Origin: Takakia lepidozioides
Taxonomy: Eukaryota > Plantae > Bryophyta
Length of the DNA stretch: 64,000 nucleotides
Assembly: GCA_030704615.1 (NCBI GenBank)
Contig: CM060731.1
Span: 38,440,001-38,504,000 of the forward strand
Reading direction: 5' to 3'
Positions 1 to 64,000 of this stretch are shown here, in pieces; position 1 is the stretch's first letter; every line of letters starts with the position of its first letter. A program made the translations under genes and the position numbers. A model generated the notes under the pieces. That model did no database searches. It worked only from the letters and a program-made list of their open reading frames with translations, and had not been told where the DNA came from.

Positions 1-520
1 TTCTATCTGCTCGCTATTTCATCACAGGCTGTTCAATATCTGGCAGAGGTATTAGATTTGGATACAAAATGCGCAGCTTGCCTTCATGAGACGCCCGTCT
101 TCATGCAGCACTCTAGGCATGGCTTTGTTCTTTATGTGTGCCTGTCCTATAAAGACTGCTTAGGTACTCATCATTAGCAAGCTAACTTGCTGACAGACAC
201 CAGGATGGGGCTGTTTTGAACCTGAACTGCTGAAGTGAAGATGATTGGACCATTCAAACAAAACTGGACTTCAAACTATGTGTCCCAACATGGAAGTTAG
301 AAGTTTGAGTTTCTTTCTCCTAAGAACATGTAGTGAACTAACTGAGAAACGTAGAAAATTTTCTTATATGTACTCTAATTTGGTGGCATCACCTCACAAC
401 CGTCACCTCCCCCTCCCCATGCAGGTCCAGTGACCATTCCTGCCTTATTTCTTATTAAGGTCAAGTTAACAAGGAGCTTGAGAAATGAAGGATCTTGAGA
501 AATGCTTTCTTGTGCTGCAG

Positions 521-3320
521 TACAACAGTAATGGCAAGGGATGCACTAGCTTTGATGGATCACTTGGGGTGGCAAAAAGTTCATGTGGCTGGGCATTCCA
601 TGGGTATTAACTCATTTCTCCCTTCCGTTCCAGTTCCTCTTCCACTTGCGTTTTATTCTCTTTCCCTCTCTTTTTGCTGCTGACACAGCCATTGCCCTAA
701 CTTGGTAATTAGAATGTTCAAATGGTAACACGCATCTTTCTGCTGTTTCTTCCCTCCAGGGGGTATGATAGCATGCAAACTGGCAGCCATCGCGCCGGAT
801 CGCATCATATCCTTGGCTCTCATCAGTACCACAGGGGGTGGATATGAGTGCTTGCCAAAGGTACTTTCCATGTCTGCCTCCCTGTTTCTGCTGACACAGC
901 CCTTTCTATTGCTTCTATTGCAGTGTTGAGAGGGTTATTGCTCTGATATGCACGTTTTTAAGGCCGGGGTTACTTGTGCTTGTGCCATCTGGGTTAGAAT
1001 GGGCAATTTATGATGCAGTGGATCTTCTTACCTTTCTATTGATATATCGTATGGTGTGTTCCAGCTTAACAAGAAGATGTTTTCCATTGCCTATCGCTTT
1101 ATTCGGGCAAAAACTCCAGAAGAAAGGGCGCATGTTGACCTTGACACTCATTATACCCAGGTGAGCTACTTACCAAATCCACTACATGGAAGTCGTGAGA
1201 GGGGAGTAGTATGAAGTTACACAAAAGATGTGAATAAATGCCCTTTCATAGTGATGAAATGTGGTGTGGAGTGCAGGACTATCTGAACACGGTTGTTGGT
1301 GGAGAGAAACGGAGAGCTGTGCTTTACGAGGTAGGGATGGCAGCCAATGAAAATAAGTGCCCTTTCATAGTGATGAAATGTGGTGTGGAGTGCAGGACTA
1401 TCTGAACACGGTTGTTGGTGGAGAGAAACGGAGGGCTGTGCTTTACAAGGTAGGGATGACAGCCATGCTGCCTATCGTCTTGTGATGATTCTGTCTCTTG
1501 GCAAATGCACACTAGTAGCAGTTCTGCTAGCTTTCACCGTGGTGAAGATTTTCTTGTCATGTTTGTGTATTATGCCAGAAATACCTGCAGACACTCTCTT
1601 CTGCTCTGCGGGCTGAACTGTCTGACCTGACTTTATTTGTTACACTAAAGGTCCTGTGGGTTGCTTTATCTTGTGGATCTTGACTTCACATTTTGGGTGG
1701 GTTTGTAGGAGTATGTGAGGAATCTGTCAGCAAGTGGGATGCAGCCTCGTCATGGGCTCGATGGACAGTTCAATGCCTGCTGGACCCACCATGTTGCGTC
1801 CCATGAGATTGAAAAGATACGCTCTTCTGGCATCATTGTTGGAGTCATTCACGGCAGGCAAGAAAACCTTGCACCATCTTGCATCCTTGTGTGTATCTCT
1901 CGCCGTCACTCTGTGGGCCCTTGCTAATCATACGAGTCTGTGATGGAGAACCAGCCTCATAAAATGATCAGTGGGCGGGATTATGAAGGAAGTGTGAGTG
2001 TATGGCAGCAAGGCAAGTTCTGTAGAGATTTGGTAATCTTGAGGGAAAGATTATTGTGAAGGCTACTGCTGATGGGTCATACCCCTATCTCTTGGTGGGG
2101 AAACAGTGGCGATGTGGTAGCACAAATAAGACATGCCCGAAATCTTGCTAGGAAACTGCGTCCGGTAGCACGAGTCGTGGAACTTCCTGGTGGCCACATG
2201 GTCACTCACCAAAACACTTTTGAGGTGCACACCTCTTTCTTTCTCTCTTGTTCACACCTGTTGCATGAAGGCTTTTCTTGGGAGTTCCAACCATTGTTGT
2301 CGAGAGAAAAAGAGCTGCAACAGTTGCAAGTATCTGTACTGTTCACTGTTGGTGCAGCCATTACCATTTGAGTATGCACAGCTCAGCTCGGCCACCCTGG
2401 GCCAAGTCTTCCAGGGGCCCAGTTTGCAAGTGCTCAGTTTGGAAATGATGTGGCAGGTGAATGAAGCCTTACTAGATCTGATAAAAGCTGAAAGGCTGAA
2501 TGTTCGCCTCTCCGAATGCAGCGATGAAGCCTCTTATTTTGAGGAAAGTAAGACCCTAGTACTTTGTCCTTTGCTCATCACACTCTCGTGCATAGAAAAG
2601 TTACAGTGATTCCAATGAAAGTAGGAGGTTTCCTAGTGCAAGGAATCAAACAAGAAGTCAAGCATGACTTAACAGCACCTAGTGCAAGGAATCAAACCAG
2701 AAGTCAAGCATGACTTAAGAGCATCTAGTGCTTGGGTTGCTGGAGGTGGGCAGAGATGGGAAGTGCTGAAGTTGAATCATAGTTTGATGGTGGGCACTTC
2801 ATGGGGTTGTCATTCAGTGGGCTCATACATGGAATGATTGTCTCCTAATTTACAACTTGAAAATCTCAATATCCTGACCCACTGGACTTACAAGCCAGTA
2901 TCTGCATTTAATCTCTATGTAAGCACTAGACTTGTAAGGGTGATGAAATTGTTAAGGTTCTGGTGGGCTTGGTCCTGGTAGATAGGAAAAGGTAAGCATT
3001 ACTGGATGAAGATTAGTGCTTCATTGTAGATAAGACTTCAAGTTGATACTGATGTTTCATGTGAATTCTGTGATGTAGAAACAGTAACAGACTTACTTAT
3101 AAAACTGTGATATTTTCTAACAGGCTGGAAAATATGGCAGAGTGGAGACCTGGCAGACACAAGGAGCAAAGACAAGGAAGAAAAGTGTGGTTGTGTGGCT
3201 GCTGCAGTTGAGATGATAAGTAGTCTATGGCCACATTGGCTTTCTTTCATGTATGTGTTCCCCACTGTTTATTGGCCCATCACATGGGCCCGAAGTTATT
3301 ATAAAATCTACCTTCCTTGA
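521..3320 (+). CDS. Alpha/beta-hydrolase (abhydrolase_1, resembles Arabidopsis At5g53050), multi-exon, 5' exons upstream of the first visible exon
   Basis: Exons bounded by AG/GT: 521-603 (TTVMARDALALMDHLGWQKVHVAGHSM), 760-860 (GMIACKLAAIAPDRIISLAL..CLPK), 1065-1160 (..AKTPEERAHVDLDTHYTQ), 1277-1330 and/or 1396-1449, 1709-1857 (GC donor), 2107-2224 (GDVVAQ..PGGHMVTH), 2457-2547 (VNEALLDLIKA), 3124-3320 (stop TGA). Nucleophile elbow GHSMGG plus Asp and His of the triad are present. Confidence 0.9.
1232..1466 (+). repeat. 119-bp tandem duplication containing a complete 54-nt exon with both splice sites
   Basis: Two copies of ..gtgcag|GACTATCTGAAC..CTTTAC(G/A)AG|gtaggg at exons 1277-1330 and 1396-1449. 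Confidence 0.95.
2633..2730. repeat. Intronic ~47-bp tandem repeat (2 copies)
   Basis: tagtgcaaggaatcaaac(a/c)agaagtcaagcatgacttaa repeated directly. Confidence 0.85.
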
Positions 3321-3763
3321 GGACCTCTGACATTGAAGTGTGGTTCTCAAATTGCATCTTGTAATTCAGCTTTGAATCTCAATAAACAAGTTAGGAAGCA
3401 GAATCCAATGTCCAAGAGAACCTAAATCTACAAAGCAATCAACCAACCTTGATAAAGATCGGTCAGCTCATTGTTGATGATCGCGACAAAGATGATGGCA
3501 ACCACTTGGACCATCACCAGAACAGGACACCACAAATTTTTCAGCTTCTCATTTGATCTAGAAGAATTTATGAATGTGCAGGGGTTGAATACTACCTCTA
3601 AGAAAAAAGTAGGAGGGTTAGACTTCTGTTTCTTTCTCTCTCCAAAGCAAGGGCCTTCATACTCTGATCGGAAGGAAACCTCAAATCAACTTCAAATCTG
3701 ATTGTTGTGGAAAAACTGTTGCCTCACACTATACTTGAATTTTGGCACAATAACTAGAGTAGG

Positions 3764-4500
3764 TTTCATAGAGGCGTTATTCTCTTACAAGAAACAATGG
3801 TCACTGTGACAATGAAGCAAGCCCCTGTTCCCAAGGTATGCCGTTTCAAACAGCGCTCCGTATATGGAGTTCGATGGGAGTGAAAAAACTCCAGGACAGA
3901 TCGCTTGTGAAAATAGGTGGCAACAAGAAGTTGACACTGCATGATGAGCTGCGGGACATGGGTCGAGCAATCGTAACAATTTCACATGTTGGTAAGCGAT
4001 TGCGGGAGGTGGACAGGGCGGAAACGGCCCTTCGACATAAACAGGTAATAGATCACACACCTGTGATGCGTTGCTCTTGCCCATGGATGCTTTAGAGCGA
4101 TCAGTTATCTAGATCTGTGTTCGATAAAATGAATGGAAATCAGTTTGGCACTGGCGGTGCATCAATGAAGGAATCTTGCATATCAATCAAGCATGCGACC
4201 TACTTAGATTAAATCACATCATTTCACACCTTCCTGCCAATTTTGTGCAGGTGGATAGCACTGTGGAAGGCCTCTCTTGAAAATGAAGCTCTCGACAGGA
4301 CATCGATACAAATGGTGGAAGTCTACAACGAGCGAGTTCAGAGAAATGCCCCGCCTTCGTTCTCCCAACTTGGACTGTTGCATTCCACAAGGCTACCGCC
4401 AACAGTGTATTGTCAGTACGTTCTCTCTCATTCCTGGGTACTGAGAACATACCACACCCAACCATGTAGCAGGATTTCACCCAGGATCATCTGGGTGGCA
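3764..4500 (+). pseudogene. NLR fragment: end of NB-ARC (winged helix, MHD-like LHD motif), intron, start of LRR-proximal exon
   Basis: MPFQTALRIWS..LQDRSLVKI..LTLHDELRDMGRAIV. Intron ~4045-4250 lies at the same position as in the HNL at 41961-42162, and the next exon VDSTVEGLS matches VYSTVEGLS. Stops follow. Confidence 0.85.
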
Positions 4501-4669
4501 CTCTGTGCACTATCCAACTGAGCTACAGACTGGTGGTTCCTTCTTATGGGCTCCTACCTCACTAAAGGGAAATGAAGACCTTTTTTACTTTCATTTTCCG
4601 CCAAAACTGGAGGATGATCAACGAGATTTCCGCCAGGAAATCTGTCTATCTGTGATTCTGTATATGGGG

Positions 4670-5240
4670 TGAGCTGCATTCATCATCCTGTAAATCAGAA
4701 GTGCTATCAATCATGTTTTGGCCAACTTCAAAGAGAAAACATCTTTCAAACTCTATGATTCACGCAAGTTCTGCTTGACCCGCACTAACTGTCGTGGTGA
4801 ACCCTCCTCTGCCTCTGCAGTGTCACATAGTTGTGGTCTTGTTGCTGCATCTTATGGAGAGGCTCAACTGCACACAAATGTTTGATCATGCCGTCCACGA
4901 GTGATTCCACCCATAGGAGCTACACATACGGTATGTGTTTTGGCTACGCACTGATGACTCGAGTTTATCCAAAAGAGCTTTGAATATTTTACCGATGTGA
5001 TTGCCAGTTATCGCTGGAGCAGCTGGAGCCATTTTACCGATGCTCCAGTTGTGCATCGACTTGTAGAGGGCAACGAGCGTACTGACTTCCCCAGAGTGCA
5101 GGTGTTGCTAGGTTTACAGAGTTGGAGACATTGCGCTTGTATGCTGATTGGGGCTTTGAGTAGTGAGACGATGGTGAGGTTAGCAGCGTGGCTGGGCAAA
5201 GCTTATGCACTTGACAGGGTTGCAAGTAACTAACTAATAA
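4670..5240 (+). pseudogene. Decayed 5' end (upstream intron and first codons) of another HNL gene
   Basis: 4670-4864 aligns by eye with 38911-39115, which precedes the HNL start ATG GAG AGG CT. The acceptor is mutated here (gcat instead of gcag). MERLNCTQMFDHAVHE* follows. Confidence 0.6.
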
Positions 5241-5294
5241 GCTCATAAAAATATGGACAAAACCCTCAAACAAAGGGACGTAGTGAAGTCTCCA

Positions 5295-6045
5295 CTAGCA
5301 GTGGGAAAGCAGGTGCATGCGCACATCATCCAAAGTGGATTAAACCGAACACCTTATTGCTCAACACCCTTGTGAACATGTATGCCAAATGTGGGAGTCT
5401 GGTGGAGGCACGCCAAGTGTTTGACAAAATGCCTGACGTGGACAATCATGATAGCAGGATATGCCAAGCATAGGTGTGCTGAGGAGGCTTTTAAAATGAT
5501 ATTTAAGGGTGTAGTTGCAATGAGAGTCCTACATACTGTGCACTGTGGTTACTTCCAAGTCATTATTAGGATGGAACATGAGCAAATGCAACTGGAGGGG
5601 GTGACACCCCACAGGGTCACCTTCATTTGCATTTTCAACGCTTGTGCCACCCTAGGAGCCTTGGAAAAGGGCAAAGAGGTTCATGCTGCCATTATCACAG
5701 CGGGAATCCCTTCATATATTAATTTGGAGACTGCCCTTACTGACATGTATGCCAAACTTGGGAGCATGAAGGATGCGCGGCAAGTGTTCAACGAATGCCA
5801 TGATTGGAGGATATACTCAACATGAGTACGGTATGAAAGCTTTGGAGCTGTATAAGGAAATGCAACTTGAAGGGGTCATCCCAACAGGGTCACATTCATT
5901 TGCGTTCAAATGCATGTGCCAGGATAGGAGCCCTAGAAAAGGGCAAAGAAGTCCATGGTGATACGGAGAAAGCTGGAACTCCATCATATATTAACTTGGA
6001 GAATACCCTTGTTGACATGTATGCCAAATGTGGGAGCATGAATGG
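5295..6045 (+). pseudogene. PLS-class PPR fragment
   Basis: MYAKCGSLVEARQVFDKM, WTIMIAGYAKH, VTFICIFNACATLGALEKGKEVHA, with frameshifts, an ~80-bp insertion at ~5498 and truncation at ~6045. Confidence 0.9.
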
Positions 6046-9000
6046 CATCAACACGAATAAAATCAGCCACAATATTTTGAAAAAAAAAAGGGGGACAATG
6101 AATAGAAGTCACCTCGTTGGACTGCTCTCGAATTCTCTTCCGATTCATTTCAGGTGGCAAAACTCTCAAAGTATCCCAACGTCCCTCTCCAATGCAACAT
6201 GTTTTGTGAGCATAAGGTCAGTATTGGCATTGATAATGGACATAATGTTCCCCTATGAGAGGCTGGAGCTTCAACAATCGATGATTACATTAGCGAAAAC
6301 CGGGCAAAGTGTTCTCATAAGCCTATTGGTCGAGACTATGCCTGTTGGTATGGTCTTCTTGTTCTTCCACTTGTAAAACCTCCGCTGCCCAGTGGAGGTT
6401 GACATTATTGGGGAGTTGGGGTGCAGACAAACAAACTTCTCGGTTTAATCCCTCTTGGAGTTCATCCCGTCATTCAATTTTGCACTGGCAAAGAAAGTAA
6501 ATGTAATTTTGTTGAGTGGGTCCAAAAATGGGCCCCACATTCAACGGTGGTGATTTGGGGATCTCGCTCTGATTGGCCTCAAATTTGTTGTGTCCCTGCA
6601 TGAGGTAGTCGCGCACCTAATGTGCGGTTAAAATCTTGAATATTTTTGTTTTCAAGATTTTATGAAGTTTTTCCTGCGCGCGGGGGTCTTGTTTTTGGAA
6701 AAAGTCAAACATTCTCACTCGGCGCTTAAGGGTTAAAGAAGTTTGCAGGAAAGGAGAAGCTCATGGGACACTTGGCAAATTTATGCAGAGCCCACTTGCT
6801 ACTTGTCAACAGCCTGAGAAATCAGGCCTCCCTATTACTACTCCTGGGATCCCCACTGATGTGTCCATGGAGCGTGATGATGCCACTATAAAATGCCTAT
6901 CTCTGCCCAACAATGATGCAACTTTCAATCGTTGAAAAAGCTGAGTGAGTACACAGGGATTAAAGAACTTTGCAGGAAAGGGGAAGCTCATGGGACACCT
7001 GGCAAAATTGGGCTATGGTATTGTTGAGGTAACATTGAAGCTCCCCATTTTTCTAAAGTTGGGTCTGAGTTCACTTCTGGGCAGGCTTGAACCCTTGTTT
7101 GGTGACAAGGACTTGGTGCGGTTCATCAAGTGAGGGCTCAATTCCGAGAATTGCCTTCAGCGATACTGTCTTGAATAAGTAGCCATCTTTGAACATCATG
7201 TTGCCAAACTGGTCAAAAAGTTCGCTGGAGCTGCTATCCCGCTTGCGCTCCACAGGATTCCCTAGATCCCTGAAATGACAGACCAAGCTCGTCCTTAAGT
7301 TTTGATGGATGTCAACACGAATGCTTCTGTATGGTTGCGGGAGTTGCCACTTGTCAGCTCCCTTTGCTGCCTAAAGGGTTTGCTAAGGGGTTTGATTTTT
7401 GTCGTGTGCAGCGACTCCGGGTGGAAGAGATCAAAGTGTTTGTCTGTCTCGTTCCTTTTTAGCGGTGTTGTGTATGCAAGCTGATTAGAACATCAGAGTT
7501 GGAGCGAAGATAAGAGGGTGATGGAGGATCGCGGCCTAGTAAGAAGGCCACTGAAATCACGGCAGCCACAATGGAAAGACAAGGTTAATATCTGCTCTTT
7601 CCTGAATTGAGACCTTCATAGTTACTTGTATGTATAACGAATGGCTGGTCTTCCTCATGGTCTACGAAGTGTGCACCTTTGCAATGGCCTGTTGGCTGTA
7701 TGTGTGTTGATGTACAATGGAAGGTTTTCGTGTAATTGTTCAATGCACCCAGGAAATCTGTTTCTTGTGCCCGAGAAAGTGTTGATTGAATGGGCAGAGC
7801 AGGAGCTATTTGTTTTGGCATTCCCATCGTTGTAACAGTCATCGATTGCTGTTCTTGAGGGAGATATGCCTGCAAAGAGTGAGGCACGAAAGGAGACAGT
7901 TGTTGGGGAAGATCCGGTGTGAAGGCTCCTTCCGTTAGCAAGTTAAATGAAACAGGAAGGAAGAATTAGGTAGCTGGAATAGAAGCAATACTCTTTCATG
8001 AGCTTTTAGAATGGCCTTAGCTTTACATAAAAGAGTCATGCCAAAATGGGGATTATATGGTGTGAATGGTGTGAGGCTAATCTCAGGTAGTGGTAGGGGA
8101 TTACATAGGGGTTTGTGTACGTGTGGGTGCAGAGGCTGCACTGCTGAGGGAGTACGAGGCAGCTGATACATCAGCAAAAAAATTTACAAAGAGGTTTTTG
8201 GTGACATCCTGAAATCTGGAAATGTATCAGATGTCATTCACGACACTACCCTCATGTTTATATATGCTGAAAGGAGCTGTCCCATTTGACTGATTGATTA
8301 CCTTTGGGATATTACATGTTCGCATGTATTGGGGGCAAGTGTTATGGTGTCCCCAGCCCTAACTTTGGCCCACATGCAAGGCACTTGGTGCCTAGGCATG
8401 CCAGTGGGTTCAACTCCCACTTGGGTCTTGCACTGAACTTGTATTCACTTTGCAAAGAAGCCTTCCCCTTTTGGTTGCACTTGGAAATTTTTATATGAAC
8501 TTGCAAATAATACACACAACTTTGACCAACATTTTAGGACTTTAGGATTTTTCCTCTGCAACACTTAGTTGGACTTCAATCACAAATTTGGTGTGTTCCC
8601 CAAATGTGGCCACTGACTATATTTGGTTAGAGACATGAATTGGGGTTAGCCAAAAGTCTCTGTTTTTACTATTTATGATTTAGAAAAGTTTATAGGGGGA
8701 TGGTATGCAAATTTGGCAGTCTTGCCATAGTTGATCATGGCTACTTTGCTTTTAGCAAGGGTGGCTATTGGATGGCAAAAGCAGAATAGCCAAAATATTG
8801 TTCTTCACTACCCCATCCAGGTCAGGTACAAAGGAGGCCCCATCAAATCTGCATATTTTGAAGTGAAAATTTTCATACATATGCTTGACTTGATTATGGA
8901 CTAGAATCCATTCCCAATTACCCATGCTGTTTGGAAAATATTTCCGTCGTTTATTATGCCATCCAACATTTGACAGAGCCAGTCGATGTTGATTTCACCA

Positions 9001-9404
9001 TTGGCCAAGATCAAACTTCATAATCTCTGAGATCCAACGGTCGTTTCCTGTTTTTCTTTCACCGTTGGATGCGGAAGATAGGTGGGCATCCAACCCTACG
9101 GTGGACAAGACTGGTTCGTCCACAATCTAGAGCTATGGTCCCCAACCTGCTAAGGGGTCTGGTCTGCCAGGCCAATTTCCAGCCCACCCAGGTTAATAGA
9201 TTCACTGAGCTGTAGTGGAGGTTGATTAGGCCCTTCACATGTTATGTTATCTGTTTCTCTTTCTCTCACTTACATATGCAGGAGAAACTAATCAGAGCAG
9301 GAAAGGTGATGCTCTAACGCTCTATATATCAAAAATACTTGGACTAATACCAAGTTTCTTAGGCTCTTATTTAAGCTAACTTCGGCATCTCTCTCATCTA
9401 CTTA

Positions 9405-10696
9405 TTAGAACTCCATCTCTTGGCGCTCATACCAAAACTTCCCTGAAGGCCCTCCAGGAGGCTGGAGAGCTACCCACACACCAGTATCAGCACCTACATC
9501 AATGGGCTTGGGTGTGTAGGGTAGAGCCAACCCCGCAGCCTGCGCGTTTACCACCATCTCTGTTAAAGTAAGCGGGGGAGTATAACTGTTGACAACGATG
9601 CTCTCGTCTTGCGATCGACCAGAGAAGGCGCGGTGCAGTATGCTGACGTATGCATTCACCGCAACCTTCGAAACAGAATACGTTGGTGTATATGTGGGCC
9701 AACCCTTTCCCTTCAACGACCCAGTACTCACATCTTGAAGATACTCACCAATGAACTTGTTGACGGTGGCTTCTTGGATGTGTTCACGATCGGCCAACTC
9801 TTCACGAAACTTGTTTTCCACGAACTGAGGCAGTCAAAGAAACAATGTTCCACGAAACTCAGCCGCTGTACTACTGCAAGACAGGGATGAGGAGACAAAA
9901 CTACAGCATGTTCCAGGCAAAGTTGTATAGACGTGTCACGACTTATATACACACTCAACTCTCAAATAGCTCCAGTATTGACAGACCTCAAGTAAAAGGT
10001 TTACTAATTACTCTTCTCCAGAAGAATACCCATATGACGGAGAAAAGAGACAATGTGTCTGAGAGGAGACCTTCAATTGGCCAAGTCCCGAGGAAACCAT
10101 CACAATGCGCGCACCAGCCTTAGTGTGTCGTAAAAGAGGGAGCAAGGCTTCTGTTACACGCTTCACACCATCATAGTTGGTGCTTATAACCTCTTTTGCA
10201 TCCGCTACACTCATAGGGTCGACCTTCCCGATCGCAGCATTATTTACCTGCCCACGAGAAAATGCACCAGTTTGTCAACTTCCATCAAAAGACCCCCTAA
10301 CTTCCTGAGTTAATGTCATGTGGCTCGCGTCTGTCTGTGTAAGAGTCGATCTTCATGTCTGCCTGGATCTTTCACAGTATGAGGGAGAATTAAACACTCT
10401 CTAAATTGGGGAATTCTCCCGAAACTAACCAGGATATCGATACCACCATAGGTGTGGCGAAGCCAATGTGCCAGTGTACGTGCAGAATCCTCGCTGGTGA
10501 CGTCAAGAAGATGGAAAGCCACCTGCTGCAACCCTTCTCTTTTCAAAGCTTCAAGGGCCTCACGCCCACGACGTTCATCGCGCGCAGTCAGAACCACAGT
10601 GATCCCATGTTTTGCCAATTGGCGTGCAATCTCCAAGCCTATGCCCTTGTTGGCCCCCGTCACCACTGCCACTGTGTCCTTCGACCACCATCTCAT
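9405..10696 (-). CDS. Short-chain dehydrogenase/reductase, carbonyl reductase / (+)-neomenthol dehydrogenase-like; 3 exons
   Basis: Exon 1 ~10696-10430 with TGANKGIG Rossmann motif, exon 2 ~10247-10071 (VNNAAIG..TNYDG..RIVMVSSGLG), exon 3 ~9824-9405 with catalytic YSVSK and GADTGVWVAL..GPSGKFW. No disabling lesion seen. Confidence 0.92.
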
Positions 10697-12503
10697 TCTG
10701 CATGCATACGAAGAAGCCAGATCATATATGTGGTCGATGTTCGATTTGAAATGTAGCTCGACCCAGTTACTTGATTCTTAAATACAATTCAACATGGGGA
10801 AGCAGTGTAGCGTGGGGAGGAGTATCGTACATGTTGAACAACAGAGCTGACATCTGATCATTCTCAATTTATATTCCTCCCAACAGAATTGATGGAGGGT
10901 GCAAAATCTTATTTCCAACAGAACTAGGTACCGCACTGTATCCGAACTATCATTGATCACAAAAGTGCGTCATGTAAGCTCAGTGCACAAAATAATCTAC
11001 CGTCCGATGAATCAAATGATTGATGACAATGCGTAATCCCTATGAATCAGTATGGGTGCCATTCTGTCAAATCAATAACAATCTATGACAATTCCTACTG
11101 TACTTGTAACATACAATTAAAATTATCCCCACCTGCACTCCTGAGACTCATTTCACTCAAACATCACATGAGCACAACAGTCTCGACTGACTTCTCTGAA
11201 CATCCCCAATCTAATCTCTAAATCGAATCCATGTAAAACCATAATCTCAACACACTACAGACAGCCAAAACATGGAGTTAAATGCAATCAAAGTCGCCTA
11301 CTCAAGGCGACGCTTTGAAGAGCGGGATGAGAGTCTTCGCAGACAACTTACTGGGTAACTGAATCCATAGCTTCCGCCCCCGTGATCGGTATGTCCAAAT
11401 TGCTGATTGCTTTGCTTGCCCCTTGTTTGGCTGCACTCTACACTCCCTTTTTCTCTCCATATGTACCAAGACCGTAGTGTCTCAGTGTCGAGAGGGTCCT
11501 ACCTTCCTGTTAAGGCAAGCTTGCCGTGCACTCCATTGAAGAGAAGTTGCCAGGGTTGCTTCCGGATTCCGCACCCATGGTCAAGTCCAATCGTCATGCT
11601 ACTCTCAATAATGTCCCAAATTCTGGCAGGGGCTACTCCTTCTCCAACCCTCCTTCTCCAACCCATAAACTAAGGCCTTGGGCTTAATCAATCGATTTAA
11701 TCCTGCTTTGCTGTCCCGACGCATGCCTCTCTTCCCTTCCCCATGCAGATTATTGCGTCTTAATTTTGCATGCTCCCACGCCGTCCCTGTCACCTTTTGA
11801 CGGCGCTCTCCTCTTCTCCCCCTCGCTCCAAGCTGCAGTCCCGCGCTCTGTATGCTCTTGCGATCTTTTGGAATTCCTCTCCTCTTAGTTTTCTGTGCCC
11901 GCCTGCAACCCTCCTACCCCTGCTGTCAGGCCCGCTCTGCTGCCTTCCTTTATCTCGCCGCCCTTGTTCTATCTCTGTTTATATACCCTTTGCTCCTGAT
12001 CCCTGCTGCTGCCGATCTTTCTCACCTGCGCATTAGGTGCGCCGCCCCCACCTTCGTGCGTCGTTCTCCACCCCGCCTGCAGCGTTTATGGTCCTCTTCT
12101 GCTTGGGTGTAGTTTCTGCCCCTCTCCTGCTTGGGTGGCCGCAGCGTGCTCTTTATTGCCCATTTCGGCTCCGCCTCAGGTCTATTCATTTCCCAGTGCT
12201 GCGGATCTTCAATTTGCTGCAGCGTTGGTCTCCAGCTCCCCCCTGGCTCTTGGATTCAGCTTCGGCTGGCCTGCTGGCTGCTTTCTCTTCTTAAGGTGAC
12301 CTAGTCCCCGTCCCTCGCCTCATCTCATTGTCTGTTCTCTGTCCCTTCCTTGGTAGCCGTTTGTTGTGTGTCTCGCCCACCCCCAGTCTGCCATGGCCTC
12401 TCGCGGTGCTCCCCGCAAAAAACGATAGGGCTCTGGGTCAAGTGTTCGTGGTAGAGGCAGCTGGATCCCCAGCGCATCAACTTCCAATCCTGCCCCCTCC
12501 ATT

Positions 12504-13565
12504 TTGGGTAAGGGTCCGGAACCTAAGGCGGTCATACATTCGGTGGACTTGGCCCCATGGGCTGAATCGGTTGCCCCAGATGCGAACTCGCAAGATGTCA
12601 TTCCCCTGGACATGGATTGTCTCAGAGCCCACTCAGAGAAGATGAAGCAGCACGGCATCCTAGTCCACTTCCCTGGGCGGCCCAAAGACAAAGAATGGGC
12701 TCGAAAGTGGGTGATCGAGCATTTAGGTACGCACCATTTCTGCCACTCTATGGGAAGGGGGTTCTACACGATCAAGTTTGGTTCAAAGGAGGACGCTGAT
12801 CGGGCACTGCAGTTCAACACCCGCAAATCCAGGTTTCGGGTACACATCTTTCCATGGACACCGGCATGGGGGCACAAGGACTGTGCAACTTGCAAACCCC
12901 GTATCATTGCGCTCCCCTTCCTCCCTGACAACTATCTGGCATCGCTCCCGGAAATTGGAGCCCACTTCGGCTCCTACATAGGCAGCCTTAACGTTTTTGA
13001 TCCTATAGATGATGCGGTGCTTAGCGTCGACCAGGACCCCTCCATTTTTTATGCTAACAGAGACAGTGGGGTGCCCAAAATCGTCGTTATGATGCCAGAT
13101 GCTGCTAAGATCGGATTGGCAATCAAGCTTCCTATGCTAGATGGATCATTCATCTCGATTCAAATACAGGAGGAGGTTCTGAGTATTATTTGCTATGGAT
13201 GTAATGGTGAAGGACACGTCAAAGCAGACTGTCCTCACAAAGACAAAGGCGAGTCCAAACATGTGGAGATGGCCCCCGTTCCTGCTGCCGCACCTATGAT
13301 CACCATCAGAGATATGGAGTCTCTATCACGCTCCTTGAACACCAACACTGCTGCCGCCACGGCCTCTCTTCCTTCGCTGCACATGTTCCTTGATGGACGA
13401 GCCGCCAAACGGAAGAGGACAGGATCGCCCTCCGTGTCCTCTCCACCACCTCGCCTTCGGCTGGTGCTGCTGCCTCGGGACCAGGGAAGCCCACCTCCTC
13501 ACCACCCCCCGCTGTGTTTGATTTCAGTCCTCGCTAGAAGACCCTCTCATAAACCTTGCCACTAG
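12504..13565 (+). CDS. LINE ORF1 (gag-like; DUF4283-like domain and CCHC zinc knuckle)
   Basis: 353-aa ORF with MGRGFYTIKF..EDADRAL..FPWTP and CX2CX4HX4C. Confidence 0.8.
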   Translation: MGKGPEPKAVIHSVDLAPWAESVAPDANSQDVIPLDMDCLRAHSEKMKQHGILVHFPGRPKDKEWARKWVIEHLGTHHFCHSMGRGFYTIKFGSKEDADRALQFNTRKSRFRVHIFPWTPAWGHKDCATCKPRIIALPFLPDNYLASLPEIGAHFGSYIGSLNVFDPIDDAVLSVDQDPSIFYANRDSGVPKIVVMMPDAAKIGLAIKLPMLDGSFISIQIQEEVLSIICYGCNGEGHVKADCPHKDKGESKHVEMAPVPAAAPMITIRDMESLSRSLNTNTAAATASLPSLHMFLDGRAAKRKRTGSPSVSSPPPRLRLVLLPRDQGSPPPHHPPLCLISVLARRPSHKPCH

Positions 13566-14599
13566 GTGCTTGGAGCTCAGGTCCTTCGCCCATGTCAGAC
13601 TTAGTGATTGGACCCGGACAGTGCGGTGCGCAGGAGCTTGGCGGTGGCAATTAAGGTCACACCGATCATCTATATATGGTCTCATTACTGGACCTGCTAA
13701 CCCCCCCTCCATACTCCTAACCAATGGGCCTGAGGGTTTAGAAGGAGCGTGGATCACATCCCATCATGCTACTTATTATTCTCCCTCCATGGAAGTTGAA
13801 CTGGCGTTCAAGCTAGTTGGCACCATCATTGCAGAGCAGCCTTGCCACTTCCAGCTTTCCAATGACACCACGGTGCATTTTGGAGCATTATGGGAAAACT
13901 GTGCAGATTTTGATTTGGCCTCCACTTTCCACGCCCTTCTTGCTATTAGGTGCAGGGAGGACATCGTGAAGGATGCTGGAACGGCAAGAGCATTCGACTG
14001 GCTCAGCAGGAAAGAACTCTTCAATGGAACAGCAGGGGGCTTTCCAAGGAGCAGCGATGTGCTTTTGGCGGGGTTTTCATTGCTGAATGCCATCATGGGG
14101 GTTGCCACTTCACCAGCTCCATCGCCCTCATCGTGTACAGCAGCAGAGGTTGTCATACTCAAAGACAACAAAGATGGCGAGGCTTTCTCCGCTCTCTCCA
14201 ACCACTATGGTAAGCAATGCTTAGTCTGCTTACCCCATATCGCCCGGCTGTTTTCCCGTCACCGTCTACTGTCAGCTCTGGCTTATCGTAGCATCTCTAA
14301 GATACCCTCTACTTGCTGGGCATTTTGCGAGGATTGAGACTAATCATAAAAGCCTTTGGAAAAATCTCCTAGCTGCCATTCGTTGGTTTTTAGGTTTTCA
14401 GTCTTGCTCTGCTGCTCTAGCTCTTCTTTGGGATAAAAAGAAAGGAAAAAAAATGAAGGACTGGCCATCTGGGACAAACTCCCTTGGATCTTTCATCTTG
14501 CTCTCCCGCCTCTCTCTTGACAGACATCTGGTCTAACTCCCATACTCCCTAGGGCTATCATTTCGAGAAAGCCTCTCGAGCCCTCTCTATAACTCTGAT

Positions 14600-15352
14600 A
14601 TCCTAAGTTAATCGACTCTATATCTTGGAAACAGGACCGCCCTGTCAAACAGGCTAAGTCCTGGCAGAAGAGAGTAGAAGAGATCCTCAAGGACCTGGAC
14701 CTGGATCCGCAAGTCTTGACCCTGCTGGATAAATCTGACTTAGAGGCTGTAGTGTCCTCAGCCATGTCTGTTGCCATGAGATTGTCTGATGAAAATGAAG
14801 TTAGGCAGAAAACTTCCCTGAACTTGTTTCCAGTCTGGGGAGGACATCTTGGATGACCTCAAGGGTCTACCCACTCTCGGCACTAGACTGAAATTTAAAC
14901 TCAGGGCAGGAAGCCTACCTTTGAACAGCAAACAGAAGCAGAGAGGAAAGGGAGAGTGCAATTGCCCGTTGTGTGGGCAATCTGAAGACAGTATTCATTT
15001 TCTGATACACTGTCCGGGGTTCTCTCACTAAAGAGACGCTCTCTTCAAATCTAATAAGGGAATTGTGCCTGTACCCCTGTTTGCCAACTTTGAAAGTCTC
15101 GAGGCTGAGCCAAAAGCCCAGGCCCTCCCGAGGCCTAGTTTTTGGGCAAATCACACACAGCAGATTGATGCTTGTGTGAAGGGATTTCTAGAGGATATCT
15201 GGAAAACCCGGATTAATTCTTTATATGGAGGTAAGTCTTACTACCAACGTCAGCCCCTGGCAGAGGTACGTTCTGTCCCTTTTGTTCCTGCTCAAACTGG
15301 GCGCGGGGTCAATGGCCACAAGGCTACGGCAAACAACGTCTTATGAGTACAA
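14600..15352 (+). mobile_element. 5'-truncated RTE-like LINE (C-terminal CCHC finger and 3' end) nested in the L1, with 14-bp TSD
   Basis: Colinear with 56220-56986 and encodes CPLCGQSEDSIHFLIHCPG. Flanked by TCTATAACTCTGAT at 14586-14599 and 15353-15366. Clade name is tentative. Confidence 0.88.
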
Positions 15353-17160
15353 TCTATAACTCTGATGTTATTAGATCTTGGAACATAAGGGGGATAGGGT
15401 CTGATACCACTGCCCCAAAAAGGTCCAGGCTTAAAAGATGGGCTGCTCCATTCCTATCTGACAACTCCATCATTTTCTTACAAGAGCATAAGCTTAGTGA
15501 TGCTAAAATTGCCTCTCTTGGTCAGATGCTTTGGCCCTGGCTTGGTGGAATAGAACTGTGGAGAGCTCGCGCGGTGGAATGGCGGTGTTGATATCCCCAA
15601 ATTTGGCCTCCCACATATCCAATGTGCATACCTGGAGGACTGGCAGAGCCCAATTTGGTCTGCTTACAATACCGGGTTCGGGTATCAATATTGGCTTTGT
15701 TAATATTTACGCTCCTAATGTCTTGGCTGATAGGATTGAATTTTGGCACATGCTGCAATCTAAAATCCTTCTTTATACGGATGTGGACCAATGGATTTTG
15801 GCTAGTGACTTCAATATGACTGACAGATCTATGGATAGGCTTGATCTTCCTCCTCCAGCCTCTCACCTGAGGAATATAATGCATGGGAGTCCATGTGCTT
15901 ATCTGTTGGCCTCGTTGACATCTCCATTCCTGAGCCTAACAATCTTCGTTTCACCTGGTCTAATTGCAGGTCCCCCCCTGATTTGGTTATGGCTAGGCTT
16001 GACAGGGTCTACTGCACATGTGGCATTGTGCCATGGGCCAAGACCCCCCCCCTTGGGGCCAGTGTTACCTGATTTTGACCACTCTGAGATTAGCTTCCTC
16101 TTTTCTGCTCACTCTAGAACGAAGGGTAGAGGGTATTTTAAACTTAACCCTTCTATGTTTAAGTCCAAAGAAAGAGTGGATTTATTAGCGCAGGTCTGGT
16201 CTGCTGCTGGCAATGCATATGAATCACCCACGCTCAAATTCCTTGCTAAGTTGGAGGCAACTCGAGCCAGAGCTCAAGAGCTCTCTAGAGAGCTGGCTCT
16301 GGCCCTTTCGCAAAAAGAAAATCTCTCCTTAAGTGTCTTCGCCTTTGTCAGCAACTTCTAGAAGATAGAGATGAAGGGCTCTGTACTCTGGCCAACTATA
16401 ATAAGGCTAAATTTAATCTATGGAGCTATAGGCAAGATAAGGAGAATTATTTGCGTGAAAAGCTGGTGTCAACTGGTCCCGGAAGGGAGAGAAGATGATG
16501 TCGAAGTACTTTTTGGTTAAAACTAAGCAAAGAAGATTGGCATTTTCTATTGCCTCTCTCACCAGGCCTGATGGCTCTGTCTCCACCACTCGCAAAGAGA
16601 TGGCCCAAACTGCTGAAATGCATTTGCCTCTGTGTTCTCAAAAAGGCCCAAATCTGTTGAAAGGGAGCAAGCTGCTCAATCCATTGTTCGTTCGGTCCCC
16701 ACACTTCTAGATGATGAAGAAAAAAAGGACTTGTCTCGTCTTCCCCTCTCACTGCGTCTGAGTTGGCCCATGCCTTGTACTCCCTCCAGCTTGGAAAAGC
16801 GCCAGGGCTAGATGGCATCCCAACTGACCTTTTCAACGCTCTATGGCAAACTATAGAGGAAGATTTTGTGGCTCTAACAAATGATATCCAGGCAAAGGGT
16901 ATAATGCCATCCCAAATGTCGGTGGGGCTGATAACTCTGATCTTTAAAAAAGAAGACGGGGATGCTGTCCAACTATCGTCCTATTACTCTTTTAAACACG
17001 ACATACAAGATCATAGCGAAAGCTTTGGCTCTAAGGCTTCAACCAATTCTCTCCAGGATCATCAGACCTGAACAAACGGGATTTCTAAAGGGCAGAAAGC
17101 CGCTTGATCTTGGAACAGCAGTTCAAGCCTCCCACAATCTCAAATGGCCTACCTTGACCA

Positions 17161-17470
17161 GACAGGGTCCGAACTCGATGGGGCTCTCACCCTCTCCGAC
17201 GTCCCGATCCAGGAAACTTGGGCCCAGTCCGTTGCAGAGGACGCTTCTCCAGACTACAATTCGCAGAGCGGGACCCTGCGATTTTCTTTCCTGTTCGCTC
17301 GCCGTTACTAGGGAAATCCTGGTTAGTTTATTCTCCTCCGCTTAGTGATATGCTTAAACTCAGCGGGTAGTCTTGCCTGATCTGAGGTCTGCACAGAAAA
17401 AGTCCGAACGCGGCACTCCTACCCCATCCCCCGAAGGGACTCGGGCCCGGGGGCACCGCGCACGGCCTGC
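17161..17470 (-). rRNA. Orphan rDNA fragment: 3' end of ITS2 (~17470-17390) and ~230 nt of the 5' end of 25S/28S rRNA (17389-17161); non-functional
   Basis: Minus strand reads GACCTCAGATCAGGCAAGACTACCCGCTGAGTTTAAGCATATCACTAAGCGGAGG..CCCTAGTAACGGCGAGCGAA..GAATTGTAGTCTGGAGAAGCG..GAGGGTGAGAGCCCC, with an internal deletion and substitutions. Confidence 0.93.
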
Positions 17471-18919
17471 TTCCTTTTGTAATTCTAAAAAACATTGCCG
17501 AACCTCCTTCATCGGGAGGTCCTTCCTATTGCACATTGTGCATGAAACTGAACCTGATTGCTTCAATAGACAATCTTTGACCTCCACGCACAAAATCACG
17601 AATGCCACGTGCTACAGGAATCGGTGAAGGCCATTGAGTCTAGAATTGAGCCAGTGAGAGTAGTTGTGTATGTGCAACAGTGAACGAGTGGCCTTTGCGA
17701 CTACACCAGTGGGCTTTGTCATTCGTGCTTCCCTTGATTCGTCCATTGACTGCATAAAATTGCTTGAAATCCCTTAATGCGGGAATAGACTTTAGAGTTA
17801 GGGCCAAGATCCGGGTAGCCGGGGAGTTACAGGCAGTTCTCCACCGGGTCAGCAGGACCCTTCTCGTCTGAAAGCGATTTGCACCAAAAGGACTCATTAT
17901 CTGAAAGAATCACCGTCCAGGAATGAAGGTTTCTAGGGTCCATTGAGCAACATTGGAACTTGGATCTTGGTACGAACCATGACCAAGCATCTTTTCCTAG
18001 CCTGAAGGGGTATCCAAGAGTTTTTCCGTGGGGATTAAAAGAGGTTCGGACAGAAAGTGATGTTTTTTTAATTCATACTTAGATTTTATGTTGTAACATC
18101 TGCAATCCATATTAATCAACTTTAATGTCGTGCACCTAAGTATCGTGCCATAACATACATCGTTGTCCATCACACATTCTAAGCATACAATCCTAGAAAG
18201 TTATGCCACAATACTTTTAGTTAACTATGATTAAAACCATGACATTAAAAGTCCATAACTCTCTCTAGTACATGATTGTGTTTGCAATCTAATAGTTGGT
18301 ACCCATACCTATTGTAGTTAGAAACCCTACACCATATGAAATATTGAGTTGTTGGAAAACTATAGGTGAAACCATGAAAAGATATCACTGCAGAAACTGC
18401 CATGTTACACAGTTTTTGGTCCACCCATCTGTGCATTTATCCAACATCCGATAAATAGTTAGCATTTTCAATCGCCTCATTCAAAGTTTTTGGCGACTTC
18501 TCTTCCAACTTCCACCTGGCCACAAATTTCGCCACAAAGTCAAAAACCATGTTTGGTTTTGTCATATCCCAGACTTCAAGCAGTTATAGCAAATTTGAAA
18601 GCTTGAACATAACCCCGAATGTCATTACATCATGTACTCTCGAATGCAACCTCCCATGCTTACTATTCCCCCACAGTCCACAAGATCTCTTACCCAAATA
18701 TAGAACGGCCCCGACTGCCTCTATTTTCCATATGCTTAACACATCCCTTGCTGACAATTCTTGTCATATCAATGCCCACGCGCCCCCGGGGATTGCTACA
18801 GCGTGAGCAGAAAATTCTGTGAGCAGATTTATGCTCATGCTTTAGGATCTGCTCACCTATAAACCACGGCTTAGAGAACCTATTACTGCGGGTAGTGGCT
18901 AATATAACATGCATACCAA

Positions 18920-20484
18920 TTCATCGTTATGGATAAATGGCGGATGAATGATGGATGAATGACTGATGAATGTCTGTTGGACGAATGACACTGGATGAAT
19001 GTAGTTTGTGGATGAATGGAAAATTAAAAAGCATTTTTCAGTAGTGGTTGTCGAATCCCCAGCTCCAGAGTGAACATGTGCCAACTGAGGAGGGTTGTGG
19101 TTGTCATTTTACCAGGTATCCTAAGTCGAGAGAGATGCTCACACCCAATTGCAAAGAAGGTGGAGAGGCCATTTGGTGCTAATAAAAATCGTTTGAAAAC
19201 AGTCCAACGAAGAATATCCACTGCTACTGGAGTCAGTGTCCAAAACGAAGACACAACTGTCTATGAAGACACTAGCCCTGCTCTACATAAAACCATCTCT
19301 GTCGTAAAGCACAGGAGGGGGAGATAGGAGGAGACTAAATTGCCCGTTGTAGCCTCCGCATAACAACAAAGAAACAAAAAAAAAACAAAAAAAAATGGTC
19401 GGTTTTTTTGTTTTTTTTTTCCGAATGTGCTAGATTAAGGTGTCGTTGACGACACCTTCATCTGGCTACTCTTCTGTTGTGCTATTTGGGGTGAATGACA
19501 TCTACAAATTGCTCGGACTACATAACTTATGATTCGTTGTCATGTCCCAACAGGGCTGGGAATTAAGATGTCGTTGACGACACCTTAATGTCTTTTTCCT
19601 TGCACAAAAAAAATCCCTCCTATGGTTTTTTCCAGGGGACATATTTGTTCTAGGGAGATATTCATGGGTTCATTTGTCATGTGCTGACAGGGGCTGCGAT
19701 TTAAGCTGTCGTTGATGACAACTTAATGCCTGCTTCCCTGCGCATGTTGATCCCTGAGGATAGATGTTGTTGCAGTCATCCAACGATTTTTATTTTTTTA
19801 TTTTTTTTTCTCCCGAATGTGCCAGGTTAAGATGTCGTTGAGGTGGCTGCTCTTCTGGTATGCTATTTGGGATGAATGACATCTACAAATTGCTCGGACT
19901 ACATAACTTATGATTCGTTGTTATGTCCTTCTTCCTGGTGACCAGAAATCCATGTTGGGTAAATGCTAGGTCTCTTGGTTGCAAAGCAGGGGTTGGGTTC
20001 ATTTGCAAGTTTCCCAAATTTTTAATTTATTTTCCTGAAGGTGCCAGATTTAGGTGTGGCTGCTCTTCTGGTGTGCTATTTGGGGTGAATGACATCTACA
20101 AATTGCTCGGACTACATAACTTATGATTCATTGTCATGTCCCAACAAGGCTGGGAATTAAGATGTCGTTGACGACACCTTAATGCATACTTCTCTACACA
20201 AAAAAGTTCCCCTTATGGTTTTTTCCAAGGAACATATTTGTTCTGGGGAGATATTCATGGGTTCATTTGTCATGTGCTGACAAAGGCTGCAATTTAATGT
20301 CTGCTTCCCTACGCATGCTGATCCCTGAGGATAGATGTTGTTGCAGTCATCCATGGTTCAATCATCTGGGCAGTTTTTCATCCGTCACTTATCCAACATT
20401 CATCCATTCTCTTTTACGTCCATCCCAAATACATTCATCCGTAAATTTTTCATCGCACATTCGTGCCACATTGTTATCATAGTG
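18920..20484. mobile_element. Putative non-autonomous CACTA-like element with internal degenerate tandem units
   Basis: Right end ..ATCATAGTG (CACTATG on minus strand) at 20484. GGATGAAT subterminal motifs at 18930-19020 and their inverse ATTCATCC at 20375-20450. Left terminus not found. Confidence 0.55.
19420..20353. repeat. Degenerate direct repeats (units 19420-19780, 19813-19930, 20034-20353) carrying 26-bp TTAA-bounded palindromes
   Basis: Shared core gaatgacatctacaaattgctcggactacataacttatgatt x3. Palindrome TTAAG(G/A)TGTCGTTGACGACACCTTAA at 19435, 19563, 19701, 20157, and a half copy at 19827. Confidence 0.9.
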
Positions 20485-20989
20485 CCCGTCTGTCGGTCCA
20501 ATTGAGAGGAGAAGCGTTGTTGCAGTGGAGTTTGCGTCCACAACAATAGGTCCACTTGTTCCCTTGGTTTTAGGGTCCGCATTAGTAATCTGCTCACAGG
20601 TTCTGCTAACGCCTTTGCTGCCTCCCCCCCCCCCATGCAAGAGCGCGAGATGGGGAAATGACAAAGTACTAGGTCTTACTTTCCTCAAAATAAGAGGCTT
20701 AATCGCTGCATTCAGAGAGGCGAACATTAAGCCTTTCAATTTCTATCAAATCTAGTAAGACTTCATTCACCTGCCACATCATTTCCAAACTGAGCAAGTC
20801 TTACAAACTGGGCCCCTGAAAGACTAGGCCTAGAGTGGGCGAGCTGAGCTCTGCAAACAAATATGGTAATGGTTGTACCCACAATGAACAGTACAGATGC
20901 TTACAACAATTGTAGCTCTTTCTCTCTCGACAACAATTGTCGGAACTTCCAATGAAAAGCCTTTGTGCAATAGGTGTTTTAAAACTTCG

Positions 20990-22230
20990 TGCCTCAAAAC
21001 TTTATAGATAGGGACCAAAACATCCAAGAAGTACAAAGAAGAAAAAATAACCTCTGGCAGAGTACCATGGAGGCTAATAAGGGAAGGCTCTGCTTCGTGG
21101 TCAAAAGAAAAAAAAAAATGGGGGCAAGAAAGAAATAATATGAACAAACATAGAGTAAAACAGCGCAAGGCTACCATAGGGAGAAATGAACAAAATTGAG
21201 GAAGATCCAAAGCACCAACAAGCAGCTGAAGCCTAAGAATGGGAAAGAAAGCAAAAACATTGTTTTTCATATTCAAAGATTAAGAGTTTCACTTCAAAAA
21301 TAAAAACAATAAAAAGACATTAATTAGAACTTACAATATACTTACCGGTTACGAGGGCATGAATTTGGACTTGGCACTTCCAGCGGTAGTCGAAAAATCT
21401 TAATGTTCAACAGACCTCCATGGCTGCTTTAAACTTGACCTCCTTCCGACTCCGATTTGCTTGCAACTCATTATTATAATAGAACTCTGCCGCATCTAAG
21501 TGATCTACCAAAAGTACGTTTGATGCCTACGACTTGGGCCGCCCAAGCAAAGAATTAGGATGAGACCTAAGGGGATGAAGAAAATGTTCCAGCAGCAATG
21601 GTAGTGTTGGATGAACGTAAACGTTTCGTAGAACTTGCAAATTCTACACTGTCAAAGCAAGAAAAGCGCTATGGGTTATAAGCAAATCAGAGTCAGGGAG
21701 ATGTCAAGTTTGAAGTAGGCATGGAAGTTTGATTGAACATTAAGAATTTTCGACTACTTCTAGAAGTGAGTCCAAAGTTCGTGCCTCCGGGGCCTTTTTG
21801 CATTTAGAAGGTTATGAATGAGGACATTACGAGTTGGAGTTACTGGTAGAAAACAAAGTACGCCCCATGTTCCATGTTTTGCTCTTGAAGCCATACTTAA
21901 AAAATGAAGCGCGCTCAACTGAGCAACTAATTTTGGGTCCACCACGTATACTGTTGGTTCATGAAATGAAACCAAGTATGAGTGGAGGTAGTACTTAAGT
22001 CGAGAAGGTTCAAGAACCAACAAACAGAGTATCTCGTGAAATGGAATGGTTACCATCAAGTGTAGGTGCGTGCCTTGAAAATGGGAAACGTACCTGAGGA
22101 CGTCGCAGCCTTTGAAGGACGACCTCAAAAGCGGAAGAAGCGTTGAGGTGGTGGGAAAGGGACTGCATGCTTAATTCAGCTTAGCTAACTTAAGAATAAT
22201 TTTTTGCAAAGACACTTGTTATACGAAAGT
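20990..22230 (+). mobile_element. Composite repeat containing a chromoviral Gypsy 3' remnant (integrase tail, chromodomain, PPT); inverted copy at ~43830-47160
   Basis: Degenerate GPF motif (~21790), HVLLLKPY, chromodomain VEVVLKSRR..EYLVKWNGY (21980-22055), purine tract 22146-22161. ORFs 20830(-) and 46852(+) share HEAEPSLISLHGTLP. Confidence 0.75.
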
Positions 22231-23438
22231 TATGCAATCATGATGGACTCATGGGCGCTTTTCGGATGGAGATGACAAAGACATATATGGAAACGATAAA
22301 AAGTGTGACGATGTTATGTGTTAGTCGTTTGGAAGCTAAATACAATAATTTGAAATCTAGCATCTTTGTGCAAAAAAACGTAGAGATCCTAGAATCTAGT
22401 TGGCCTAAAAATTTAGTTCCATTCCATTCTATTGCTTGCCGTTGTTGTAATTTTCACTTTTGTGATGCCCAGTCATAATGCTCTAAGATCAATTTCAATT
22501 TTCAATCTTGCACTGCTTGATCTGATAGTCAATATATTACATCATCCAACGTTCATAGTGTTATTTTATGACTGAGAGTCATATCAATCGTGAGCAATTG
22601 TCGTGCTTTTGGCCAACTAAGTTTGACCAATGTTCTATAGACTTTGGAGTCATATAGTCACAAATATTATATATGATTTTTTCAAAAACTAAATCCCAAA
22701 CCATAGTCCTTGTTGATCGTATAGTCATTTTTGTAGATTTAGTTGTTATGATTGTTAAAAAGCTCTAGTTCTAGAAATGACGGAAAGAACTTCCCAAAAT
22801 TTTCCTATAGGATTGAAGTCCCTCCCTGACGGGAATATGCCTCAAAAAACTCTTGCTCAAATTGGACGAACATTCTGCATAGTGGATGAAAACTTTGAGC
22901 CGTTCTTCACGTTCGGGAAGGCCCTTGCCCACGTGCATTCCATGGGTAGGGGTCTTCCCCTACACAATATGTTGCGTTCACAACAAAAGGAAAAAGTAAT
23001 TACTATAATGTCCTTACTTTCCAAGCCTCATATGTTAAGTTCATGGTATGTCCATAAATCCATGTAATTGTTTCTATTTGCAAGCGGGGCTGCAGAGCCC
23101 AGGAATGTTCAATGTCCCTTAAGTCTCTGTAAACACTAAATATCTATCGAGAACAATTTGTTTGTATATGCAGGGAGCTAATGAGAGAGAAGGTGAATCA
23201 TCTTGTGAGAGAGAATGACAAGTTTGTGATGTTGTAACGTAGCCATGGTGTTACAAAAATGGATGAGGGCAGACGTGGCTAAACCAGGCACAGATGATTA
23301 TGGATGAACAAAAGATGAAAAAAATTAATAAATGGGACAAAACAGTCGTATTGGATGAATGGAGGTGCTGCCAGTACTGGATGTGTTGAAGTTGGCAAAA
23401 CTAAAAAGATTGGCTAAACCTCATGTGCTCCGCCCAAT

Positions 23439-24770
23439 CTACTCCGCGGGGGACCTCCAGATTTGCAGCCCCTCAATTTCCGTGATGCGATGGGGCAGCT
23501 CCCTAAGCCACCCACAAATATGCAGGTATTCCAAGTGTTTGAGGAGGCAGATCAACTCAGGCAGCTTGCGTAGCTGACGACACCGATCTAAGTTGAGGAA
23601 TTGCAGTCTCTCCAATTCCCCAATATTCTCGGGCAACTCCAGAAGCCCCTCACAACCCTGTAGACTGAGCTCTTGTAATTGTGTGAGGCGGCAGATTGAC
23701 TCGGGTAGCTCCATAAGCCCCTCACAATCCTCTAGGTGGAGCTCTTGTAATTGTTTGAGGTGGCAAATCGACTAAGGCAGCTTGCGCAGCTGACGACACC
23801 ATCCCAATTTAAGAACTCACAATCTCTCCAATTCCCCAATGTTCTCAGGCAGCTCCATAAGCCCCTCACACTTCTCTAGAATGAGCTCTAGTAATTGTGT
23901 GAGGCGGCAAATCGACTCGGGCAGCTTACGTAGTCGACCACACCCGCCCAACTTGAGCAATCGCAGTCTCTCAAGTTCCCCGATACGCTCGGGCAGCTCC
24001 ATAAGCCCTTCATAATCGTATAACAACATTGTTTGAGGTTGCAGATGGACTTGGGCAGCTTGAGTAAACTACCACACCCACACAAGTTGAGCTCTTGCAA
24101 TCTCTCCAATTCCCCAATACGCTCGGGTATCTCCGTGAGCCCATAACAACCACTTAGGGCAAGATTTGTTTGAGGCGGCAGATCGACTCAGGCAGCTTAC
24201 ATAGCTGACCACACCATTGCAAGTCGAGCACCGGCAGCCCAACAAGTTCCCCAATATTATTGGGCAGCTCCGTAAGCCCCAAACAACCAAATAACCACAA
24301 GTCTTGTAATTGTTTGAGGTTGCAGAAGGACTCGGGCAGCTTGGGTAGCAGTCTCTCTAGTTCCCCAATACGCTCGGGCAGCTCTGTGAGCCTACAAGCA
24401 TATAGGCCAAGCTCTTGTAATTGTTTGAGGCGGCAGATCGACTCGGGCAGCTTGCATAGCTGATCACAACTGTCCAACTGGGGCACCCGTAGCCCCGCAA
24501 GTTCCCCGATATTCTCGGGCAACTTCGTAAGCCCCCCACAACACTGCAGGTCCAGCTCTTGTAACAGTTTGAGACGGTAGATGGATTGCGGTAGTTTCTC
24601 CAGAGCATAACACCCCCGTAAATGTAGCTCCAGTAAAGATGCAAAATCCCCAATGCAGTCTGGTAGTCTGCACAACTTCTCATTATTACTCAAGTCAAGC
24701 ACACATAACATCGTGAGATATCCAAAGGATGTCAGGAAATCTGTTAATCGCGTAGTTCGAAGAAAAGAGG
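23439..24770 (-). pseudogene. LRR region of an NLR (HNL paralog), N-terminal domains missing
   Basis: Regular 24-aa LRRs (LQELDLQCCGGLTKLPENIGELAG / LRKLPESICRLTQ) with frameshifts and stops. 24770-24665 is homologous to 42337-42443 of the HNL. Confidence 0.9.
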
Positions 24771-25244
24771 GTTGCTATTCCGTGAGCCTGTGAGCCCAAG
24801 AGCCCGTGAGCCTAGCCCAGGCTCACGCCACGTCAGCTATGAATTTCGAACTTACAAGGCCTATTTCCGCGAGAGGCGCCTGTTCCCACGGAATAATTAT
24901 CTTTTTTCAGTCACTGCAGACGACATCTGTTATATCCATTCCATCCATCTCTTTCATCCATTTAGATGTGGTGTACATACGAAGCCGTTGCATGTTTGGA
25001 ATTGGATGAATATCATAGTGACTTCGACATGATACTGCCAATGTGATGACAGGAAAGTATCCAGAAACAGGTAACAGAGACGAGGAAAAGCTGTGGAATG
25101 AATAGTTTTCTGACCCCAGTCAATGGTGGGACAACCGAGGCAAAAAGGTGAATGCATGTTGGATTACAGATAGTAGCAGATGCAATTGAGCATAGGAACT
25201 AGTGGATCAATAGCTACCAGAAACCTCCATGGGTAGATGGTCAA

Positions 25245-25650
25245 CTAAAGGCCGCAGCTGCAGCGGCACAGTTGATAAAATCAGGCACCTCAACCATGAC
25301 CAACTCCCATCTTTTGGTGAATGGCCAACCAACACTGCCCACTATCATAGCAAATGAATAGGAGTATTCCAGTCGCGCAGGCTCAGAGGTGGACACTCAA
25401 AACACCCAGCTGGTAGGCAAGCTAGTGCACTGCCCTCATAACCATATGTAGAGAATTTACTCATAAGTGTTGTTGGTGAACAGAGGTGCAGGGACAATGT
25501 TCTTGATGTTCCTGAAAAGAGTCACTCTCTGGTGAGAATATCCCGGACAGTGTAACAGAAAATGAATATTGTCCTTAAGTACCTGCACATTGGGCAATCC
25601 TTTTCCTATTTGCATCTGTGTATTGTTGAAAGGGAGGCTTCCCCACCCTT
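25245..25650 (-). mobile_element. Diverged 3' fragment of the RTE-like LINE family
   Basis: Minus strand encodes GSLPFN..CPMC..DNIHFLLHCPGYSHQR..NIVPAPLF, matching 14910-15085 and 56545-56720. Confidence 0.75.
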
Positions 25651-25654
25651 GTCA

Positions 25655-26295
25655 ACATGACCTACCCACATTGGCCTACTGAATGAAGGAAATCAAAATC
25701 ATGGTGTCACTCCGACAGTAAATCACTTTGGCTGTATGGTGGACATTCTTGGACAACTGGATGAGGCAGTGGATCTGATTAATAAGATGCCAATCAATCC
25801 AGATGTTGTGGTGTGGAAGGTCTTGCTATCAACATCTATGTTGCAGCTGGCAGGTGGGGATGATACTGCAAAGGTGAGAAAAGTGATGAAGGTCAAAGGG
25901 GTTAGAAAGGAGTCAGGTCGCTGCTGCATTGAGGTTGGCAACAGGGTGCACACCTTCGCTGAAGATGACAAGTTGCATCCCAGAATTAAGGAAATCCATG
26001 CTGAGCTGAGAAGATTCCTAGGCAGATGAAAGGAGGCGGGGTATGTGCCTGACACGTGCTTTGTATTGCATGATGTGGGGGAGGAGAAAAAAGAATTTTC
26101 TCTTTGCCACCACAATGAGAAGCTGGCCATTGGTTTTGGGCTGATCAGCACGACCCCTAGGACGCCTCTCCGTCTCATCAAGAATCTTCGAGTGTGTGGT
26201 GACTGTCACACCTCCATCAAATTCATCTCAATTATTGTTGGCCGAGCAATTGTTGTATGGGATGCTAACCGCTTTCACCACTTTGAAGATGGGAT
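25655..26295 (+). pseudogene. PPR E/DYW fragment (internally deleted)
   Basis: [55 protein letters not shown]. In-frame stop at 26027 and C-terminal CSCxDYW missing. Confidence 0.9.
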
Positions 26296-27650
26296 GGAGT
26301 GCGATGATTGCAGGATATGCTCAGCATGGGTCTGGTAAGGAAGCTTTTGAGATCTATGAGAAATGCTACAGGCAGGGGTGACCCCTGATTTGGTCACCTT
26401 CATTTGCATTCTCAATGCATGTGCCCTGGAAAAGGGCAAAAGGGTTCATGCTGACATTATCAAAACTGGAACTGGGTCATATATTAATTTGGAGAATACC
26501 TTAGTGAACATGTATGCTAAATGCGGGAGCCTGAAGGATGCATGCCAAGTGTTTGGCAACATGGCTGAACGAGATTTGGTCTCATGGAACACAATGATTG
26601 CAGGATATACTGAGCATGGTTTCAGTAAGGAGGCTTTCGAGATGTATGAGAAAATGCGAGGGGAAGGGCTGATGCCCGACAAGGTCACATTCATCTGTGT
26701 GCTCAATGCTTGTGCCAGCCTGGCAGCCCTGGGAAAGGGAAAAGAGGTGTATGCTGAGATTACAGAAGCTGGAATTGCATCAGATATCATTCTCGAGACT
26801 GCGCTTGTGAACATGTATGCCAAGTGCAAACGAGATTTGGTCTCATGGAATGCGATGATTGCAAGATATGCCCAGTATGGGGTAGGGAGGCTGTGCAACT
26901 ATTTGAATACATGAGTCTGGAGGACTTGAAGAAAAATGGTATCACCTTTATATGTGTTTTGTCTGCATGTAGCCATGTGGACCTAGTGGATGAAGGTTTT
27001 AACTACTTTGTTTCCATCAGTCAAAACCATAGTCTCACTCCTACCCTGGAGCACTTTGGCTGCATGGTGGACCTTCTTGGCCGTGCAGGGCGATTGGATG
27101 AGGCAGAGGACTTCATTAGTAAGATGCCAATTGAACCAGATGCTACGGTGTGGGGGGCCTGGCTTGGTGCATGTAGAATTCATGGCAATGTGGAGCAAGC
27201 AGAGCGTGCAGCGACATGCATTCTCAAGTGCGATCCACAACACTTTGCAACTTATGTGCTCCTATCAAACATCCATGCTGCAGATGGCAGGTGGGCTGAC
27301 ACAGCAAAGGTCAGAAAAATGATGCACAAGAGAGGTGTAGGAAAGGAGCCAGGGCACAGCTGTATTGAGGTGGACAACCGGGTGCATACCTTTGTTGCAG
27401 AAGACAAACTGCATCCACAAGTGGGGGAAATCCATGCTGAGCTGAATAGAGGCTCTGAGCAGATAGAGAAAACCGGGTACATGCCGGACCGGACTCTCGT
27501 TTTGTATTGCACGATGTGGAAGAGCAGCAGAAGGAATTTTCTCTCTGCCACCACAGTGAGAAGCTGGCCATTGCTTTTTGGCTGATAAGCACACCCTTTG
27601 GGACGCCTATCGGCATCATCAAGAACCTTTGGATGTGTGGTGACTGCATG
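26293..27650 (+). pseudogene. PLS-E-DYW PPR pseudogene
   Basis: PLS repeats, E motif WGAWLGACRIHGNVE, KEPGHSCIE, HSEKLAIAF, CGDC, then truncation by foreign sequence. Frameshifts at ~26885 and ~27490. Confidence 0.92.
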
Positions 27651-27839
27651 TACAGGGCCAGGATCAAATCAGGCTCAGCGTGTGCCATGGTCCCACGGAC
27701 TAAGCGACGGAGAGGCTCAACAATATTTGCAGCTTAGATCGACGGACAATCTTGGCTTCAACAAACTTGAATGACAACTTCCCCTTCAGAAATTTGCGAG
27801 CTTGATCCGCTTATCCTATGCTTATCCTATGCGCTTATC

Positions 27840-28110
27840 CTTTACAAAATGACTCAACAAGATGTCGTGGCATGGAACACCATGATTACAGGATATGCTC
27901 AACATGGTAGTGGCAGGGAGGCTCTTCAGATCTATGAGCAAATGATGGGGGAAAGGGTGATGCCAGACAAGGTCACGTGCAATTGTGTTCTCAATCTGTG
28001 TGCAAGCCTGGGTGCCCAGGAGACAGGTAAAGATGTCCATGCTGCAACCAGATGTTGGGGTGTGGAGGGCCATGCTTGGTGCCTGCAGAGTTCATGGCTA
28101 TGTATCAACG
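27840..28110 (+). pseudogene. PPR fragment
   Basis: [33 protein letters not shown], joined by deletion to PDVGVWRAMLGACRVHG. Confidence 0.85.
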
Positions 28111-29924
28111 CGTGTGATGGGCACTTTTGGGTACGTTAAATGCTACTTACATAATCTGATTGCCAGCGTATAGTCTGACGCAATGGCAACTCTCAAGGTT
28201 AGTGGTGGCTTCTCATAGTAGATGGTAATTGTATAGAGCCACAATGCAGCCACCAGTGGAGAGATTACTCTAGCTGGGCTGTAACAAACCCTGACCTACT
28301 TAGGTGCATATCAAGCACAGGCTTGTGATGTGGTAATGAGCAACTAACATATCATGCCTCCTTCAACCAAGGGAACCAACTGACTCTCTCCATGTGCAAC
28401 TCCAAAAGTATTATTGCAACACTGCTCTAACTGGCTGTTTTGTCGTTCCTGAGACTTCAATTTGTGACTTCACTTGAGAGGCTCAAAGTGTGAGAATAGG
28501 TTTCTCCCATATTCTATCAAACTGACAAAACGTTCAACTAATTGAGAGGCTAATTAACACTGTGTTGGCAGGTTTCACTCTGACCTTACTATCCCAGTCC
28601 GGGAGCACCTTGGCTTTTCCATCCGCTGACATCTGCAGTGTGATCGTTATTCTCACAACCATGAAAGGGTTCTGGTGTTAAATGTAAATGGTGCCACTCT
28701 TATACGCCCCATCTTGCTCGGTGATTGGCACACCTAAAGTCTACTCTTTGATCAAATGTATTGTATATCACCTGGAGAGTGGCACTGTGCAAATAACATG
28801 GTGCAAGAGTAGTCTGAAGTTGAGCTTATCAACATAGTTCATGGGCCAGCACATACCAAGGATCCCTGACAACATACCTTTCCAGGAAGGTAGATTATCC
28901 AGAAGGTAGCTCTTTTGTATTGATCACCACCAAGCCTCCATTAGTTTTGAACTTCCGTAAACGGCCAATTACTCACTACAGACTCACTACAGAGCAGTTA
29001 AAACAGTTAGGATCAGCCACTATATTTAGTCAGTAATTGGCTACTGGAAAGCCTGGGTTTCTGCCGTGACCAGCTGGATTTCCTCTCATCGTGCATCTGC
29101 ATCACTTATTTAGCCAGAACTAATAGCTGCATATTCTATGGCCCATAAATGAAAGGGATTAATTTTTCCCCCTCCTCAAGGGCCTGTTGAATTGTGGGCT
29201 GTCGCTCCCAGATTTCCTTCCAACAACTTTAGAAGAGAAGGTGAAAAGGTCCTAAAAGAACAAGAGATTGAGAACAAGAGATCCCCTAAATCTGGACAAA
29301 GTACCATAAGATCTTATGCCTATGTTATACTTTGTTTTTCATAGTATTTATTTTCAATCAAAATAATCATTGTATCCGTGGGGATGACCCACCCTTTGTT
29401 TGAAAATTGAACGTAGTTCTCAGAATTCGTCGCCAGTAGTGCGGAGCAACGCGAAACCCTAGTATTTTTGTGTATTTGTGTAAAACTACACAAGAGTGTT
29501 GTGGCATGGTGGTAAGCCACTCATGTCATTGGCCTGTGGGTTTGGGGTTCAAATGTTCAACCCCTGTCATTTATCTCTCTGCCTTTCAATCCAAGCCCCT
29601 GACATACACTAAGTTTACAACTATTATTTTAGCCAAATGCCCAATTAATTAATTTCCTATTTACTTGGACATTCTCAATGTTGTGCACCTAATCTCCCCC
29701 AACCATTCTAAACGTGTTGTCACTGATAAGACATAGCATTCTACTTAGGATCTGTCTTATTAACTACTATCACCAACCCTCACCCCTATGTTATCTAGAA
29801 CCGCCTCTACACCATCCGGATCTTGCTCCGGGTATAACAACACCCTTACAATCACGAAGCCCGGTTCTCTAGCCGGTTTAGGAAGCTGGATGGCTTTTGC
29901 CGGTTCCTTTTCCATAGCCGGTTC

Positions 29925-30096
29925 ACTTTCCGGTTATGCATATGTGCATAACCGGAAAGTAACCGCCGGATATACATGTCCAGATGCCATACCCGGCCAA
30001 CACTGGTACCCATAGGTTTTGGCAGTAGGTCGGAAATGTTTAAGAGTGCACTGGTACCCATAGGTTTTGGCAGTAGGTCGGAAATGTTTAAGAGTG
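29925..30096. repeat. Perfect 16-bp-arm palindrome (29925-29960) and exact 48-bp tandem duplication (30001-30096)
   Basis: actttccggttatgca-tatg-tgcataaccggaaagt, and cactggtacccataggttttggcagtaggtcggaaatgtttaagagtg x2. Confidence 0.9.
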
Positions 30097-30230
30097 AACT
30101 CGGATGGGGTTAAAAGTCAGTTGCCAGTGGTTGTGGTGAGTTGGGTGAGGTTTGTGATATGCCGCTCTTTACAATAGGTGAGGATGAGTGTTTTTGGACG
30201 GGAATGTGTACATTCAAATTGAAGGTATTA

Positions 30231-33200
30231 TGGCTTTTGTCATGTGTGTTCCCCACTGTTTATTGGCCCATCACATGGGCCCGAAGTTATTATAAAATCT
30301 ACCTTCCTTGAGGACCTCCGACATTGAAGTGTGGTTCTTAAATTGCATCTTGTAATTCAGCTTCGAATCTCAATAAACAAGTTAGGAAGCAGAATCCAAT
30401 GTCCAAGAGAACCTAAATCTACAAAGCAATCAACCAACCTTGATAAAGATCGGTCAGCTCATTGTTGATGATCGCGACAAAGATGATGGCAACCACTTGG
30501 ACCGTCACCAGAACAAGACACCACCAAATTTTCAGCTTCTCATTTGATCTAGAAGAATTTATGAATGTGCAGGGGTTGAATACTACCTCTAAGAAAAAAG
30601 TAGGAGGGTTAGACTTCTGTTTCTTTCTCTCTCCAAAGCAAGGGCCTTCATACTCTGATCGGAGGAAACATCAAATCAACTTCAAATCTGATTGTTGTGG
30701 AAAAACTGTTGCCTCACACTATACTTGAATTTTGGCACAATGACTAGAGTAGGTTTCGTAGAGGCGTTATTCTCTTACAAGAAACAATGGTCACTGTGAC
30801 AATGAAGCAAGCCCCTGTTCCCCAGGTATGCCGTTTGAAACAGCGCTCCGTATATGGAGTTCGATGGGATTGAAAAGCCTCCAGGATAGATCGCTTGTGA
30901 AAATAGGTGGCAACAAGAAGTTGACACTGCATGATCAGCTGCGGGACATGGGTCGAGCAATCGTAACAATTTCACATGTTGGTAAGCGATTGTGGGAGGT
31001 GGACAATGCGGAAATGGCCCTTCGACATGAACAGGTAATAGATCACACACCTGCGATGAGTTGCTATTGGCCATGGATGCTTTTAGAGCGATCACATCTG
31101 GGTTCGATAAAATGAATGGATCTCAGTTTGGCACTGGCGGTGCATCAATGAAGGAATCTTGCATATCAATCAACCTACTCATATTAAAGCACATCATTTC
31201 ACACCTTACTGCCAATTTTGTGCAGGTGGATAGCACTGTGGAAGGCCTCTCTTGAAAATGAAGCTCTCGACAGGACATCGATGCAAATGGTGGAAGTCTA
31301 CAACGAGCGAGTTCACAAAAATGCCCCGCCTTCGTTCTCCCAACTTGGACTGTTGCATTCCACAAGGCTACCGCCAACAATGTATTGTGGAATGCCTCTC
31401 TTGAAAATGAAGCTCTCGACAGGACATCGATGCAAATGGTGGAAGTCTACAACGAGCGAGTTCACAAAAATGCCCCGCCTTCGTTCTCCCAACTTGGACA
31501 GTTGCATTCCTCAAGGCTACCGCCAACAATGTATTGTCAGTACATTCTCTCTCATTCCTGGGTACTGGGAACATACCACACCCAACCATGTAGCAGGATT
31601 TGACCCCAGAATCATGTGGGTGGCACTCTGTGCACTATCCAACTGAGCTACAGACTGGTGGTTCCTTCTTATGGGCTCCTACCTCACTAAAGGGAAATGA
31701 AGGCCTTCTTTACTTTCATTTTCCACCAAAACAGAAGGATGATCAACGAGATTGCCGCCAGGAAATCTGTCTATCTGTACAGGGGGTGGCATTCATCTTT
31801 CAAACTCTGTGATTCACGCATTTTATGCTTGGCCCGTACTAGCTGTCGTGGTGAACCCTCCTCCGCATCTGCACTCTCACATAGTTGTGGTCTTGTTGCT
31901 GCATCTTATGGAGAGGCTCTACAGCACACAATTGTTTGATCATGCCGTCCACCAATGATTCCACCCATACGGTATCTGTTTTGGCTACGCACTGAAGACT
32001 TGAGTTTATCCAAAAGAGCTTTGAATCATTTTACCGATGTGATGGCCAGTTATTGCTGGAGCAGCTGGAGCCATTTTACCGATGCTCCAGTTGTGCATTG
32101 ACTTCTAGAGGCCAACGAGCGTACATACTTCCCCAGAGTGTAGATGTTGCTAAATTTACATAGTAGGAGACATTGCGCTTGTATGCTGATTGGGGCTTTG
32201 AGTAGTGAGACGACTGCGAGGTTAGCAGAGTGTATGGGCAAAGCTTATGCACTTGACAGGGTTGCAAGTAACTAACTAATAAGCTCATGAAGTCTCAAAG
32301 ATTGTGGCGTTTGCGAATTGAAGTGAAGTACAGCAAAGTAGGGGGTCCCCACAAAGCAGGAGGTTCAGGTGCCCACTAGTGGTTTTTGTACAAAGGTCCA
32401 CGATCACCATGTTCTTCAGACGTAAGCGCACAAAGGAAGGCATTTGGATTGAGCCTTTTATCGGGAATTCCTAGGGTGAAAGCAGAGGTAGCTGTGATGA
32501 TACAGATGGAGTGCAGGCTGCTGATGGCTCCAATGTCCACGTACAGCATGGAGCTCCAGACCAACACTACAGTGGGTATGGTTTTGATGCTGAGTCAAGG
32601 GTTTCAACTCAAACAGATAGCTTTGGTACAGTTCGCACTTAAAGTAGATGACTGCAGTAGTTATGTAACCCTGTTTATATGTAGCAAGGAGCCTGTTCTC
32701 ACAACAAGAGCTTTCTTTGAAGCATCTAGGAGCTTTTAAGGAACATGATAGCTTAAACCAATGGTAAGTAAGTGCTTTCAGTCATGCAGGACGGCAGGTT
32801 TGAATTTGACACAGTTCTTTGTTGGACATCAAACTGGCAGCAGGGGTAGCACCAGTCGCCGCCATTTTTGAAAGAGGGTCAAGAGAGGGGCTAAACAAGA
32901 TCTCTCCTGTCACTTGTGGGGATCGGAGGACCCTCTCTAAGGCAGGAGCATTGAAAGAGGCACTTCACATTTTGAACCAACAAGGCCTTCGGGCAGACTC
33001 CAATGCTTATGTTACTGTCTTGCAGGAGTGCATCAACTTGAAAGACCTAGCAGAGGGAAAGCAGGTGCATGCGCACATCATCCAAAGTGGATTAAAACCG
33101 ACTTATTGTTCAACACCCTTGTGAACATGTATGCCAAATGTGGGAGTCTGGTGGAGGCACGCCAAGTGTTTGACAAAATGCCTGAACGAACGGTATTCAC

Positions 33201-33570
33201 GTGGACTATCATGATAGCAGGATATGCCAAGCATAGGTGTGCTGAGGAGGCTTTTAAAATCTATGAGCAAATGCAGTGACACCCGACAGGGTCACCTTCA
33301 TTTGCATTCTCAACGCCTGTGCCACCCTAGGAGCCCTGGAAAAGGGCAAAGAGGTTCACGCTGCCATTATCACAGCGGGAATCCCTTCATATATTAATTT
33401 GGAGACTGCCCTTACATGGACGCCAAATGTTCTAAATGCATGTGCCAGGTTAGGAGCCCTAGAAAAGGGCAAAGAGATCCATGGTGATATGGTGAAAGCT
33501 GGAATTCCATCATATATTAACTTGGAGAACACCCTTGTTGACATGTATGCCAAATGTGGGAGCATGAATG
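30231..33570 (+). repeat. Segmental duplication, copy 2 of 3237-6045
   Basis: Starts inside the last exon of the hydrolase. Has an extra ~750 bp (32290-33045) and an internal ~149-bp tandem duplication (31237-31536). Confidence 0.95.
30754..31640 (+). pseudogene. NLR fragment (NB-ARC end with LHD motif and following exon), duplicate of 3764-4500
   Basis: MPFETALRIWSSMGLKSLQDRSLVKIGGNKKLTLHDQLRDMGRAIV, same intron. Confidence 0.85.
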
Positions 33571-35761
33571 ATGCGTGCAAGGTGTTCAACAATATGCTTA
33601 AACGAAATGTGGTCTCATGGAGCTTGATGATTGCAGGATATGCTCAGCAAGGTTGTGGTGAGGAGGCTTTCAAGATGTATGAGCAAATGAGACAGGAAGG
33701 GGTATTGCCTGACAGGGTCACATTCACTTGTGTTCTTAATGCATGTGCCAGCCTAGGAGCTCTGGTAGAGGGCAAACAGGTGCACGCTGACATCATCAAA
33801 GCTGGAATACCGTCGCATGTGAACTTGGATACTGCCCAGAGCTACTGTTCCATCGGACGCGGAACGTCATCTGCATACTCCATAGCTATATGGTCTAATA
33901 CCCCTGGTACAATTGTCCCCAGATGTGGACCCTCAGTTTCCTGAAGACCATTCTCTGGGGTTGTAATTCTGTCCCCACTGCTCTCCTCCTCACCACTGTC
34001 ATTCGAGGATTCTTCCTCCGTTGTTGGCTCCTCGCTTCCAGAACCCTCCTCCGCCTCCCCATCCATAGGGCTGTACCCGACCACGTTGCAAATCCGCCCT
34101 TTTTTGCGCTGGCCATTCTGCCATTTGAGACACTCCTGTCCATTGCTCCTGTGCCTGAGCATTGGCTACTACCGCCGCATAGGGAGGAATGACGGATGCA
34201 CGTCATGTGTTCGACAATATGGCAATACGTGATGTTGTCTCATGGAGCGTGATGATTGCAGGGTACACCGAGCATGGTTGTGGTCAGGAGGCAATCGAAC
34301 TTTACAACCATATGATACAGGAAAGGGTGACCCCCAACACTTTCACATTCAGTTGCGTACTCAATGCATGTGCCAGTCTAGGAGTCCTGGAGAAGGGCAA
34401 AGAGGTCCATGCTGACATTGTCAAGGCTGGAATGGGGTCTGATATCATCATGGAGACTGCCCTTGCTGACATGTATGCTAAATGCGGGAGCTTAAATGAT
34501 GCCCGCCAGGTTTTTGACAACATGCCTAAACGAGATGTAGTTTCATGGAGTGTGATGGTCTCAGGATATGCTCAGCATGGTTGTGGTAGGAAGGCCTTGG
34601 AGATGTATGAAGGAATGATAAGGGAAGGGGTGACGCCTGACAAGGTAACATTCATTTGCGTTCTCAATGCCTGTTCTAGCCTGGCAGCCCTGGAAAAGGG
34701 CAAAGAGGTCCATGCTGACATCAGCAAAGCTGGAATCTCTGCAGACATCATTGTGGAGACTGCCCTTGCTGACATGTATGCGAAATGTGGGAGCATTAAT
34801 GATGCCCGTCAAGTGTTTGACAGTATGGCCAAACGAAATGTTGTGTCATGGAACATGATGATGGCAGGGTATGCCCAGCGTGGACATGGCAGGGAGGCCC
34901 TGCGACTATTTGAACAAATGCAACAGGAAGGCGTGAATCCAGACAGTATCACCTTTCTGTCTTCTCTCTGCATGTAGCCATCTGGGCTTAGTGGACGAAG
35001 GTCATCACTACTTTGTTTCCATGACTCCAGATTACGGCTTCATGGCTACAGTGGAGCATTTTGGCTGCATGGTGGACCTTCTTAGCCGTGGAGGGAAACT
35101 GGAGGAGGCAGAGGATTTCATCAAGGAAATGCCCATCGAAGCAGATGCTGGAGTCTGGGGGGCTTTGCTTGGCGCCTGCCGAATTTATGGAGATGTGGAG
35201 CTAGCAGAGCGAGCTGCAAAAAACCTTCTCAACTGCAATCCTGATCATGCTGCAACATATGTGCTTCTATCAAATATCTACGCTGCTGCTGGCAGGTGGG
35301 ACGAGAAAGCAAAGGTGAGAAAAATGATAGAGGAAAGAGGTGTCAGAAAGGAGGCAGGGCACAGCTGTATTGAGATTAACAATCAGTTTCATATATTTGT
35401 TGTAGAAGATAAAATGCATCCCCAAATTGAGGAAATCCATGCTGAACTGAAGAGATTGTTTGGGCAGATGAGGGAGGCTGGGTATGTGCCTGACACGTGC
35501 TTTGTATTACACGATGTGGAGGAGGACAAAAAGGAGTTTTCTCTTTGCTACCACAGTGAGAAGCTGGCTATTGCTTTTGGGATCATCAGCACACCTCAGG
35601 GGACACCCGTCCGTATCATCAAGAACCTGAGGGTGTGTGGTGACTGCCACACAGCCACCAAGTTCATCTCGAAGATTGTTGGGCGAGCACTTGTTGTACG
35701 GGATAGCGACCGTTTCCATCACTTCCAAGACGGGGTCTATTCTTGTGGGGATTATTGGTGA
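32820..35761 (+). pseudogene. Near full-length PLS-E1-E2-DYW PPR RNA-editing factor, disrupted
   Basis: N-terminal LKEALHIL..AYVTVLQEC, many P-L-S triplets, E motifs, KEAGHSCIE, HSEKLAIAFG, CGDCH, ends YSCGDYW*. Frameshifts ~33100, ~33276, ~34960, deletion ~33415, ~345-bp insertion 33839-34185. Confidence 0.93.
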
Positions 35762-37569
35762 AACCAGTAACATGCAGAGAAGAGTGTGTGACTTCAAACA
35801 TGAGGGTGGGCGGTTCATTGTGAAAAAAGTTGAAAGAAATGTTCTGTTTCGTGAATGCAATGGTCCGTAGTGCACTTCCTGTGGTGTAAGCGACAACCAC
35901 AATCCGGGGCAGTGAATGTTCATTCAAGGGCTCTCATTGACATTCAACTATGAGCCACAACGATAGCAGCAAAACCTTGTTCATCCTTCTGGACGGAGTT
36001 GGTGACGCACATGAGGACACAACGGGCTGTGATATCATATAAGCTGATGCTGAGGAGGAACCACAACATGGTATTGATTGCAAGGGCATTGGGGCTATGG
36101 AAGATCTCTTGATGCACCATTTGGGTGAGAGAGCCAGGAGGAAGAAGAGTCGGATACGCTAGTTCAAGTGCCATGGAGAGTGAGGCAAACACATATTTGT
36201 ACAAAGGGGTGAAAGTGACTCGACTCTCCACCATCTTGTTGTTGCTTTGTTTGCAAATTCGTTTCGGCATAGGCAACGTGGGCATGTCCACAATCATGCC
36301 CTTCATTTACATTCTTGCCCCTCGTTTGGAGCCAAAAATGCCACGATCGCGAAAAGAGGCAAGAGGGTGCTAGACTTTGTGGGGATTGTTTGTCTGTACA
36401 AGACCCACCATGGTGCATGCATTCGTGAGAGAGAACATCGAATAACTTAGTGGTGAACGTGAGGAGCGTCAGCCACGATTGAATGTGGCCCTAACTTACC
36501 GAAGGCTTTACATCCTGCCCACGTGAAGTGTGGGTCCTGCCTCTGTTTTCAAGCTCTTAAAATATAATGCATCCAGCAATGAATTGATACTTCATAATGT
36601 GGAACAAGAGGAAGCTTCAAACAAGGAGGAGAGAAGGTGCCTCTACTTGATCTAGCAGCGTAGAGACAACTATTGCTCAAGGGGTTGTTGGAAGACCTCC
36701 GTGGTTATCTCGGGATAGATTATAATATTTCCAAAGGAGTAGAAAGGACAGCGAAGAGTTTATTTTCTATTTCTCTTCTGTTGCCCCAGCGCAAGCAAGG
36801 CAGGTCCAGTCTCTATCCGCACATGGTGGGAGCCCACGCTAAACCGTCCCCGGAGAAAGGAAGGAGAATCTCACTACATATTTTTCCTGCACGATTCAAA
36901 CAAGCAAGCTCTGAATTACAACTGAGGCAGTAGCAGCTCTGTGTGCAGAGTATCTCCCGCACGATGGTCAGCACCGGCTTCATGGTGATTACTAACTACG
37001 TTCACACTTTTTATAAACTATACTGGGTATAATACAAACATATCCGTGCTTGCAGCATGTAACCTTGTCAACTTCCATGTTACTATTTTCAGGAGTAGAT
37101 CAACTCAACGGCTCTCCAAAGTGCTGTCCGAGAATGTATTCTTGATAGGGGAATTGAAACGTACGATCTTGGAGAGTTTCTTAAGAGACAAATTTTCCGA
37201 CGCCATTGCAGCTGTTCTACTTGTTAGACTGCCAAAGATTCGAGTGCAAGTACCTAGTCTACAATGTCCACAGACTTTCTCCTCGTGCCAGTTGTCAGGC
37301 CGTCTCAACACAGAGACATTCAGCTCCCCCTGTGCCAAGGAGGTCTTCAATCTTCTGTCCAGGGAGACATGATGTCTATAATCTGGAGGTGCTTAAAAGT
37401 GAATGCGATAGTGTTCACGTACAAATATGTGACGTACTTAGGTATTGATGTCGGCTTGAATGATTGAAGTTGTGTACCTGTGTTCACCTTTCATGGAATG
37501 GGAATCGCAGATTCATCAGTTATGGCCGCCTGACGGTGAGGCTTATGACCTGGATGTGGTATTCTGGAT

Positions 37570-37730
37570 TGCTCGCATCTCTACAGGAGCTACACCTATG
37601 TGGGTGCATGCTTGGAAGTATCTACCGGAATATACCTGCCGCCTCACACAATTGCAAGAGCTTGACCTACATTGTTACATTGGCGTAAGGGGCATTCGGG
37701 GCTGCCTGAGCGTATCGGGAACTTGAGGGA
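37570..37730 (+). pseudogene. Short LRR remnant of the same NLR family
   Basis: ASLQELHLCGC, LPEYTCRLTQLQELDL, LPERIG; similar to 23439-24770. Confidence 0.65.
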
Positions 37731-38658
37731 CTGATGATCGTGAGGTGAGGTGGGGTGCAGAGGATGGCCAAGGACTGCTATGTCCCTGTCAGCGAATTCG
37801 AAAAGCTCAGCACATAGGGCCAGCTAGCAAACAAATAGCAATTGAATCCCACACACATATAGGGACCGTAGCAAACCAGAGAACCAGCTGCATGTCTTCT
37901 TTAGCTAGTTATTACCACCAAAGCATGTGTCCATTCAGTCCTACCAGCCATTGGGGGGGAGAGTTGCACCACCTAACAGTCAACTTAGGTATGTGTTGCT
38001 GTCCCCATCTCCCTTTACGGCGAAAGCCTTCAGCCTTGCCTTGCCTTGCCTATCTCACACACTCTGTTTCTTCTGTGTGGACAGAAAGATCTTTGTCCCA
38101 TACAATATGGTGTGTGTCCCATCACCCCATACTTATCTGGGAAGTGGCCAGGATTTGTTATGCTGATTATCGTGGGGCCTCCCTTGCATGGTAATTTGTA
38201 ATTTATACATTTTGCACTGTTCACTATCCTCCAGTTAATCTTGCTCTCATTCCTGTGGTACTGAGTGACCCTACCCTGTTCCTCAAAGGAACTTGGACCC
38301 GTACTCGGAAGTCCTGCAGATGGATTGAAGTTTGTCAAACTCCTGGGAAATTTTCAAATTACAGGTGGTTGTCTTGCTCTGAAACGTCTCATATCTTCAG
38401 GCTTCCCTGAGCCTGAATATCCCATCTTAATGGCTCTTTTGAACATATGTGCTTACCTGGTATCTGGGGACAGGGTCGGTGGTTGGACTTTGTGTGGGAA
38501 CTAGTACACACATGTGTTTTTCCAGTATTATTTGTCCTTTTTGTCTAAATTAGGGGACTATCTCATCTCCCTGGTCCTTGAGTTGTTACAGGTGGGAGCG
38601 TACTGCAGAATTCTGTAGGTTGAGACTGTGGCTCAACTTGGGGTTCTGTTTCTTCCTT

Positions 38659-38741
38659 TGCATCGAAGGTCTAGTCTGCTAACATCAAGGTACGAATTTT
38701 GCATCGAGGGTCTAGTCTGCTAGCACCAAGGTACGAATTTT
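38659..38741. repeat. ~41-bp tandem repeat (2 copies)
   Basis: tgcatcga(a/g)ggtctagtctgcta..caaggtacgaattt x2. Confidence 0.85.
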
Positions 38742-39104
38742 CCATCTCATCTCTTCCCAGTAACTCAGATCGATTTCTTCTCAGGGTTCAAAGGTGCTTG
38801 AAGGCATTTGGCGGTAAGTTCACATGTAAAAAATGTGACCATGTATGTCAACTTTAATCTGTATATATGGAACATGGCAAGCTGGAGTAGGTGGGGTTTC
38901 ACAAAGTAATAGCTGCATCCAGCATTCTGTAAATCAGAAGTGCTATCAATCATCTTTCGGCCAACTTTAAAAAGAAAACATCATTCAAACAAGCAGCTCA
39001 CAATCGAGTGATTCACGGAAGTTTTGCTCGGCGCACTAACTATTATGGTGAACCCTCCTCTGCTTCTGCAGTCTCACATAGTTATGGTCTTGTTGTTGCA
39101 GCTT

Positions 39105-42100
39105 ATGGAGAGGCTTAGAGACAAACCTGGATGTGGTGCTCTTTCATGGCCTGCAGTTCGGCAACTTAGGAGTGGAAGCTTGGATGAGACTGTGGATGAG
39201 ACTTTTCTATCCAGATCTTCGGGAAGCCACTTTGCAGGCCAGCAAACAGTCTCATCACCATGTTGGACCAAGCTTCCACGTGGTGATGAGACTGTTTGCT
39301 GGCCTGCGAAGTGGCTTCCCGAAGATCTGGATACAAAAGTGCAAGTGCTTTCTCTCTCATGATGCAGAGCACACATGAGCCCAGAGGGAGGAAACAACGA
39401 AGACGTCTGCGACATTGGCCAAAAACCTTCTAGAGAGTTTTGTGAATAGGTAGTCCGCCACTTTCTCTCCATAGCCAGCTCCCCTCATTGAAGCTATGGG
39501 GTGTACATGTAGAAGTCATCAGCCATCGTTGATCACCAGCTTTGAGTGCATTTCTTCGAGGGCAAGGAGTGCTGTTATTCAAGTTGCAGTTCAAGTGAAT
39601 TTTACTGTGGATTTTACTGACTCACATGGCCGTGGCCCCGGCTTGTAATCAGAGTACAGATATCAGGCTTGTGTGGTGAAAACCAAAGATAACTTATATT
39701 TGTGAGGCTCGAAATAAAGCTTAAGGTTGATCTGGAGCATCTCTAGTTAAGTAACATGCGCAGAGACTTTCTTGTCTTTTGCAATCAGCACCAGGGACGG
39801 AAATCTATGGGATCCTCTGTCATCAGTAGGACTGCATGATATATAGTCATGTGGCATACCTTAAAGTGTCCCATGTTATGCAGTGGTGTCCAGCACAAGC
39901 TCGGGCCTCTGCAATTTTGCAGCGGGAGATGGAATGATGGCAAACAAAACCCGATGGTTCTGGTTGGCCATAACTTTGGGGGCCTTGTCATCAAGAGTTT
40001 GATTGTGGAGGCTCACAGAAGAAGCTCTCACCCCCCAAAAAATGGGTATTGTACTTCATGCAGTCCCACATGCGGGAAGTACAAATATGGAGACTTACAT
40101 CAGGAAATGCTGCAAACTTTTTGGGACCTATAGCTAAGTGGGATAATGAGAAATATCAATCCCTTCCAGCGAAAAATGGAGGAGCTCTCAATAGAAATAC
40201 AGAGTTGTGGGCAGCTCCCTCAATGTCTATGCTTTACAGAGGGCAAGCCCGCCGGTAAATTTACCAAATTTGTCTGGTAATGGGGGAAGGAAGGAGAGTC
40301 CTAGAATGATTGATGAGGTAGCCAAATTGAATGACTTGACACCGATTTGCATAGAGTAGGTATATATATATACACACACATCAGATCGTACACTTGGAGA
40401 GATCAAGGAGCATGGAAGGTACTGCATTGAGGATAGAGAGCTTAGTGCCGTTCTATTGCTTTTTCCAGAATGCCGCAATTGCCTGCTGTTGTGTTGGCCA
40501 CTGAAAAACTAGAAGAATCAGGTGCTAATTCCAGGTATAATGGGCTTGGATTGTGCAGGAGGTTATGGTGGAGCGTGCCTCCACAACAAAACACTACCAA
40601 ATTGAAGATGCAGACCATCCAAGTTTGTAGGCCAACCAGCCAGACGCATGTGAGCCAGCAAAAGCTTCTTGAACTCCTTCAGCTAATCCAAAACCAGGAA
40701 GTGAGTGATCCCCCCCTACTTCTTTGTTGAACCACGTACTTTACTCCAGGAATGGCAGAGTGTGGTGCCATATTTGGCCCCATGTCCAAAGATGTTGGGC
40801 CAAAAACATTTACCATTAGCAAAGACCTTATTTCTCTTGCTCGCACATCCCTATCTTCTTGCAAATAAACTTCTTGAGTCAGAGCTGGATTCCTGAACTC
40901 CCGATACATTTGGTTGGACTCTCAGAACATGTCGACAATGTGAAGGGCCGACTCGAAGGGGTTCCTAGAATGGGTGTAGTTGGGATGGGCGGTATTGGCA
41001 TTACAACGTTGGCAAAGGAGGTCTACCATGATCTCACCTGCATGGATTTGGATGCGTACAGCTTCCTGCCAGACATCAGATCAAGTGGCATTCTGATACA
41101 GAGACAGCTATTACGGGACATAGGTAACAGTATGGATCAGAGTAGCAGTCAAAATGCGGAGCAAGTTCAGATGCTCAAAGAGAAGGGTTTGAAGGATGAA
41201 AAAGTGCTCTTGGTGTTGGACTATGCTAGCACTAAGGGCCAAATGGTTGCTTTGGGTCTAAGTAAGCAGTTGAAAACTGGTAGTGAAGTAATTGTGACAA
41301 GCCAGAATTGGGGGATACTACATGGATATGTTGATTGGAAGTATGACATGGAGGGACTCGGCAAAGAGCAAGCCCTGGATCTATTTTGCCGCCACGCTTT
41401 TATAGCTGGAGACAAGCGAAAACAGGAATTTGAAGCAGTGACAGAGAGGATTGTGGCTGGTTGTGGTGGGCTTCCTTTGAGCCTACAGGTTATGGGTGCT
41501 TCTCTTTGCTATTGTAATGATTTGGACGAATGGAAAGATGCACTAGACAGGCTTGGAAAGGCACAGCCTTTGGAAGATGATGAGGATGAATATGTGTGGA
41601 GCCGGTTGAAAATTAGTTACAATTCCTTAGGGGAGGTGGAGCAAAATATGTTTCTTGACATTGCTTGCTTTTTTCATAAGGGTCTCTTTTTGGACTATGG
41701 TAGTGACCCGAATGACCAGTTTTCCCAAGGTATGCCTTCTGAAACAGGGCTGCGGATATGGAGTCCCTGGTCAGCAAAGCTTGGATTGAAAAACCTTTGG
41801 GACAGATCGCCTGTGAAAATAGACGGCCGCAAAGGAGTTGCTCACATTGCATGATCAGTTGCAGGACGTGGGTCGAGCCATTGCAAGAAATAATTCTCTA
41901 CCATTTGGTGACCGGTTATGGAAGGTGGAGACAACAGAAAATGCCATTCGAGATAAAAAGGTGATGGATCTCACAACTTTAATGTGGTGCGCTTGGCCTT
42001 CAGCCAGATTTGTTAAAATTGATGTTAATCAGTTTGGTGCAAGCAGGACATGACTGAGTGGATCTAGCATGTCAATGACTGGATCTCACATCTGAATCAA

Positions 42101-42443
42101 TCATATGTGACCTACTTCTGATAAAGCACCTCATTTCACACCTTACTTCCTTTTTTGCGCAGGTGTATAGCACTGTGGAAGGCCTCTCATTGGCAGGCTC
42201 AACAATGAAGCTTTCGGCGATGGAGGGAACACTGAGCAAGTTAACAAAATTACCCGCCTACGTTTGCTCAACTTGGATGGTTGCAGCCCGGAAAATGTGG
42301 AGTACTGTCTCGGGGAACATGCCAGTCAACTAAGAATTCTTTTTCTTCGCAATACGCAATTAACAGATCTGCCAACATCCTTTGCATATCTTGGGATGTT
42401 ACGTGTGCTTGACTTGAGTTACAATTACGACTTGTGCAGACTA
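39105..42443 (+). pseudogene. Alpha/beta-hydrolase-NB-ARC-LRR (HNL) immune receptor, disrupted and truncated in the early LRRs
   Basis: Hydrolase motifs LDVVLFHGLQ, VCWPAKWLPEDL..VLSLS, PMVLVGHNFGGLVIKSL, GIVLHAVPHAGS, DADH..VCRP. NB-ARC ORF 40859-41854 has GMGGIGITTLA, VLLVLDYA, GSEVIVTS, GGLPLSL, MFLDIACFF, LHDQL. Intron 41961-42162, then LRRs LRILFLRNTQLTDLP..LRVLDLSYN. Multiple frameshifts. Confidence 0.9.
39201..39340. repeat. Near-perfect inverted repeat (~65-bp arms, ~7-nt loop) inside the HNL hydrolase exon
   Basis: 39201-39267 is the reverse complement of 39275-39340. The ORF track shows the same peptide on both strands (39024+ and 39074-). Confidence 0.95.
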
Positions 42444-42899
42444 GATTTGCGCAGCTTGGGTAGCTGCTCACAATACCTGTTTTCAGGACAGTGTACTTTC
42501 TCTCCTTCCTTGTTTCTCAAGGTCTTCGCCTCTAGCTCATAGCTCACAGATCCGCTCGGCTCTCTCTTGGAGTCATAAGAACGCTCCTCTCCCAGGCTTC
42601 GTCTATTTTCATTGTCTTGTGGTTGCTAGTATGCAGGAGGGACATTCTGTTTTTATATCGAAATTTCACCATGTAATGAAGAATTTAAATCATTTAATCT
42701 ATTTTTATTTTTATATAATATTTTTAAATTAAACAATACTACCATTTAATAAAATTTTCCAAGCTGCTATTCCCTTTTTTCTTTTTTCTTTTTAAAAAAA
42801 TAAAAAAATCAAAGATTATTCTTGATGACTCGTGGCATAAACCCTACTTGAACTAGAACACGTGACATTATATGATACAACATTCTTTTATCCATATTT

Positions 42900-43256
42900 T
42901 CACCACGTGTAAAGATAAATAGTCATATATTCTGTCCAAGTGCCACATGTCCATCTGAAGTGCAACAGGTGTCGTGGCGTGTCGCCTGCACAATGGTGCA
43001 CATGTTCCTCTAAAGCCTTTCCATGTAGGCAACGCTCAACATACAATGTAGTCATAGAGTTTTGCCTACATCCCTCTCTTATGGATGACTACAGGTGCCA
43101 CACACGCAGTCACGGCTATGACGTGCAAAACGCAGTCCTACAGACTAGTCGCTATGACAAGGTTTTTTTCACTACAGAGTGATGTAGTCATGAACGCATA
43201 TAGGTTTGAAAAAATAGTCATATGTGCAGTCATAAAAACATTCATCTGTTGTAGTG
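42900..43256. mobile_element. CACTA transposon terminus
   Basis: Ends ..TGTTGTAGTG (minus strand CACTACAACAG..TATGAC), with many AGTCAT/ATGAC subterminal motifs. Other end not found. Confidence 0.65.
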
Positions 43257-43269
43257 CTGAGTAGAATGA

Positions 43270-43700
43270 GGCAATATATATGGCCAAATGAGGGCTGGCC
43301 TGTCTGTTTCTTTCTCTCTTCACAGGTCCATTAGACAGGGATGCCCTCTAGCTCCATTTCTCTTCCTATTTGTAGCTAACACCCTAGGATACCTGCTTGA
43401 CTCTGAGGCCTCGGTGCATGGTCTAAGAATAAGGAACCCCATGACACAGTTGTGTATCCAAGTAAAAGACTCTATGTTTGTTGACGATACCTTCTTGCTA
43501 TCGGATGCCAACCCCAACACCCTTCAGGCTGCCCAAGATACATTGGCCCAGTTCTGTGATGTCTCTGGCTTCAGGGTCAATTGGAGTAAAACCAAGGCCA
43601 TCCTGGTGGGTGACCTCACTCAATCAGAAATTGGCGATACCCCCTCATGGGGCGAAGAATTTGGTCTGGTTTGGCTGGCATCTGGTGAACCAACAACACT
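43270..43700 (+). mobile_element. L1-clade reverse transcriptase fragment
   Basis: RSIRQGCPLAPFLF..MFVDDT..SGFRVNWSKT. Confidence 0.88.
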
Positions 43701-43829
43701 CCCAATCAATGGAAGCTCATCCTAAGGGGTGGTAAGGAAATCCATAAGGAACACCAATGGGTTCACTATGCCATGCATCACCAAACAAATACAAAACACG
43801 GCATTTGGAAAACGGTCCCTCTTTACAAA

Positions 43830-46800
43830 CAAGATTTGTATAACACAAGTCTTTGCAAAACGGATTCTTAAATTAGCTAAGCCAGACTAGGTATGCAGTC
43901 CCTTTCTCACCATCTAAGATTGATGTCCCATCAACGCTTCTTCCGCTTTTGAGGTCGTCCTTCAAAGGCTGGGACCGCCTCGGGTGCGTTTCCTATTTTC
44001 AAGGCACACATCTAAGTTGCCTGCACTTGATGGTGTAAGTTTTGTTAAACTAGTCATGCATTAACAAGAGGATCCAAAGGACCTGAATACAGATAGCACT
44101 TTGCTTTGGCTATTTAACTACTTGGGTGATAGGCCTTAGTCTATCACTGATAATGACTGAGTACCTACATAAACGGAAGAGCAAATGAGTGACTTACGCG
44201 ACCGCAAGGGAAAGCAAATGGGACTGCATAAATTACGCTCCTAACTTATCTGAGGACTGACATGGTTGCGTCCTCCTCTAAACTAACACCCTCTCTCAGT
44301 CCTCAAAAACGCAGACTCTATTATCTATGTAATATCGCGTGCCAAGAATATTCCAGGGTGTGACTCCATTAGTCCTGAAGTTCCCTCAGACTACATACTC
44401 CCAAATCTTCTCTAAACTTCTCAAATTTCAATCTGCGCAAAAGTTTTGTGAAAACGTCAGCCACTTGATCTTGAGTATCAACATGAATGAGATCAATTTC
44501 TCCGCTTAAGAAAACGGTCTTGACGTCAAGATGGTATATGGGCCACAAATTGAGAGCAGCTCGACTGTTCCTCGTATTGTACCTCACTTCACGATAGGCG
44601 CAAAACTCTCGTCAAAGTCCACACCTTCATTTTGTTCAAACCCTCGAGCAACCAAACGAGCTTTTAGTTTCTGAGGAATCTACATACCAATTTGTGTCCT
44701 TATCTGTATCCATTGAGGCTATTGCAACCTCCAATATGTGGGCAGTGTTTGACTCGTCTCCATCTTCAGAATCATGACCATCTTGATCATTTTTCATCAT
44801 ATTGGCTTGTTAGATCGAGCGGTTTCTCATGATCTTCTCGTAGGGAACTGCACAGTGTTTGGCCCAATGACCTACTTTTCCACATCTATTGCAGTTGTAA
44901 GGCAAAATCTTCTTCTGCGACCTACCGCCTCCAAAGTTGCGATCTCATTTCCTCTGGTGGAATTTCTTGAATTTCACCCATAAGGCCTCATCATCGTTAT
45001 TTGACTCATTGTTGATGTTCTTGAGCTCTCGCCGGTTCTCCTCATGCAGCAATATACCTATCAATTCTTCAAGAGAAGACATCTCCCTGTGAGTCATAAT
45101 AGATTGTGTGTAATGCTCATACGAATCAGGCAAGGCATTCAAGACCATCTCTACAATGATATCATCATCAATGACCTCACCAAAATCAGCTAGCTGGTTT
45201 GTTAAATCAGTGACTGTCTCAATGAAAGTTTCCGTTGGAGTGTCATCATCTTTCTTGAGCATCGTGAGTTTCTTACGAAGCATGAGCCTCCTCGAGTTAG
45301 CCTTGACCTCATTGATGCTAGTCAAATAATCCCAGACAACTTTTGGATCAGTCATGTGTTTGATGGATAGAATAATCTTATTCGAAACGGAAAGATTTAT
45401 GATGCTAAGTGCTCTACGTTTCTGTCTCTCGAATAGTGCCCTGTTCTTGTCGGTGACCTCAAAATCTTTCTCGACAGTATGAGCAATTTCATCTCTTAGC
45501 AACAGATTGTGGACTTTGAATTTCACACAACAAAGTTAAATTGTCAACTAACTTGTTAGTCTCTGAGACCTCCCCCATTGTTCTCTGACCCTTGTCCAGA
45601 CGACATGATGAAGAACTACTACTAGATTAGTATAATATTCTAGATAGAAATGACAAAACTACTATTGGAAATCTTAGTAAAATATTCTAGAATGACAGAT
45701 TACAGCTTTGGAGCATTGCTCACAAAGTATAAATAAAACACGTAAAAGACAGAAACAGCTAGTGGAGCAAAGTTGCATACCGGAAATCTTCCTTGCGATT
45801 CCCAGACTCTCAGAGAATTCCAAAGTCCCCCTCATGTTCTGATACCATGTAAGTTTTGTTAAACTAGACTAAGTTATGCATTAACAAGAGGATCCAAAGG
45901 ACCTAAACACAAATAACACTTTGCTTTGGCCATTTAACTACTGCGGTGATGGGCCTAAGTTTATCACTGATAGTGTCTGAGTACCTACATAAACGGAAGA
46001 GCAAGTAAGTGACTTACGGCACCGCAAGGGAAGCAGATGGGACTGCATAAATTACGCTCCTTACTTATCTGAGGACTGACATGGTTGCGTCATCCTCTAA
46101 ACTATCACCTAATAACCATTATATTTCACGAGAGACTCTGTTTCTCGGTTCTTGAACCTTCTCAGCTTAAGTACTGCCTCTACCTCGTGGACTCACGTCC
46201 AGAGGTAGTCGAAATTTTTTAATGTTCAACCAAACTTCCATGCTTGCTGAACAAACTTGATCTTCCTTCAACTTTGATTTGCTTACAACTCATAGCGCTT
46301 TCTTGCTTTGGCAATGTTGAATTTTGCAAGCTCTACCAAACGCTTACGTTCCTCCAACACTGACATTGTTGTTGGAACCTTTTCTTCATCCCCTTAGGTC
46401 TCATCCTAATTATTTGCTTGGGTGGCCCAAGTTGTAGGTAGCAAATGTACTTTCTTATAGGTCACTTGGATACATCGGCAGAGTTCTGTTATGATAATGT
46501 AGAACACTACGCAAATAGGCTAGGCTTCTCCCTTTCAAGTGGGCTATGGGAAAGCACCTTTGGTGCCAGCACGACAAGGGTCGTCCAAGCAAATAAGGAT
46601 GAGGCCGGAAGGGATGAAGAAAAGGTTCAAGCGGCAATTGGCTTGCAAAATCCAACATCGCAAAAGCAAGAAAGTGCTATGAGTTGGAAGCAAATCGGAT
46701 CGGAATGAGGTCAAGTGTGAAGCACACATGGAGGTCCGGTTGAACATTAAGATTTTTCAACTTTTTCGACTACCGGTGTGTCCAAAGTTCATGCTTTGGT

Positions 46801-47160
46801 AACCGGTAAGTATATTGTACGTTCTAATTAATATCATTTTATTTTTTATTTTTGAAGAAAATCTATCAGTCTTTGAATATGAAAAACAATGCTTTTGCTC
46901 CTGGAGAGTGCATGCTCTCTTTCCCAGTCTTAGGCTTCAGCTGCTTGCTGGTTGGATCATCCTCGATTCTGTTCATTTCTCCCTACGGCATCCCTACGCT
47001 GTTTTACTTTGTCTGTTCCTACTATTTCCATCTTGCCCCCCTTTTCTTTTCTTTTGGTCACGAAGCAGAGCCTTCCCTTATCAGCCTCCATGGCACTCTC
47101 CCATAGGTTATTTTTTCCTCTTCGTACTTTTCGGACCATTTGGTCCCTAACTATAAATTT
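43830..47160 (-). mobile_element. Inverted copy of the Gypsy-derived composite repeat at 20990-22230, split by a nested Copia
   Basis: 43830-44033 and 46113-47160 match the reverse complement of 22230-20990. The host junction cacttgatgg^taaccatt lies in the chromodomain. Confidence 0.8.
44034..46107 (-). mobile_element. Internally deleted Ty1/Copia LTR retrotransposon (~2.07 kb)
   Basis: LTRs 45848-46107 and 44034-44288 (TG..CA), PBS TGGTATCAGA next to 45847, PPT GAGAGAGGG next to 44289. Gag ORF 44945-45526 (UBN2-like), knuckle CNRCGKVGHWAKHC, RT scraps [11 protein letters not shown] and HLDVKTVFL, RNase H end ADVFTK. No intact TSD. Confidence 0.93.
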
Positions 47161-47764
47161 TTGAGGCTACTGTCCCTTTTCTTTCAACATGCAAAAGAGA
47201 AAAGAAGAAAAGAAAAAGAACTTAATTGAAGTGGCTAGCCATTTTCTGCATGATTTTATTTGAATTGTATTCATCCATCTTACAAGATGGATAATCATGG
47301 ATTACAATGGCCTTCATCCCCAAGCAGCATTCTCATCCCTTCCAAGGATGTAGATTTGAAGGGGTGGAGGCACGAAGAGGTAAAAGCAACGTGAAGAGGT
47401 GATTATGAAAAGGTGGCGGATCATATCTACTCATATCCTCTTATATTTATCATAAACTATTCCTTTATTAAATTCCCCCAAGAAAAAGAAAAGAAAAAGA
47501 AAAACATCACTCGTAGAAAAGCACAGAAAAGAGGAAAAAAAGACAATAACACGTGCGAGTATCCCCCAGCCGGGAAACGAGCGGCGACGTGCGGGGAACC
47601 TCCGCCGGTGAACGTGTCCGCGGAGGGGGAAAGAGAGCGGTTGGGGTAGTTGGGTGGTACCCCTTCCGCGCTGATCTCCTTCCCCCTCCTGCTCAGAGAT
47701 ACAGGGAAGAATCCCAATTTCTGGACAGTGGTGGAAAGATCTGCGAAGGCTGTTCGGTTGAGCT

Positions 47765-49248
47765 ATGAAGGCAACAAGATCAAGGGGCTCCTGGGGATGG
47801 CGGAGAGAGGGAATGGTTTTAGGGGTGGTGTTGCTCATGGTGGCCTGTGTTGGAGAGGGAAAGGTCAATAAGCCTGTCCTGCCCAAGTCTTATGGAGGAA
47901 ACGGTAACACGCTTGTGTCTCTCGTCAATTCTTCGTGGCCTTCATCGCAAGGCGCAAACTCTATCTACACTTTCTTCGCCCCCAGCAACTCGGCAATCAA
48001 GGTTTGTTACACGCATAGAAGTCCGACTGGTGGTTGCATGTGGAGTAAGGAATTTGGTGAGCATAATGTGAATGAACCGAAGAAAGAGGGTAGAGATAAG
48101 AGGGGCTGGAGACTCGAAGATTGAATAATGTGATCACGATTGCAGGTGATTGGGGTCATCGAAGTTCCTGTATCTGACCGTCATTTCTGCTAAACCTAGA
48201 GAACGATGTCGAGGATGGAGCAAATTCCACAACACTATTCAGGAACAGAGTGGAAGGAAAAAATCTGTGATAACAAGAACTCTAAGTAGTAAAATCGAGG
48301 GGTTTTGTGTTTGAGAGATACATTATACCAGGAACCGCCTCAGGCTTACATGCTGCAACCAGCAACGACTGTAAGACGGGATTCTCCGTGCTCAGGAGAG
48401 GATATAGTACTACCATCACAGTTGTAGGACATTCATTTATGGGCGTGTGATGTTATGCCTTTCACCAGCTGAATGTCTTTACAATGTCCACCAAGCTCCG
48501 AATTTAGAGCTCTCTCCTACTTCTTGTCCAAGGCACCGTGTGGACCTTACATATATGCTCGACATCAAGCACTGAAGAATCTGGACGTCTGTGTGCTGCA
48601 GAGACGCGGCCTGTGGCCTGGACCATTCTCAGGCATATGCACCGAACTAAAGCTGTCCTTGAATAATGCATTGAAGGTGTAAAACATGACCGAGCAGGGG
48701 GTGCACTCAGAGTGCCAGTAAAATCAGCTGACGGAAATTTTAGGATAGAGGTCCCAAATAGAACGTTGAAGACCGATGGATGCTTCATGGGCAGTGATGA
48801 TTTCTCTAATTTCACAAGTGGCAGAGCTCTTTAAATAGCTCTGGAAAGTAAGGCAAGTGCTCACTGTAGCTGCTAGCATAATCAAAAGTCTCTTGTACAT
48901 GATGGCTTATGTAACCAACAAAGGGTCTAATGTATGTGACAGAAATACCCGTGCCTGTTCACGCAAGCAAGCCAGACTGTTGCCACAAGTGTACTACAAT
49001 ACCACATCATACCAGGCAAGGCGCTCACTTCAACGCAGCTCAAGACAAATGCTGCAACAGTCGACTATATGCTTATCACTGCCTACAATGGCAAGAGACT
49101 TAACGTCACGAAGGGGGGGAAAATGCTCAACGGCTATTCCAACATAAACCAACCCGACATTGGAACAAAGACAACGCAAACCATACATGGGATTAACACT
49201 TTGCTTGTTCCTCCGGGCCTAAGTGTAAAAATACTCACCTCTCCCTGA
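47765..49248 (+). CDS. Secreted single-FAS1 (fasciclin-like) protein
   Basis: Hydrophobic N-terminus, exon 1 to 48001 with H1 motif TFFAPSNSA, possible 75-nt in-frame exon 48602-48676, last exon 48943-49248 with LQYHIIP and H2 IHGINTLLVP. Start could be 47765 or 47813. Confidence 0.82.
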
Positions 49249-51527
49249 CCCTGTAACTCTTCCACTTCATGGATTCTTCCTATTCTACACTTCAACCCCC
49301 TTACCCACACTTCAACCACCCAAAGAGCTTAGGTCTATTCAGACCTACTCTCACTTGCTTAAAGTACCAGGATTTGAAAACAGAATTTCTGAGTAGAAGC
49401 TCTTAAATCCTGCTTAGTCAGATGGTACTACGAGCTATGTATACTTGAGCGGAAGTACTCTGAACATCGGAAGACTCCTAGTAGGCCTTGATCTGGGATC
49501 CACCCTGCAGTCTTTATCAAGCGTTCTTGGACCTGTCTCTCGGAAACACTTATCCTTCCAGGGCAGCCTGAGCAAATGCCTGCATATAGTACATGAATAA
49601 TTGAAGAGCAACAGTTTCCGAGGATCTTCAACTCCACTAACATCTCAATCAAAAGACCTGAATATCTCAAGGTGCCCAGGCACATGAACATAGACATATA
49701 CGAGTCCGACAGAGATGGGATTTGACTTTATTAGTTACAACTGTGATATAACACACGTAAGAAGAGCAGAGATAATGACTTCAGACTGTGGATGCATGCC
49801 TCCACAGAAAGTGACGGGAAAGGGAAGGATTTTGCAGATTGGTTGTGGACCTGCTGCTCCAAGAGTGAAGGGATCCGGCAACAAAACAAGCAACGCAGAT
49901 AGACCCTGTAATGTGACATTCAAACAAAACTCTGGCAAACAAGAGTGGCTCATTAAATCAGATGATTGATCAACTGATAATTCAAACCAAGCTCAGATTA
50001 TATCATCTTGTTTTTCGGTTGGGTGTTTCTTTTGTCTCGTTCTTGGAACTGAAGGGGGAACACTCACGATTAATGGTTAACGGCTTAGCCCTTTCTATGT
50101 TAGTGCCTCTCGGTGTGGCATCTTTTTCTCCCTCCCTCATCGGCCTCCAAGTTGGTGCATTACATTGTGTGACCGGTTCTGATTGTTGGGTTGTTATTGG
50201 GACTGGAACAGTGTCGCTACAATTGGCAAGGACCAGATATGTGGATGCTGGCATCGCAACTCTCAGTCTGATGACCATGGCTCTGTTCTTCTAGAAGCTC
50301 GCTCAGTGATGGAGAGCTTGAAGACACAGTTGGGAGAAGGCAATGCTTGTGGGACATATAGACTACTGTGATGGATATGGGAGCGAAATTGTTCAGAGGC
50401 ATGTAAGAAACAAGAACGTGAATCGTCAGTCACCGCAGCAGCAGGATGCAATGCATCAGTCCATTGCTATGTAAATTATTTGTCCAAAGGCTACATTGGA
50501 ACAAATCAATTATCGGATGGTGGGTGGTTTGGGTCTGGGCACCAGTTAAAAATTGTGTTCATTTTATTCATTTTAGTTAATAAATGATGCCCAATTGTCT
50601 CTCTCTTGAATCTGTTGAACTTCCACTCCAGGCTTGGCGCCCATGTGCTCCAAGTCTGGGATTGAATCTCTGATACAATCCCAAGGTTTCCTCTTTCAGA
50701 ACACCAAGGGGAAACTGCCACTCTTCCAATGAAGGTGTCAGGCTTTGGACACTGCCAAAGCAATGGTAGACATTCTTGGGTCAGCAGCAGATGGCTTGCG
50801 TCCACACCAGGCACAGGATGTAGTGTGCCGTTCTCTCTTTGACAAAGTCCCCCTAACCAGCAAAGGCTCAGCTCGAGAAAATTCAGCTGGGTGTTTTGGA
50901 ACTCGAAGTTGATCCGGAAAATCAGAATGAAGACGACATCTGAAGGGAATGCCACAGCCAACATTTGGAGAGCAGGATTGTTGTATGCAATTGCTGTCCC
51001 TCCCTACCCCTTGCCCCGAACCCTCCAAGAGCAAACCCACAAGTTCCACATCCAGTACCCACAAAATCGCCTCCCATTCTGTGATCTCTCGTATGATCCT
51101 GAAGGGAGCTGCCACACTACTCTCGATAGCAACTCCGAGGGTGCACACAATCATGACAAGATACCAGAAAGAAGTAAGGGCTGGACTGACTGAGGAACAT
51201 GCGGCCCTGTATTAAGAGGAGCACGGGCAGAAACCGTTTTGACTTTTTGACCCATCCACATTCAAAACAGTGGTGTAATGAAATAAAATGATATATCCTA
51301 ATTAAGTATGTACAACAGTGACACATGCTACAAATTTAACAGAGCACCTTTCTGGCAGAGTTTCTGATGTTGGTCCGAGTATTGAATATAAAGGCACAGG
51401 GGGCACCCACATTTTGTAAGCTTTACCATAGAACGTGACATTGCCACAAAGCGTGCTTAGGAAAGCCCCATTATCTGGATGTCGCATCTCATGTGACTCT
51501 GTCTGCCACAGTCTACAAATGCCTCTT

Positions 51528-54500
51528 TCAGGACTCCCAAAATTTGGTGGGGTCATCAGAATAGAGAGTGCGGTCTTGGATTTCAAGGTTGGCAATGTGC
51601 AGATCAATCATCCTTGCTTGCACACACTTGACTAGCACCAGCAGTGCTGGAAAGAGCCACCAGCTTTCTTCTTCCCTGCTCAGCAGATAGCAATGCAAAT
51701 ACCCACAGACATTAACTGGTAGCTCCTTCTAGAACCAAAAACCAGAAAATTACAGCATTTCCACCATCCAACACCCTGCCACTCTCAAACTGCTCTTTTT
51801 CGAGCGAGCGAGGCAGCAATCTCTTGCGCCGGAACATCCGAGTGACGGCCTCCTCTGCAGGTCAAAGATGGGCTTCACTTATTATTATTATTATTATTCT
51901 TTTTGGCTCTGGATTTATTTCCTCTGCTGTTTTTCCCATCCCTGTCTGTCTGCAGATCCTATGCTGAGCCACCGTAATTAGAATAACACACGGAAAGGAA
52001 AAAGCAGGACAGCGGTAGGAACCACATACGATTTAATGCGTACGACATGCAGGTGAGTGCTGTTGGGGTCCAGTCCGACCGTGTAGAGAGAGAACCCATA
52101 TACCAAGGCCACCAGCTGCAGCGGATGACAACCAATATATGAGTCAACGCACCCAAACCCAAGTGAGTAGACCCAAATCGGCTGCACATAATAACTTTTT
52201 AAACCCTGCAAAGGAGCAGCAGACCATATAATTTTATCTACCTATGTAAGAGCAGAGGTAAACTCCAGGATCACTATTGACTTGGTACAGCTGAAAGAAA
52301 AAAGTTAACTCATATCCAAGAGAACAATAAATGTTCTTTCATAGAAGGAATGAACCACCTTGAGAGAACAATGGAAAAATCTTAAGTAACAAATAACAAG
52401 AGAAAAAAGAAGATTGTAGCCTTGAATCTAAGATTGTCAAACTTAAAGGACAGGACAACCATTTCTTGGACAACAGTACCTAGTTCCCAAGACTCCCCAC
52501 TGACTTCAACAGTTCCTGCATGTGATTCTACATTGCGGAGAGGAAGCCTACTATGAGACCATCACTTACTAGTCAGAACAGTGTGACCATACATGTAAGT
52601 TGTTCAGCCCACTGCATGTGCCTCACCCCACAAAAGTTGAATCACAAGTAAGATCTCCGAAGATCCATGTTATCCAATTTTACTGTAATCAAGTACCACT
52701 ACAAAGTGCAACCGTCTCATGAGTTTTTACTTCCTTGCTTCAGTCCCCTGCAAAGTGGGCGGGGAGGGGAGAGCGGTTAGTTAGTACGTACAGCGGTCAC
52801 AATTGAGGTGACATTCCAGAGGGCATACACTCGTGCGAGTCCAGGTGCTCTGCGGGGTCCATGGCTGAAGAGGGCATTTAGACCAGCAGCACTAGGCAAA
52901 AGTGATGCCAAGGGTGGTACCAACAAAATCACCACAATAGCGTCCAAGGATATGGAGTAAAATTGCAGCAGCATGAGTAGTGTAAAGCTCAAATCCACCA
53001 GCAGTAGAAGAGATATTACGAGCCCCACTGCAGCCTGCATTATACACATAGACACACAATGGTATCCATTTGAGTAGTATATAAGCCTTATTGATGAAGG
53101 ACTAGAAGTCACTTTTGGACAGCTGCAAATCAGAGCCACAGAAATGTAGCAATCCCCCACAAACAATATCTCCTTCCTCTTATCCCACAGCCCTTTCTTT
53201 CCTTGGGCATCCCAGTAACTACTGAAGCCTACACCACCTATCCTCCATCTACATGAAATGTGCTCTGGAATGAAGGAAGCAGGCAGCTAAGGCGCACTGA
53301 CATAGTCATCCTATAGTTCTCTGGTATTTGGTGAATTTTAGGGAGAAATCATACTTGATGACCAACAGGCCTAGTATTCCTTAGGAGGAAGGATAGTGGG
53401 TAAAATATATCGCGTCTGTCCTCCAAGGACCTCAATGTAGCAGCATCCAGAATAGCTCCTCCAATCCGACGCCGCGAGGCACTTAGCTGAGGGTAGCTTC
53501 GGCTAAACTCCCATTGCTGGGGCCTGCGAAGCATTCCCTCGTTGTCGTCATATGCATAGCTCATACTGCATCCACCATTCCAGTAGAGGTTACATCTGCA
53601 CAACTGCAAATATTTCTAAACATGCCTTACTTACCAGTGAATTTCTAACATTCCTAAGAAAACAACTTCTTCACATATAATAGGTAGGGAACAGATTAGA
53701 AATTGAAGAAGTATGTAAGTGCTCACTTGAACATCAGTGTCCTCTATTAATTTGTTTTGTTGAGCATCATACCTTCCAGGAGAACCTCGAGGACTGTCCA
53801 TGTCAGGAAGCTGTATTGGCTCCGGAACCACATCAGCAGCATTCAAGACCAATCCTAGCTGGTAGTAACCTGAAGCTGTGGCTTGAAACCAGGCCAAATC
53901 CACACGCACGCCTTGGGAAGAAAGCCAAACATTGGCATGTGTACTTAGCCAACTCACTACTGGTGCCAGGGTGCTGCGGAGCGACCCACGCTGTGTCGTT
54001 CGTAGCTGCGCATTCAGTCCTGCCACCATTCTATACCACATAGTGGGTGGCATTGCCTGCAATAACCAGGGCCAAAATTTAGCTTACATGAGAGTCTCAC
54101 TGATGACCCCTGTCATACTGTTGTCACGAGGCCAATGACACTAACTGTTCTCAAGCCAAAAGTAGACATGCACCGGAAAGTGGAAACAAACTGGAGGACA
54201 ACCGGAATCTACCAGAGCAACTTTATTAGAAAAGGCTAGTACTGGCTTCCCATCACCAAAGCAAAGGCCAGTATCTGCGCACCTGGCCCAAAAGACTGGT
54301 TAATAGATTGTCACTATGAAGATTGTAGGGAGCCATGTAGCTTCCCTCCCCGCCAAAGATAATCGACATTGGCAATCTCTGCATTAACTTTGGTGGCAGG
54401 TCAGGCCGTTTCTCATCCCCTCCTAGGAACACATCAATATATGCGAGCACAAGGTCTGGTGTAGCTGCCACCTGCTCCGATCAAACCCACAACCCAAGTC

Positions 54501-57500
54501 ACGCCTCCCACATTTTGCTGTTTCTATCCTTTGTTCCTGCAGTCCTTTCCACCTTTAAAATTGGGAAATATACAATTTAACAAAGTAACAAAGTAGCAGA
54601 CACTCTCTTCCTTGATCCCTCCACTAGTTCCTCCTTGCCATAAGCTAGAAAAGAGAATGTCATATGGCGCCATCTCACACTAGCCAGGAAAACAAAAACC
54701 ACAAAGGACACCCAATATGCTCAGCTGCCAAGACAAGTCCCTTCACTGTGCTGGCCATTCTCCATATACACATACAAGCGGATACATGATAAAGATTTAA
54801 ACAATTCAACAAATCCTCACTCACCTTAAGACCTTCATAAAGTGCACGAGAGCGACATGACCGAAGACAGGCATGGTCATATTCAGAGCGAACATACTCT
54901 CGCAATCGCTGAATCTTTTTACGTCGTCGCCATTGCTGCCATGACCATGCAAACGGGTAGGCCAGCACTGACAATATGCTGTGCACTGAACCTTCCCACC
55001 ACTGGTAGGCGGTGAGACTGTTTATTTCCTCCACAAATCTATTGAACGCATCCTCATAGCTGCAGCCCACCATAGCCCACAGTCACAGCTGAACAAAAGA
55101 GTGTATGCCACCCTGGAGATGTAAAGTCGGGAGCAAACCATCTATCTCTGTACATTGTGGAAATAATTGAGCATTTAAGCGGATATAAAGCTGGTGGACC
55201 TGGTGGCATAGTCAACGAGCTTATCAAGCACGGTGGCGACCCGTGATAGAGGCCCTTGTACTTCCCTTTAATCTTATCTGGAGAAAGGAAATGATCCCTT
55301 GCGCTGGCAACAGGGGGTCATTGTCAATCTACACAAGAAAGGTGACAGAGAGGAGCCAGGTAACTATCGAGGCATCACGCTTCTCAATGCAGTTGGCAAG
55401 ATATTTTGCAGAGTTATAAGTACCCGTCTCAAGGTTGATCTGGAGTCTAGAGGTTGTTTCCATGAAGGCCAAGCTGGCTTTCGGAGAAACAGCAGTGGCT
55501 GTGTGGATCATATCTTCACCCTAAGCCAGAATATCCAGGGAAGGAAAAAGAATGGAAACCCACTTTAGTCTTTTTCTTGGATGTCAAAAGGCTAACGACA
55601 CAATGCGGAGAGATGGTCTATGGCTCCGACTCTGGTCATCTGGGAAAGATGTGGAGAGTGGTCCATAACTTGTATGCTCACACCAAAAGCTGTGTCACTG
55701 TTAATGGACAGAAGTCTAACTTCTTTGACATAGACCAAAGTGTAGCTCAAGGATGTGCCCTCTCCCTCTGCTCTTCAATGTTCTTATCAATCAACTTCTC
55801 GAGGATGTGGAAACTGAGGGATTTGGGTTAAGGGTGGGTGACGCCACCACACCAGCCTTATGTTTTGCGGATGACTTTGCAGGCATAGGGGAGACTCCAT
55901 CCAATCTTCAGGAGTTGAGCGCGAAGAAGTACTGTGGTTCATTACTTGGAACAAAAGAAGGGGGACTCGATAGACTGATTGCAGGCCCATCTTCCCCGAT
56001 GCCCTTACCTTCGTATCACAATCATCTCCTATTTGTGCACGCAACTCACCCGCTGTAGAAAGTCCGTCAACCGACATACTGGCATGTGTCCAAACGGAGT
56101 GCATATCAGCATGCTCCAAAACAGCTACTGTGGCTGTTCGGGGTGAGTTTGGCATTCCCCCTTTAAGCTCCCGACAAGATGAATTCAAGGTCCGATCAGC
56201 CGCAACGTATGACTGATATCAGATATCCCAAGTTAATCGACTCTATATCTTGGAAATAGAATCGCCCTGTCAAACAGGCTAAGTCCTGGCGGAAGAGTGT
56301 AGAAGAGATTCTCAAGGATAAGAATCTAGGTCCACAAGCCATGACCCTGCTGGATAAATCTGACCTAGAGGCTGAAGTTTCCAGAGCCATGTCTGTTACC
56401 CGGAAATTGTCTGATGAAAATGAAGTTAGGCAGAAAACTTCCCTGAACCTGTTTCCAGTCTGTGACATGGGTGAGTCCATCATGGATGAGACCTCAAGGG
56501 TTTACCCACTCTCGGCACTTGACTGAAATTCAAACTCAGGGAAGGTAGCCTACCTTTGAACAGCAAACAGACACAGAGAGGAAAGGGGATTGTAAGTCCC
56601 ATTGTGTGGGCAATCTGAAGACAATATCCATTTCATGATGCATTGTCCTGGGTACTCTCACCAGACAGACACCCTCTTTAATTCCATCAAGGGAATTGTT
56701 CCTGTACCTCTGTTTACCAAATTTGAAAATCTCGAGGCTGAGCCAAAAGCCCAGGCCCTCTTGGGATCTAGTTATTGGGCAAATCACACACAGCAAATTG
56801 ATGTTTGTGTGAAGGGATTTCTAGAGGATATCTGGAAAACTCGGATCAATTGTAATGTTTCAAGGTAAGTCATACTACCGGCATCAGGCCCTGACAGTGA
56901 TAGTTTCTGTCCCTTTGTGTTTGGCTCAAACTGGGCGCGGGGTCAATGGCCACAAGGCTACGGCAAACACTGTCATATGAGTGCATTCTGTAAATTGAAA
57001 GAGGGGAGGGTAAAAAAACTAAAACCTAACAGCTCATCTTCCACACTGGAAGAAAAACACATACCCAAAGAAATAGGAAACGAAGAAAAAAAGCGTGGCA
57101 GGAGACAGGCACTACTACACACATGGGGGATTAAACATGGCTAACAGACAAGCCCTCGTACTGCCCTCTATGAAGAAAACAAAACTTGAGCTTCCGGTAA
57201 TTTTGCAAAAGAAGGAACATAAAGTAAAATGCGTACACAAGATCAATGATCTGTTCAGGAGGAGAGTGGGGAAGATGCCAAGGCTCGCCAAATGAGTTAG
57301 AACCCATAAAAAAAAAACGATGTATGTGGCTTTGGGACTCCTCAACTCGCGTTGTTTCCAACACCTGCAGAGTACATTGTAAGCGTGAGAGACCGCAAAA
57401 CACTTCACATGTTTAATAAAGCTTGCCTTACAGTCTAAGCTATGATAATGCCAGGACATGCTCCTGGTGAACCATCCAAGTGGTCTGGTGAGCAGAAGAG

Positions 57501-60500
57501 TATGCACAGTGATGCCACCTCATAGATTGCAGACCACATAAACAGTCCTGGTCCTCTTAATTCTACATATTAGACCCATATGTAAGAGAAAATACATGTA
57601 AGTAGGAACTCTGGGATTCTGACACTCATGGAGAGAGCAAGACACACCTCATTTAAAGATTCCAGGAACGGGACAGAGTGGTCAATATGTGCACCACGGG
57701 GCGTAGGCGCAGGCCCTGAGAAGTCATCATTGCCAACCAGTTTCATTCGGGCCACACTGAGTACCAGGGCCAAGATTATCATCACGCTTGACAGCAGGAG
57801 AGTGAACAGCCAGGGACCACCAAGGGTGTATATCAAGTCCTCCAGCATGGTGTAGCAGTTGGGCATATGATACTTATCTGAGATACACTGGTATGGACAT
57901 GTGGATTCTACCGTCCCGCCTGCAATCAAACACTAACCATATGGAGTTTCATTTCTACTGAGTTTCACGACCAGTCTTTTTCGTTTTTGCACTCTGGAGT
58001 AAGAGATTTATATAACATCATATTAGAACTAGTGCCCTCAAAGTTACCTACTATCTTGTATGATGAAATCTGGCGCAGTAACATTTTTTGCAAAACCCGC
58101 AGACCAACCACACCTACATTAAATGAGAAACTTCAATTTCAGGGGCATAGCTCCTCTTGATTTTCAGAACAACATCAAACTTGTGCCAACGACTTGAGGT
58201 CTAGCCAAATTCGGGTAACATGTTCTTCATCTGGATTCTTAACAACGTCTATACTATAATCGAAAGACTACACAGTGTGAAGTGGTGGGCAAATACACTG
58301 ACTAAGTTATAACACGGGAAACTCGTACTCCAGCTGAGAAAGTTCCTCTAAAAACTGCATGTGCTATGGAATGTCACTAGTGAGAAAAGTGCAAATGTAT
58401 TTCTTCCTACATGGATCCAGCACTGTCTGTGTTGTGGAAGACGCAACATGGTTCAGCATAGCACAAAATGGAAATGCACTCAATATGCTGGTCACACGCC
58501 CCCATTGGTCTTCCAGCCAATGAAGGGGAACATGGACTGAAGGGGATAGTGTTCGAAGAGATTATTTAAATTTCTGGTCTTGCAGAACATATCGGGTGTC
58601 ACGCAATTTCATCGCCAAGGAGAGCAGAGAAAACATACGTACCACGGACATAGGTGTAGGTACCACGACGTGGCAGCTTCTCAGATGAGCATTGCTTGCA
58701 CAATTGAACATCCGAACCTGTCTCAGCCTTGTAAGTCCCAATTGGACACTCCTGCGATATGACACAGCAAAAAGTCATGGACACGACCAACTCATTCACA
58801 AGCGACTGATAACCTCTTATACAACTGTGCTACATGACCTTCCAGCTGTTCCAAACAATCCGTACCTGCACTACATTGAGAAATATTATCATAAACCACA
58901 AGTAACATACAATACTAACAAGGAATGTTATTCAAAATACTAACCTACTCATCAAATGAAACAGGAACACATGCGCAGTACAAGAATCTACAACATATCC
59001 AAAACGAAACATCACCAAAGATGACAACAGAAGTTCACCTCACAAAAGATGCCATAAAGTCCGGGTGGGCACTGCTTTCCACTGATAGTGCCTTCTTTTC
59101 CTCCAAGCCCCTTCTCACCACCTACTCCACCCCTATATCCATGACACATACCATGCAATTTATGTGCACATCTATTGGAGGATCCAAGTCATATGGAATT
59201 TAGCAATATACTCTGGGTGTCCCATGGATGCAATTTAACCAATTTCTTCAGCTTCTCTCTCTCTGCTGGGATTTAAGGGCATGATAAATTTTCATTCCGG
59301 TCTTTGAGCTCCTACACAAAACTCTAATATAGTGGTGCAATGACTACCACCCTGCCGAATTGCAGGATTACAGAAAGACAATGGAACCCTGAGAGATAAG
59401 TATGTTCACTTACTCATTATTCAACTATGTAGCTATAGGACTTTTTGTCCTATAGGCTACCTTGTATGTGTTTAAAATTTAAATGTGAGTATGAAAGGTG
59501 AAAAATCCAAACTATTGATCTATCAACCTCCAAAGGAGGTGCAAGTTTTTCAAACTTTTTGAAGAAACCCTCCACTAGATGTGTAATGCCCCACAATGTC
59601 CAGAAGTTTCTAGAATTATGAAAATTACTTGCCCCAATTGCAGCATTGCATGGGACCCACAGGAGCAGTTCAGGCGGGCTAAGGCTGCCACGTGTCCAGT
59701 CAACCGTGGATTCCCAGTCCCAAAAGGTGAGTGATCGTGGGTGGCAATTCACCCAGTCAGACATTTGGGTTCTTATTTGGTTTTTTGGGGGGAGGCTGGA
59801 TGCGAGCGAGCCCTAGAGTTTTCTTTCAGAAATCATTCCCATCCAACAGCATCTACGGATGCTGCCCAGAAAGACAGTGACCCGATTCGGGTGAGATAAA
59901 GGGTTAAACTAGGAAAGGGTTCTGTTTTGACATGTCCACTCTTCAGACAGAAAGGGCGTCTACCTTGTATGATAGAGGCCATTAACATTTGCGATGGGTA
60001 CAAACTCCTCGCCAGTAAGAATATTAGCCCAGTCAAAGTGGACCCGCCCACCTCCTCCACCCCCACCTCCAACTGGGCCACCATGGCCTCCCCCACTAGA
60101 TAGAAGTGCCCCATTCCTGAGTGTAAGCGTCTGCAGAAATAGTAAAAGGCTCCCGCCTGAGGCTCCTCCAGCACCTCCAATCTCGTCTTGAGATTGCAGG
60201 GATGTCTCATTGGAGAAGCTCTCCCCATCAGCCGCCAAAACTCCAAATATATCGAGGCTTGAAATAGGGTGCTCTGATGATCCCAATACTGAACAACGAC
60301 AACCAGAAGTCAGACTAGAAAACCATCTTTCTACAAATGGATCTGTATACTGCAGCCCAAAGACCTTGACAGACAGGAGTGTGAAAGAAGGAACAACAGG
60401 AGATTTACAATGTTAAAAAAAAGCACAAAAAAAAACAGAGAAATCAGCACTACAAGTTTGTAATTTCCGCGTGAATCTCTTGAAGTTGATATGTAGTTTC

Positions 60501-63500
60501 ATGGTTGTGGTGGTTGGTTGTTGGGTGCCCACTGCCATGACCTGTCTTTTCTTTTCCTCTATCCAATAAGATTCTAACAAAGACATTTTTAACATCCACA
60601 GGATGCCCAGAGGGCATATCAAACCCAACCACCACTCACAAAAAGTGCCTCATGGAGGAAAGTTGTTACACATGGAGGCAAAATAAGTTTATGCAGCCCT
60701 GGGAGGCTCAGAGGTCTATGGGCAATAAACTAACGAAAAGGAAGAACCACAACTGTCATAACCTCCACAAAGTCCCCACACACACACAGAGAAAGAAATT
60801 TTAGAACATCTGGGGGCCACAAAGAGCCCATGGGACAAAATGTAAGTCCACAAAGGCACAGGCCTCTGCCAAAGACTAGGAGTGTTTAAGCGTATGTGCC
60901 CGGGATTTCTTAGTCTGGGACAAGAGAAAACGGCATGGTAGTCTGTCCACCACTTCCTCACTGATTAGAAAGAACAGATTCGCAGGATGTGTTATTCCAG
61001 TGCCCCATGTCAATCCAAAGGTTCCTCAATCTTGTTTCCAACTTACGCGTTCGAAAGAAAGAGGATGAGACGGAAGGAGATGTAGGTACCTATAATGCCA
61101 CCACCAGTCGTGGAGTACCCAAGGCTGGAATTACCACTACCACTGCCCAATTCACAGGGCAGCTCACTGCTGCCATACACAGCACCCCCCTCCGACCAGA
61201 TTCCATTAAAATAACCCCGACCCCCTTTTCCTCCGTGGCCCCCTCCACCTCCAGCACCAGCATTGCCAGAACCCCCTCTCCCAAGCCCTCCTTTGCAACC
61301 TGCATATGCGAAAATAGTTGATCATAGACTCAATCAGAAGATAAGCCATCTGATGATCTTCATTGTCAACCAAACAGGGATTACATTCTCACCTAATATG
61401 CGTGTCCTTCCAACTAATATTGTTCACTGCAGAAGTTACTGTCCTCACCAATTAGACTGGCATCCACAGGTCTCTGGAAGATATGAACGGGGTTAAACAA
61501 CCAAACATGCCAACAATGAAGAGAAGAACAGTAAAAGAGGGTTCAACAGGACCCACCCAAGGCAGAAGCAGAGACGATGCCCTCAGTGCCTATGGTGATG
61601 GTTCGTGCACGCTGCATATGCACTGTACTACCAAGAACAACACCATCGATATCGATATCTTCCACTCGGCAAATCTGCATAGCTCCAACCTTCTTTTTTA
61701 CTATGACCACACAGTAACACTTTAAAAACTATCAGAACTATCCCAAAAAGGAGGCAGACGTCTACCATCTTTCCTGCAATCTTTCCACAACAGGTGGCCA
61801 AATGCTAACCCACCTGGAGGGTAAATGTTGAGGAGATATTCAATGTGCAGTCCTCCGAGGGGGTAAGCACCTCATCAGGACAAGTGGCACCCTCACAGTA
61901 CCATTTTTTTATCCTGGACATGTGACAACCAACTTGAACATGTCATCATAAATCTGACCATACTCCCACCAACAAACTTTAGAAACCCATCAGAGAGCCC
62001 GAATTTGCTATCATTTGGTCCTCAAAACGAATGATTGTTATCCACTGGGTTTTCAAATGTCTATCCTGATTACTGAAAATAATGGATGCCCCATGCCTCA
62101 GATCTTGATAGCAACTCTACCTATTCCTCCCAGTCTTATCCTGTTCTTGACAGTCCACAGGTTAAGTTTGACACACGTACATGATTGAAATAAGCCAAAA
62201 CTCATTTATTCCAGTGGAAACTGCTCTACGTCCGAAGCAAAGGACTGCCAAATGGCACTTACGCCTCTTTGATGGGAGATGCCGCCTCCAGTGGCGCCTG
62301 CAAAACTGCGCCTGGCCCTACCTGTACCACCCCCTTCCCCTCAGACATCCCTGCATTTCAGGCAAAGCCAGCCTGGCACTACGCAACATAGAGCAAACAC
62401 TTCAAGGAACAACAAACAGAAAGACAACATGAAGCCAACAGGGACCCTCCCACATTCAATGCCACCCAATTTGAGTGGTTCTCTTACTGGGTCCCCTTAC
62501 CAGCCTCCCAAGCAGGAATAAACTTTTCCTCATCTTCTTCTCTTAGGGTTCTATAAGTAGTTGTGCCATGGGCCTCCAGCACATACACTCACATCAAGGG
62601 ATTCTGGTTATCCAACTTCCTTACCACAGAAGTTCCTGATCCATATGCAACAAGGAAGCCATCCTAATTTACTCACATTAACATTGTAGAACAGTGAGAT
62701 AAAAAGACGTTGTGCTTTGATACAGTCTCCACGACCCGATAGCTTCAATAGGCCCTGCCCGTGCATGCCCAAATTTGCATTTGACTGGATCAACGACCCT
62801 TCCTGATACAGCCACCCCACATCACCCTTCACTTTCACATACAGCAGCTGTTCAAGGTCTTTTGGCATTTTACTCAGTTAGGCCCTGTTAGTATGAGGTA
62901 TTTCACACACAACATGAAATTGGGTGGATGTCGCAAATAGACCTGCCTATCTGGCCCCAAATTACAGTTTCACTTTGCCAGCTTCTTCAACAAATAACCA
63001 CTCTCTGTCTCACAGTGGTCCATGATACACACAACAACAAATTTCCTGGCCTCACAATGTGGGTTGGCACAAGCGATTCCAGCAGCAATCTTTGCTAGAG
63101 AACAACCATACACGAAGAGCTTAAACCATGGTCGGGTTGGGGAGTCACACACCCTCAACACCACCAGATTGCTCGTCTCAATAGAGGATGTAGCCACCAT
63201 GAAGTCATCTGGATTTCCTTCTATTTGAATCACAGAGTTCCACATCAGCAGCATCTTTACCGTGAGCTTTAAAGCCCCGTATACCTGTGCACCCACAGCC
63301 AGGTGACCTTCAACTCTCTCTCTTTGTTCTTTCACACACAACATGTCTGGTTGAAGCTGCTTCCCAAGTATATTTATCTAACAACACCCAATCACTACCC
63401 CACTCAACACTACCAAGTTTAGTACCATGAAAACAGATATGAGTTCACAGTATTGATAAATAGACCTGCAGCGTGCCGCCTGTCCACAAAAGCCTAACAA

Positions 63501-63702
63501 CAGCGCATCTCCATACAAACCTTTTGTAGAACCAAAAGAAAAAAGAAACAAAGAAAGCCAATTGCAGACTTGTACTATAGAGAGCCAATTGCAGAATGCA
63601 CGACATTTGAACCATGGTGAAAGGTGCCTAAGGACCTTCATAGTAGAGTCACTCATAAGAACCTCCTCCGCTAACAACTCAAACTCTGAAGTGGAGTACT
63701 CT
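51528..63702 (-). CDS. Large Gly-rich, Cys-rich multi-pass membrane protein of the At5g11700/At4g32920/At5g47020 family (function unknown); 5' part beyond the window
   Basis: About 18-19 minus-strand exons in the expected order: ELLAEEVLMSDS, VYGALKLTVKMLLMWNS, SNANLGMHGQG, ICRVEDI, GGHGGKGG..LPCELGSG, GGGGGGRVHFDW, CPPGLYGIFC, CPYQCISDKYHMPNCYT, YEDAFNRF..CLRSCRSRALYEGLK, GLNALFSHGPRR, and last exon WWLFP..IANLEIQDRTLYSDDPTKFWES*. Confidence 0.92.
55158..56986 (+). mobile_element. 5'-truncated, decayed RTE-like LINE in an intron of the large gene (antisense to host)
   Basis: KKGDREEPGNYRGITLL, EGQAGFRR..CVDHIFTL, VAQGC..PLLFNV, CFADDF, CCHC finger, 3' end GGGGTCAATGGCCACAAGGCTACGGC. Probable TSD TCTGTA(C/A)ATTG at 55147 and 56987. 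Confidence 0.88.
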
Positions 63703-64000
63703 GCAAGGCCAAAGATGAGTATGCCCCCAGACCCCAAGGTAATCATTGAGCGAACCTGAGAATCCCATGCAAGACCGACAACCACAAGAAATGTTAGATC
63801 ACCGTCTAATCACTTTCCCAACAGTTAATCGGTTGGTATTGTCAGGTATATAGTGTCTCGCAAGACTCCCAATTTCTTTCGTGTCGTGGCCTGAGACATG
63901 TCAATCATCTGATCACATAGAAAACAAGAAAATTGAGCTGTCATTAGTTGGGTTTCCTACTCAGCTTGACCAGCTGCAGTAACTATTACAAATTGAGACA

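Follow-up and report, generated by a model that had tools for sequence, protein, structure and literature searches.

Plant MIRNA genes can arise by inverted duplication of sequence from the genes that they target. This model, put forward by Allen et al. 2004, is summarised for NLR-targeting miRNAs in PMC5026261, and a first-pass annotation of the locus described here was right to treat such a duplication as an accepted origin. According to the same source, long near-perfect stems give heterogeneous DCL4-type siRNAs until mismatches accumulate, and the link between NLRs and small RNAs is traced back only to gymnosperms. In terms of mutation, a single template-switch event can give rise to an entire hairpin, and to a new miRNA (PMC10710096), and snap-back SD-MMEJ uses inverted primer repeats of 2-9 nt (PMC5728401).

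We analysed a 64-kb window of the bryophyte Takakia lepidozioides, that is, the whole stretch of 64,000 nucleotides, with positions counted from its first letter. It contains a long hairpin in exon 1 of a dead hydrolase-NB-ARC-LRR gene (Hyd-NLR, or HNL), which has many other lesions besides the insertion that forms the hairpin (Table 1). The hairpin is a real, well-explained scar and a possible proto-small-RNA locus. It is probably the product of serial template switching, and we infer that for now the locus is only a neutral by-product.

Table 1. Features of the Hyd-NLR pseudogene, its hairpin and the adjacent sequence, in window positions.
Feature	Position	Strand	Evidence or remark
Exon 1	39105..39451	+	Three-frame read and tblastn against the intact moss gene L005; GT donor near 39450
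Tandem direct duplication at the left junction, 12-nt period (TGGATGAGACT, G, TGGATGAGACT)	39181..39203	+	Attributed to a slip between two native TGGA
Insertion of 71 nt in exon 1	39193..39263	+	Repeat search, pairing, model check
5' arm, inverted copy	39201..39263	+	Minus-frame tblastn match QHGDETVCWPAKWLPEDLDRKV
Spacer between the arms	39264..39277	+	Internal GGA/TCC pairs leave a 7-nt loop and the 1-nt bulge T39264
TCCAC, reverse complement of native GTGGA at the insertion site; putative snap-back primer repeat	39275..39279	+	Sequence, model check
3' arm, native sequence that encodes (R)GDETVCWPAKWLPEDLDTK(V)	39278..39340	+	Repeat search, tblastn
Hydrolase exon 2 remnant	39915..40130	+	Nucleophile elbow GHNFGG, with Asn where relatives have Ser or Cys
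NB-ARC exon, open 331-codon ORF	40859..41854	+	Pfam NB-ARC E = 6.2e-28; alignment to L005
Short LRR remnant (stub)	42237..42542	+	Domain search, alignment
Retroelement ORF RVT_1, downstream of the LRR remnant	43288-43725	+	Domain search
Retroelement ORF copia gag, downstream of the LRR remnant	44945-45526	-	Domain search

Domain matches, alignment and the reading of frames all agree with the earlier view that the host is a dead HNL gene. Its domain order, with an alpha/beta-hydrolase at the N terminus followed by NB-ARC and LRR, matches the bryophyte Hyd-NLR immune receptors (PMC11218826). By tblastn and alignment, the order of exons is that of L005, an intact moss Hyd-NLR from the metagenome pattern scan. 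The reading frame, the nucleophile Ser/Cys and the P-loop Lys of an intact Hyd-NLR are all lost. The hydrolase survives in two pieces (39133-39450 and 39915-40130). Exon 1, in a three-frame read, has five frame changes and in-frame TGA codons at 39360 and 39376: it starts in frame 0 at ATG 39105, passes to frame 1 for the hydrolase, meets the insertion and then changes frame three more times. In exon 2, a frame-shifting deletion has removed about 18 codons between GHNFGG and ..VPHAGS.., and the P-loop of the NB-ARC exon reads GMGGIGITTL, with Ile in place of the expected Lys. The acceptor and ATG context had been described as intact. The ATG is present, behind the acceptor ttgttgcag and the letters ctt, but its frame differs by one from that of LDVVLFHGLQ in the hydrolase. 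As coding sequence, the 5' end is therefore not intact.

The insertion consists of 11 nt repeating 39181-39191, then an inverted copy of 39280-39337 and finally one extra T. When 39193-39263 are removed, ...VEAWMRL is joined to WTKLPRGDETVCWPAKWLPEDL... in a single frame. Both earlier claims on this point, an insertion of about 71 nt copied in inverted form from the adjacent coding sequence of the gene and a reading frame through AWMRL that its removal restores, hold at the same coordinates. The ancestral state is deduced from the restored frame only. The start of the insertion can equally be placed anywhere from 39193 to 39197, because TGGA flanks both sides. An origin from a transposon or MITE was rejected: all inserted bases but one are templated within 150 nt.

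The repeat search gave two 63-nt arms, 14 nt apart and complementary at 60 of 63 positions (95%). In a repeat scan of the whole window, they form the best short-range inverted repeat. Both are homologous to the Hyd-NLR family over their whole length, the right arm as native exon 1 and the left arm as QHGDETVCWPAKWLPEDLDRKV on the minus strand. Base-by-base pairing leaves three positions that are not Watson-Crick: C.C at 39207/39334, and T.G at 39233/39308 and at 39261/39280. Both T.G pairs are G:U wobbles if the plus strand is the RNA, and A.C mismatches if the minus strand is. Folded as RNA, 39180-39350 reaches -124.9 kcal/mol, where 200 shuffled sequences average -49.2 and none does as well (z = -19.06); within 521 nt of context, 62 of the 63 stem pairs are retained. 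In the structure of minimum energy, three further pairs, GGA/TCC, close the loop. This stable stem agrees with the one proposed at first, of about 65 bp with one mismatch, one bulge and a loop of about 7 nt; the wobbles foreseen at 39233 and 39261 on a sense transcript are also found. The 5' arm of a plus-strand RNA is antisense to the part of the hydrolase gene that encodes CWPAKWLPEDL, again as had been claimed for the CWPxxWLP-coding region.

A series of three template switches would account for this arrangement. While exon 1 of the hydrolase-NB-ARC-LRR gene was being replicated, or repaired after a double-strand break, the growing DNA end would have changed template three times, at short microhomologies. 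In the first switch, a snap-back, native GTGGA would pair with TCCAC 11 nt away, and about 58 nt of the same strand would be copied, giving an inverted version of the ..GDETVCWPAKWLPEDLDTK.. coding segment. The second would be a return to the original template at ACT/AGT, and the third a slip of 12 nt from one native TGGA to another. The outcome would be a frame-breaking 71-nt insertion together with a near-perfect 63-bp inverted repeat.

This model reproduces the 186 nt of 39165-39350 save three substitutions and one extra T. As in templated insertions, what was inserted is a reverse-complement copy of sequence close by, and microhomology is found at every switch point (GTGGA/TCCAC, 5 nt; ACT/AGT, 3 nt; TGGA/TGGA, 4 nt). 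At both T.G differences, the native arm reads CG and the inserted arm TG. Methylated CpG usually decays in this way, and both differences therefore probably post-date the event. The CpG observed/expected ratio of 0.31-0.62 over the locus, against 0.46 for the window, is uninformative.

As for the enzymology, it would be either a template-switch mutation or a snap-back repair of the SD-MMEJ or polymerase-theta type. The hairpins described by Monttinen, Frilander and Loytynoja 2023 (PMC10710096) also come from one replication-linked event that copies the nearby complementary strand, and place a whole, perfectly paired hairpin inside an existing transcription unit. Theirs are from primates, with stems of about 35 bp, while the present one is from a plant, has 63 bp and a third switch (the 12-nt slip), and its expression is hypothetical. 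Snap-back SD-MMEJ and polymerase-theta insertions (PMC5728401, PMC2943611, PMC5068794) share with it a short inverted primer repeat beside the break (here GTGGA/TCCAC, at a putative break), from which the same strand is copied; the end then anneals again at 3 nt of microhomology, and more rounds of annealing and synthesis follow. The reported ones are mostly of a few to a few tens of nt, so that about 58 nt lies at the long end.

Even as a mere scar, this is a clean plant example of how a single template-switch event can write a complete 63-bp hairpin from a gene's own conserved coding sequence. The inverted-duplication model of MIRNA birth presupposes starting material of this kind, and here its switch points are legible at single-base resolution. 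A tractable survey is suggested, of how often such scars arise and what fraction of them become small-RNA genes.

Palindromic artefacts do occur in long-read libraries, and an assembly or sequencing artefact was considered, in which a long-read fold-back chimera was carried into the consensus. This is very improbable. The 71-nt insertion is internal, with the gene continuing on both sides, and not a palindrome at a read end; the arms differ at three positions and by one indel, and the junction microhomologies are ordered. Sampled 31-mers of 38950-42600 (3.65 kb) were also searched in sequencing runs kept as contigs, in which small RNAs could not appear. Four DNA runs of one sample, which may be the source data, hold 84-92% of these words. 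The longest identical run between the arms is at most 27 nt, so 31-mers can tell them apart.

Should the pseudogene's own promoter still drive transcription, the resulting RNA would fold, and Dicer-like enzymes would cut it into heterogeneous hairpin siRNAs, of which those from the 5' arm would be antisense to HNL mRNAs. An active hairpin-siRNA or proto-MIRNA locus of this kind, with a stem diced by DCL4/DCL2/DCL3-type enzymes and 5'-arm siRNAs silencing the intact HNL paralogs that bear KWLPEDL, would turn a dead receptor into a regulator of its family. We regard it as unlikely. In its favour, the sense strand forms a stable hairpin in which the only two transitions remain compatible with G:U pairing; CpG decay, on the other hand, explains both changes equally well. 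The arms come from a conserved coding motif to which the 5' arm is antisense. Two elements of this reading are established (PMC5026261): inverted duplication as a model, and conserved NLR motifs as targets.

In terms of expression, 33% and 14% of the words sampled across 38950-42600 (the whole locus) occur in two runs that are RNA by guess only, no listed run being recorded as such, and the locus may thus be transcribed. Against this stands the heavy decay of the host gene, which means that the promoter may be dead too.

In terms of targets, the 64-kb window has no HNL hydrolase paralog, and the metagenome pattern scan gave foreign moss HNL genes only, identical to the arm at no more than 41 of 63 nt. 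Against a left-arm 21-mer, half of the foreign moss HNL sites (59 of 118) have a penalty of 4 or less, in a sample biased by the search pattern, which had set or limited 15 of the 21 positions in the target. In the same pattern-biased sample, left-arm 21-mers pair with as few as one mismatch and one G:U. This near-complementarity makes the targeting of close paralogs chemically plausible. The motif CWPxxWLP, earlier taken as the most conserved of the hydrolase, is one of several equally conserved ones, and this form of it occurs in one Hyd-NLR subclade only. Across Hyd-NLRs it varies (IWPQDWL, LW-LDWI), so only close paralogs could be hit.

The locus resembles the inverted-duplication model in having an inverted piece of a protein-coding gene, a near-perfect stem and arms whose entire length is homologous to a gene family; this family is again NLR, and the segment encodes a conserved motif. 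It differs in its bryophyte host, in its hypothetical transcription, dicing and targets, and in its form, a 71-nt insertion within an exon instead of a pair of inverted gene copies. If transcribed and diced, it would stand at the first stage of this route to a MIRNA gene, short of a working miRNA. Heterogeneous hairpin siRNAs suit so long and near-perfect a stem better than one precise miRNA does, and where the earlier label was candidate newborn miRNA or hpRNA, a proto-MIRNA or hairpin-siRNA stage describes it better than a miRNA.

The community criteria of Axtell and Meyers 2018 are said to ask for a single foldback holding a miRNA/miRNA* duplex with few mismatches and no large internal loops, and reportedly also for reads that show, in independent libraries, that one 20-24-nt duplex is excised precisely. 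The present fold, a 63-bp stem with one mismatch, two G:U and a 1-nt bulge, has the structure required of plant miRNAs, as any long inverted repeat trivially would. A canonical young miRNA, precisely processed by DCL1 to a defined miRNA/miRNA* duplex and directed against HNL genes in the way that miR482/2118 is directed against the P-loop, is nevertheless the least probable of the readings considered, and hardly credible. The stem is of the long, almost perfect sort that yields heterogeneous DCL4-type siRNAs until mismatches build up (PMC5026261). In the Rfam scan no family reached its gathering score (50 against 88 bits, and lower). The sub-threshold matches to miRNA models lie on both strands and belong to unrelated animal and plant families, and reflect the hairpin shape only; they were rejected as evidence of a miRNA.

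A likeness to the miR482/2118 superfamily exists as an idea, in that a single small RNA would act on a coding motif conserved in many NLRs. The hairpin is not a member of it: the two are unrelated in sequence, no Rfam family is found at its gathering score, and the target domain differs: the arms come from the hydrolase domain, not from the P-loop. If the hairpin is expressed and diced, small-RNA control of NLRs would extend to bryophytes and to a new target domain, while PMC5026261 goes back only to gymnosperms. It would be the first bryophyte small-RNA locus both born from an NLR and targeting NLRs, a dead Hyd-NLR whose siRNAs act on the KWLPEDL-coding segment of its paralogs' hydrolase domain. 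We find this stronger claim quite unlikely, more so than an active siRNA locus as such. Were it true, small-RNA control of immune receptors would have arisen independently of, and outside, the seed-plant miR482/2118, and would here be seen at the stage of one mutation.

Regarding the rest of the locus, protein searches with the NB-ARC exon (a word search and an exhaustive representative search) gave best identities of 38-44%, to Sphagnum and metagenomic mosses. Exact look-ups of six window ORFs in protein collections gave no match, and neither did BLAST of the locus against a plasmid collection, which is irrelevant to a plant locus. The window also contains PPR-DYW genes, which rule out a liverwort of the Marchantia type. 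Finally, the NB-ARC exon of about 1 kb is still open though exons 1 and 2 are full of lesions, and part of the locus could still be in use.

Homology places the inverted repeat in exon 1 of a plus-strand hydrolase-NB-ARC-LRR gene, one of the Hyd-NLR (HNL) receptors known from bryophytes (PMC11218826). The exon order of the locus matches that of L005, an intact moss Hyd-NLR gene on a metagenome contig, which runs hydrolase exon 1, hydrolase exon 2, short exon, NB-ARC exon and LRR exon (by tblastn with the L005 exons as queries). The hydrolase family was confirmed by alignment with nine Hyd-NLR N-termini from an exhaustive protein search. For the NB-ARC, the best identities in protein collections are 38-44%, with the nearest relatives coming from Sphagnum and moss-associated metagenomes.

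The gene is dead, as the first-pass annotation had stated in calling it a pseudogene. Exon 1 changes frame repeatedly and carries two stops (table). Its ATG context, previously described as intact, is so as a DNA motif, but the ATG itself does not share the hydrolase frame. In exon 2, the nucleophile elbow (39957-39974) is GHNFGG, with Asn in place of the Ser or Cys nucleophile of relatives, a loss that may be typical of the family and not decay of this copy. About 18 codons are then missing, with a frame shift. The P-loop reads GMGGIGITTL, with the invariant Lys replaced by Ile, and the NB-ARC exon has an excess of about 17 residues after DIACFF. Only a short remnant of the LRR is left, followed by retroelement ORFs (RVT_1, copia gag). 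The NB-ARC exon, of around 1 kb, is uninterrupted; hydrolase exons 1-2, around 600 nt, hold at least six frame-breaking lesions.

Features of the hairpin, its host pseudogene and the surrounding window (exon 1 frames assigned by homology; stem positions from ungapped pairing)
Feature	Position	Strand	Detail
Exon 1, frame 0	ATG at 39105	+	MERLRDKP
Exon 1, frame 1		+	LDVVLFHGLQFGNLGVEAWMRLW, then 71-nt insertion
Exon 1 after insertion, frame 0	TGA at 39360	+	WTKLPRGDETVCWPAKWLPEDLDTKVQVLSLS, then TGA
Exon 1, frame 1	TGA at 39376	+	HDAEHT, then TGA
Exon 1, frame 0		+	EGGNNEDVCDIGQ
Exon 1, frame 1	GT donor near 39450	+	NLLESFVNR, then GT donor
C.C mismatch	39207/39334		stem
T.G pair	39233/39308		stem
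T.G pair	39261/39280		stem
NB-ARC	40859-41854	+	331-codon ORF, Pfam E = 6.2e-28
LRR motifs	42264-42542	+	Pfam
NB-ARC C-terminal/WHD fragments	3829-3972, 30819-31040	+	GMPFETALRIWS...LHDQLRDMGRAI; 59-62% identical to pseudogene
LRR array	23463-24768	-	~430 codons, in-frame stops
PPR genes, PLS/E/DYW RNA-editing class	33276-35761, 26363-27585	+	DYW deaminase E = 8e-43
Fold-back arms	46276-46331 / 46641-46696		91%
Fold-back arms	46365-46411 / 46592-46638		81%

The sequence at 39193-39340 is as first described. A repeat search recovered arms of 63 nt at 39201-39263 and 39278-39340, 95% complementary and separated by a 14-nt gap, and no short-range inverted repeat in a scan of the whole 64-kb window is stronger. 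Checked base by base, the ungapped stem has three non-Watson-Crick positions; both T.G positions would be G:U wobbles on plus-strand RNA and A.C mismatches on minus-strand RNA. As RNA, 39180-39350 folds to -124.9 kcal/mol, where shuffles average -49.2 (z = -19.06); the minus strand is slightly weaker (-118.6 kcal/mol). In the minimum-energy structure, three further pairs form within the spacer, so that the loop shrinks to 7 nt and T39264 becomes a 1-nt bulge; 62 of the 63 stem pairs are kept in a 521-nt context. Since no identical run between the arms exceeds 27 nt, they are separable by 31-mers.

The junctions of the insertion are readable to the single base. Two TGGA copies are native, spaced by 12 nt, and the second forms part of a GTGGA at the insertion site; TCCAC, the reverse complement of this GTGGA, is also native and lies 11 nt downstream (39275-39279). 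In the proposed mechanism, the 3' end of a leftward-synthesised strand would snap back, pairing GTGGA with TCCAC, and use its own strand as template, starting at 39280 and ending at 39337. It would then return to the original template at ACT/AGT and, eight bases on, slip from the first TGGA onto the second copy. Set against the scripted output of this three-switch model, the 186 nt observed at 39165-39350 differ by three substitutions and an additional T, which forms the 1-nt bulge of the hairpin. Two of the arm differences are transitions: at both, the native arm has CG where the inserted arm reads TG. Decay of methylated CpG would be expected to leave this change, with polymerase error during the event as the alternative. 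The third difference is a G/C transversion.

This pattern fits snap-back synthesis-dependent MMEJ, which uses inverted primer repeats of a few nucleotides and repeated rounds of annealing (PMC5728401). It also fits replication template-switch mutation, for which the evidence that a single event makes whole hairpins and new miRNA genes is from primates (PMC10710096). On the best-supported reading, a single mutational event left the hairpin as a scar in a dead receptor gene, with an anatomy that happens to be exactly that of a proto-MIRNA.

As for possible targets, the hydrolase exon occurs only once in the 64-kb window, and the other NLRs there are fragments only. A degenerate CWPxxWLPEDL pattern scanned against metagenomes gave at least 120 moss loci. 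As a target proxy, every 21-mer of the 5' arm was scored against 118 foreign moss HNL sites: the penalty is 4 or less in 59 of them (best, one mismatch and one G:U), in a test biased by the search pattern, which had set or limited 15 of the 21 positions from the outset. Within that bias, the proxy shows nucleotide-level conservation of the KWLPEDL-coding segment among pattern-selected sites. To call this the most conserved motif, as was done initially, is an overstatement. In Hyd-NLRs that were not motif-selected the segment is variable (IWPQDWL, LW-LDWI), so only close paralogs could be hit, and FHG, ILSxSY and GHSxGG are conserved equally well in the N-terminus alignment.

Well over 100 metagenome contigs (Ga0116226-31, Ga0209208, Ga0209611 and Ga0127505-09; loci L001-L120) carry a near-identical Hyd-NLR exon 1 (..NREECICWPEKWLPEDLNNN..), which suggests a large, homogeneous family in the moss hosting those metagenomes, with any one locus possibly assembled more than once across samples.

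The first-pass annotation had proposed a newborn miRNA or hpRNA acting against HNL paralogs. Of the words sampled from 38950-42600, four DNA runs of one sample contain 84-92%, and two runs of other studies, guessed to be RNA, contain 33% and 14%; all six are kept as contigs. The Rfam matches were all sub-threshold, on either strand and to miRNA models that are unrelated, as any clean hairpin would give. If transcribed, the near-perfect 63-bp stem should give heterogeneous hairpin siRNAs and not a precise miRNA; in the inverted-duplication model such a stage precedes the accumulation of mismatches (PMC5026261). That the locus works as a small-RNA gene is improbable. Such a locus would be new, because the link between NLRs and small RNAs has been traced back to gymnosperms only (PMC5026261) and no bryophyte case was found in the literature searched.

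Finally, the window as a whole looks like a decaying NLR cluster, judging by its fragments. A 421-bp fold-back at 46276-46696 adjoins retroelement remnants; a MITE-like element is one possible identity, a further long hairpin the other. The presence of the PPR genes rules out a Marchantia-type liverwort as the source of the DNA; each of these genes extends across two or three neighbouring ORFs, and they may be frame-shifted copies.
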